In this document: positions 1-32,000 of the stretch, piece by piece
Layout of the letters: the number at the start of each line of letters is the position of its first letter
Position numbering within the stretch: position 1 is the first letter of the stretch
Assembly (NCBI GenBank): GCA_010031785.1
Contig: RGZA01000003.1
Span: 599 to 32,598 of the forward strand
DNA from: Alphaproteobacteria bacterium
Lineage (GTDB): Bacteria > Pseudomonadota > Alphaproteobacteria > UBA9219 > RGZA01
DNA: 32,000 bases
Direction: 5' to 3'
Notes under the pieces: generated by a model
The model's input: only the letters and a program-made list of their open reading frames with translations
What the model was told of the DNA's origin: nothing
The model's database searches: none
Translations under genes and position numbers: made by a program

Positions 1-978
1 AGGCAGCGCATCGGCAACAGGATTAAGCCCTGCACTTTCGCACACCGCCGTGATCAGCGGGAATTTTTGTGGAAAGGATGCGCCAAGCGCTTTGCGTGCA
101 TCAAGCATCGGGCGATGCCCTGCTTGCAATTGCCGCCAGATTGCGCGCGCGACAACATCACGCGGCGCTAACTCTGCCTGCTTGTCAACGCTGAGCATAA
201 AGCGCTCACCCGTTTCGTTGATGAGGATCGCGCCTGCACCACGCAGTGCCTCCGTTAGCAATGGCATCGGATCGCGGCCAATGGATAAAGCCGTTGGATG
301 AAACTGCACAAATTCAAGATCAGAAAGCTCAGCGCCTGCACGCGCAGCCATCGCGAGACCCTCACCGCGCGCCGCAACCGGATTAGTGGTATAGCAATAA
401 AGCTGGCCAACACCGCCCGTTGCCAGAACCACCGCCTTTGCTGGAAGAACCGCACGTTCCTGATCACGCACTACTTGAATGCCAATGACAGCACCATCCT
501 CTACAACCAGATCAACTGCGCGCCAACCCACATGAAAATGGATTGATGGTGTATTTTTTGCAGTCTGGATCAGTGCGCGCATCACGGCGGCACCCGTGCC
601 ATCACCACCGGCATGCACAATGCGATGCTTGCTATGCGCCGCTTCACGGCCAAGTGATAAATGCCCATCCGCCTGTCGATCAAACGGAACGCCCAGTTTT
701 TCAAGCCATGCAATTTGCGCGCTAGCATGTTCGGTGAGCATTTGCGTGCGTCCCTCATCCACAAGCCCCACGCCCGCAGCAATCGTATCTTCAACATGCA
801 GGCTTGGTGTGTCTTCTTCCGACAACGCGGCAGCAATGCCGCCTTGCGCCCATGCGCTTGCGCTATCTTCGCCGAGGGGAGCGCCAGTTAAAACCGTGAC
901 CAGATGCGGTGCAAGGCGCAGCGCCGTTGAAAGCCCGGCAATGCCAGCGCCAATAATAATGATGGGGTGGTCAGACAA
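1..978 (-). CDS. nadB: L-aspartate oxidase, N-terminal ~326 codons (partial, runs off window start)
   Basis: Absent from the ORF track because no stop lies in the window. The reverse frame is open from TTG at 978 (AAGGAA 5 nt upstream) to base 1. Translation MSDHPIIIIGAGIAGLSTAL...AWAQGGIAAAL...AVVLATGGVGQLYCYTTNP...EFVQFHPTAL...LTEALRGAGAIL...ELAPRDVVARAI matches the FAD-binding GxGxxG fold and conserved NadB blocks. Confidence 0.85.
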   Translation of the reverse strand, partial: MSDHPIIIIGAGIAGLSTALRLAPHLVTVLTGAPLGEDSASAWAQGGIAAALSEEDTPSLHVEDTIAAGVGLVDEGRTQMLTEHASAQIAWLEKLGVPFDRQADGHLSLGREAAHSKHRIVHAGGDGTGAAVMRALIQTAKNTPSIHFHVGWRAVDLVVEDGAVIGIQVVRDQERAVLPAKAVVLATGGVGQLYCYTTNPVAARGEGLAMAARAGAELSDLEFVQFHPTALSIGRDPMPLLTEALRGAGAILINETGERFMLSVDKQAELAPRDVVARAIWRQLQAGHRPMLDARKALGASFPQKFPLITAVCESAGLNPVADALP

Positions 979-981
979 AAT

Positions 982-2292
982 TTATTCCTTTTTGCTGCGC
1001 GCAAGTCGCAATGCTTTCAATTCCAAGAGGCGCGTTGCAATATCCTTCTCATGACCACGCGGGCTTGGCCGGTAAAACTCCTGCCTTACCATAGCATCGG
1101 GGAAATAATTTTGTCCTGAAAAAGCATCGGGCGCATCATGATCATATTCGTAGCCTTCTGCGTAGCCCTGTTCCTTCATTAATTTTGTCGGTGCATTTAA
1201 AATATGCTTGGGCGGCATCAGGGAGCCATAGCGCGCTGCCGCAGCTTTGGCCACACTCATCGCCACATAAGCCGCATTAGATTTTGGCGAAACTGCCAAA
1301 TAAATAACCAGTTGTGTAAGCGCTAATTCCCCTTCAGGTGAACCCAGCCGTTCATAAGCCTGCCAGGCAGCAATTGCTTGTGTAAGCGCTGCCGGATTGG
1401 CTAGGCCCACATCCTCAACCGCAAAGCGCGTAAGGCGCCGTGCAATATAATGCGGATCCTCCCCGCCTTCGGTCATGCGGAAGAACCAGTAAAGGGCTGC
1501 ATCCACATCACTGCCGCGCAAGGATTTATGCAGGGCGCTGATTAAATTATAATGACTATCCTGTTTCTTGTCATAAAGCGGTGCGCGCTTTTGCAAGCGC
1601 TTGATCAGCGCCTCCTTATCCAATATTTCTTTGGGCGGCGCGGTTAGTAAATCTTCGGCCAATGTAAGAAGATAACGCCCATCGCCATCGGCCATAGCAA
1701 TCAGTGCGGAACGCGCTTCATCGGTAACAAGCAGTTTCTTGCCAGTATTTTTTTCAGCACGCGCTAGTAATTCTTCCTGTGCGGCTTCATCAAGGCGGTT
1801 CAGCACACATACTTGCGCACGCGATAACAACGCGCCATTAAGCTCAAAGGATGGATTTTCGGTCGTTGCACCCACCAGTATAACTGTACCATTTTCAACA
1901 TAGGGCAAAAATGCATCCTGCTGCGCACGGTTGAAACGATGAATTTCATCGACAAATAATAGCGTGCCAATGCCCATATCATGGTTTTTTTCAGCCGTTT
2001 CGAAAATCTTGCGCAATTCCACAACACCCGACATCACAGCAGATACCAGCTCAAACCGCAGCCCGACTTCGTTCGCCAGCAAACGCGCAATCGTGGTTTT
2101 GCCGCAACCCGGCGGGCCCCATAAAATAATCGAGGCTAAATGTTTGGCCGCAACCATGCGCGCAATCGGGCCATCATCTTTGAGCAAATGATCTTGCCCG
2201 ATTACTTCGGAAAGAATTTTAGGCCGCAATGTATCGGCCAAAGGCCGTTGTGCTGGATTTTCAAACAAGGATGTTTCTTTTGCTGGGCTCAT
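982..2292 (-). CDS. rarA: replication-associated recombination protein A (AAA+ ATPase, MgsA/RarA family)
   Basis: 436 aa. Walker A GPPGCGKTT, Walker B LLFVDEIHRF, and a C-terminal MgsA-type helical domain (ALHKSLRGSDVDAALYW). The ATGA start overlaps the htrA stop. Confidence 0.9.
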   Translation of the reverse strand: MSPAKETSLFENPAQRPLADTLRPKILSEVIGQDHLLKDDGPIARMVAAKHLASIILWGPPGCGKTTIARLLANEVGLRFELVSAVMSGVVELRKIFETAEKNHDMGIGTLLFVDEIHRFNRAQQDAFLPYVENGTVILVGATTENPSFELNGALLSRAQVCVLNRLDEAAQEELLARAEKNTGKKLLVTDEARSALIAMADGDGRYLLTLAEDLLTAPPKEILDKEALIKRLQKRAPLYDKKQDSHYNLISALHKSLRGSDVDAALYWFFRMTEGGEDPHYIARRLTRFAVEDVGLANPAALTQAIAAWQAYERLGSPEGELALTQLVIYLAVSPKSNAAYVAMSVAKAAAARYGSLMPPKHILNAPTKLMKEQGYAEGYEYDHDAPDAFSGQNYFPDAMVRQEFYRPSPRGHEKDIATRLLELKALRLARSKKE

Positions 2293-3686
2293 CTCACCAC
2301 GACCGTGATGACATTACCGCCGCGATTAATGCTGATGCGCCACGCATTGGCAGAAAGTTTGAGCGCGGCTGTCACATCGCTCACGCTATGCGTTTCCTGA
2401 TTATTGATGCCCACAATAATATCTCCCGGTCGGATGCCAAGGCGCGCGGCGGCACTACCCTTGCTAATACTGAGCACAATCGTGCCTTCGCTATCATCGG
2501 GCAAGCCCAGATCTTGCGCAAGCGCAGGAGAGATATTAGCAATGCGTGCACCCGAAAGTGGCGTGGGACCCGTCAGGCTGATCTCGCTTTTGGTTACTTC
2601 CTTGGGTGCTTCAATAATTTTGACCGACACATCGCGCTTTTCACCCGCATGCAAAATGGTAAAGGTCAGCATGCTATTAATCGGTGCAGTTGCAGTGCGG
2701 TAATGCAGCCCCTGCTCATCATCAATATCTCTGCCATTAATCGCCAAAATCACATCGCCGACTTTAATGCCTGCCTCGCGCGCGGGGCTTTGTTTATGCA
2801 GCTCCCGCACAATCACGCCTGTTGGGTGATTAAGCCCAACGCTTTGCGCAATATCGCCAGTCAGCGTTTGCGCAGAAAGCCCAAGCCACCCGCGTACCAC
2901 CGCGCCGCCATGGCTGGCCGATTCAATCACGGTGCGCACAAGGTTGGCTGGAATAGCAAAACCGATGCCAAGCGAGCCGCCATCTTTGGAATAAATCGCC
3001 GATGGCACACCCACCAATTTTCCATCCGCAGAAACAAGTGCGCCGCCCGAATTACCGGGGTTAATCGCAGCATCGGTTTGAATAAAATAATTATAATCAC
3101 TGCCTGTAACGTCTGCTGCGCGCGCAACGGCTGAGATAATACCCATCGTCACGGTTTGCCCAACGCCAAACGGGTTGCCAATTGCTAGCACCACATCGCC
3201 GACTTGCGCATCATCGCTATCGGCCAATGCAAGCGTTGGGAAAGTTTCACCCTTGGTTTTTAATTTTAAAACTGCAAGATCACTGCGCTTGTCATCGGTA
3301 ATCACTGATGCTTCAAATTCACGGCGGTCCGAAAGTACAACAGTAATCTGGTCTGCGCCTTCAATCACATGATTATTGGTAACAACAATACCGTTTGCAC
3401 CCACCATCACGCCCGAGCCTAGCGAATTCTGCACCCGTTTTTGTGTGAGGCCTTGCGGCAATTGATTGCCAAAAAATTCACGAAACAGCGGATCATTCAT
3501 AAAGGGGGACATCAGGCGCTGGCGTACCACCGTTCGTGTATAAATATTTACAACTGCAGGCGCAACGCGCTTGATCACCGGCGAAAAGCTAAGGGCGATC
3601 TGTTGTTTGGATGTAGGAATTTCCTGCGCATAAACCGGCACACAGAAAGAAATTATTGCAATTACAATCAATAAACTTTCCGTCAT
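2289..3686 (-). CDS. htrA: periplasmic serine endoprotease DegP/HtrA family with two PDZ domains
   Basis: Catalytic triad contexts VVTNNHVIEGAD, DLAVLKL and GNSGGAL, followed by two PDZ-like segments. The start is placed at ATG 3686 (MTESLLIVIAIISFCVPVYA signal-like peptide). Alternative in-frame starts are 3719 and 3761 (GGTGAG 6 nt upstream). The track ORF reaching 3863 reads through a repeat element and is probably too long. Confidence 0.85.
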   Translation of the reverse strand: MTESLLIVIAIISFCVPVYAQEIPTSKQQIALSFSPVIKRVAPAVVNIYTRTVVRQRLMSPFMNDPLFREFFGNQLPQGLTQKRVQNSLGSGVMVGANGIVVTNNHVIEGADQITVVLSDRREFEASVITDDKRSDLAVLKLKTKGETFPTLALADSDDAQVGDVVLAIGNPFGVGQTVTMGIISAVARAADVTGSDYNYFIQTDAAINPGNSGGALVSADGKLVGVPSAIYSKDGGSLGIGFAIPANLVRTVIESASHGGAVVRGWLGLSAQTLTGDIAQSVGLNHPTGVIVRELHKQSPAREAGIKVGDVILAINGRDIDDEQGLHYRTATAPINSMLTFTILHAGEKRDVSVKIIEAPKEVTKSEISLTGPTPLSGARIANISPALAQDLGLPDDSEGTIVLSISKGSAAARLGIRPGDIIVGINNQETHSVSDVTAALKLSANAWRISINRGGNVITVVVR

Positions 3687-3837
3687 GCCCGCCCAGAAGG
3701 ATATCTTTGGGGCGGGCATCCACGAGTTTACTTCTTTTCTATCTTTTATTTTTTTGTACATTTTATACTCACCAAAAATAATAAAGTAAGTTCGTGGATG
3801 CCCGCCCCAAAGATATCCTTCTGGGCGGGCATGACGG
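3680..3837. repeat. 158-bp nested palindromic inverted-repeat element (46-bp perfect arms, 66-bp AT-rich spacer), MITE/RPE-like
   Basis: Arm 3680-3725 (ccgtcatgcccgcccagaaggatatctttggggcgggcatccacga) is the exact reverse complement of 3792-3837. Each arm is itself a hairpin (atgcccgccc / gggcgggcat around a GATATC core). Both strands therefore encode MPAPKISFWAGMT in the ORF track. Confidence 0.9.
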
Positions 3838-3892
3838 CATTTAGGATGAATATAGAACGCCACAAAAATGGGGCAAGAGTTTGGCTAGATTG

Positions 3893-4225
3893 TCAGGCCT
3901 TGATAATACCCGCATCAATCAGCTTGAGGCCAACAACACCAAGAATAATCAGCGCAATGCAGGCCAGCTTTGATACCGATACAGATTCGCCAAGATAAAA
4001 TACGCCAAGCAACAGCAGAAGCACCGAGTTCACGCCAATCCACACGGCATAGCCGGTGCCCATACCAATTGTTTTCATTGCAGTAGCCACAAAGAACGGG
4101 CCGGCAAAAATAAAGAACAGCGCCAAAAGACTTGGAACAAGTTTTGTAAAACCGCCATGGAGCTTAAGGATAAAGATCCATGCTACTTCGCAAAGCGCGG
4201 CAAGGATCATATAAAGCCAGGCCAT
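3893..4225 (-). CDS. sugE: SMR-family small multidrug/quaternary ammonium efflux protein (SugE-like)
   Basis: 110 aa with four predicted TM helices. The conserved membrane-embedded Glu lies in LCEVAW. GYAVWIGV and LGESVS blocks are typical of SugE/EmrE-family proteins. Confidence 0.85.
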   Translation of the reverse strand: MAWLYMILAALCEVAWIFILKLHGGFTKLVPSLLALFFIFAGPFFVATAMKTIGMGTGYAVWIGVNSVLLLLLGVFYLGESVSVSKLACIALIILGVVGLKLIDAGIIKA

Positions 4226-4234
4226 GCGGGGGCC

Positions 4235-4555
4235 CTACTTACACATCTTCATGCAATCGCGCATCGCCTGATCACAGCCCGCTGATGCGCCGATGATTTG
4301 CGCAGGCGCATCAAACAACGCCGTATTGGTATTGCGTGAAGGTGGACCGGCCATGCACAGGTCATGATCATTGTTGCATGCGCGCACGCATGCTTCACGC
4401 TTGGTATCGGTTGATGCAGATGTACGAGGGATAGGAATAGTGTCGACAGCTCTATCGCGGCCACGCAAATAGGAACAGCCACTTAGCATCGCCACACTGG
4501 ATAACACCAAAAGCGCGGCAAGTATCATTCCCCGCGTTTTCGATGCATATCGCAT
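4235..4555 (-). CDS. small Cys-rich putative lipoprotein (hypothetical)
   Basis: Internal start ATG 4555 gives MRYASKTRGMILAALLVLSSVAMLSGC, with lipobox L-S-G-C. The mature part has six further Cys, including CVRAC and CMKMC (two CX3C). The longer track ORF (to 4831) overlaps rplQ in another frame and was trimmed. The start lies 1 nt after the rplQ stop. Confidence 0.6.
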   Translation of the reverse strand: MRYASKTRGMILAALLVLSSVAMLSGCSYLRGRDRAVDTIPIPRTSASTDTKREACVRACNNDHDLCMAGPPSRNTNTALFDAPAQIIGASAGCDQAMRDCMKMCK

Positions 4556-4556
4556 A

Positions 4557-4991
4557 TTAGGCCGCCTTTTCAGAAACAGTATCCAGTTGCTCTTCATTTT
4601 GCTTAGGACCGCTGTCCTTACCCTTTGCGGATACATCGCGGTCAACCAGTTCGATGATTGCAACGGCAGCAGCATCGCCATAACGAAAGCCTGCCTTGAG
4701 AACACGGGTGTAACCACCGGCGCGCTTTGCATAACGCGTTGCAATGGTATCAAACAATTTTGCAACCATCGCGTCATCACGCAATGCTGCAAAAGCCAGA
4801 CGGCGATTGGAAAGGCCACCTTTTTTACCAAGGGTGATCAGACGTTCAACAACCGAGCGAAGCTCTTTAGCTTTGGGAAGTGTTGTTTTGATTTGCTCAT
4901 GCTTGATGAGACTTGCAGCCATATTCGAGAACATCGCTTTGCGATGGCTTGATGTACGGTTTAATTTACGACCTGACATTCCGTGACGCAT
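4557..4991 (-). CDS. rplQ: 50S ribosomal protein L17
   Basis: [45 protein letters not shown] is a canonical L17 N-terminus. The gene follows rpoA. Confidence 0.95.
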
Positions 4992-5093
4992 AATACACTT
5001 CCTTCTTCTTCACTTGGTTCCCCGCAGGGATACCGATTAGTTTTGCTCCTACCCTTAACGGTATAGAAACAGCGGATCAGTATGATCCTTTTT

Positions 5094-5147
5094 TAGGCCC
5101 GAGGTTTTAGTCTAACGCCTTGGGCCTAACACCTTGGGCCTAACACC
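5094..5147. repeat. three copies of a 14-bp motif (two tandem, one inverted) in the rpoA-rplQ spacer
   Basis: ccttgggcctaaca occurs at 5118-5131 and again at 5132-5145 as a perfect tandem. The inverted copy taggcccgagg lies at 5094-5104 and can pair with 5118-5128 (10/11 bp). Confidence 0.8.
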
Positions 5148-5154
5148 TCATTTC

Positions 5155-6177
5155 TCAGTATGGTTCTTCCATCTTCTTGAGTAATTCGTCGATATTTTCA
5201 GGCGGCCAACCAGCCACTTCCATACCCAAGGTCAGGCCCATTTGTGCGAGCACTTCCTTGATTTCGTTCAAGCTCTTGCGGCCAAAGTTTGGCGTACGCA
5301 GCATTTCTGCTTCCGACTTTTGAACAAGATCACCGATATAGATGATGTTGTCGTTCTTGAGACAGTTGGCAGAGCGAACTGAAAGTTCAAGCTCATCCAC
5401 GCGACGCAGCAGGTTCTTGTTGAATGGGAATTCGTCTTTAACTGCTTCAGCGATGTGTGCTTTTGGCTCTTCAAAGTTGATGAAGAGTTGCAACTGATCT
5501 TGCAAGATGCGCGCAGCAATCGCCACAGCATCTTCTGGAGCAATCGCGCCATTGGTTTCAACTTGCAGTGACAATTTGTCGTAATCGGTTACCTGACCGA
5601 CGCGGCTATTTTCTACTTTGAAAGAAACTTTGCGTGCAGGTGAGTAAAGTGAATCGATGGGGATAAGACCGATTGGTGAATCTTCCTTGCGATTTTGTGA
5701 AGCAGGAACATAACCCTTGCCCGTTTCAACGGTGAATTCGATGTTGAGCTTAGCGCCGTTATCGAGCGTGCAGATCACCAGCTCCGGGTTCATGATTTCG
5801 ATTTCCGAACCGGTTTGGATGGCTTTGGCGCGAACTTCGCCTGGACCTTCTGCTTGAAGGCGCATCTTGCGTGGGCCTTCGCTGTGCATACGTAAAGCAA
5901 GGGATTTAATGTTCAGAACAATATCGGTTACGTCTTCGCGCACACCAGGAATGGATGAGAACTCGTGCAACACGCCATCAATCTGGATGGAGGTTACAGC
6001 AGCGCCTTGCAAGGATGACAAAAGCACGCGGCGCAGTGCGTTACCAAGGGTGGTACCAAAACCGCGTTCCAGAGGTTCTGCAACAATGGTTGCAAAACGG
6101 GTTAGATCAACGCTTTGTCCAATTTGCTTATTAGCTTGAATAAGTTGCTTCCAGTTTTTCTGCAGCATCTGCGACAT
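5155..6177 (-). CDS. rpoA: DNA-directed RNA polymerase alpha subunit
   Basis: 340 aa. N-terminal domain [15 protein letters not shown] and C-terminal domain [12 protein letters not shown]...IGDLV. Positioned after rpsK. Confidence 0.95.
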
Positions 6178-6245
6178 TCGTTTGTTCCTTGAAAAATGTG
6201 GTTAGAAAACAAAAACTTTAAAACGCCAAAAACAATCCAGCGCGA

Positions 6246-6674
6246 TTATACGCGGCGGCGTTTTGGTGGGCGTACGCCATTGTGCGGGATTGGCGTTACA
6301 TCCTTGATCGATGTAATAATAAAGCCAACCGACTGCAACGCACGCAATGCTGACTCACGGCCAGCACCAGGACCCTTTACTTCAACTTCAAGGCTGCGCA
6401 TGCCATGTTCCATCGCCTTCTTGCCCGCATCTTCAGCTGCCATCTGTGCAGCATAAGGGGTTGAACGACGCGAACCCTTAAAGCCAACAACGCCCGAAGA
6501 TGACCATGCAATGGTGTTGCCATTGTTATCGCTGATGGTCACAAGCGTGTTGTTAAAGGTGGAGTTTACCTTAGCTACGCCAACCGCAATGTTCTTGCGT
6601 TCTTTGCGCTTGGTACGTGGTGCGCCTGCTTTATCGCCGTCTTTTTTCGCAGGTGCTTTTTTTGCTTCAGCCAT
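6246..6674 (-). CDS. rpsK: 30S ribosomal protein S11
   Basis: [34 protein letters not shown]...[11 protein letters not shown]...[18 protein letters not shown] is a canonical S11 sequence. Confidence 0.95.
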
Positions 6675-6712
6675 GATGATCTTCCTTAAATGTGCTCAAT
6701 TATTTCTTGCCA

Positions 6713-7093
6713 TTACTTCTTAGTAGCGATTTTCTTGCCAGCGATTGGTTTAGCCGGGCCCTTACGTGTACGCGCATTGGTGTGCGTACGTTGACCACGA
6801 ACCGGCAATCCTTTGCGATGACGTAAACCGCGGTAGCAGCCAAGATCCATAAGGCGTTTGATGTTCATCGCGATATCGCGGCGAAGATCGCCTTCTACTT
6901 TGAATTGACCATCGATGAATTCGCGAATTTTCAAAACTTCGTTATCGGTCAATTGATTGACGCGCTTTGCATCAGGAATAGCCAAGGCATCGCAAATCTG
7001 GCGCGCACGCAAAGGGCCTACACCAAAAATGTAACGTAACGAAATCCATACCGGTTTATTTGTCGGTATATTTACACCAGCAATACGAGCCAC
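6713..7093 (-). CDS. rpsM: 30S ribosomal protein S13
   Basis: Start re-placed at GTG 7093 (GGGGAG upstream), giving the canonical (M)[37 protein letters not shown] follows. Confidence 0.9.
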
Positions 7094-7246
7094 GCGCTTC
7101 TCCCCCAGAGAATAAAAAAACAAAAACTCAAAAACAAAAAAAGCCGCACCAAATCCGCCCTTTAATCAGGCACATCCAGTCGGTTGCGCTTTTTTGTAAA
7201 ACTATATTCCTAAGAAACACGTCTTCCTCAGGAAATTGTGAGGCGG

Positions 7247-7275
7247 AAACTAAAGGCTAAGAACTAATGAGTCAA
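7247..7275 (-). promoter_or_regulatory. candidate sigma70-type promoter for rpsM-rpsK-rpoA-rplQ
   Basis: Minus strand reads TTGACT (7270-7275), 17 nt, TAGTTT (7247-7252). rpsM has no co-oriented upstream neighbour here, so it needs its own promoter. The -10 is weak. Confidence 0.3.
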
Positions 7276-7429
7276 GGATTTGTCTTTAATATCTTGTTAA
7301 TCGCTCAAAAACGCCTAATTGTTTGATTCTAAATGATTTTTTAATTTTGCACAAACTTCAGGCTTTGGGTAGCCTTTCAAAACCATACCGCCCTTCTCCA
7401 TTTCATCACATTATTATGAGGCATTATAC

Positions 7430-7762
7430 ATGAATCCCGCAATGGTCAGCTCAGGACTTGAAATAGCCGGGTATAAGATTGTCAAACATGTCGGCATTGT
7501 TCGCGGCATCGTGGTGCGCTCGCGCTCAATCGTTGGTAATTTTTTTGCAGGGCTGCAAACCATTTTGGGTGGCAACATTACCATCTATACCAATTTGTGC
7601 GAACGCACCCGCACCGATGCATATGCGCTCATGTGCAAGCATGCAGAAAAGAATGGCGCGAATGCCATCATCTCCATGCGATATGATGCAACGGAACTCG
7701 ATCGCGGCGTAACCGAAGTTTTATGTTATGGTACAGCCGTTATTGTTGAGGAGATAAAATAA
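7430..7762 (+). CDS. ybjQ: YbjQ/UPF0145 family protein (putative heavy-metal-binding domain)
   Basis: 110 aa. VRGIVVRSRSIVGNFFAGLQTILGGNITIYTNLCERTRTDAYALMCKHAEKNGANAIISMRYD...GTAV is typical of the YbjQ family. Confidence 0.8.
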   Translation: MNPAMVSSGLEIAGYKIVKHVGIVRGIVVRSRSIVGNFFAGLQTILGGNITIYTNLCERTRTDAYALMCKHAEKNGANAIISMRYDATELDRGVTEVLCYGTAVIVEEIK

Positions 7763-7971
7763 TGAAAGCACTTACTATTTTCTGCTTCATTTTATTTCTG
7801 GCAGGCGTTGCGGCATTTCTTGGGCAGATGTGGTTCAGCCTGTGGAGCTCTGGCATTTTTCTTAAAATCATCATTACAGATGTCGCCCTGTTTGCGATTG
7901 CCTTTGTGCTGGCATTCCTGATTAAGGAAAACAAGGAAAGCAAAAACATCCATAATGGCGATTTGCAGTAA
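7762..7971 (+). CDS. small hypothetical membrane protein (2 TM helices)
   Basis: 69 aa. The ATGA start overlaps the ybjQ stop. Two hydrophobic helices (ALTIFCFILFLAGVAAFL, IIITDVALFAIAFVLAFLI). No recognisable family. Confidence 0.45.
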   Translation: MKALTIFCFILFLAGVAAFLGQMWFSLWSSGIFLKIIITDVALFAIAFVLAFLIKENKESKNIHNGDLQ

Positions 7972-7996
7972 TCATTATTCAGAATCTCGTTCGGGA

Positions 7997-9685
7997 TTAT
8001 GCCGTTAAGTGTATTTCAGGCAGGCGAATGATCAGTTGCGTGCCCTTATGCATTTCTGAGCGCAATTCGGCTTGGCCATTTAAACGCAAAACCGCCTGAT
8101 ACACCGCCGACATGCCTGCCCCGCGCCCTGACAGCATGCTGACTTCATCGCGCGTTGATACATCATGCGTTAGCAGATGCTGAATAATATGCTGGTCATC
8201 ATCAAAGCGCCAGTTCCCTTCCGGATCTGCGCTGGCTAGTTTTTGACGCACACGGTTCGGGTCAATCCCTGCGCCATCATCGGCGATGGTAATTTCAATC
8301 CACTTGCGTCCATTATCGATGATGGATTTCACAGAAATGGTTACCTGGCCATACGCATCCTTGCCCTTGGCCATACGCGTAATGGGCGATTCAATTCCAT
8401 GATCAATAATGTTGTGCACCACATGGGTGAATGACATCAGCAAATATTGTAACGGCTTGGCAGGCATGCGTAAGGCTTCACCTTTAAAGATAATCGGCTT
8501 GATTTTCTTTTCGAGTTTTTCCGCAATGGGCTGCATCTGGCGATCAAGCGATTTGAGCAAGGTAAAGAGCGGCACAGATAACAGGTTGCTCTGATAGGCA
8601 TAATAAATATGCGGTGCGACGTTATTCTGCTTAAGTAATTCACCAAACTGATAGAGCGATTCTTCATCCACTTCCACAATGCCCTGAATGCGCCCATCTT
8701 CGTCACCTAGGATAGGGCGTAAGGCCTTTTGAATACGGCCAAATTCCAGTTGAACATCGGCGCGGTGTTGCGCAAGCTTTTCCTGAACAGCGTCGGTAAT
8801 AACATGCACATCGCCAAGCTGTACATCGCGCAAAGTGCTTTCGAGTTCATGAAGCTTCTCACCAAGTGCTTCCATCTTGAAATGCATCGCTGCACCTTTG
8901 ATGGTATGAACGTCGCGGAAAAATTCTGCGCTGGCCAGGCTTGAATCCACACGCACCAGCCGGTCAATGATCAGTTTTATCTCGCTCAGGATCAGCATGA
9001 AGCTTTGCTTCTCTGCAAAGATCGAGCAGACCATCGCAACAAACTGGCGTTCACTATCCGCGCGCTTTTGCGCTTCTTTTTCTTGGGTTTTGTCGGTTGC
9101 AATTAACACAATACACAGCAGATGACCCTGCTTGTCGCGTACCGGACGGTAGGTAAGTTCTGCAATACGGCCATTATCCTGCACGAGTTGATCAGGAAGG
9201 AAGCGCGCCGCATCTTCAAAACTAAGCGCATGATCGGGCATAAACAAAATGCCCAGCCATTCATAAAAATCGGCATGATCGGCTGACGCAATTTTCAATA
9301 AATCGGTGATATTTTTTCCGGCAATGTCATCACAGTGCAAGAGCAGACGAGAAGCCTGCGAATAGGCCGGACCACAAATCCCCTTACTATCAAAGGTAAG
9401 AAACCCCTGCCCAAGGCTATTCATAAGCACATCACTAAGACGCGCATGCTCAAGCACAATTCTGTGCGCACGCACATTCATACGATAGAGATAGGCAATG
9501 CCAATGCACACCACCAGCGTAATTACCAATGCCACTTCACCAGAACGCATCGGATTAAAGCCATAGGCTGGCAACAACAATCCTACCATCAACAGCAATG
9601 CCATGAGTGACAGGCCGCCAAGTGTCGTATGGATAATTTCTACTTGCTTCAGAGTTTGCTGTGCAGAAGGTTTTGCAGTGCTCAT
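7997..9685 (-). CDS. membrane-anchored PAS / HPt / CheA-type HATPase histidine kinase (no CheW-like P5 domain)
   Basis: 562 aa. Two N-terminal TM helices and a PAS-like segment (LGQGFLTFDSKG...LLCIVLIATDKT). HPt motif FFRDVHTIKGAA. CheA-type N box HVVHNIIDHGIE, G1 DDGAGID and G2 GRGAGM. The protein ends right after the ATPase domain. Confidence 0.8.
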   Translation of the reverse strand: MSTAKPSAQQTLKQVEIIHTTLGGLSLMALLLMVGLLLPAYGFNPMRSGEVALVITLVVCIGIAYLYRMNVRAHRIVLEHARLSDVLMNSLGQGFLTFDSKGICGPAYSQASRLLLHCDDIAGKNITDLLKIASADHADFYEWLGILFMPDHALSFEDAARFLPDQLVQDNGRIAELTYRPVRDKQGHLLCIVLIATDKTQEKEAQKRADSERQFVAMVCSIFAEKQSFMLILSEIKLIIDRLVRVDSSLASAEFFRDVHTIKGAAMHFKMEALGEKLHELESTLRDVQLGDVHVITDAVQEKLAQHRADVQLEFGRIQKALRPILGDEDGRIQGIVEVDEESLYQFGELLKQNNVAPHIYYAYQSNLLSVPLFTLLKSLDRQMQPIAEKLEKKIKPIIFKGEALRMPAKPLQYLLMSFTHVVHNIIDHGIESPITRMAKGKDAYGQVTISVKSIIDNGRKWIEITIADDGAGIDPNRVRQKLASADPEGNWRFDDDQHIIQHLLTHDVSTRDEVSMLSGRGAGMSAVYQAVLRLNGQAELRSEMHKGTQLIIRLPEIHLTA

Positions 9686-10197
9686 TTCATGCTCCCATGA
9701 AGCGCGACATGAATTTGAAAGACACTGCCTTCAAGTTCAAAATGCATCAGCATGTAGCGGCCTTCATGCATCTGTGAAATAAAATGCCCGCCGCCCAATA
9801 TGACACTTGGCATACCAAAGCGCAGATGATGGCCGCGCTGGTTCAGCGCTGTCTTGATCTGCCCGAAAATCATATTGGTGATTTCGCCCACGGCATCCAT
9901 CGCCACATCCTGGGTGATTTCAATGCCATCGCCAAGCAAGCGTGGCAGAATTTTATTCATTACGGTGATATTGAAACAGGCGGTTAGCGTGCCTTCAAGT
10001 TTTTCCTGTATAAAGCCAACCACGCCGTATACATCGCCGGTTAAGCTTACCGATCCCTCGCCAATGACATAGCGGCCAGCTTTGACAGGAACATCAAAAG
10101 TTTTTCCAAAGGCCTCGCTGACTGCAAAGGTAAAATCCTGCGCAAGCTGATCACCCAGTGAAAGGGCAAGCGGTTTTGATGCAAGGGCGGCTGTCAT
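9682..10197 (-). CDS. CheX/CheC-family CheY-P phosphatase-like protein
   Basis: 171 aa. The CheC/CheX/FliY signature D-x3-E-x2-N-x21-P is present (DAVGEITNMIFGQIKTALNQRGHHLRFGMP). The stop overlaps the kinase start (ATGA). Confidence 0.7.
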   Translation of the reverse strand: MTAALASKPLALSLGDQLAQDFTFAVSEAFGKTFDVPVKAGRYVIGEGSVSLTGDVYGVVGFIQEKLEGTLTACFNITVMNKILPRLLGDGIEITQDVAMDAVGEITNMIFGQIKTALNQRGHHLRFGMPSVILGGGHFISQMHEGRYMLMHFELEGSVFQIHVALHGSMK

Positions 10198-10204
10198 ATA
10201 AGGC

Positions 10205-10630
10205 CTATGTCTTTGCCATGCGGCGGTTTTTCAGCCAATCCATTACTTCACGGATTTTCTTGTTAAGCTCAATCGGCGCAATCGGCTTCAGGATATAGGA
10301 CGTTGCGCCCATCTTGATGGCCTTCATGATATTTTGTTTTTCAGATTCCGCAGTGAACATGACAATCGCGGTGTTCTGGTACTGCGGTTTGGTGCGGATA
10401 TAGGCCAGCACATCAATGCCCGACATTTGCGGCATATTCCAATCAAGGAAAATAATGTCATAGAGATTTTTATTGGCGAGCGACGTAGTGATCGCCTCGA
10501 CCGCTTCAGTGCCATCATTGGCAAGATCTATATTCTGAAACCCTGAATCAACAAGGGTGCGTTTTACAAATTGCCGGATGAGAAAATGATCATCCGCAAT
10601 TAATATTTTTGACTGTAGATCAAGCGACAC
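10205..10630 (-). CDS. single-domain CheY-like response regulator
   Basis: 141 aa with a GTG start (GAGGA upstream). Acidic pocket ILIADD, phospho-acceptor context IIFLDWNMPQMSG, then MFTAE and YILKP. No output domain. Confidence 0.85.
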   Translation of the reverse strand: MSLDLQSKILIADDHFLIRQFVKRTLVDSGFQNIDLANDGTEAVEAITTSLANKNLYDIIFLDWNMPQMSGIDVLAYIRTKPQYQNTAIVMFTAESEKQNIMKAIKMGATSYILKPIAPIELNKKIREVMDWLKNRRMAKT

Positions 10631-10783
10631 GGCAAACCATCCTCAACAGTAAATGATAGAAAATACATATAATTGAGCCATACTCTTGTGCCATGAAAGG
10701 ATTGACATGAGGTTAAGGATGGCTTTGTATGAAAAACTTATTAATACTCAATCGTTTCTGCACTCTAATGAACCCGTGAAATC

Positions 10784-12013
10784 ATGCTTCAAGACTCCAG
10801 CAAAACATTAAGTCCATTTGTGATCATGACAATCCTGGTCACAACGCTTGGCTATTTTGTGGATGTGTATGACATATTTGTTTTCTCCGCCAGTCGAATG
10901 ACATCGCTGAAAGAAATTGGTGTTCCACCTGAGAAAATTATGGATAGCGGCATCTTCCTTCTCAACTTGCAAATGGTTGGCATGCTGATCGGTGGAGTAG
11001 TGTTTGGAATGGCAGGCGATAAATTGGGTCGCTCACGTGTCATGATGATTTCTATTTTGACCTACGCGCTTTCTACGCTTGCCAATGCTTTTGTTACAAA
11101 TATAGAAACATTTGCTGTGCTGCGTTTTCTTTCCGGCTTTGGTTTATCCGGAGAACTTGGGCTTGGCGCAACATTGATCTCGGAAATTTTATCCAAGGAA
11201 AAACGTGGCCTTGGCGTAGGCATCATGGTGTCCTTTGGCGTAACAGGCGCAGTAGTTGCAGGGATCATGGCGCAACTCTTTGATTGGCGCATATGCTATA
11301 TTATTGGCGGCGTGATGGGATTACTTCTGCTTGTTTTTCGCATGAAGATGATTGAATCCGGCATATTCAAAAACATCCCTGAACACGCAGAAAAAGGCAA
11401 TATTATGCTGCTTTTTAAAAGCCGCGAACGCTTCATGCGCTTCTTCTGGTGCGTGACCCTTGGGCTGCCTACATGGTTCGTGGTTGGAATTCTTATGACC
11501 TTTGCGCCAGAGATTTTGCCGAGCGCAAACCTTCCTGTTATCCCAACGGCTGTGTTGATGGTCTATTGCTATGGGGTAATGCCCCTTGGTGATCTCTCAA
11601 GCATTATACTGTGCCAGCTTTTCAAAAAACGTCAGCCAGTGATTGTATTGTTTATCATCCTGTCCATTATCGGGCCCCTTGCGATGTTATATCTGCCACG
11701 TCCCTTAAGCGAACTGGATGTAAAACTTCTTTTCTCCTTCACATGTTTTGGCGCAGGTGCGTGGGTGTTGATGTGCATGGTCTCGGCGGAAAGTTTTGGA
11801 ACGAACTTGCGCGCAACAGTTACAACCACAGTTCCTAATTTTGCCAGAGGATCTGTTATTCTGATGACGATGTTGTTGAGTGCATTAAAAGCACACATGC
11901 CCTTGCTCGATGCCGTGATGATTGTGGGCGCGGTTGCGTTTATTCTGCCGCTGATTGCGCTAACGCAATTGCCGGAAACCTTCGGCAGATCGCTTGAATA
12001 TCTTGAAAAGTAA
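10784..12013 (+). CDS. MFS transporter
   Basis: 409 aa with about 12 hydrophobic segments. MFS motif A-like GDKLGRSRVMM between TM2 and TM3. LSGFGLSGELG and SKEKRGLG blocks. Confidence 0.8.
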   Translation: MLQDSSKTLSPFVIMTILVTTLGYFVDVYDIFVFSASRMTSLKEIGVPPEKIMDSGIFLLNLQMVGMLIGGVVFGMAGDKLGRSRVMMISILTYALSTLANAFVTNIETFAVLRFLSGFGLSGELGLGATLISEILSKEKRGLGVGIMVSFGVTGAVVAGIMAQLFDWRICYIIGGVMGLLLLVFRMKMIESGIFKNIPEHAEKGNIMLLFKSRERFMRFFWCVTLGLPTWFVVGILMTFAPEILPSANLPVIPTAVLMVYCYGVMPLGDLSSIILCQLFKKRQPVIVLFIILSIIGPLAMLYLPRPLSELDVKLLFSFTCFGAGAWVLMCMVSAESFGTNLRATVTTTVPNFARGSVILMTMLLSALKAHMPLLDAVMIVGAVAFILPLIALTQLPETFGRSLEYLEK

Positions 12014-12103
12014 GCTTGCGCTGCGCGCATGAGCCTGTGTGAGCTGCACTTCGTGCAAGAGTTTCTCACGGCCGAAGGCCGCCTCACCTTGCCTCACAAA
12101 GGC

Positions 12104-12769
12104 TTATATGAGATTCAAAACCTTTTTTATTTCCGCATGCACTGCGTCCATCTCACCCATGCCATCAACCTGCAGCAAAATACCCTGGTTACGGTAATAA
12201 GGAATAATCGGCGCAGTTTGCGCATGATAAGCCTGAAGCCGCGTTGTCATGGTTTCTGCATTATCATCCGGGCGGCGAATGAACTCATGGCCATGACATT
12301 TGTTGCATTCACCTGCTTTTTCAAGAGGCTTGAAACTGTCATGATAACCTTCACCGCATTTGGTGCAGGTAAAGCGACCCGATACACGCTCAACCAGCGC
12401 AGCATCATCAACCTTCATTTCCACAACAGCTTTTAATTTCAAATCTCGTTTTTGCAGCATGGCATCCAATGCCTGCGCTTGCGGAACTGTGCGCGGAAAA
12501 CCATCAAGGATAAATCCTTTTTTGGCTTCGGGCTTTTGCATCCATTCCTCGATCAGACGAATGATCAGATCATCCGGAACAAGCTTACCCGCATCCATAT
12601 AGGTTTTTGCTTCACGGCCCAATGCGGTGCCAGCTTTTACGGCCGCACGCAATACATCGCCGGTTGAAAGCTGGGTCATGCCATACTGTTCTTCAAGGCG
12701 ACGTGCTTGTGTTCCTTTACCAGCGCCAGGAGGGCCCAAAAGAATAATCGGTTCAGCAGCTGGATTCAT
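12104..12769 (-). CDS. adk: adenylate kinase (Cys4 zinc-type LID)
   Basis: P-loop GPPGAGKGTQ, LSTGDVLR and GFILDGFPRT. The LID carries CTKC...CNKC. The start overlaps the secY stop by 1 nt. Confidence 0.95.
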   Translation of the reverse strand: MNPAAEPIILLGPPGAGKGTQARRLEEQYGMTQLSTGDVLRAAVKAGTALGREAKTYMDAGKLVPDDLIIRLIEEWMQKPEAKKGFILDGFPRTVPQAQALDAMLQKRDLKLKAVVEMKVDDAALVERVSGRFTCTKCGEGYHDSFKPLEKAGECNKCHGHEFIRRPDDNAETMTTRLQAYHAQTAPIIPYYRNQGILLQVDGMGEMDAVHAEIKKVLNLI

Positions 12770-14118
12770 TAACGGTCACGCTTTCCTTTAAGATTGGCCT
12801 TCTTGATCAGGCCTTCATATTGATGCGCCAAAAGTTGTGATTGAATACGTGCAACCGTATCCATCGTTACTGACACAACGATCAGTAAGCTGGTGCCACC
12901 AAAATAAAATGGGATGGAGAATTCTGCTGTCAGGAATTCTGGCAGCAAGCACACAATCGCCATATAGATTGCGCCAAGAACCGTAAGGCGCGTTAAGATA
13001 TGGTCAAGGTAATCAGCAGTATTATTACCCGGGCGAATACCCGGAATAAATCCACCATATTTCTTGAGATTATCCGCTGTATCCTTTGGATTAAACACAA
13101 CCGCTGTATAGAAAAAACTGAAGAAAATAATTAGCGCTGCATAAAGGAACATGAATAAAGGGCTACCATGACCCAGATGCTGTGAAATCCACTGCGCCCA
13201 AGGTGATGACGCATCAGCACCCAAAAAACCAATGGCAGTTAGTGGTAACAGCAACAGGGAGCTTGAGAAAATCGCCGGAATAACGCCCGATGAGTTGAGC
13301 TTTAATGGCAAATGGCTTGCTTCACCGCCATACACCTTATTGCCAACCTGACGTTTTGGATATTGTACCAGAACGCGGCGCTGCGCGCGTTCCATAAACA
13401 CAACAAAGAAAATCACCGCAAAAATCATCGCGATTAACAGGATGATTGTACCGGCTGAAAGTGCGCCCGTGCGACCCAGCTCCAATGCATTGGCAATTGA
13501 GAACGGAATGCCCGCAACAATGCTTGAGAAAATAATCAGCGAGGTGCCATTACCAATACCGCGACTGGTAATTTGTTCGCCAAGCCACATCAGGAACATC
13601 GTGCCTGCCGTCAAGGTAACGGTGGTGGTTAAACGGAAGAGTAATCCTGGCTCAATCACTGCTGGTCCTGATGGCCCCATCATATGTTCAAGGCCTGTTG
13701 CCAGCGCATAAGATTGTATAAGCGCAAGGAACACGGTCAGATAACGCGTATATTGGTTGAGCTTGCCACGGCCAGCTTCGCCTTCTTTCTTCATCGCTTC
13801 CAGTTGGGGAACAACGGCTGTCATCAACTGCACGATAATCGATGATGAAATGTAAGGCATGATGCTGAGCGCGAAAATGGTCATACGGCTCAGAGCACCG
13901 CCGGAGAAAATATCAACCATGCCAAGGACGCCGCGCGATTGCTGCTGGAAGAATTCTTCTAATACAACAGGATCAATGCCCGGCACGGGGATATAGGTGC
14001 CAAGGCGATATACAACCAACGCAAGCAAGGTAAAGATAATGCGTTGTTTAAGTTCGGTTGCCTTGCCAAAAGCTCCAAAATTAATGTTAGAGGCAAGTTG
14101 CTCTGCGGCGGAAGCCAT
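12769..14118 (-). CDS. secY: preprotein translocase subunit SecY
   Basis: 449 aa with 10 TM segments. FALSIMPYISSSIIVQLM, GEQITSRGIGNGTSLIIF and KKYGGFIPGIRPG are canonical SecY blocks. Confidence 0.95.
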   Translation of the reverse strand: MASAAEQLASNINFGAFGKATELKQRIIFTLLALVVYRLGTYIPVPGIDPVVLEEFFQQQSRGVLGMVDIFSGGALSRMTIFALSIMPYISSSIIVQLMTAVVPQLEAMKKEGEAGRGKLNQYTRYLTVFLALIQSYALATGLEHMMGPSGPAVIEPGLLFRLTTTVTLTAGTMFLMWLGEQITSRGIGNGTSLIIFSSIVAGIPFSIANALELGRTGALSAGTIILLIAMIFAVIFFVVFMERAQRRVLVQYPKRQVGNKVYGGEASHLPLKLNSSGVIPAIFSSSLLLLPLTAIGFLGADASSPWAQWISQHLGHGSPLFMFLYAALIIFFSFFYTAVVFNPKDTADNLKKYGGFIPGIRPGNNTADYLDHILTRLTVLGAIYMAIVCLLPEFLTAEFSIPFYFGGTSLLIVVSVTMDTVARIQSQLLAHQYEGLIKKANLKGKRDR

Positions 14119-14220
14119 GCGTGACCCTTAATTGAGAAAGAGATGATGAAAGAGACAGATAGGGTTTATCCTGAACGGATAAGAATTTCCAGTATTATCG
14201 ACCAGTAATCGAATAGTATT

Positions 14221-14261
14221 TAAAATGAAAATACCGGCTCCATATTATTTGGGCCGGTATT
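14221..14261 (-). terminator. intrinsic terminator/attenuator-like hairpin between rplO and secY
   Basis: The minus-strand RNA reads AAUACCGGCCC-(10 nt loop)-GAGCCGGUAUU followed by UUCAUUUUA. The stem is 9 bp perfect, or 11 bp with one G.U pair. It lies about 60 nt after the rplO stop in a 202-bp spacer. Confidence 0.4.
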
Positions 14262-14320
14262 CCATAATCATTATGATTTTATTTTGCAGTGCAGTATTTG
14301 CTGGGCAGTAAGTGTGACGA

Positions 14321-14809
14321 TTAAGCCGCTGCTGCTTCTGCACCAACAATCGTCACTTTGCCGCCGAGCTTTTCAACCGCAGCAACAGCCGCAGCCGATG
14401 CGCGTGAAACACTGATGGTGATCTTGGTCTTGATCTCGCCCTTGGCAAGGAGGCTTACGCCGCCCTTTGCATTGGTCACAACACCCGAAAGGATCATCAT
14501 TTCTTCAGTGATGGTTTCTTTCGCATTCAAACGACCAGCATCCAGTGCTTCTTGCAGACGGCCAAGATTCATAACCGCATAGTGAATAGCATTTGGGTTA
14601 TTGAAACCACGCTTTGGCATACGGCGGTAAAGGGGCATCTGGCCACCTTCAAACGCTTTCAGACGTACGCCTGAACGTGCCTTTTGTCCCTTAACACCGC
14701 GACCCGACGTCTTGCCTTGTGCTGAGCCAATACCACGGCCAACAATCATTGGGCGTTTGCGTGCGCCTTCGTTATCACGAATTTCATTTAGTTTAATAGG
14801 CAGTTTCAT
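14321..14809 (-). CDS. rplO: 50S ribosomal protein L15
   Basis: GRGIGSAQGKTSGRGVKGQKARSG...FEGGQMPLYRRMPKRGF is a canonical L15 sequence. Confidence 0.95.
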   Translation of the reverse strand: MKLPIKLNEIRDNEGARKRPMIVGRGIGSAQGKTSGRGVKGQKARSGVRLKAFEGGQMPLYRRMPKRGFNNPNAIHYAVMNLGRLQEALDAGRLNAKETITEEMMILSGVVTNAKGGVSLLAKGEIKTKITISVSRASAAAVAAVEKLGGKVTIVGAEAAAA

Positions 14810-14812
14810 AGT

Positions 14813-15424
14813 TTACTCCTCTTTCGCGGATTCTTTTGATGCATCTGCATCAAGCTTGCCGCCATATTCTTTTTGCTTGCCAACAATATCGCTAACTTTT
14901 TTACCGCGACGGTTTGCAACCTGACGTGGGCTAACGGTATTTTTCAATGCTTCCAGCGTTGCCAAAATCATGTTGTGCGGGTTGGATGAACCAACCGACT
15001 TTGAAATCACGTCTTGTACGCCAAGCGCTTCGAATACGGCACGCATCGGGCCGCCGGAAATGATACCGGTACCAGGAGGCGCTGTACGCAATACAACTTT
15101 ACCTGCGCCGTAATGGCCATACACATCGTGATGGATGGTGCGGCCTTCACGCAATGGAATGCGCATCATGTTGCGCTTTGCGCCTTCGGTTGCTTTTTTA
15201 ACAGCATCAGGAACTTCGCGTGCCTTTGCGTGAGCAAAACCAATGCGACCTTTTTGATCGCCAACAACCATAAGTGCAGAGAAACCAAAACGCTTACCGC
15301 CTTTTACCACTTTGGCAACGCGGATAACGGCAACCAGTTTTTCAACAAACGGGTTTTCACCCTGATCGTTGTTGCGGTTGTCAGAACGTTTGTCGTCTTC
15401 TTGTTTTTTAGGACGTTGAGCCAT
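14813..15424 (-). CDS. rpsE: 30S ribosomal protein S5 (with charged N- and C-terminal extensions)
   Basis: [46 protein letters not shown]...[13 protein letters not shown] is a canonical S5 core. Confidence 0.95.
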
Positions 15425-15457
15425 ATTGTTTCCTATGTGTATTTCCTGTTGTTCTTA

Positions 15458-15829
15458 TTAGAATTCTAATCCGCCTTCGCGTGCACCTTCGGCCAATGCT
15501 TTTACACGGCCATGATACATATAACCTGAACGGTCAAACGCAACTTGCTTGATACCTTTTTTGATTGCGCGTTCTGCAAGCAATTTGCCAACAGCAACCG
15601 CAGCGTCTTTATTCGCAGTGCTCTTTAAGCCTTTGCGCAGATCCTTATCAAGGGTCGATGCCATCGCAATGGTTACGTCCTTGGTGTCATCAATGATCTG
15701 AGCAAACATATGTTTGCTGGAGCGGAAAATCGACAAGCGCAGACGGCCCTTACCGGTTTCGGTCAGGCGTGCAAGGCGCGTTCTAACGCGCTGCTTACGA
15801 CGGGCAAATTTGTCTTTGTTACTTAACAT
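15458..15829 (-). CDS. rplR: 50S ribosomal protein L18
   Basis: [18 protein letters not shown]...[26 protein letters not shown] is a canonical L18 sequence. Confidence 0.95.
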
Positions 15830-15887
15830 GGGTAGCTCCTACTTTACTCTTGCTTTGCGCTATGTTTTTTGCACAGCTGCTTAGGTA

Positions 15888-16421
15888 TTATTTTTTCTTG
15901 CCTTCTTTACGCTGAATCTTTTCGCCTTGATAGCGAATGCCCTTGCCCTTGTAAGGCTCAGGACGCTTATAGCCACGGATAACCGCTGCTACTTGTCCAA
16001 CATGTTGCTTATCAATACCAGTGATCGACAACAGGGTTGGCTTTTCAGCTTTAATCGTGATGCCTTCTGGAATTGGGAATTTCACTTCATGGCTGAAGCC
16101 GATGTTCAGGATCAGATCCTTGCCCTGAACGGCAGCCTTGAAACCAACGCCTTCGATTTCCAATATTTTCTTGAAACCAGCCGATACACCTTCAACCATG
16201 CTTGCAAGCAGATTGCGTGATGTCGCCCAAATCATACGGGTTTGGCGTGTTTCATCGCGTGGCTGTAACACCACCTTGCTATCTTCAAGCTTCACTTCAA
16301 CATCGCTATTAACAGTGATGTTGAGCGTGCCAAGCTTGCCTTTTACAGCAACCGCTTGTCCTTTGATTTCAACCGTCACACCGGACGGTAATACTACTGG
16401 TTTCTGACCTACGCGTGACAT
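15888..16421 (-). CDS. rplF: 50S ribosomal protein L6
   Basis: MSRVGQKPVVLPSGVTVEI...GFSHEV...YKGKGIRYQGE is a canonical L6 sequence. Confidence 0.95.
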   Translation of the reverse strand: MSRVGQKPVVLPSGVTVEIKGQAVAVKGKLGTLNITVNSDVEVKLEDSKVVLQPRDETRQTRMIWATSRNLLASMVEGVSAGFKKILEIEGVGFKAAVQGKDLILNIGFSHEVKFPIPEGITIKAEKPTLLSITGIDKQHVGQVAAVIRGYKRPEPYKGKGIRYQGEKIQRKEGKKK

Positions 16422-16456
16422 GTTACTTCCTCACTAATAGCCTTCTGGGCAAATCC

Positions 16457-16855
16457 TTAGAATACGCGGCAAAGAACTTCACCACCCACATGGGCAGCGC
16501 GAGCTTCATTATCCGACATCACACCTTGCGGCGTTGACAAAATGGAAATGCCAAGACCGTTATAAACGCGTGGCAAATCTTTAATACGTGCATAAACGCG
16601 GCGACCCGGTGTTGACACGCGGTCAATACGGCGGATAGCAGGTTGGCCTTCGTGATATTTCAATTCGATAATCAACGAGCTTTTACCATTGCCACGTTCT
16701 TCTTCGCTAAAGGTACGGATGTAGCCTTCACGTTGCAGAACTTCGAGTACGTGCTTACGGAATACGGAGTGAGGGCTTTCAACTGTTGCCAGTTTTGCCA
16801 TCTGTCCGTTACGTATGCGGGTGAGCATATCACCGATTGGATCTGTCATCGTCAT
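16457..16855 (-). CDS. rpsH: 30S ribosomal protein S8
   Basis: MTDPIGDMLTRIRNGQMA...STPQGVMSDNEARAAHVGGEVLCRVF is a canonical S8 sequence. Confidence 0.95.
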   Translation of the reverse strand: MTMTDPIGDMLTRIRNGQMAKLATVESPHSVFRKHVLEVLQREGYIRTFSEEERGNGKSSLIIELKYHEGQPAIRRIDRVSTPGRRVYARIKDLPRVYNGLGISILSTPQGVMSDNEARAAHVGGEVLCRVF

Positions 16856-16873
16856 GATGCTTGCTTTCCTTCC

Positions 16874-17179
16874 TTACCAGCTGGACTTAACGCAACCAGG
16901 AATTCTTCCCATGGATGCTAAGTCGCGAAATTTAATACGGCACAATTTGAACTTGCGGTAATAGGCGCGTGGACGACCTGTTAGTTCGCAGCGATTGTGA
17001 ACACGTGTGCGGCTTGAATTACGTGGCATTTGTGCCAGCTTCAAGGTTGCAGCAAAGCGTTCTTCGATTGGCAATTCACGGTTTCCGCAAATAGCCTTAA
17101 GTGCCTTACGCTTTACAGCGCTGCCCTTTACCATGCGTTCACGTTTTTTGTTCCGTTCAATAGCACTTGTCTTGGCCAT
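16874..17179 (-). CDS. rpsN: 30S ribosomal protein S14 (long, 101-aa form)
   Basis: [17 protein letters not shown]...[36 protein letters not shown]...KSSW is a canonical S14 sequence. Confidence 0.95.
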
Positions 17180-17197
17180 TCTTCTTACTCCTAAAGC

Positions 17198-17749
17198 TTA
17201 TTTCATAAATGGCATGGAGAAACCTTCGAGCAATGCTCGTGCTTCTTCATCGGTTTTTGCAGATGTCACGAACACAATGTCCATGCCACGAATTTCGCCC
17301 ATCTTGTCGTAATTGATTTCCGGGAAAACCAATTGTTCTTTCAGGCCCATGGCGTAGTTGCCATTGCCATCAAAGCTTTTCGTTGGAATACCACGGAAGT
17401 CGCGCACGCGCGGCAGTGCCATGTTAACCAACCGATCAAGAAATTCATACATGTGCGCACGGCGCAGCGTAACCTTGCAACCAATTGGCAATTTTGCACG
17501 CGTCTTGAAGGTCGCAATCGCTTTCTTTGCCTTGGTGACGATGGCGCGTTGACCCGCAATCAGGCTCAGTTCTTCTGCAGCTTGCGTGACTTTTTTATTG
17601 TCATTCACGCCTTCGCCAACACCCATATTGATTACGATTTTTTCAATGCGTGGCACTTCCATAACGTTTTCATATTTAAAACGTTCGATTAGCGCAGGAC
17701 GCACAACCTTTTCGTAATGTTCTTTTAGTCTTGCTTGAACCTTAGCCAT
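17198..17749 (-). CDS. rplE: 50S ribosomal protein L5
   Basis: [14 protein letters not shown]...[19 protein letters not shown]...[20 protein letters not shown] is a canonical L5 sequence. Confidence 0.95.
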
Positions 17750-17775
17750 AACCTAACTCCTACTTATACTCTCAG

Positions 17776-18096
17776 TTAAACCCGGCGAATTTCTTCGCCA
17801 GATTTTTTAGCAACCAATGCTTTTTCGCCATTACCCAATTGCTTCACGCCTGTGCGTGTTGCCTTACCGGTCTTTGGATCAACATGCGCAACATTCGAAA
17901 TGTGAATGGATGCTTCCTTACGCACCAGACCACCAGCGCTTTGTGCGCTTGCCTTGGTGTGACGGGTAATCATGTTCACGCCAGAAACGAGAACACGGTT
18001 TTCCTTCAGGATCACCTTTAATACTTCACCGGTCTTGCCCTTGTCTTTGCCAGCAAGAATAATGACTTTATCGTTTTTCTTAATCTTCTGTTTCAT
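17776..18096 (-). CDS. rplX: 50S ribosomal protein L24
   Basis: IKKNDKVIILAGKDKGKTGEVLKV (KOW motif)...SNVAHVDPKTGKATR. Confidence 0.95.
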   Translation of the reverse strand: MKQKIKKNDKVIILAGKDKGKTGEVLKVILKENRVLVSGVNMITRHTKASAQSAGGLVRKEASIHISNVAHVDPKTGKATRTGVKQLGNGEKALVAKKSGEEIRRV

Positions 18097-18098
18097 GA

Positions 18099-18467
18099 TT
18101 ACAGAACCTCTCCAGCCAACGAAATAATCTTCATGAAGCCGAGCGCGCGAAGTTCGCGAACAACGGGTCCAAAGATACGGGTGCCAATCGGTTCACGATC
18201 TTTGTTGATCAGAACCGCAGCATTGCGATCAAAGCGGATGGTCGAACCATCATCGCGCTTTACATCATACTTGGTGCGAACGATGACAGCCTTGTGTACA
18301 TCGCCTTTTTTAACACGACCACGAGGGATGGCATCCTTGATGGATACGACAATCACGTCGCCCACGGAGGCTACTTTGCGCTTGGAACCGCCCAGCACTT
18401 TAATGCACATCACCTTCTTTGCGCCGCTGTTATCAGCAACTTCCAGGGTTGATTCTTGTTGTATCAT
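18099..18467 (-). CDS. rplN: 50S ribosomal protein L14
   Basis: [30 protein letters not shown]...[12 protein letters not shown] is a canonical L14 sequence. Confidence 0.95.
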
Positions 18468-18489
18468 TGCCTTATTCCCTAACTAGTTC

Positions 18490-18807
18490 TTACTTTGCTT
18501 TCGCAACTTTTTTCTTGGCTTCTTTTTTCACTGGTGCCTTCACCGCTTTTTCGACTGGCTTGGCCGTGCCGATTTCAGCGCCGCCTACCAACATCCACTT
18601 CTTACGCTTGGAAATCGGACGGCATTCAATGATGTCTACCGTTTGGCCAAGCTTAGCTTGTTTGGTTTCGTCATGCGCCAGATATTTCTTCGAGTTCTTT
18701 ACGAACTTCTTGTAAATCGGGTGCATAATGCGGCGTTCAACGAGAACGGTAATGGTCTTGTCTGCTTTATCGCTAACAACAACCCCTTGTAAAATACGAC
18801 GTGGCAT
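18490..18807 (-). CDS. rpsQ: 30S ribosomal protein S17 (Lys/Ala-rich C-terminal tail)
   Basis: [42 protein letters not shown]...[13 protein letters not shown] is the S17 core. It is extended by about 25 aa ([23 protein letters not shown]). Confidence 0.95.
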
Positions 18808-18818
18808 TAGGCTACTCC

Positions 18819-19049
18819 TTACCCTTTAGCTTTGTTTTTTTGTGCGCCTTTTTCTGCGCAGCGCTGGTTTTGAATAGTCAAAACCTTTGCAATTTCTTTC
18901 TTCACATGGCCAGAGCGTGCAGGCTTTGCCAATTGACCCGTGCTTTTTTGAAAGCGCAGATTGAATTGTTCCTTGCGCAGTACGCCAAGCTGTTCTTTCA
19001 GCTCATCGTCTGACTTCGTTCTGATGTCGCTTGCCTTTGTTAAACCCAT
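18819..19049 (-). CDS. rpmC: 50S ribosomal protein L29
   Basis: Start moved to ATG 19049 (GGGAGTAAGGA upstream) rather than the track's TTG at 19064. [28 protein letters not shown] is the L29 core. Confidence 0.9.
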
Positions 19050-19085
19050 AATCCTTACTCCCAAAAAATCCTATGCACAAATCTC

Positions 19086-19499
19086 TTATGCGCCGATACG
19101 CGAAACCATCTTGGTCTTGATCGGCAATTTTGCTGATGCAAGTTCAAATGCTTCCTTGGCGATTTGTGCGCTAACGCCATCAATTTCAAACATGATGCGG
19201 CCAGCGTGAACACGCATTACCCAAAATTCCGGGGTACCCTTACCGGAACCCATACGAACTTCAGCAGGCTTGCGTGATACTGGAACATCCGGAAACATGC
19301 GGATCCATACACGACCCTGACGCTTCATGTGACGTGCAATCGCGCGACGCGCTGCTTCAATCTGGCGCGCAGTAATACGTTCTGGTTCCATGGCCTTTAA
19401 ACCAAACGAACCAAATGCCAGTGTGAAACCAGCTTTTGCTGCGCCGTGAATACGACCTTTATGTCCCTTGCGGTACTTTGTTTTCTTTGGCTGTAACAT
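19086..19499 (-). CDS. rplP: 50S ribosomal protein L16
   Basis: [19 protein letters not shown]...[47 protein letters not shown] is a canonical L16 sequence. Confidence 0.95.
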
Positions 19500-19559
19500 T
19501 TTCTTATCCTTGGGTTTTAACCCTTACATTATTATTCCGATCATGCTCCCATATTTTAA

Positions 19560-19594
19560 CCACATCGATCGATGTGGCGGCGGCTTATGCCGCC
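19560..19594. repeat. two adjacent GC-rich palindromes in the rpsC-rplP spacer
   Basis: An 18-bp perfect palindrome ccacatcgatcgatgtgg (19560-19577). Immediately after it comes the hairpin ggcggc-ttat-gccgcc (19579-19594). Confidence 0.8.
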
Positions 19595-19604
19595 AAATAA
19601 AATA

Positions 19605-20285
19605 TTAAGTGCGTGATGCAGATCCTTCCAATTGACGACGTTCAACTGCACCTGGATCGTGATCCAGAATTTCGCCCTTGAAAATCCAAACTTTTACGCC
19701 GCATGCGCCATAGGTGGTTTGCGCAGTTGCAACACCGTAATCCACGTCAGCACGCAATGTGTGCAACGGAACACGTCCTTCACGGTACCATTCCATACGT
19801 GCAATTTCAGCGCCGCCCAGACGGCCACCGCAATTGATACGAATACCAAGTGCACCCAAACGCATTGCAGTTTGCACTGCACGCTTCATCGCACGACGGA
19901 AAGCCACGCGGCGTTCCAGCTGTTGCGCAATGTTTTCTGCTACAAGGGTTGAATCCAGTTCAGGCTTGCGAATTTCAACAATGTTTAAGCTCACTTCCGA
20001 AGCGGTCATTTTACCAATGTCTGCCTTCAGCTTTTCAATATCTGCGCCTTTTTTACCGATCACAACACCAGGGCGAGCCGAGTGAATGGTCACGCGCGCT
20101 TTCTTTGCCGGGCGTTCAATCACAACGCGCGCAACACCTGCTTGCTTCAATTTTTCGGTGAGGTATTCACGGATTTTGAAATCCTCGTGAAGAAGACCAC
20201 CATATTCCTTACCTGCAAACCAACGGCTATCCCATGTACGGATAATGCCTAAACGCAGACCTACTGGATTAACTTTCTGACCCAT
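19605..20285 (-). CDS. rpsC: 30S ribosomal protein S3
   Basis: [24 protein letters not shown]...KH domain...[31 protein letters not shown] is a canonical S3 sequence. Confidence 0.95.
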
Positions 20286-20287
20286 CG

Positions 20288-20770
20288 TTACCCCTGCTCT
20301 TTTTTAGATGCTGACTTTTTAGCTTTTGGCGCAGATGCTTTTGCTTCTGTCGCAGTTTTCGCTGAAAGTTTTTTGTTGGTTGGCTTAACTTTTTTAATTT
20401 CTTCTACTTCACGTACCACGATGCGCAAATTGCTGTATGGCTTTTCAATGCCGGTACCTTTGCCGCGTGCGCGTGCATGGAAACGCTTTAGTACAAATGC
20501 GCGGCCAACGGTTGCTTCCACAACAACCAGACGATCCACATCGAGCTGATGGTTGTTTTCTGCATTGGCAATCGCGGATTGCAATACCTTGTAAACTTCT
20601 TTTGAAATGCGACGTTCATTGAACGCCAGCATGGTAAGTGCCGCTGATGCTTTCTTGCCACGGATCATTTGTGCAACAAGATTAAGCTTACGCGCGCCAG
20701 AGCGAACGGAGCGGGCAACTGCCATCGCTTCATTATCCGCTACTGGTCTTGGGTTTGCTGACTTACTCAT
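20288..20770 (-). CDS. rplV: 50S ribosomal protein L22 (long Lys/Ala-rich C-terminal tail)
   Basis: [22 protein letters not shown]...[19 protein letters not shown]...[24 protein letters not shown] is the L22 core. The protein is 160 aa against the usual ~110-130. Confidence 0.95.
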
Positions 20771-20781
20771 TCTTCAACCTC

Positions 20782-21063
20782 TTACTTTTCTTCTGTCTTT
20801 TTCTCAGTGCCGCCATGGGCAACGAAAATACGGGTAGGTGCAAATTCACCAAACTTATGACCAATCATATGTTCGGTAACCGACACAGGAATAAATTTGT
20901 GACCATTGTAAACACCAAAGGTCAGGCCAACAAACTGTGGCAAAATAGTTGAACGACGTGACCAGGTCTTGATGATTTCATGACGACCGGAAGCGCGGGC
21001 TTTATCCGCCTTCTTCAACATGTACCCATCAACAAACGGGCCTTTCCAAACTGAACGTGCCAT
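20782..21063 (-). CDS. rpsS: 30S ribosomal protein S19
   Basis: [18 protein letters not shown]...[28 protein letters not shown]...[13 protein letters not shown] is a canonical S19 sequence. Confidence 0.95.
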
Positions 21064-21074
21064 CTTAGCTCCTA

Positions 21075-21911
21075 TTATCCCTTATTACGTTTCTTGCGAC
21101 CCTGCACAATCATGTGGCTTGTGCGCTTGTTCTTGCGTGTCTTGGTACCCTTGGTGCCCTTACCCCATGGCGTCACCGGATGGCGACCACCAGATGTACG
21201 GCCTTCACCACCACCATGCGGATGGTCGATCGGGTTCATCGCAACGCCGCGAACGGTTGGGCGCGTGCCCTTCCAGCGGTTACGGCCAGCTTTACCAAGT
21301 GAAATATTGAAATGATCAGGATTTGAAACTGCGCCAACCGTTGCCATGCAATCCTCTGGAACGAGACGAACTTCACCCGAAGTGATCTTGATTTGTGCCT
21401 TGCCATTATCACGGCCAACGAGCTGCGCATACGCACCTGCTGAACGAGCGATCTGACCACCCTTGCCCACACGCATTTCAACGTTATGGATGATGGTGCC
21501 AACGGGCATGTTCTTAAGTGGCATTGCATTGCCTGGCTTCACGTCAACACGCGCGCCGGAAACAACGGTATCACCAACTTTTAAACGTTGTGGTGCAAGA
21601 ATATAAGAAACGCGGCCATCGGTGTATTTGATGAGTGCGATGAATGCGGTACGACCTGGATCATATTCCAGACGCTCCACCGTTGCTGGAACATCATGCG
21701 TTGTGCGCTTGAAATCAACCAGACGGTAAAGCTTCTTGTGACCACCACCAATGTGACGCGTGGTGATACGGCCTTTATTGTTACGGCCACCGGTTTTACG
21801 AATGCCTTCGGTCAATGACTTAACAGGGCCACCCTTCCACAATTCGGAACGGTCAATCTGCACCAATTGACGGGTGCTGGGCGTAACGGGGTTATAGGTC
21901 TTTAATGCCAT
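21075..21911 (-). CDS. rplB: 50S ribosomal protein L2
   Basis: [26 protein letters not shown]...[31 protein letters not shown] is a canonical L2 sequence. Confidence 0.95.
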
Positions 21912-21928
21912 GGTTTACTCCAACCTTC

Positions 21929-22279
21929 TTAGATACCGGTAGCAACGTCGATGCTTTGACCTTCAGCAAGCGTGACATAAGCCAGCTTGATATCAGGACG
22001 CAGACCAGGACGGCCTTTGAAATTCTTTGTTTTGCCTTTGCGGATTTGCGTATTAACTGCAACCACTTTTACCTTGAACAGAACTTCAACCGCGCCGCGA
22101 ATTTGTGGCTTGGTTGCATCGCCATGTACTTGGAACACAACTTGATTGTGCGCAGAAACCGCAGTGGTTTTTTCGCTCATGATCGGGCGGATGATGGTGT
22201 TATAATCACATGCCGTTGGAGCTTTTTTAGCTTCTACTGCTTTTTTTGTTTTCGCCGATTTTTGATTTACTGGGCTCAT
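21929..22279 (-). CDS. rplW: 50S ribosomal protein L23 (Lys/Ala-rich N-terminal extension)
   Basis: [14 protein letters not shown]...[31 protein letters not shown] is the L23 core. The ATGA overlap with the rplD stop supports the long start. Confidence 0.9.
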
Positions 22280-22899
22280 TTGAGGCGCTCCGTCAATTGT
22301 TCAACTGCGTTCTTGGTAAGAACCAACGTATCGCGGCGGATAATGTCATACACATTCGCGCCTTGTTCTGGCAGCACATCCACATGCTTGATGTTGCGCA
22401 CCGAAAGAGCGAAGTTTTTATCAAGATTTGCACCATCAATGATCAATACCGAGTCATTGGCGCCCAAACCCTTAAGGGCGGTTGCCATTGCCTTGGTCTT
22501 GATGCCATCAGCCTTTGCAGTATCGATGACGATCAACTTGCCTTCAGCTTGCTTGGCTGACAATGCAACGCGCAATGCTTGTGCACGAACTTTCTTTGGC
22601 AGATCATATTCGTGTGAGCGAACAACCGGTCCAAAAATTACAGCCCCCTTGCGGAATTGCGGTGAACGCAAGCTACCTTGACGTGCACGGCCAGTACCCT
22701 TTTGAGCCCATGGCTTCTTGGTCGTACCGCTGATATCCGAGATACCTTTGGTTTTGTGATTACCCGAGCGACGCTTGGAAAGCTGCCAGTGAATGGCGCG
22801 CGCCAATAAATCCTGACGAACATCACAGCCAAATACATCTTGCTGCAATTCAATTTCGCCAACGACTTTGTTTTGTAAGTTTTTAATTGGGAGCTTCAT
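22276..22899 (-). CDS. rplD: 50S ribosomal protein L4
   Basis: [44 protein letters not shown] is a canonical L4 block. Confidence 0.95.
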
Positions 22900-22902
22900 G
22901 GC

Positions 22903-23649
22903 TTATTCCTTATTTTCTTCAGCAGGTGCTGCATCAGCGGGAGCAGCTTCTGCTTCCTTTTCAGTCTTTGCAGAACTTTGCAATAAACCTGCTGGCTTTG
23001 GTGCATCCTTTGGCAGAACGCGCTTTACAGCATCGCGAACCATTACAAACGAACCTTCTGAACCTGGAACCGAACCGCTTACGAACAACAAGCCTTCTTC
23101 TGCATCAACCTGAACGATGGAAAGATTTGGGATCGTTGCGCGAACCTGACCCATGTGACCGGCCATTTTCTTATTTTTGAAAACGCGACCTGGATCCTGA
23201 CGGTTACCGGTTGAACCATGCGCACGGTGAGTAATCGACACACCATGTGATGCTGGCATACCAGCAAAATTGTGGCGCTTCATAACACCCTGGAAGCCCT
23301 TACCGATCGTGGTGCCGGTAACATCAACGAATTGACCTGGCACAAAATGTTCTGCGCTGATTTCTGCGCCGACTTCCAGAACTGCATCCTTGGATACACG
23401 GAATTCAACGAGCTTGCGCTTTGGCAACACATTTGCTTTTGCAAAATGGCCGCGCGATGCCTTGGTAGCACGGCTTGCCTTTACATCATCAAAACCCATT
23501 TGTACGGCAGTATAACCGTTCTTTTCTTCTGAGCGAACAGCAACAACTTGATTGCCCTTCATCAACAAAACGGTAACAGCGATATGCTGGCCTTTGGTAT
23601 CAAAGACCTTCGTCATACCCAGTTTTTTTGCAACAATACCTGTTCTCAT
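22903..23649 (-). CDS. rplC: 50S ribosomal protein L3 (acidic/Ala-rich C-terminal tail)
   Basis: Start set at the third Met (ATG 23649, AGGAG 6 nt upstream), giving [32 protein letters not shown]...[27 protein letters not shown] follows. Confidence 0.9.
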
Positions 23650-23658
23650 CATCAACTC

Positions 23659-23979
23659 CTACGCTGCGCCCTGCAGCTTGATTTCAACATCAACGCCTGC
23701 GGCCAGATCGAGCTTCATCAGCGCATCAATGGTTTGTGGCGTTGCTTCAAGAATATCGAGCAAGCGTTTATGGGTACGAATTTCAAACTGTTCACGTGAT
23801 TTCTTATCAACGTGTGGGCCACGGTTTACAGTGAAACGTTCAAAACGTGTTGGCAAAGGAATGGGTCCGCGTACGCGGGCGCCGGTTCTTTTTGCCGTGT
23901 TGACGATTTCGCTCACTGACGTATCAAGTACGCGGTGGTCAAATGCCTTAAGGCGGATACGGATAACTTGCGCTTCCAT
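23659..23979 (-). CDS. rpsJ: 30S ribosomal protein S10
   Basis: [39 protein letters not shown]...[24 protein letters not shown] is a canonical S10 sequence. Confidence 0.95.
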
Positions 23980-24111
23980 GAGAATCGCTTTCTTCTTTTT
24001 TTCCTGCTCCTTGGTCTTTGAGCTTTTCGTTTATGCAGTCATTGCAAAAAATCAAAAAGCAAATAGCCAAAAAGACTTTCCATTTGACAGACTTTCCGGA
24101 CAATCCCAAGA

Positions 24112-25299
24112 TTACTCAATAATCTTAGCAACAACGCCTGCACCTACGGTGCGGCCACCTTCACGAATAGCAAAGCGCAGACCTTCATCCATAGCGATTG
24201 GGGAGATAAGCTTCACTTCAATCGCGATGTTGTCGCCTGGCATTACCATTTCCGTACCGGCTGGCAGAATAACTTCGCCAGTAACGTCGGTGGTACGGAA
24301 GTAGAATTGTGGACGGTAGTCGTTGAAGAATGGCGTATGACGGCCACCTTCTTCCTTGGTCAGAACGTAGATTTCTGCCTTGAACTTGGTGTGTGGGGTG
24401 ATGGTGCCTGGCTTAGCCAATACTTGGCCGCGCTCAACATCTTCACGCTTGGTACCACGGAGCAATGCACCGATGTTGTCGCCTGCTTCGCCTTGATCCA
24501 AAAGCTTGCGGAACATTTCAACGCCCGTAACGATGGTTTTTTGGGTTGGGCGAATACCAACGATTTCGATTTCTTCGCCAACTTTAACAATACCACGTTC
24601 AACGCGTCCGGTAACAACCGTACCACGGCCAGAGATCGAGAACACGTCTTCGATTGGCATCAGGAATGGCTTGTCAACTTCACGCTTTGGTTGTGGGATG
24701 TAGCTATCAACAGCTTCCATCAGCTTGATAATAGCTTGTTCGCCGATTTCTGGTTGCTTGTCTTCAAGCGCGCAAACAGCAGAACCCTTGATGATGGGGA
24801 TTTCATCGCCTGGGAACTTGTAGGATTTCAGCAAATCGCGGATTTCCATTTCTACCAGTTCAACCAGATCCTTATCAGCAAGATCCATCTTGTTCATGAA
24901 TACCACAATCGCAGGAACACCTACTTGGCGAGCAAGCAGAATGTGTTCGCGGGTTTGTGGCATTGGGCCGTCAGCAGCTGAAACAACGAGAATCGCGCCA
25001 TCCATCTGAGCCGCACCGGTGATCATGTTCTTCACATAATCGGCGTGGCCTGGGCAATCAACGTGTGCGTAGTGGCGGTTTGCGGTTTGGTATTCAACGT
25101 GTGCGGTTGAAATCGTAATACCACGTGCGCGTTCTTCAGGTGCTTTATCGATCATGTCGTAAGCAGTGAAGGTTGCGCCGCCGGACTTGGCGAGAACCTT
25201 GGTAATCGCAGCAGTCAATGATGTTTTGCCATGATCAACGTGACCGATGGTGCCGATGTTGCAGTGCGGCTTACTGCGATCAAACTTTTCTTTTGCCAT
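24112..25299 (-). CDS. tuf: elongation factor Tu
   Basis: 395 aa. [23 protein letters not shown] and NKMD GTPase motifs. Canonical EF-Tu along the full length. Confidence 0.98.
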
Positions 25300-25345
25300 T
25301 TTTCTCTCCGTTTATTTTACGACGTTTAATTAAAACCTAATCTAC

Positions 25346-27424
25346 TTAACTGGCTAACTTAGCTTTCACTTCATCAGCGACATTCTGTGGAACCCGATCA
25401 TAATGATGGAACTCCATCGAATAACTTGCACGACCCTGCGACATGGAGCGCAGCGTGTTAACATAACCGAACATGGCGGCGAGCGGCACGGATGCTTCGA
25501 TCACGCGCGCATTACCGCGTTGATCCATTCCAAGCACCTGACCACGACGGCTGTTTAAATCGCCGATCACGTCGCCCATGTAATCTTCTGGGGTTACTAC
25601 TTCAACTTTCATGATTGGCTCTAGCAATACTGGGCCGGCCTTTTGCATACCCTCACGGAATGCTGCACGTGCAGCGATTTCGAATGCGAGCGCGGACGAA
25701 TCCACGTCATGGTATGCACCATCAATAAGCGTGATCTTGAAATCGATCGATGGGAAGCCAGCGATAACGCCGGTGTTCTTTGCTGATTCCAGACCCTTTT
25801 CAACGCCCGGGATGTATTCTTTTGGAACTGCACCGCCCTTAAGGTTGGTTGCGAATTCAAAACCCGTACCTGGTTCCAATGGTTCGAATTCCATGATGAC
25901 GCGGGCAAATTGACCCGTACCACCGGATTGCTTTTTATGAGTGTAATCCACCGTTGTTTTTTTGCTGATGGTTTCGCGGTAGGCAACTTGCGGTGCGCCA
26001 ACGGTTGCATCAACCTTGTAGGTACGGCGAAGAATATCGACCTTAATTTCAAGATGAAGCTCGCCCATACCCTTAAGAATGGTTTGGCCGGTTTCTTGGT
26101 CAGAGGTAACGCGGAATGATGGATCTTCTTGTGCAAGACGAGCAAGGGCAACGCCCATTTTTTCTTGGTCAGCCTTGGTCTTTGGCTCAATCGCAACTTC
26201 GATAACCGGATCGGGGAATACCATGCGTTCCAGAATAATTGGCTTTGCTTCATCGCAAAGTGTTTCACCAGTTGTGGTTTCTTTAAGCGCTGTCAAAGCA
26301 ACGATGTCACCCGCATAGGCTTCCTTGATTTCTTCGCGTGTATTAGCATGCATGAGCAACATGCGGCCAATACGTTCGCGCTTATCTTTAATGGTGTTTT
26401 GAACATAGGAACCTGATTCCAGCTTACCGGAGTAAACGCGGAAGAAGGTCAATGAACCCACGAATGGATCAGTCATAATCTTGAATGCTAAACCGCTGAA
26501 TGGTTCAGCATCGGAAGCATTACGGGTCATTTCTTCGCCTGTATCAGGATGCACACCCTTCACCGCTGGAATGTCGAGTGGTGAAGGAAGATAATCAACC
26601 ACTGCGTCTAACATTGGCTGAACGCCCTTGTTCTTAAATGCAGAGCCGCACAATACAGGTACAAATTTACGGCTGATGCAACCCTTGCGGATGCACATCT
26701 TTAATGTCGCAAGGTCTGGTTCTTGACCATTCAGATAGGCTTCCATCGCCTTATCATCCATTTCAACAGCCATATCGAGCATCTTGGCGCGGTATTCCGC
26801 AGCCTTTTCTTTAAGATCAGCTGGAATGTCGGTTTCAAAGAATTCTGCGCCTAGGGCCTCGTCTTTCCAAACAACAGCCTTCATCTTCAAAAGATCAATG
26901 ATACCTTTGTGCTCAGCTTCGGTACCGATTGGCAACTGGGTTACCAATGGGTTTGCGCCAAGGCGGTCGATCATCATCTCAACGGTGCGGTAGAAATTCG
27001 CACCAGTGCGATCCATCTTATTGACGAATGCAATACGTGGAACATTATACTTATCAGCTTGACGCCATACGGTTTCGGATTGTGGCTCAACGCCAGCAAC
27101 CGAGTCATACACAGCAATCGCGCCATCAAGTACGCGAAGTGAGCGCTCAACTTCGATGGTGAAATCCACGTGGCCGGGGGTATCAATAATATTGAGACGG
27201 TGACCGTTCCAGAAGCAGGTGGTCGCAGCAGATGTAATGGTAATACCGCGTTCTTGTTCTTGTTCCATCCAATCCATCGTCGCAGCGCCATCATGCACTT
27301 CGCCAATTTTGTGGGATTTACCGGTATAGTACAAAATACGTTCAGTGGTCGTCGTTTTACCAGCATCGATGTGAGCCATGATGCCGAAATTGCGGTATTT
27401 TTCGAGAGGGTACTGACGGGCCAT
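25346..27424 (-). CDS. fusA: elongation factor G
   Basis: 692 aa. [20 protein letters not shown] and NKMD motifs. Canonical EF-G domains I-V. Confidence 0.98.
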
Positions 27425-27473
27425 AACGGATTTTCCTAAATCTTAGAACAACAGAGAATTACCAGCGCAACTA

Positions 27474-27738
27474 TTACCAACGATAATGAGCAAATGCCTT
27501 ATTCGCATCTGCCATACGATGGGTGTCTTCGCGCTTCTTGATCGCAGCGCCGCGATTATTGATTGCATCCATGATTTCACCAGCAAGGCGATCGATCATG
27601 GTTTTTTCATTACGTGAACGTGCTGCATTGATCATCCAGCGCATTGCAAGTGCAAGGCCGCGATTTGCCAAGGACAAGATCACCGAACTTTGGATCGGGG
27701 AGAATTTCGCGTTTTTCTGCTCTATGACGACGTGACAT
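27474..27738 (-). pseudogene. rpsG: 30S ribosomal protein S7 remnant with an internal ~200-bp deletion and frame disruption
   Basis: ATG 27738 (AAGGA upstream) gives [23 protein letters not shown], then non-S7 residues and a stop at 27610-27612. The S7 C-terminus [62 protein letters not shown] (track ORF 27474-27683) is in a different frame. Only 265 bp is present where about 470 bp is expected. Confidence 0.8.
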
Positions 27739-27757
27739 GCTTTAATTCCTTTTAAGA

Positions 27758-28129
27758 TTATTTCGGACGCTTCGCGCCATACTTTGAACGGCGCTGCTTG
27801 CGGTCTTTTACGCCTTGGGTATCAAGGGTACCGCGAATGATGTGGTAACGAACGCCTGGCAAATCCTTCACACGACCGCCACGGATCATCACAACACTAT
27901 GCTCTTGAAGATTGTGCTTTTCACCAGGAATGTAGCTGATGACTTCAAAGCCATTGGTCAGGCGCACACGAGCAACCTTACGCAAAGCAGAGTTTGGCTT
28001 CTTTGGCGTGGTTGTGTAAACGCGGGTGCATACACCGCGACGTTGTGGCGATTCCTGCAAGGCTGGAACCTTGTCACGGGTCTTCTTTAAGCCGCGTTGC
28101 TTGCGGATAAGCTGGTTAATTGTTGGCAT
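27758..28129 (-). CDS. rpsL: 30S ribosomal protein S12
   Basis: [13 protein letters not shown]...[63 protein letters not shown] is a canonical S12 sequence. Confidence 0.98.
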
Positions 28130-28458
28130 ACGCCTAATCCCTTTTTTAAGTTAGCCACATGGCTTTCACCGCATGACAATACACAAAACATAAAACGCCA
28201 AACGCATGACTGCCTTTGGCTTGAAGGAGAGAAATTGATCTTTGCGCATCATTCAAGCAGTAAAAACCGCTAAAACGGCAACTCCGCGTTGCGCTAAACC
28301 AGTGACTTCTCTCGAGAAACTCGATTACTCAATACTTAAAAACGACCTAGCAGGAAGCGCATCAGCACATGATCAACCTGTTGAAAGCGCCTTTGTTTGT
28401 TGTGTTTTCAGCATGTCGGTGGACATTTTCGAAAGCAGAACACTCATAAAGCGCGCGC

Positions 28459-28487
28459 ATATTATGTATTCGGTACACCCGCGTCAA
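28459..28487 (-). promoter_or_regulatory. near-consensus sigma70-type promoter upstream of the str operon
   Basis: Minus strand reads TTGACG (28482-28487), 17 nt, TAATAT (28459-28464), preceded by an A/T-rich tract (aaagcctttaaataaa). It lies about 325 nt upstream of the rpsL ATG. Confidence 0.55.
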
Positions 28488-28562
28488 GCGTTTATTTAAA
28501 GGCTTTTTTAATAAAGATTCCGGCCTCACACCCACCCAAAAATTGGGACAAGCACCCCTAAT

Positions 28563-29279
28563 TTAATTTTCCTTAACTGCGCCAAAGGCAGCAAAACAGC
28601 TGTTTTTATGCAAAACCTCGACATTACAAAACCCAACTTTGCGCAATAAATCCAGTTGAAACATCAAAGAACGAGGAGAATCTTCCTGTGCGATATAATC
28701 GAATACCTTATCACGATATGCCTCGTCTTTCAGATTAGAAAGATAAACACCATAACGCTTCCACATCATCGCTTGCACACGTGCATCCGAATGCTCGATT
28801 AAATCTGAAATCCAGATGGAGCCCTGTTGCTTAAGCGACGCATGCAGTTTAGTAAACACCGCTTCCCATTCGGCTGTTTCGCGCAAATGGTGCAAAACCG
28901 CTGACGCACATATGATATCAAATTGGGATTCCCCAATGTTTAGTTCGCGCACATCCGCTTGAATAGCAGTCACCTTGCCCGATGTTACAAGACTAACGCG
29001 CTCTACCGCACGTTCCAACATGGGCGCACTAAGGTCTATGAGCGTTACATTCAGATTTGGCAAACGTTCCAATATTTTAAGGGAATAATTGCCAGCTCCA
29101 CAGCCAACATCAAGCAACGACGTTGCTGTGGCAGGAGCCAAGCTTGAGGCTGCTTCAGCGATCAACGCAAGCGATAACGGTGCATCAATCGTAGCCGATT
29201 GTCCCGTTTCAAGATTTGAAAAACGCTCAACATCAGCATCAAAGCGTTCACGAATTTGCGCTACGGTGGATTTATTCAT
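28563..29279 (-). CDS. class I SAM-dependent methyltransferase
   Basis: 238 aa. Motif I LLDVGCGAGNYS, post-I acidic LIDLS, and a later block FDIICASAVLHHL. The overall layout resembles CmoA-like small-molecule/tRNA methyltransferases, but the substrate cannot be inferred. Confidence 0.75.
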   Translation of the reverse strand: MNKSTVAQIRERFDADVERFSNLETGQSATIDAPLSLALIAEAASSLAPATATSLLDVGCGAGNYSLKILERLPNLNVTLIDLSAPMLERAVERVSLVTSGKVTAIQADVRELNIGESQFDIICASAVLHHLRETAEWEAVFTKLHASLKQQGSIWISDLIEHSDARVQAMMWKRYGVYLSNLKDEAYRDKVFDYIAQEDSPRSLMFQLDLLRKVGFCNVEVLHKNSCFAAFGAVKEN

Positions 29280-29368
29280 TGCGTTAATCCTCTAATTAAA
29301 ATGGCATTTTTTGCATTCTCTAAATCTAACAAATATTTATACCAAACAATCTCTATTGTTTTAAAGGC

Positions 29369-29767
29369 TCAACTTTTTTGCCAATCAATCTTACCGCCCA
29401 TTTTTTTGATTTGCTGCTCAATTTCTGGGGTAATTTGTTTTAGAACCTCCGGCCATGGAAGACGGCTCCACCCCGATGTAGCAAGAAAAATAATATCACC
29501 CTGAACATGAAACAGAATCGTAGTTTCAGTTCCCAAAACCTGCATATGCGAAAGCACGGCAGAAAAATGCACAGGGTCAATCGTACCTAGACGATGCGGC
29601 TTTTCTAGTTTTTTAATAAAGGCATCCACTTTTTCAAACCATTTGCGTGCAAACACTTCCCCTTCGGTTTGCTCAAGATAATCCATAGTTTTATAAATAC
29701 TCATATCAAACTCGGTCGTTCGCCGAATACGATACTGCTTATGCAAAATAGGAACGCTGCGCTTCAC
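29369..29767 (-). CDS. RelE/ParE-superfamily toxin-like protein with a ~30-aa C-terminal extension
   Basis: 132 aa with a 4-nt overlap onto the upstream antitoxin gene. The N-terminal helical hairpin pattern YRIRRTTEFDMSIYKTMDYLEQ...FARKWFEKVDAFIKKLEKPHRLG and the beta segment TTILFHVQGDIIFLATSG resemble ParE/RelE folds. The usual catalytic/basic C-terminal residues are not evident. Confidence 0.5.
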   Translation of the reverse strand: MKRSVPILHKQYRIRRTTEFDMSIYKTMDYLEQTEGEVFARKWFEKVDAFIKKLEKPHRLGTIDPVHFSAVLSHMQVLGTETTILFHVQGDIIFLATSGWSRLPWPEVLKQITPEIEQQIKKMGGKIDWQKS

Positions 29768-30054
29768 TTTTTGCGGCGCTCACTGCGGCGCTTGGCAATA
29801 TGCTGCATGCTTTCTTGCAATAACCGCTCCCCATCATATTCACGGTGATGGCCATTCACGACATCCGCCATGCCGCGCCTAACGCTGGCTGATAATTCTG
29901 ATTGACGCGCATTTTCCATCGCTTCAAAATCATGTGCAGACACATAATAACCCACAGGCCTGCCGTGACTGGTTACTTCAATCGGCTCTCGCTGTACTTC
30001 CTGATTGCGGCGACCAAAATTATTGACAAATTCCGTGGCTGTAAGGGTAATCAT
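29764..30054 (-). CDS. Phd/YefM-family type II antitoxin
   Basis: 96 aa. MITLTATEFVNNFGRRNQEVQREPIEVTSHGRPVGYYVSAHDFEAME is a typical Phd/YefM N-terminal domain. The C-terminus is basic and probably disordered. Confidence 0.75.
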   Translation of the reverse strand: MITLTATEFVNNFGRRNQEVQREPIEVTSHGRPVGYYVSAHDFEAMENARQSELSASVRRGMADVVNGHHREYDGERLLQESMQHIAKRRSERRKK

Positions 30055-30077
30055 CGTTATCTCCTTAAATTACCCCT

Positions 30078-30105
30078 ATAATACCTAAATTATGGATTTT
30101 GTCAA
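30078..30105 (-). promoter_or_regulatory. near-consensus promoter for the toxin-antitoxin operon
   Basis: Minus strand reads TTGACA (30100-30105), 16 nt, TATTAT (30078-30083), then AAGGAG before ATG 30054. An imperfect inverted repeat (ccataat...attatagg) overlaps the -10 and could be an operator. Confidence 0.55.
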
Positions 30106-30186
30106 GCTGCGCACTTATATTGACGAGCGAGTCCAGCTTGCCCATACTCTCCCTCTCCTACCCCTCCCCTAATTAAGGTTTTCTCC

Positions 30187-30774
30187 ATGACAAAGATTCT
30201 TGAAAAGCTTTATCCCGCGCTGGCATTGGGTATTTTGCTCGCATTGGCTGCTGTATATGGCCTGCACAACCACCTAATGAATGATGCGGCACAATTTGCG
30301 CTGCTGCATATTAATTTTGCAGTATGGCTGCATGTTATCTCCGGCATTCTGTGGATTGGCCTGTTGTGGTATTTCAACTTTGTACAAATCCCCACCATGC
30401 CGAAAATCCCTGCTGAACTAAAGCCGGCGGTTGGTAAATTCATTGCCCCTGAAGCCCTATTCTGGTTCCGCTGGTCAGCTTTAGCCACTGTTATTACAGG
30501 TCTTTTGGTTGCATATCTGAAAGGCTATCTGGTTACCGCCCTATCCTTTGAAGGCAATATTACGATCGGTATCGGCATGTGGCTTGCCCTCATTATGGCA
30601 GCCAATGTCTGGTTCATCATCTGGCCTAACCAGAAGAAAGCATTGGGAATCGTTGTGGTGGATGATGCTACCAAGGCAAAGGCCGCACGCATCGCAATGC
30701 TTGGCAGCCGCACTAATTTTGTACTGTCCCTGCCGATGCTGTACTGCATGGTATCGCAAAACATCGCGGGATAA
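30187..30774 (+). CDS. integral membrane protein, possibly COG3748 / urate-hydroxylase (PuuD) N-terminal-domain-like
   Basis: 195 aa with 4-5 TM helices. The block HVISGILWIGLLWYFNFVQ resembles, from memory, the conserved signature of that membrane family. No cytochrome c CxxCH motif is present. Confidence 0.5.
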   Translation: MTKILEKLYPALALGILLALAAVYGLHNHLMNDAAQFALLHINFAVWLHVISGILWIGLLWYFNFVQIPTMPKIPAELKPAVGKFIAPEALFWFRWSALATVITGLLVAYLKGYLVTALSFEGNITIGIGMWLALIMAANVWFIIWPNQKKALGIVVVDDATKAKAARIAMLGSRTNFVLSLPMLYCMVSQNIAG

Positions 30775-30793
30775 TTACATATCTCTCATAAAC

Positions 30794-30827
30794 AAAAAGG
30801 GCGGCCCTATCAGCCGCCCTTTTTTTC
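30794..30827 (+). terminator. rho-independent terminator
   Basis: Stem gggcggc (30799-30805) / gccgccc (30813-30819), a 7-nt loop, then a run of seven T (30820-30826). An A-run precedes the stem, so it may work in both directions. It lies 20 nt after the stop at 30774. Confidence 0.8.
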
Positions 30828-30958
30828 ATGTGTGCCACATAAGTAGTTTAAGAAATTGACAGAAATACCCGTAGTCTATTATTGAAAAGCCTTGTAAATT
30901 AAGACAATAACCAAAGCACCCATAATTATTAGCCTATTGTTATAGGAGAATTTCAACC

Positions 30959-31513
30959 ATGTTTAATATTACCGATACAAATAGGCGAGATTTATTTTTT
31001 TCTTCGGGATACCTCTACTATTCAGTTAACGAAGTAGTATGCGTTGGTTATAATTTTAAAATCGCCTGCGTAGAAGTAGTTAGTGGCGATGATTATGAAA
31101 TACATTTTGTGCATAAAGATGATACCATAGTCTCTCGTAATTTACTGATTACTATAGACAATGGAAGTGGATCCTATGTCATTCCAAATTCTGGTCTTCT
31201 CAGCACAATTCAACATTCTAATCTTACTCCTCCATGGACGGCTAATCATTGTGTAATACCGAAAGATCGCATTTTGGATAAAGGCATTTTGGATAAAGGC
31301 ATTATTCAATCTATGGCCGCGGGCATGGAGATAGGCATTACAGTTGGACAGGAATGTACCGTTAGAAAATACAGCTCATTTCCTAAGCGCTGTGGAAGCG
31401 TTGTCGGTTATAGTGAAAGCATCGCGCCATACCCAACTTCTCCAACTTTTGTAGTACACTTCAATGGCAAAACAATAACCAAATCACCATTAGCCATGCC
31501 CAGTATTGCTTAA
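30959..31513 (+). CDS. hypothetical protein (orphan, AT-rich)
   Basis: 184-aa ORF with AGGAG 10 nt upstream. Candidate promoter TTGACA (30856-30861), 15 nt, TATTAT (30877-30882). No recognisable motif. Contains an in-frame perfect tandem duplication (ILDKG ILDKG). Confidence 0.5.
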   Translation: MFNITDTNRRDLFFSSGYLYYSVNEVVCVGYNFKIACVEVVSGDDYEIHFVHKDDTIVSRNLLITIDNGSGSYVIPNSGLLSTIQHSNLTPPWTANHCVIPKDRILDKGILDKGIIQSMAAGMEIGITVGQECTVRKYSSFPKRCGSVVGYSESIAPYPTSPTFVVHFNGKTITKSPLAMPSIA

Positions 31514-31533
31514 AACAACTTTTATAAGAACAT

Positions 31534-32000
31534 TTACGCGCTTGCTTGCAGCCCCGCGCATTTCAGCAAATCAAGATCAGCAATCGTATCATTATTGGGC
31601 GTGGTGAGCAGCTTTTCGCCATAAAAGAACGAATTCGCACCCGCCAGCAGGCACAGCAATTGCGCTTCGCGGCTTAAGGTTGAACGTCCTGCCGATAAAC
31701 GCACACGCGCATTTGGCATTGTAATGCGCGCTACAGCTACCATGCGCACCAGATCAATCGGGTCCACCGGCTTTTGTTTTTCCATTTTATCTCCCAGGGG
31801 CGTGCCCTTAACAGCCACCAGCGCATTAATCGGAACACTTTCGGGGTGCGGCGTGAGATTGGATAAGGTCTGCAACAAACTTGCACGATCTTTTGTGGTT
31901 TCACCCATACCAATAATACCACCGGTACACACCGTAATTCCTGCATCGCGCACATGCGATAAGGTTGCCAACCGGTCATCATAATCACGCGTCGTGATCA
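31534..32000 (-). CDS. bioB: biotin synthase, C-terminal part (partial, continues beyond window end)
   Basis: [49 protein letters not shown]...[16 protein letters not shown]...[17 protein letters not shown] matches BioB. The frame stays open upstream of the track's Met to base 32000. Confidence 0.9.

Follow-up and report, generated by a model that had tools for sequence, protein, structure and literature searches.

The inverted-repeat element found at positions 3680-3837 of the window, between a sugE-like transporter gene and htrA, is in all likelihood a head-to-head dimer of CGTC-tagged REPs of the CGTC-1 class, inserted at htrA (the window being the whole stretch of 32,000 nucleotides that was analysed, from the genome of an alphaproteobacterium). 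The class as such has already been described, and the particularity of this locus is that the copy replaces the ribosome-binding site and start codon of htrA. All positions refer to the window, with the following features being used in the text.

3680..3837, no strand: whole element, read as a head-to-head (tags outward) CGTC-tagged REP dimer from its repeat structure, the copy inventory and the published definition
3680..3725, plus strand reading: left REP unit, with (C)CGTC tag, ATGCCCGC stem extended to 10 bp, enlarged loop, CCA tail and then CGA
3792..3837, minus strand: right REP unit, exact reverse complement of 3680-3725, distal (5') on the htrA mRNA
3711..3733, plus strand: inner arm GGCGGGCATCCACGAGTTTACTT, its partner at 3784-3806 having GAACTT, not GAGTTT
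3734..3783, minus strand: AT-rich spacer (core) between the arms, carrying GGTGAG (3773-3768) and ATG 3761-3759 on the minus strand
2289..3761, minus strand: htrA, Do-family serine protease, drawn from its likeliest start, ATG 3761
3849..3876, minus strand: promoter-like block TTGCCC-16-TATATT, between the sugE stop codon and the element
3893..4225, minus strand: SMR-family (SugE-like) transporter gene, PF00893, upstream of htrA

Architecture of the element

A reverse-complement check by script confirmed that the arms at 3680-3725 and 3792-3837 are exact over 46 nt, forming the nested inverted repeat described in the first-pass annotation, and when two mismatches were allowed the inverted repeat reached 3680-3733 and 3784-3837, i.e. 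54 nt at 96%. The 66 nt separating the perfect arms, which had been called AT-rich, contain 20% G+C as compared with 48% genome-wide. The hairpin claimed for each arm was also recovered, with both outer ends of the element being GC hairpins (ATGCCCGCCC...GGGCGGGCAT) having a 10-bp stem, a pattern that is found twice in the window versus 0.00 times in 100 shuffles. Upon folding, the local hairpin of the left unit had an energy of -26.3 kcal/mol at 37°C and that of the right unit -26.9 kcal/mol, and minus-strand RNA over the element folded at -119.5 kcal/mol (z = -16.6).

At the tag side the window arms read CCGTC followed by ATGCCC, and at the tail side GGGCAT followed by CCA, with a loop that is 19 nt when measured from an 8-bp stem (15-19 nt overall) and that in the left unit stands where canonical units carry GAAG. 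On the htrA (minus) strand the left unit is the proximal one, and it contains both ATG 3719 and ATG 3686. The inner-arm extension of the REP tail is lineage-specific, with the extension and its asymmetry being present in nearly all copies; the sequence of the core at 3734-3783 is unrelated to the cores of most other copies.

A dispersed family of repeats

The search for further copies of the arm in the genome, as proposed in the first-pass annotation, gave 70 arm matches, which resolved into 32 clean pairs together with degenerate pairs, amounting to about 36 copies (dimers) of the element in 2.18 Mb; BLAST matches to the element across the genome numbered 146. The unit arm of this family reads CGTC, then ATGCCCGC-GAAG-GCGGGCAT, then CCA, and the window copy is an enlarged-loop variant thereof. 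There were 70 exact ATGCCCGC/GCGGGCAT stems in the genome, 50 of the 70 with a GAAG/CTTC loop, and the stem-extending loop of 15-19 nt was seen in the window copy and in about a dozen other arms. The tags were CGTC (39), AGTC (27) or TGTC (9), a CCAC tail was present in 54 of 78 units, and in this lineage the conserved arm runs 11 nt past the CCA (CGAGTTTACTT), with the two arms differing by a fixed asymmetry. The 32 clean pairs have their tags outward and spacers of 28-86 nt. Near-identical arms are found at at least 30 unrelated loci and, by a rough ORF-based count, about 22 of the 32 copies lie 0-36 nt past a stop codon; relative to transcription, 11 copies have the same sense and 10 the opposite, thus giving no strand bias. 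When arms are read towards the gene, two of the three frames are free of stop codons. The twin palindromes at 19560-19594 fall outside the CGTC-tagged REP family.

Searching Rfam with the element returned only sub-threshold models of plant and animal miRNA hairpins (e.g. 60.7 bits versus a gathering score of 211), which we discarded as generic matches to a long hairpin that indicate no family. A strand-specific RNA function was also considered and rejected: G-U pairs arise from the GAGTTT/GAACTT asymmetry in only one of the strands, yet the 11:10 orientation of the copies indicates that the asymmetry is inherited, with no selection at the RNA level. Transposition of the whole dimer met the same fate: the cores are mostly unrelated across copies (only 10 of 496 pairs had a similarity above the shuffled maximum), and dimer plus spacer would thus not simply have been copied.

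One of the two readings initially offered for this element was that of a MITE or a Rickettsia-palindromic-element-like mobile insertion that created an in-frame N-terminal extension. A classical MITE, i.e. a deletion derivative of an IS that has terminal inverted repeats and depends on a DDE transposase for its movement, would agree with the long inverted ends, the many copies and their patchy distribution, but we consider it highly improbable, because a MITE family would share its interior, whereas the cores here are unrelated in most copies, and because 31 copies gave no target-site duplication above chance, with flank matches no longer than those of shuffled pairings, just as no duplication had been visible at the ends of the window copy. 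Each end is furthermore a self-contained tagged hairpin of the same kind as REPs found singly or otherwise arranged, and between such arms are Ssn genes, not transposase genes. Apart from the classical MITE, the initial reading of a mobile, RPE-like insertion with a possible in-frame extension was largely correct, as supported by the copy number, the empty sites in four congeners and the match between CGTC-1 and RPE-6 (see below).

Known repeat classes and their nucleases

CGTC-1 REPs are defined as having an unpaired 5' tag CGTC (or TGTC/CCTC), an 8-bp stem with complementary A-T at its first two positions, a 4-nt loop and an unpaired CCA tail; they are mostly HH dimers with the tags outside and the partners 20-100 bp apart, and they occupy intergenic regions between genes that are unidirectional or convergent, in most cases near the 3' end of the ORF upstream (Di Nocera, De Gregorio & Rocco 2013, BMC Genomics 14:522; PMC3733652). 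The same study described Bradyrhizobium CGTC-1 with loops of other lengths and equated R. conorii RPE-6 with CGTC-1 REPs. The repeats found here share the tag (with AGTC and TGTC variants too), the 8-bp AT-led stem and the CCA tail, and their canonical copies have a 4-nt loop, outward tags and an unrelated spacer, with most copies just past stop codons and no transposase gene between the arms. They differ in that the loop of the window copy is longer than the strict 4 nt to which the canonical copies of the family conform, and in that the arm is extended by the 11 nt past CCA with its fixed asymmetry.

The Ssn proteins are small GIY-YIG nucleases that recognise hairpins in ssDNA and whose genes are flanked by the repeat, and in Neisseria the Ssn/NTS pair has a role in the control of transformation (Nat Commun 2025;16:2388; PMC11893778). 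The element is of the same sequence class as the Neisseria NTS/dRS3 and Rickettsia RPE-6, its arm deviating from the NTS consensus only in a single compensated pair of the stem and in the final base. With regard to the SRM pattern, the canonical arm also fits it, with 77 genome matches versus 3 in a reversed control, the enlarged-loop arms of the window falling outside this pattern with a loop above its N(0-5) limit. Small GIY-YIG genes flanked by inverted copies of the repeat were found in relatives: four related genomes have an "Ssn" nuclease gene of this type next to the same arm, and they are the only other repeat-rich relatives among those searched. Members of this Ssn clade have exactly this arm on both sides in G002 (C2, the gene at 125407-125697), G006 (C31, two genes) and G005 (C41), and on the upstream side in G007 (C39). 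A difference is that no member of the cognate Ssn clade was found in the assembly of the present genome, which is in 294 contigs, with repeats being a frequent cause of assembly breaks, and where the best tblastn identity was 56-58%, to paralogues, and where other ORFs occupy the syntenic site of the cognate gene; this genome has eight Ssn paralogues, each flanked by its own different REP variant. The link between Ssn and the element is drawn from the literature and from gene neighbourhoods in relatives.

Rickettsia palindromic elements are known for inserting in frame within protein-coding genes. They belong to the same repeat superfamily as the element studied here, through which the gene frame is likewise open, but the present insertion, located at the extreme 5' end, takes the place of the ribosome-binding site and start, whereas RPEs add an internal surface loop, and the residues added here would go with the signal peptide. 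The Correia elements of Neisseria are transcribed inverted repeats that form long RNA duplexes, can alter downstream expression and are cut by RNase III; as MITEs of the TIR type, they have a TA duplication and share a conserved interior. The element at htrA would resemble them as a transcribed inverted-repeat element with a long RNA duplex, but it has neither the TA duplication nor the conserved interior, and it is only from its 54-bp duplex that processing by RNase III would be predicted.

The GTAG-type REPs, REPINs and BIMEs of E. coli and Pseudomonas are also short tagged hairpins in inverted doublets, intergenic and without target-site duplication, and their link is likewise to a nuclease whose gene has the repeat at its flanks. 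Their tag is however another, their enzyme is of the HUH Y1 type as opposed to GIY-YIG, and a separate RAYT-linked doublet family exists in the present genome. That the element would be a REPIN mobilised by a RAYT, as with the GTAG-type REPs, is very unlikely. The genome does have Y1_Tnp matches and encodes a RAYT-like protein (NF047646, 69 bits, under the cut-off of 80), and the inverted doublets resemble REPINs, but the RAYT-like gene (C235) is bordered by a different palindromic doublet, CAGTGACAGTTACTTTTT-N5-inverted, its contig contains no ATGCCCGC hairpin, and a RAYT flanked by CGTC repeats was found in no species in the paper defining the class (PMC3733652).

The htrA start and the probable effect of the insertion

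Profile matches upheld the names given to the two flanking genes. The htrA product belongs to the Do/DegP/HtrA family (TIGR02037, 456.6 bits with a cut-off of 416; Trypsin_2 and two PDZ domains), and the upstream gene encodes an SMR transporter with SugE as its best NCBIfam match, under the cut-off of that model. The element lies between these unidirectional genes, 55 nt from the stop codon of the transporter gene, and the five genomes of the genus all keep the stretch holding the promoter-like block. Through the entire element the frame of htrA is open, and 3-4 codons past its end the signal peptide of HtrA enters its hydrophobic part. As first annotated, three ATGs on the minus strand (3686, 3719 and 3761) are inside the element, all of them in frame with the protease ORF 2289..3863, a GGTGAG sequence is located at 3773-3768, 6 nt ahead of ATG 3761, and both strands encode the same peptide, with the plus-strand ORF 3798..3998 opening with the identical MPAPKISFWAGMT. 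TTG 3671 is a further in-frame start, in addition to ATG 3719 and ATG 3686.

Using partition-function calculations, we found the unpaired probability of ATG 3686 and ATG 3719 to be at most 0.001 at 25 to 50°C. About 50% unpaired were ATG 3761 and the stretch 3775-3770 (UUGGUG), on which accessibility of the Shine-Dalgarno sequence was measured and which lies 2 nt off the actual GGTGAG at 3773-3768, overlapping it by 4 nt; from 25 to 50°C the values of this stretch and of ATG 3761 rose from 0.48 and 0.44, respectively, to only 0.55 and 0.57. The translation start of htrA is most likely GGTGAG-N6-ATG 3761 in the core, which would give a cleavable N-terminal extension, with ATG 3686, being in frame, and TTG 3671 as possible alternatives.

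The other reading initially offered was that the distal hairpin terminates sugE and that the proximal hairpin hides the htrA start, so that translation of a heat-shock protease would be switched in response to structure or temperature. It is true that ATG 3686 and ATG 3719 are buried in a GC stem and that htrA, a stress gene, is preceded by a conserved promoter-like block, but neither the terminator nor the switch withstood analysis and we find the proposal hardly credible. The promoter-like block sits between the sugE stop codon and the element, a terminator scan of 3550-4000 was empty, with no U-run after either hairpin, and pairing of the two ATGs does not fall below 99.9% between 25 and 50°C, within hairpins of about -26 kcal/mol at 37°C that still have about -24 kcal/mol at 42°C, so that no melting is predicted in the physiological range. 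Known RNA thermometers have weak, mismatched stems. The element is moreover found at about 36 unrelated loci, mostly past stop codons, and is missing from htrA of four congeners.

Comparing the sugE-htrA spacer in relatives, we found that the element is absent in four of four congeners that retain the sugE-htrA synteny and the promoter-like block, and that these carry GGAGG and a TTG/GTG start (MTRLF...) at the exact site of the element, which indicates that the element is an insertion and that htrA now has its start from it. On grounds of parsimony, insertion here rather than loss in four relatives would be the direction of change, as an excision that recreates a ribosome-binding site and start is implausible. 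The empty-site pattern was repeated at the BamB and SH3-protein genes. No similarity was seen between the core and the native htrA leader of the congeners. A decayed REP in the 5' UTRs of the relatives (GTGGATGGAGGCTCC...TTGAC) was considered and rejected, as that sequence shares GTGGATG and TGAC with the arm but cannot form a hairpin, and we treat the resemblance as chance. Arm matches numbered 0, 0, 1 and 7 in the congeners and 34-72 in three sister-genus genomes, with one element copy being common to the present genome and G002 only. An exact 23-mer of the element was found in more than 119 contigs, mostly of Alphaproteobacteria, with the same layout of GTCAT-hairpin-ATCCA...TGGAT-hairpin-ATGAC, the paired hairpins often differing through compensatory changes. 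That the element would be an ancestral cis-regulatory structure, selected at htrA and no more than similar to dispersed repeats, as the open frame through the whole element might suggest, has next to no probability given the normal ribosome-binding site and start without the element in all four congeners and the near-identical arms at at least 30 unrelated loci.

We return to the CGTC-1 dimer as an insertion. In this lineage, one REP dimer came to lie downstream of the htrA promoter and ahead of the hydrophobic core of the signal peptide, displacing the native GGAGG ribosome-binding site and TTG/GTG start. The htrA mRNA would have the entire element at its 5' end, with translation probably beginning at the accessible GGTGAG-N6-ATG 3761 and reading through the proximal REP arm, whereby about 25 residues would be added to the n-region of the signal peptide and cleaved after export. 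As the extension would be cleaved together with the signal peptide, mature HtrA would be unchanged and the insertion tolerated. Rather than a dedicated regulator, the element would best be regarded as selfish or neutral DNA that re-wires translation initiation of htrA. With regard to annotation, gene callers are expected to choose among four htrA starts and to emit spurious 'MPA..AGMT' peptides from the opposite strand.

A repeat abuts the signal-peptide core at five loci, which include those for HtrA, the BamB lipoprotein and the periplasmic SH3 protein along with at least two more, suggesting why such insertions survive. Tentatively, and as a conjecture to which we give somewhat less than even weight, REP dimers that land on the initial codons of exported-protein genes may in this lineage serve as replacement translation-initiation regions, with their duplex of roughly 50 bp in RNA acting as a shared post-transcriptional handle, e.g. 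for RNase III. If so, initiation would occur at a Shine-Dalgarno sequence and start within the AT-rich spacer or arm, with the REP hairpin being translated into a portion of the signal-peptide n-region, and secretory genes would offer repeats a 'safe harbour' at their 5' ends because this n-region is cleaved off with the signal peptide. The copy at htrA illustrates cleanly, in a natural setting, how a REP dimer can take over the ribosome-binding site and start codon of a gene, and the four repeat-rich relatives having the Ssn gene next to this arm, as compared with the present genome, repeat-rich but without it, make the group a natural experiment, if a small one, for asking whether REPs spread through the action of Ssn nucleases.

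Identity and dispersal of the repeat

A script check of the 158-bp nested inverted repeat between sugE and htrA (3680–3837) showed its arms, 3680–3725 and 3792–3837, to be exact reverse complements, as the first-pass annotation had described them, with the repeat growing to 3680–3733/3784–3837 if two mismatches are allowed. Each arm also forms a hairpin by itself, with ATGCCCGCCC...GGGCGGGCAT at both outer ends, a pattern found twice in the window and in none of 100 shuffles. Of the flanking genes, one encodes a protease of the Do/HtrA family (TIGR02037, above cut-off) and the other a SugE-type SMR transporter, again as annotated.

CGTC-1 REPs carry a CGTC (or TGTC) tag, a stem of 8 bp that starts with AT, a loop of 4 nt and a CCA-type tail, occur mostly as head-to-head dimers 20–100 bp apart without a transposase gene between the units, and have been equated with dRS3 of Neisseria and RPE-6 of R. 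conorii (PMC3733652). All of these features are present in the canonical arm of the repeat in the window's own genome (G000). The window element belongs to this known class, as a head-to-head dimer of CGTC-1 REPs whose loops are enlarged.

Further copies, for which a genome search had been suggested, were plentiful. Within the 2.18 Mb of G000 (294 contigs) the element gave 146 BLAST matches, and a fuzzy search with the 23-nt inner arm gave 70 matches, resolving into 32 clean inverted pairs. Of the six 'solo' arms, four belong to pairs that are degenerate or have a wide spacing and one more lies at the end of a contig, which brings the count to about 36 dimers. In its canonical form the repeat is (C)CGTC-ATGCCCGC-GAAG-GCGGGCAT-CCACGAGTTTACTT, followed by a 28–86-nt AT-rich spacer and the inverted arm; a 15–19-nt loop that prolongs the stem is found in about a dozen arms besides those of the window copy. 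About 22 of the 32 copies sit 0–36 nt past a stop codon. One arm always carries GAGTTT and the other GAACTT, which would yield G–U pairs on one RNA strand only, and since the copies lie in the same sense as the neighbouring gene 11 times and in the opposite sense 10 times, this asymmetry is inherited and not selected in RNA. In one dimer (C224:10640–11106) the spacer measures about 390 bp, beyond the usual range, and contains on the opposite strand a small ORF broken by an in-frame TAA.

The proposal of a mobile insertion resembling the Rickettsia palindromic elements thus largely holds: the repeat belongs to the same class as RPE-6, is dispersed and is absent from the corresponding site of the congeners. 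It does not behave as a classical MITE, as the 31 copies compared show no target-site duplication, already noted as missing at the window copy, and the spacers are mostly unrelated (10 of 496 pairs above the shuffled maximum).

The exact 23-mer was found in at least 119 contigs when about 185,000 species genomes were scanned. Among the matches listed, most were from Bradyrhizobium, Xanthobacteraceae and other Alphaproteobacteria, and some from Gammaproteobacteria, Betaproteobacteria, Planctomycetes and others; nearly all of them share the layout GTCAT-hairpin-ATCCA...TGGAT-hairpin-ATGAC, with frequent compensatory stem changes in the partner hairpin, so it is the hairpin that is conserved and not its sequence. 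In Pseudofulvimonas, Lysobacter and Thermomonas contigs (Gammaproteobacteria; L052, L086 and L110) the 23-mer recurs in tandem about every 136 or 246 bp, as REP dimers clustered and not dispersed.

G000 also holds a second, REPIN-like family of palindromic doublets, CAGTGACAGTTACTTTTT-N5-inverted (31 units, about 15 doublets), which flanks a gene outside the window (C235:10792–11653; L031 1380–2290) for a 209-aa protein resembling REP-associated tyrosine transposases (NF047646, 69 bits, below cut-off).

Ssn nucleases and their repeats

SsnA, a single-domain GIY-YIG protein, cleaves its motif only in single-stranded DNA and on one strand only; the repeat typically flanks ssn genes, and the NTS consensus is CGTCATTCCCGCGMAVGCGGGAATCYRG (PMC11893778). 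The arm of G000 departs from NTS only at the final base and at one stem pair, where the change is compensated. The canonical arm conforms to the degenerate SRM pattern of the same study (77 matches in the genome, 3 in a reversed control); the arms of the window copy, with their enlarged loops, do not. Besides UvrC, G000 has eight small single-domain GIY-YIG ORFs.

Ssn-like genes of G000 (contig:position)
C26:4854
C125:2203
C273:18986
C244:7103
C232:10219
C48:2538
C102:730
C242:4253

Seven of the eight lie between inverted copies of a CGTC-type hairpin, each with its own stem (among them ATCCCGCA, ATTCCCGC, ATGCCAGC, ATCCCGGC and ATCCCCGC), C125 being readable on the downstream side only. Several of these stem variants form small families of 4–18 units, compared with 78 for ATGCCCGC, and the ATGCCCGC/CCACGA arm lies beside none of the eight genes. 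At C244 the longest ORF begins within the repeat (MPAKAGI...).

In relatives, the arm does accompany such genes. The identical arm, CCACGAACTTACTT included, flanks a GIY-YIG gene in the congener G002, and the arm flanks one such gene in G005 and two in G006, one of them with the compensated stem ATGCCGGC; G007 has the exact arm about 20 nt upstream of a GIY-YIG gene. A supported clade (97/96) unites the Ssn proteins of G002, G005 and G006 and includes none from G000; the G007 protein, 65% identical to the G002 query, was left out of the tree. Among 40 relatives, the four with a cognate Ssn clade member (at least 65% identity) were exactly the four with at least seven arm matches (7, 51, 72 and 34), a co-occurrence to be read as a pattern and not as a test, because the relatives are not independent. 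G000 is the exception, with 59 arm matches in this survey and best tblastn identities of 56–58%, to paralogues. At its counterpart of the G002 ssn site (C234:2170–3015) the REP–ssn–REP arrangement is absent, and two unrelated small ORFs are found there, one for a membrane protein (about 195 aa) and one for a Pro-rich protein (about 60 aa). The cognate enzyme of G000 has either been lost or is hidden in an assembly gap.

The htrA translation start

The sugE–htrA synteny is kept in all four congeners, whose spacers were aligned with that of G000 after removal of the element. All five genomes of the genus share the block GCC.AA..TCTTG-N17-TCTATATT.

Features of the htrA upstream region (window positions)
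3876–3849, minus strand: promoter-like TTGCCC-16-TATATT from a promoter scan, inside the stretch conserved in five species
3849–3880, minus strand: conserved block, CTTG-N17-TCTATAT, with an apparent resemblance to the alphaproteobacterial heat-shock sigma-32 consensus, CTTG-N17-CYTATNT

Downstream of this block the four congeners have GGATGGAGG and then a start codon, TTG or GTG, that opens MTRLF.... This comparison with relatives, which the first-pass annotation had recommended, revealed that their ribosome-binding site (SD) and start are missing in G000, with the 158-bp element in their place. A gain in the G000 lineage is more parsimonious than four losses, and precise loss recreating both ribosome-binding site and start is implausible. 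The hydrophobic core of the HtrA signal peptide (LLIVIAIISFCVPVYA) starts three to four codons past the element's end. The three start codons proposed, ATG 3761, 3719 and 3686, all lie within the element and within the minus-strand protease ORF (2289..3863), which is open across the whole of it; ATG 3686 is supplied by its terminal CATGACGG.

The identical peptide predicted from both strands was likewise found, the plus-strand ORF 3798..3998 sharing its first 13 residues with the minus-strand reading, as each arm is a perfect inverted copy of the other. This 66-aa ORF starts with REP-encoded MPAPKISFWAGMT, runs antisense into sugE and is almost certainly a spurious product of the repeat, an annotation artefact typical of CGTC-tagged REPs.

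The htrA leader folds as a single hairpin (about −120 kcal/mol, z = −16.6); with long-range pairs forbidden it gives two local hairpins, each of some −26 kcal/mol. The 54-bp duplex is a plausible candidate substrate for RNase III. In predicted folding from 25 to 50 °C, ATG 3686 and ATG 3719 were at least 99.9% paired, and positions 3775–3770 (4-nt overlap with the SD) and ATG 3761 were about 45–57% unpaired, nearly independently of temperature. As start-codon pairing hardly changes over this range, no terminator-like site was found and the element comes downstream of the promoter-like block, the earlier suggestions of a temperature-sensitive htrA switch and of a sugE terminator in the distal hairpin both fall away.

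Repeats at the starts of other secretory genes

At no fewer than four further loci the repeat ends 0–4 codons from the signal-peptide core, with neither an SD nor a charged n-region between the two, and congeners without the element at the compared loci have normal charged N-termini.

REP dimers at other secretory genes of G000
C263:4859–4987 (L013): dimer adjoining the codon 1 position, BamB lipoprotein (PF13360)
C114:12343–12504 (L003): dimer adjoining the first codons, SH3_4 periplasmic protein
C252:8735–8880 (L012): dimer adjoining the first codons, signal-peptide protein
C2:28871–28996: dimer adjoining the first codons, signal-peptide protein

For BamB, relatives without the element start MVRLFIVLL...TGC. 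The element's terminal ATG is out of frame in G000, and the plausible start is an in-frame GTG within the arm, after AAGGAAG-N7; every other in-frame start that precedes the hydrophobic core is also inside the element, and the lone downstream ATG would leave the signal peptide too short. For the SH3_4 protein two relatives start MRRK/MLRK, and G000 would have MT plus the hydrophobic core if translation began at the element's ATG, or MRIENKKK... with a start in the spacer. The C252 element is present in G000 and, among the relatives compared, in G002 alone; in the three genomes that lack it the protein starts MK/MNR/MRN. At C2 the spacer holds AAGGAG-N8-ATG, with the frame open through the arm.

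Because two of the three frames are stop-free when the arm is read towards the gene, an open frame alone is weak evidence for translation through it. The stronger argument that translation would start inside the element is that n-region charges and SD are missing downstream. The signal peptide would be removed after export and the added residues would be absent from the mature protein, from which we infer that insertions at secretory-gene starts may be tolerated because these residues are cleaved off. The local interest lies in an htrA gene whose ribosome-binding site and start were replaced by a REP dimer, as happened at four further secretory genes, and in a REP-rich genome without a detected matching Ssn nuclease, which is found in its REP-rich relatives.

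Follow-up and report, generated by a model that had tools for sequence, protein, structure and literature searches.

Class III histidine kinases (HKIII) reportedly combine sensor domains with a CheA-derived core that has no dimerisation domain, and are paired with a single-domain response regulator and CheX. They are said to be linked to type IV pili rather than flagella, and an unorthodox soluble chemoreceptor reportedly accompanies them in many instances without being obligatory. To our knowledge, no member of the class has been biochemically characterised, so that any tractable example would be useful. In the CheC/CheX/FliY family, CheX dephosphorylates CheY, and the CheX-CheY3 pair of Borrelia and Thermotoga serves a canonical CheA/MCP pathway. 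Canonical CheA (class II) consists of four core domains, namely Hpt, dimerisation, HATPase_c and CheW (P5), and the CheW domain was present in 100% of 13,673 surveyed CheAs (PMC10542144). HKIII systems co-occur genomically with type IV pilus genes, at least according to a paraphrase in PMC6501615. The comparison with HKIII made here is based on the features reportedly defining the class and on a second-hand paraphrase of the study by Adebali et al. 2017 (J Bacteriol; PMC5573082).

A cassette of three genes in the alphaproteobacterial genome RGZA01, encoding a CheY-like regulator, a CheX-family protein and a kinase, is best read as an HKIII-type module (probability roughly 0.78), i.e. a CheA-derived phosphorelay without chemoreceptors or CheW. 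As far as established, this design has already been described under the name 'class III histidine kinases', and the RGZA01 cassette is not a new kind of system. A literature search by name for TwmS/TwmR of Dichelobacter, a possible studied example, returned unrelated acronyms only.

Gene arrangement and the two small proteins

According to the ORF list of the 32-kb window, which is the whole stretch of DNA analysed (32,000 nucleotides), the cassette consists of three minus-strand genes in the order cheY, cheX, kinase.

10631..10783, no strand: AT-rich cheY/MFS intergenic region, 153 bp, with the MFS transporter gene divergent (gene arrangement and sequence)
10205..10630, minus strand: single-domain CheY-like response regulator, 141 aa, GTG start (Pfam Response_reg 2e-28)
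9682..10197, minus strand: CheX-family CheY-P phosphatase (predicted activity), 171 aa (Pfam CheX 1.6e-14, CheC 8e-6)
7997..9685, minus strand: class III-type (CheA-derived, P5-less) sensor histidine kinase, 562 aa (Pfam, NCBIfam, PDB, AF2, hhalign)

In the window, the three genes lie directly side by side, with translational coupling between them. As read from the sequence at the two junctions, the cheY stop codon TAG is followed by 7 nt (gccttat) and the ATG of cheX, and the cheX stop and the kinase start have an ATGA in common. Hundreds of conserved homologues were retrieved for each of the three genes, which identifies the ORFs as real genes and not as chance reading frames. The preliminary description, made from the sequence alone, had given the same ORFs on the minus strand with the 7-nt gap and the ATGA overlap, in exact agreement with the sequence. 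It had also claimed that neither cheW nor an MCP gene is adjacent, and indeed an HMM of the CheA P5/CheW domain had no match in the window and an MCP query detected no MCP-signalling ORF there.

The remainder of the window comprises ribosomal and housekeeping genes (ORF list, Pfam). The cassette is split from adk and rpsM by genes on the opposite strand (MFS; YbjQ plus a small ORF) and therefore constitutes its own transcription unit in this window. In the RGZA01 genome, its own promoter would be expected within the cheY-MFS intergenic region. A sigma-70 consensus scan yielded no site in that region (10631..10783), and the sigma-70 promoter/terminator scan around the cassette was uninformative, with fewer promoter-like sites than in shuffles.

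The regulator is 33% identical to E. coli CheY, with all active-site residues aligned: D13, D14, T93, Y112, K115 and the phospho-acceptor D63 (nt 10442-10444) are equivalent to D12, D13, T87, Y106, K109 and D57, respectively. Together with the motif DWNMP and the Response_reg match, this complete CheY active site bears out the earlier assignment as a stand-alone CheY-like receiver. Its best NCBIfam model is CheY at 87.9 bits, below the cut-off of 189 bits. The 171-aa protein exhibits the motif D101-x3-E105-x2-N108-x21-P130 (nt 9874-9897 and 9808-9810) with a spacer of 21 residues and matches solved CheX structures (3hm4 at 1.3e-15, 6vpw, 1squ/1xko), and its homologues carry the name 'chemotaxis protein CheX' at NCBI and JGI. 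The previously proposed CheX/CheC membership is thus in line with Pfam, motif and structures alike. The CheX fold, the motif D/S-x3-E-x2-N-x~22-P and a single-domain CheY as target are shared with the CheX-CheY3 pair of Borrelia and Thermotoga. In contrast to that pair, the RGZA01 CheX is locked genetically to a receptor-free kinase, to which it is fused in some relatives.

Architecture of the kinase

The AF2 model of the kinase reached a pLDDT of 80.7, and five parts follow each other from the N- to the C-terminus.

9476..9628, minus strand: two TM helices, kinase aa 20-70 (hydropathy scan; helices in the AF2 model; family invariants)
9077..9454, minus strand: PAS-fold domain, kinase aa 78-203, directly N-terminal of Hpt (weak Pfam, AF2, Foldseek, family HMM)
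8696..9076, minus strand: Hpt (P1-like) helical bundle, kinase aa 204-330 (Pfam Hpt 3e-6, aa 251-307)
8579..8695, minus strand: short helical linker, kinase aa 331-369 (weak gapped hhalign; Foldseek to 4xiv)
8012..8578, minus strand: CheA-type ATP-binding catalytic domain (P4), kinase aa 370-558 (PDB, NCBIfam, Foldseek)

The hydropathy scan revealed hydrophobic helices at aa ~20-43 and ~48-70, joined by a loop of ~5 residues, and H19, P39, G62 and N70 are invariant or nearly so in the close kinase family. The PAS domain contains the motif NSLGQGF and the invariant residues C104, W143 and H152. Pfam matches to PAS_9/PAS_4 are weak (E 0.017, under the gathering score), and a sequence-profile search of the PDB with this domain returned spurious P450 matches only. 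The AF2 model of the domain alone reached a pLDDT of 83.9, and Foldseek placed it closest to the PAS domains located in the cytoplasmic part of CitA and WalK/YycG, with target-normalised TM-scores of ~0.63-0.69. In these class I kinases, too, a cytoplasmic PAS domain comes after a membrane anchor and immediately before a phosphorylatable helical domain, but there it precedes a DHp (HisKA) and a class I catalytic domain, whereas in RGZA01 it leads into Hpt and a CheA-type P4. With a family HMM, the domain was detected in every P5-less relative but never in a canonical CheA, and it is therefore a conserved part of the class core and not a private sensor of the RGZA01 kinase. Of the PAS-like sensor suggested previously, the fold is thus retained, but not the role as a sensor peculiar to this protein.

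The predicted phospho-histidine H260 (nt 8906-8908) is located within HT(I/L)K(G/A)A in the Hpt region, which aligns with the CheA P1 motif HTIKG in hhalign. Across 27 family members, H260, T261 and K263 never vary, and H260 and T261 are also constant in 32 broader members; the catalytic residues of the kinase are invariant in the alignments of both sets. Neither H-kinase_dim nor HisKA had a Pfam match in the kinase. The linker between Hpt and P4 is possibly a remnant of the P3 dimerisation hairpin of CheA: hhalign gave a weak, gapped correspondence between EVDEESLYxFxxLL and RVDxxxLDxLMNLVGEL of CheA, and Foldseek aligned the kinase over ~250 columns to the P3P4 fragment 4xiv of T. maritima CheA. 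With the family HMM, the linker segment (aa 331-369) was undetectable beyond the close kinase family.

The P4 domain carries all three boxes, namely the N box H421-N425-DHGIE within HVVHNIIDHGIE (421-432), the G1 box DDGAG (469-473) and the G2 box SGRGAG (519-524). Pfam HATPase_c matches at 6.9e-13 (aa 419-557), the CheA P4 structures 1i58/6s1k at E ~1e-23, and Foldseek TM-scores to P4 structures are ~0.8. NCBIfam CheA models are the top matches for the kinase, limited to aa 371-556. The protein stops 4 aa past P4 without a P5, and Pfam found no CheW domain in it. When the kinase family was aligned with canonical CheAs by hhalign (probability 100%, E 3.8e-41), the alignment ran from Hpt through P4 and stopped at the P4/P5 border. 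This alignment and the matches to CheA crystal structures uphold the CheA-type core put forward in the preliminary description. The further parts named there (562 aa, two TM helices, a PAS-like domain, Hpt and the catalytic domain) were all recovered by Pfam, hydropathy or structure matches; the quoted motifs, including DVHTIKGAA with H260, are in place, and the lack of a CheW-like P5 was correctly recognised.

P5-less kinases, partner genes and known systems

P5-less CheA-type kinases are very numerous and their design is very common, judged from sequence searches. Among 1.84 billion representatives, the best 150 matches of the kinase profile all scored >470 bits, and nearly all of them stop at P4. 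In the P4 tree, 32 P5-less kinases were split from 44 canonical CheAs in 176 of 200 bootstraps; these 32 stop 0-15 aa past P4, with the exception of one that has a C-terminal CheX fusion. Sensor modules among the P5-less relatives include PAS, HAMP, 7TMR-DISM, CHASE5, dCache, an NMT1-type binding protein and Y_Y_Y.

The linkage of the three genes is obligate in the core family, where cheX and cheY lie immediately upstream of the kinase gene in 49/49 loci (gene counts in related loci are based on tblastn). The triad of kinase, CheX and receiver was recovered from all gene contexts examined, among them a Herbaspirillum sp. and five further distant ones, and in one locus (L087) an unannotated 184-aa gene occupies the CheX position. 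The co-occurrence in all core-family loci and the same triad in distant relatives reinforce the reading as a self-contained relay. The receptor-independent CheA-type relay proposed in the preliminary description is accordingly the best reading of the locus, but it is no oddity, since it matches the very common class HKIII.

As in HKIII, a sensor/membrane module is fused to a CheA-derived Hpt and catalytic core, and CheW/P5 and a recognisable H-kinase_dim are missing. The partner genes encode a stand-alone receiver and CheX, the system can exist with no chemoreceptor gene beside it, and the RGZA01 kinase possesses its own N-terminal input module, composed of the two-TM hairpin and the PAS fold. 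Differences also exist. The variable N-terminal part of the RGZA01 subfamily is the two-TM hairpin only, and the subfamily seems to keep a short P3-like helical remnant; because of the weak alignment between this short hairpin and CheA P3, 'no P3' does not hold absolutely for it. The subfamily stems from uncultured Alphaproteobacteria, where it occupies a fixed position among the ribosomal genes, and the soluble chemoreceptor reported for many HKIII systems is absent from the RGZA01 locus. With canonical CheA, the kinase has in common the Hpt motif HTxKG, the N, G1 and G2 boxes and the fold of P4, and a CheY-like receiver as substrate. In contrast to canonical CheA, it lacks P5 and P2, retains P3 as a remnant at most, has its own membrane anchor and PAS domain, and falls into a separate clade of the P4 tree.

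This suggests that neither chemoreceptors nor CheW are required to drive a CheA-type kinase core, and that the solution is widespread. The RGZA01 subfamily is about the simplest version of it, consisting of membrane hairpin, PAS, Hpt and P4 with substrate and phosphatase translationally coupled, and is therefore a good candidate for studying how a CheA core is switched on without P5 or a receptor array.

Signal flow, output and genomic site

We hypothesize here that the two-TM hairpin holds the kinase in the membrane, essentially without a periplasmic part. A signal would be sensed in the membrane or the cytoplasm, by the hairpin and/or the PAS fold, and passed via PAS to the Hpt-P4 core. P4 would then use ATP to phosphorylate H260 of Hpt, and the phosphoryl group would be transferred from H260 to D63 of the stand-alone regulator, whose dephosphorylation is presumably accelerated by CheX, giving a fast and resettable signal. 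Lacking an output domain, the phosphorylated regulator must work through contact with a partner, most likely a motility machine, i.e. type IV pili or the flagellar switch. How the phosphoryl group travels, what kind of signal is sensed and what the output is are inferred.

The most likely output is pilus or flagellar motility. No pil genes were seen in the window or in the ±10-kb flanks of the loci, and no pilus or flagellar genes near any locus examined. A variant with the same phosphorelay is possible, though rather unlikely: the regulator would bind FliM/FliN of the flagellar switch, and the cassette, in place of regulating pili, would feed a receptor-free 'energy- or membrane-state taxis' signal into flagellar rotation. 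The regulator keeps DWNMP, T93, Y112 (= Y106), I101 (= I95) and K125 (= K119) of E. coli CheY, but these residues are generic to CheY-like receivers, pilus regulators included. CheY is its best curated model, but the score of 87.9 bits is far under the equivalog cut-off of 189 bits. CheX is a classical phosphatase of flagellar chemotaxis, and Micavibrio, the taxon assigned to some related MAGs, has flagella; the HKIII study, as paraphrased, reportedly tied the class to type IV pili rather than flagella. According to its RNA-seq study, Micavibrio ARL-13 possesses flagella and type IV pili as well as canonical che clusters.

It is doubtful that the regulator and CheX, in place of direct binding to a motility machine, modulate c-di-GMP enzymes or a canonical Che system in a second-messenger or phosphate-sink role. 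Such a role would fit two distant loci (L085 and L086), where GGDEF, hybrid kinase and HD-GYP genes come after the triad and share its orientation; in the window and across the core family, the cassette has no linked genes of these kinds.

The position next to ribosomal genes raises the question of a coupling to translation. Among 35 loci with both flanks available, 29 have the cassette linked to adk, rpsM or both, and the position is kept down to ~35% kinase identity. In related loci, the cassette lies on the same strand as adk/rpsM, with kinase-rpsM gaps mostly of 190-490 bp. These observations would be compatible with a cassette that sits between the spc (secY-adk) and alpha (rpsM-rpsK-rpoA) operons and is co-expressed with ribosomal genes, tying signalling to the growth state (e.g. 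Micavibrio-like attack versus growth phases), or that acts on translation. In Micavibrio, ribosomal and motility genes are expressed in opposite phases, as reported in the ARL-13 RNA-seq study. We nevertheless regard this coupling as improbable, given that the opposite-strand MFS, YbjQ and small ORF make co-transcription impossible in this window, that the cassette lies outside the cluster in 6/35 loci, and that distant class members reside in unrelated gene contexts. The ribosomal cluster itself is very stable, and its stability suffices to account for the pattern, so that the site has most probably been preserved passively. From comparison of the loci, the adjacency to adk/rpsM is an old synteny of the whole uncultured alphaproteobacterial lineage. 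Recent horizontal insertion of the cassette was rejected in view of its unremarkable GC content and this lineage-wide synteny. The cassette was originally described as embedded in the ribosomal cluster; the position is real, but it is shared across the lineage, and the cassette is a transcription unit of its own here.

A more far-reaching idea, to which we attach little weight, is that the spc/alpha junction site is functional across this partly Micavibrio-like lineage. If transcription continued from secY-adk into cheY-cheX-kinase-rpsM, the dosage of the HKIII module, as a module for motility signalling, would follow ribosome synthesis. The class-wide PAS domain would replace P5, the receptor-coupling domain, as the control input of the CheA-type core. 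If true, the switch between motile searching and a growth phase would be tied to the growth state.

It is scarcely credible that the kinase is a truncated CheA of a degenerate chemotaxis system still working with CheW and MCPs encoded elsewhere. Its P4 domain is CheA-like, and six sister-clade loci have MCP genes at a distance of 4-9 kb from the cassette, but these lie on the opposite strand beyond rplQ. No member possesses P5, through which CheA is coupled to CheW and receptors and which was detected in 100% of the surveyed CheAs. Moreover, the P5-less proteins bear their own membrane anchor or sensor modules, and they form a clade separate from canonical CheAs, with no CheW/P5-like ORF found by the P5 HMM in the window or in any of 88 loci. 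Several kinase relatives are named 'chemotaxis sensor kinase CheA' by JGI, which should not count as evidence for a chemotaxis pathway. At the distant locus L085, a NIT-MCPsignal-CZB gene is located two genes upstream of the triad. The MCP genes near the sister-clade cassettes point to some of these genomes probably possessing canonical chemotaxis as well, with cross-talk between the two systems being possible.

Composition of the cassette and its kinase

The three minus-strand genes of the preliminary description were returned at identical coordinates in the open reading frame list of the window and are given here with their Pfam matches.

Genes of the cassette
10205-10630, minus strand: CheY-like receiver, 141 aa (Response_reg, 2e-28)
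9682-10197, minus strand: CheX-like protein, 171 aa (CheX, 1.6e-14; CheC, 8e-6)
7997-9685, minus strand: kinase, 562 aa (HATPase_c, 6.9e-13; Hpt, 3e-6)

Read from the DNA, cheY ends in TAG and is followed after a 7-nt spacer by the ATG of cheX, which overlaps the kinase gene by ATGA, and a coordinate check found all motifs reported previously where expected. The 171-aa protein belongs to the CheC/CheX family as proposed, given its Pfam matches and those to solved CheX structures (3hm4, 1.3e-15). The receiver retains D13, D14, D63, T93, Y112 and K115 as well as DWNMP when compared with E. coli CheY.

A hydropathy scan of the kinase recovered the two transmembrane helices (about residues 20-43 and 48-70), which are only roughly five residues apart, so that the protein has essentially no periplasmic domain. 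Neither CheW nor H-kinase_dim was found in it by the Pfam search, and PAS matches were weak (0.017). NCBIfam CheA models cover residues 371-556 only, a region matching CheA P4 crystal structures with an E-value of about 1e-23. The CheA-type character of the core was borne out by profile-profile comparison with 22 canonical CheAs, in which a single unbroken alignment covers everything from Hpt through P4 (probability 100%, E 3.8e-41) and halts exactly at the start of P5, in line with the claimed lack of this domain; correspondence is weak in the P3 region (EVDEESLYxF versus RVDxxxLDxLMNLVGEL). H260 in HT(I/L)K(G/A)A, the N box (H421/N425/DHGIE), G1 (DDGxG) and G2 (SGxGxG) are invariant in an alignment of 27 family members. 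About 250 columns of the AlphaFold model of the kinase (pLDDT 80.7) align with the P3P4 fragment of T. maritima CheA, and isolated P4 domains match the model at a TM-score of about 0.8.

The segment between the membrane hairpin and Hpt, modelled alone (pLDDT 83.9), has a PAS fold. Its closest structural neighbours come from CitA and WalK/YycG, namely their cytoplasmic PAS domains, which serve in transmission and dimerisation and immediately precede the kinase core. Searches with close-family HMMs recovered this PAS-like domain, immediately N-terminal of Hpt, in all P5-less members but in none of the canonical CheAs searched, which makes it a signature of the class core. The proposed PAS sensor is therefore not private to this protein. 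The short P3-like linker was undetectable by HMM search outside the close kinase family.

P5-less kinases as a class

The homologue search yielded about 50 full-length relatives with 36-73% identity in alphaproteobacterial MAGs, along with more distant ones whose N-terminal sensors are highly varied (PAS, HAMP, 7TMR-DISM, CHASE5, dCache, NMT1-type binding protein, Y_Y_Y). A CheW domain was found in none of these relatives, and canonical CheAs match the kinase through P4 only. A neighbour-joining tree built on P4 domains splits 32 P5-less kinases from 44 canonical CheAs, the exact bipartition recurring in 176/200 bootstraps; P4 lies 0-15 residues from the C-terminus in the former, one CheX fusion excepted, while the median tail after P4 is 287 residues in the latter. 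A profile search over 1.84 billion cluster representatives gave 31,768 matches at E <= 1e-30, canonical CheAs counted in, the best 150 of which all score above 470 bits and nearly all terminate at P4, indicating that the class is very common. In a published survey, CheAs were identified by HATPase_c plus CheW, and CheW was found in 100% of 13,673 CheAs (PMC10542144); P5-less kinases thus fall outside CheA by construction.

The homologous protein P0072 (L083:6405-9131; also P0244) is a kinase-phosphatase fusion, with a CheX domain (residues 783-880) at the C-terminus of a kinase of the same class, and is followed by a receiver gene. Two giant proteins carry the same CheA-type P4 at their end; the profile finds 33 separate stretches in P0241 (4858 aa) and 15 in P0354 (1950 aa), presumably long arrays of PAS-like or Hpt-like repeat modules. 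Public annotation is inconsistent: P5-less relatives (P0010, P0013, P0014, P0019 and others) are named "two-component system chemotaxis sensor kinase CheA" by JGI, which could inflate chemotaxis-pathway counts, and "ATP-binding protein" or "Hpt domain-containing protein" by NCBI.

The class III histidine kinases (HKIII) in the 2017 study of Adebali et al. (J Bacteriol) reportedly combine sensor domains with a CheA-derived core lacking the dimerisation domain. Their partners are said to be a single-domain regulator and CheX, often with a soluble chemoreceptor, and type IV pilus motility is reported to have been proposed as their role. The cassette resembles HKIII so described in architecture and partner genes and fits the reported definition on the criteria tested, apart from two: the optional chemoreceptor is absent from the cassette locus, and in place of a clear lack of the dimerisation domain the kinase has a short P3-like remnant. 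It stands for an alphaproteobacterial subfamily, minimal and membrane-anchored, within an abundant class that has already been described, and what is particular to the cassette is its lineage-wide ribosomal-cluster position together with the evidence for PAS in the class core.

Gene linkage and receptor coupling

Scanning a single genome per species gave 78 loci, all from MAGs, 56 of them with a kinase at least 35% identical to that of the window (core family). In all 49 of these 56 with enough upstream sequence, cheX and cheY immediately precede the kinase gene; the three genes are a unit. Distant members contain the same triad in different gene orders, such as dCache-kinase, CheX, receiver in Herbaspirillum sp. 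and, in the 3.5-Mb genome of locus L085, binding protein, kinase, CheX, receiver, followed by a hybrid kinase and a receiver-GGDEF protein; the triad also occurs with NMT1, CHASE5 and HAMP sensors. Five loci of distant members have a separate gene for a FIST_N+FIST_C sensor protein (about 380 aa) just ahead of the kinase gene. In L052, L068, L074 and L076 this gene follows cheX; in L054, cheX was not detected on the short contig. An sCache_2 protein takes the FIST position in L053. These genes suggest separately encoded sensors for the kinase class.

Stand-alone FIST genes and their loci (MAG labels: Rickettsiales, Bdellovibrionaceae, Pseudobdellovibrionaceae, one Pseudomonadota, one Alphaproteobacteria)
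L052:8583-9719
L054:316-1500
L068:8532-9707
L074:8556-9704
L076:8559-9710

The contigs of L011, of the cheY-cheX-kinase type, and L054, of the FIST-associated type, stem from the same MAG (Go_SlAct_bin_533), so at least two paralogous systems of the class are possible per genome. In two distant loci, L085 (10723-13883) and L086 (11405-16721), genes for a hybrid kinase and c-di-GMP enzymes (GGDEF, REC-GGDEF, dCache-PAS-HD-GYP) come after the triad and share its orientation, which hints at a second-messenger output in this subgroup; a NIT-MCPsignal-CZB gene is present two genes upstream in L085.

The reported absence of CheW and MCP genes at the locus was confirmed, as a CheA P5/CheW HMM and an MCP query had no match in the window, and the HMM found no ORF across all 88 loci examined. 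The MCP query did detect genes 4-9 kb from the cassette in six sister-clade loci.

Genes with an MCP signalling domain, opposite strand, a few kb past the rpoA-rplQ end
L007:18119-19819
L008:15996-18173
L023:13789-17453
L027:19976-21616
L048:18554-20143
L077:8026-11390

This arrangement beyond rplQ is itself a recurrent synteny. Given these MCP genes, the cassette can be called self-contained at the level of the locus, but the term cannot be carried over to the genome as a whole. The cultured Micavibrio aeruginosavorus possesses flagella, type IV pili and canonical che clusters.

The missing P5, the lack of CheW and MCP in the window and the 49/49 linkage support the interpretation as a receptor-independent CheA-type relay. 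The analysis shows the domain identities, the conserved residues and the gene linkage. As to stimulus, phosphoryl flow and output, we infer that, most likely, a membrane or cytoplasmic signal would act through the hairpin and the PAS domain on the Hpt-P4 core, leading to phosphorylation of H260 and transfer of the phosphoryl group to D63 of the CheY-like protein. The partner bound by the phosphorylated regulator would be a motility machine (pili or the flagellar switch), and CheX would reset the signal.

Position within the ribosomal cluster

The cassette does lie within the ribosomal cluster, in the order secY-adk, MFS (plus), cheY-cheX-kinase (minus), small ORF and YbjQ (plus), rpsM-rpsK-rpoA-rplQ, and is its own transcription unit in the window. 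Opposite-strand genes are inserted at both of its flanks.

Genes flanking the cassette
10784-12013, plus strand: MFS transporter, between adk and cheY
7430-7971, plus strand: YbjQ-family gene, its stop overlapping the start of the hydrophobic 69-aa ORF that follows

The MFS gene is confined to the closest relatives (L001-L003, L050). In the core family, cassette and ribosomal genes share a strand; rpsM lies within 1.3 kb downstream in 30/47 loci and adk upstream in 22/44. Among 35 loci with both flanks, 15 have adk and rpsM, 11 rpsM only, three adk only and six neither. This position is kept down to about 35% kinase identity, where rpsM is about 72% identical, and is therefore an old trait of an uncultured alphaproteobacterial lineage; Micavibrio or "Bdellovibrionales" labels on some of the MAGs arise because NCBI still places Micavibrio under Bdellovibrionales. 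The GC content of the cassette is unremarkable. Passive retention at an operon junction of an extremely stable gene cluster is the simplest explanation for the position, while a functional link to expression coupled to growth is an unsupported possibility.

Two further observations concern the neighbourhood. The rpsM ORF (6713-7123, minus strand) starts with TTG in the mechanical ORF list (136 aa), but gene callers give 126 aa on identical contigs, and the true start is probably an internal codon. At 29369-30054 (minus strand), a 96-aa ORF of the Phd/YefM antitoxin type and a 132-aa ORF without Pfam match share 4 nt; this probable type II toxin-antitoxin pair adjoins a SAM-methyltransferase gene (28563-29279), immediately ahead of the str-S10-spc-alpha cluster at its rpsL end.

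Follow-up and report, generated by a model that had tools for sequence, protein, structure and literature searches.

The str Operon and the rpsG Remnants

The 32,000-nt stretch of DNA analysed here (the window) contains a gene cluster that is like the canonical rpsL-rpsG-fusA-tuf str operon in position, strand, and neighbours. The synteny of a uS7 gene is preserved, with rpsL upstream and fusA and tuf downstream, all on the minus strand. The rpsL gene (27758-28129, minus strand) is intact and encodes ribosomal protein S12 of 123 aa plus stop. Its product matches the Pfam family PF00164 (Ribosom_S12_S23, E = 6.6e-41) and is exactly the GenBank protein NDE89645.1. The fusA gene (25346-27424, minus strand) is also intact and encodes an EF-G of 692 aa with all EF-G domains, exactly the GenBank protein NDE89643.1. 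The tuf gene (24112-25299, minus strand) has been assigned from its ORF and Pfam match. Only 281 nt lie between rpsL and the S7-type stop codon (27474-27476). A first-pass annotation, made from the sequence alone, had described rpsG as lacking its central core, with two remnants out of frame between an intact rpsL and an intact fusA. The ORFs, the Pfam matches, and the comparison with an intact allele all confirm this description.

The upstream remnant, or head, occupies 27665-27738 on the minus strand. Its 74 nt run from the start codon through 24 complete native codons to the second base of codon 25. The ATG at 27738 is preceded by an AAGGA ribosome-binding site, and both the ribosome-binding site and the start are native. 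Past the junction, this frame encodes unrelated residues and stops at 27610-27612. The S7 start at ATG 27738 had been recognized earlier, with an S7-like N-terminus of about 23 residues; the start holds, but comparison with the intact allele extends the native part to 25 residues. The downstream remnant, or tail, occupies 27474-27664 on the minus strand and consists of 191 nt, which run from the second base of codon 97 through codon 159 to the stop. Its frame differs from that of the head. It opens at GTG 27683, 55 nt from the ATG, and reads RGLALAMRW...AFAHYRW up to the stop at 27474-27476. The conserved C-terminal third had been placed in another frame with this same 55-nt offset, and it matches positions 93-148 of the 148-position Ribosomal_S7 profile (Pfam PF00177, E = 2.6e-22).

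The N-terminal piece, an ORF of 42 aa, has no Pfam match and is too short to score alone. Translation of the window in the three frames gives no continuous S7 ORF in any of them. A functional uS7 covers profile positions 1-148 in about 155-160 aa, and the window offers only pieces of 42 and 69 aa. The proposed check by profile and frame therefore bears out the gap, since the two pieces together leave the S7 domain interrupted and do not share a frame. When the intact S7 is used as a tblastn query, the only residues that can be found in the window are 1-25 (100%) and 96-159. The region lost from the window corresponds to the helical core and the beta-hairpin RRVGGATYQVPVDV of bacterial uS7. The call of a broken gene is a direct sequence comparison; no statistical pattern is involved, and chance plays no part in it.

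The Intact Allele in Other Assemblies

Metagenome contigs of essentially the same strain have been retrieved by exact-protein matches to the EF-G, S12, methyltransferase, SecY, and RpoA of the window, and these contigs have then been compared with the window by BLAST. The segment missing from the window is present in all five assemblies in which the locus has been recovered. In the 18.9-kb contig of ERZ27247967 (L083/L092), the left flank of the junction is 100% identical to the window over 1,736 nt and the right flank is 99.9% identical over 2,664 nt. Both flanks are 100% identical in the contig of ERZ28577356 (L086/L094) and in that of JGI 3300023179 (L095), which was the sole contig returned by a scan of JGI metagenomes with a 32-nt left flank. 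In the contig of ERZ3460577 (L081), the left flank is 100% and the right flank 99.96% identical. The contig of ERZ28575157 (L091) is partial. Its left flank is 100% identical over 802 nt and the contig stops 7 nt beyond the right break point, so that it contains the first 98 S7 codons, the whole missing segment among them.

A complete S7 of 159 aa is encoded identically in L081, L083/L092, L086/L094, and L095, and this protein (P0001) covers the full Pfam profile from 1 to 148. The intact allele is thus counted on four contigs, and the protein that spans the junction (P0025, discussed below) has one member on one contig. The contigs of ERZ3460577 (L081/L101) and JGI 3300023179 (L095/L102) start at the same base, window position 28001, and the two assemblies may go back to one common sample. 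Because of this, the number of truly independent datasets is 3 to 4 and not 5.

More distant sequences also retain the gene. Six contigs of sister species (L082, L084, L085, L088-L090), at ~89% nucleotide identity, all encode a 159-aa S7 with only 2 substitutions. The first full-length S7 from a relative was found on L001, through an EF-G search of genome contigs; the relatives among the matches listed there have at most 82% amino-acid identity, and the sister species do not figure among them.

Holes aside, the agreement between the window and the other assemblies is close to complete. The window and L096 share 100.000% identity across 17,427 nt, and window positions 4008-32000 are 99.7-100% identical to L097, L098, L092, L093, and L094. 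A 524-aa protein encoded at 2289-3863 matches no record, and the comparison of assemblies thus spans 4008-32000. Across the compared span, the only structural differences are two holes, one in rpsG and one in the spacer between tuf and rpsJ.

Extent of the rpsG Hole

The head is 100% identical to positions 4392-4465 of L083 and the tail is 100% identical to positions 4681-4871. The bases absent from the window are exactly the 215 bp at L083 4466-4680, which make up codons 26-96 along with a single base from each of codons 25 and 97. The beta-hairpin motif of the uS7 central core (…EVRSRRVGGATYQVPVDV…) lies within this segment and is absent from the window. Compared with the same-strain S7 of 159 aa, the window rpsG shares the first 25 and the last 62 residues identically, and what follows the loss is out of frame because 215 is not divisible by 3. 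The intact gene has AAG as codon 25; across the window junction this codon becomes AAA, and Lys is encoded in both cases. With slashes at the break points, the intact allele reads ...CCTTGGCAA/GTTCATG...GTTCGCCCTG/ATCGCGGCC... and the window reads ...CCTTGGCAA/ATCGCGGCC....

The BLAST break points and the reading of the intact sequence show that the junction falls between 27665 and 27664, just at one end of the earlier estimate of 27665-27685. A central loss of ~200 bp or 65-70 codons had been proposed. The central position of the loss stands, but its size is slightly larger, at 215 bp, or codons 26-96 plus two bases. The suggested comparison with the closest relatives has therefore fixed the end points. 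They are joined bluntly, and the microhomology is 0 nt. A search for repeats and hairpins found no direct repeats at the end points of the hole, only short matches at chance level. A 9-nt imperfect inverted repeat (4462-4470/4691-4699 in L083) does not line up with the right break point. Rescue of rpsG by frameshifting or bypass has been considered and rejected, as 71 codons of the conserved core are gone in addition to the shift in frame.

The Deposited Record and the 95-aa ORF

Eight proteins of the window have exact counterparts in GenBank, NDE89640-NDE89643 and NDE89645-NDE89648 (EF-G, EF-Tu, S10, L3, S12, a methyltransferase, and two neighbours), with locus tags that begin with EB059_. 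The series NDE89640-NDE89648 is labelled 'MAG: Alphaproteobacteria bacterium' and belongs to a 41,359-bp contig. The same contig carries a 95-aa ORF annotated as 'hypothetical protein EB059_00675' (P0025), which was the best match in a homology search with the S7 tail. In the window it corresponds to 27474-27761 on the minus strand. It starts with an ATA that overlaps the rpsL stop and crosses the junction in the tail frame, and its sequence is exactly the window translation from ATA 27761 to the S7 stop. Its slot between fusA (NDE89643) and rpsL (NDE89645) fits the order of the accessions, and the gene order agrees with the locus tags as well, with 00675 for the S7 remnant and 00690 for a 111-aa hypothetical protein.

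Exact look-up of the remnant ORFs of 42, 56, and 69 aa returned no record. The GenBank ORF surfaced by homology only, since its ATA start caused the exact look-up to miss it. The intact S7 is absent from NCBI and is found in JGI and ENA only, with no NCBI protein in its 90% cluster. The hole in rpsG is part of the deposited record and was therefore not made in preparing the window. EB059_00675 is an annotation by-product of this hole, that is, a spurious protein entry.

A Second Hole in the tuf-rpsJ Spacer

Comparison over the whole window reveals a second hole, which is seen in the window and in no other assembly. At 24105-24107, 161 bp of the tuf-rpsJ spacer are absent (L092 15390-15550). 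This hole begins 6 nt past the tuf stop and is 3.5 kb away from the hole in rpsG. A single nt, the g at 24106, is shared as microhomology at its junction, and a repeat search found no direct repeats flanking the hole. Both L092 and L081 contain the missing segment, whose last bases are also found at the end of L096.

Directly after tuf, the missing segment contains a 14-nt inverted repeat that can be drawn as a hairpin, AGCGGGGTTAACGT/ACGTTTCCCCCGCT. This hairpin is probably the tuf terminator, and it fails the T-tract rule of the scanner used. The segment possibly also holds the promoter region of the S10 operon; the promoter and terminator scan of the 161 bp found a single weak promoter-like site, no better than chance. 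An Rfam scan of the intact str-tuf-spacer region gave a sole match, to NsiR9; its 20.8 bits are below the gathering score of 90, and it has been taken as noise.

Both holes are 160-215 bp long, have junctions that are blunt or share a single nt, and lack direct repeats at their flanks, which sets them apart from slippage-type deletions. Replication slippage between direct repeats has been rejected as their source, given that such repeats flank neither hole.

Origin of the Holes

The S7 protein is essential. It is a primary 16S rRNA-binding protein and nucleates the assembly of the 30S head. The broken rpsG is probably an assembly, scaffold-joining, or chimeric-read artefact of one deposited record and not a trait of the organism; we give this reading a probability of about 85%. 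An artefact is favoured because assemblies with flanks that are 99.9-100% identical carry a complete S7, and because a second, similar hole is found 3.5 kb off. An assembly or consensus error was one of four causes listed in the first-pass annotation, and the same two observations single it out. The lesion is confined to one record, with the intact allele in near-identical sequence elsewhere, and the further structural defect at about 24106 is likewise seen only in the window. A real lineage with two deletions would be expected to show differences at other positions too. The str operon of the organism itself is an ordinary one and encodes a complete S7 of 159 aa.

In the proposed course of events, 215 bp of rpsG and 161 bp of the tuf-rpsJ spacer would have been dropped from a low-coverage population during assembly, during scaffolding or contig merging, or through a chimeric read. 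At both holes the ends would then have been joined directly, for example by a scaffold gap closed without Ns or by a mis-join. The source reads would be expected to cover the gap in rpsG. The contig names of ERZ3460577 indicate a coverage of about 4x. Scaffolds of the same strain in ERZ28577356 contain N10 gaps that replace 120, 35, and -4 nt (L096 17440-17449; L094 454-463 and 1869-1878). One N10 gap falls inside rpsK (S11), in the same operon block, and leaves a 98-aa call; the window has the full rpsK ORF at 6246-6674. None of the other assemblies used here exceeds 19 kb at this locus and the GenBank contig is 41 kb long, which suggests extra joining in the latter. The end of L091 at 7 nt past the right break point hints at a break in coverage or in the assembly graph at that place.

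The window resembles known misassembly and internal-gap errors of MAGs, such as collapsed scaffold gaps and chimeric joins, in having a record-private lesion of a few hundred bp in otherwise identical sequence, with a second lesion nearby. It is also alike in the low coverage of the population and in the N10-marked holes of up to 120 nt in other scaffolds. It differs from a typical MAG gap or graph mis-join in that it has no run of Ns and no repeat or shared k-mer at the junction. Two points thus count against an artefact. Neither junction in the window contains an N, and a de Bruijn-graph assembler does not normally produce a blunt deletion without a shared k-mer.

The deletion could instead be real but carried by a non-viable or minority genotype (a defective cell or free DNA, for instance), or stem from a chimera of library preparation or amplification, whose reads the assembler followed at low coverage. 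The junction is clean and is in the deposited record, one aberrant read could set the path at a coverage of about 4x, the value for a related sample, and a blunt junction is more like a chimeric molecule or end-joining than a graph error. However, two events 3.5 kb apart on one contig would need two independent rare molecules, all the other assemblies carry the intact allele, and 30S subunits cannot be built without the S7 core. We regard this explanation as unlikely; if true, it would have the same consequence for the annotation of the organism as an artefact. In a further reading, a real 215-bp deletion would be the dominant allele in the population of the MAG. A free-living-type alphaproteobacterium would then have lost the S7 core very recently, with no other divergence, together with a coupled 161-bp deletion that takes away the hairpin after tuf in that operon block, and would survive through an undetected divergent rpsG or through some other compensation. 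Such a bacterium would be remarkable if the deletion were real; we see no support for it here and consider this reading highly improbable.

Decay of rpsG into a true pseudogene in a host-dependent lineage, with S7 supplied by a second rpsG or by the host, appears even less probable. The broken ORF taken alone would allow it, the incompleteness of the MAG leaves room for a distant paralogue, and the window shares with the reductive-evolution pseudogenes of host-dependent bacteria a frame-shifting internal deletion in an essential-looking gene. It differs from them in that the lesion is shared by no other sample, with both same-strain and sister-species contigs intact, and in that the remnants show no additional substitutions or further decay, since they match the intact allele of L083, L086, and L095 at 100%. 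The lesion has thus not been found in any independent assembly. The flanking ribosomal genes are all intact, and the bioB/F/D/A-like, MFS transporter, chemotaxis-like kinase, and DAO genes nearby are unlike the content of a reduced genome. The earlier suggestion of ongoing decay is therefore not borne out, as the remnants are base-for-base those of the intact allele and the sister species keep S7. A second functional rpsG elsewhere, also suggested, is absent from the 32-kb window; the 90% cluster of the intact S7 contains no protein of the GenBank MAG, and such a copy is not needed. Least credible of all is a deletion introduced in preparing the window, as a deliberate or pipeline edit that is absent from public records. 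The blunt junction, the perfectly identical flanks, and the lack of the 42-, 56-, and 69-aa remnant ORFs from the records would agree with an edit. Against this, EB059_00675 (95 aa) in GenBank already crosses the junction as the exact translation of the window, and its locus tag and accession order fit between fusA and rpsL, so the earlier suspicion of a deletion made with the window can be dismissed for the rpsG hole.

With the broken rpsG read as a probable artefact of the deposited record, the biological outcome is negative, as S7 and the str operon are normal in the organism. A public MAG in which an essential gene is broken and is shown as a 95-aa 'hypothetical protein' is a flag for quality control. 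Such errors can lower completeness estimates based on marker genes, seed spurious 'hypothetical' clusters, and pass for genome reduction.

Other Features of the Window

Some further features of the window lie outside the str operon. Between adk (12104-12769) and rpsM/rpsK (6246-7123) there are ~5 kb of non-ribosomal genes (7430-12013). They encode an MFS transporter (10784-12013, plus strand), a response regulator (10205-10630), a CheX-like protein (9682-10197), an Hpt/HATPase_c kinase (7997-9685), and a YbjQ-family protein (7430-7762, plus strand). These genes interrupt the spc/alpha ribosomal block in an unusual way, and the presence of the insertion in L096 and L097 as well indicates that it is real for the organism. 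The genes rpsE (14813-15424) and rplO (14321-14809) are only 3 nt apart. The rpmD gene (L30) is absent between them, and likewise in L096.

On the other side of rpsL, a PhdYeFM-type antitoxin-like gene (29764-30054, minus strand) overlaps a partner gene (29369-29767, minus strand) whose product of 111-132 aa has no Pfam match. Together they form a probable toxin-antitoxin pair (29369-30054). The pair adjoins a gene for a class I SAM methyltransferase (28563-29279), which is located immediately upstream of rpsL.
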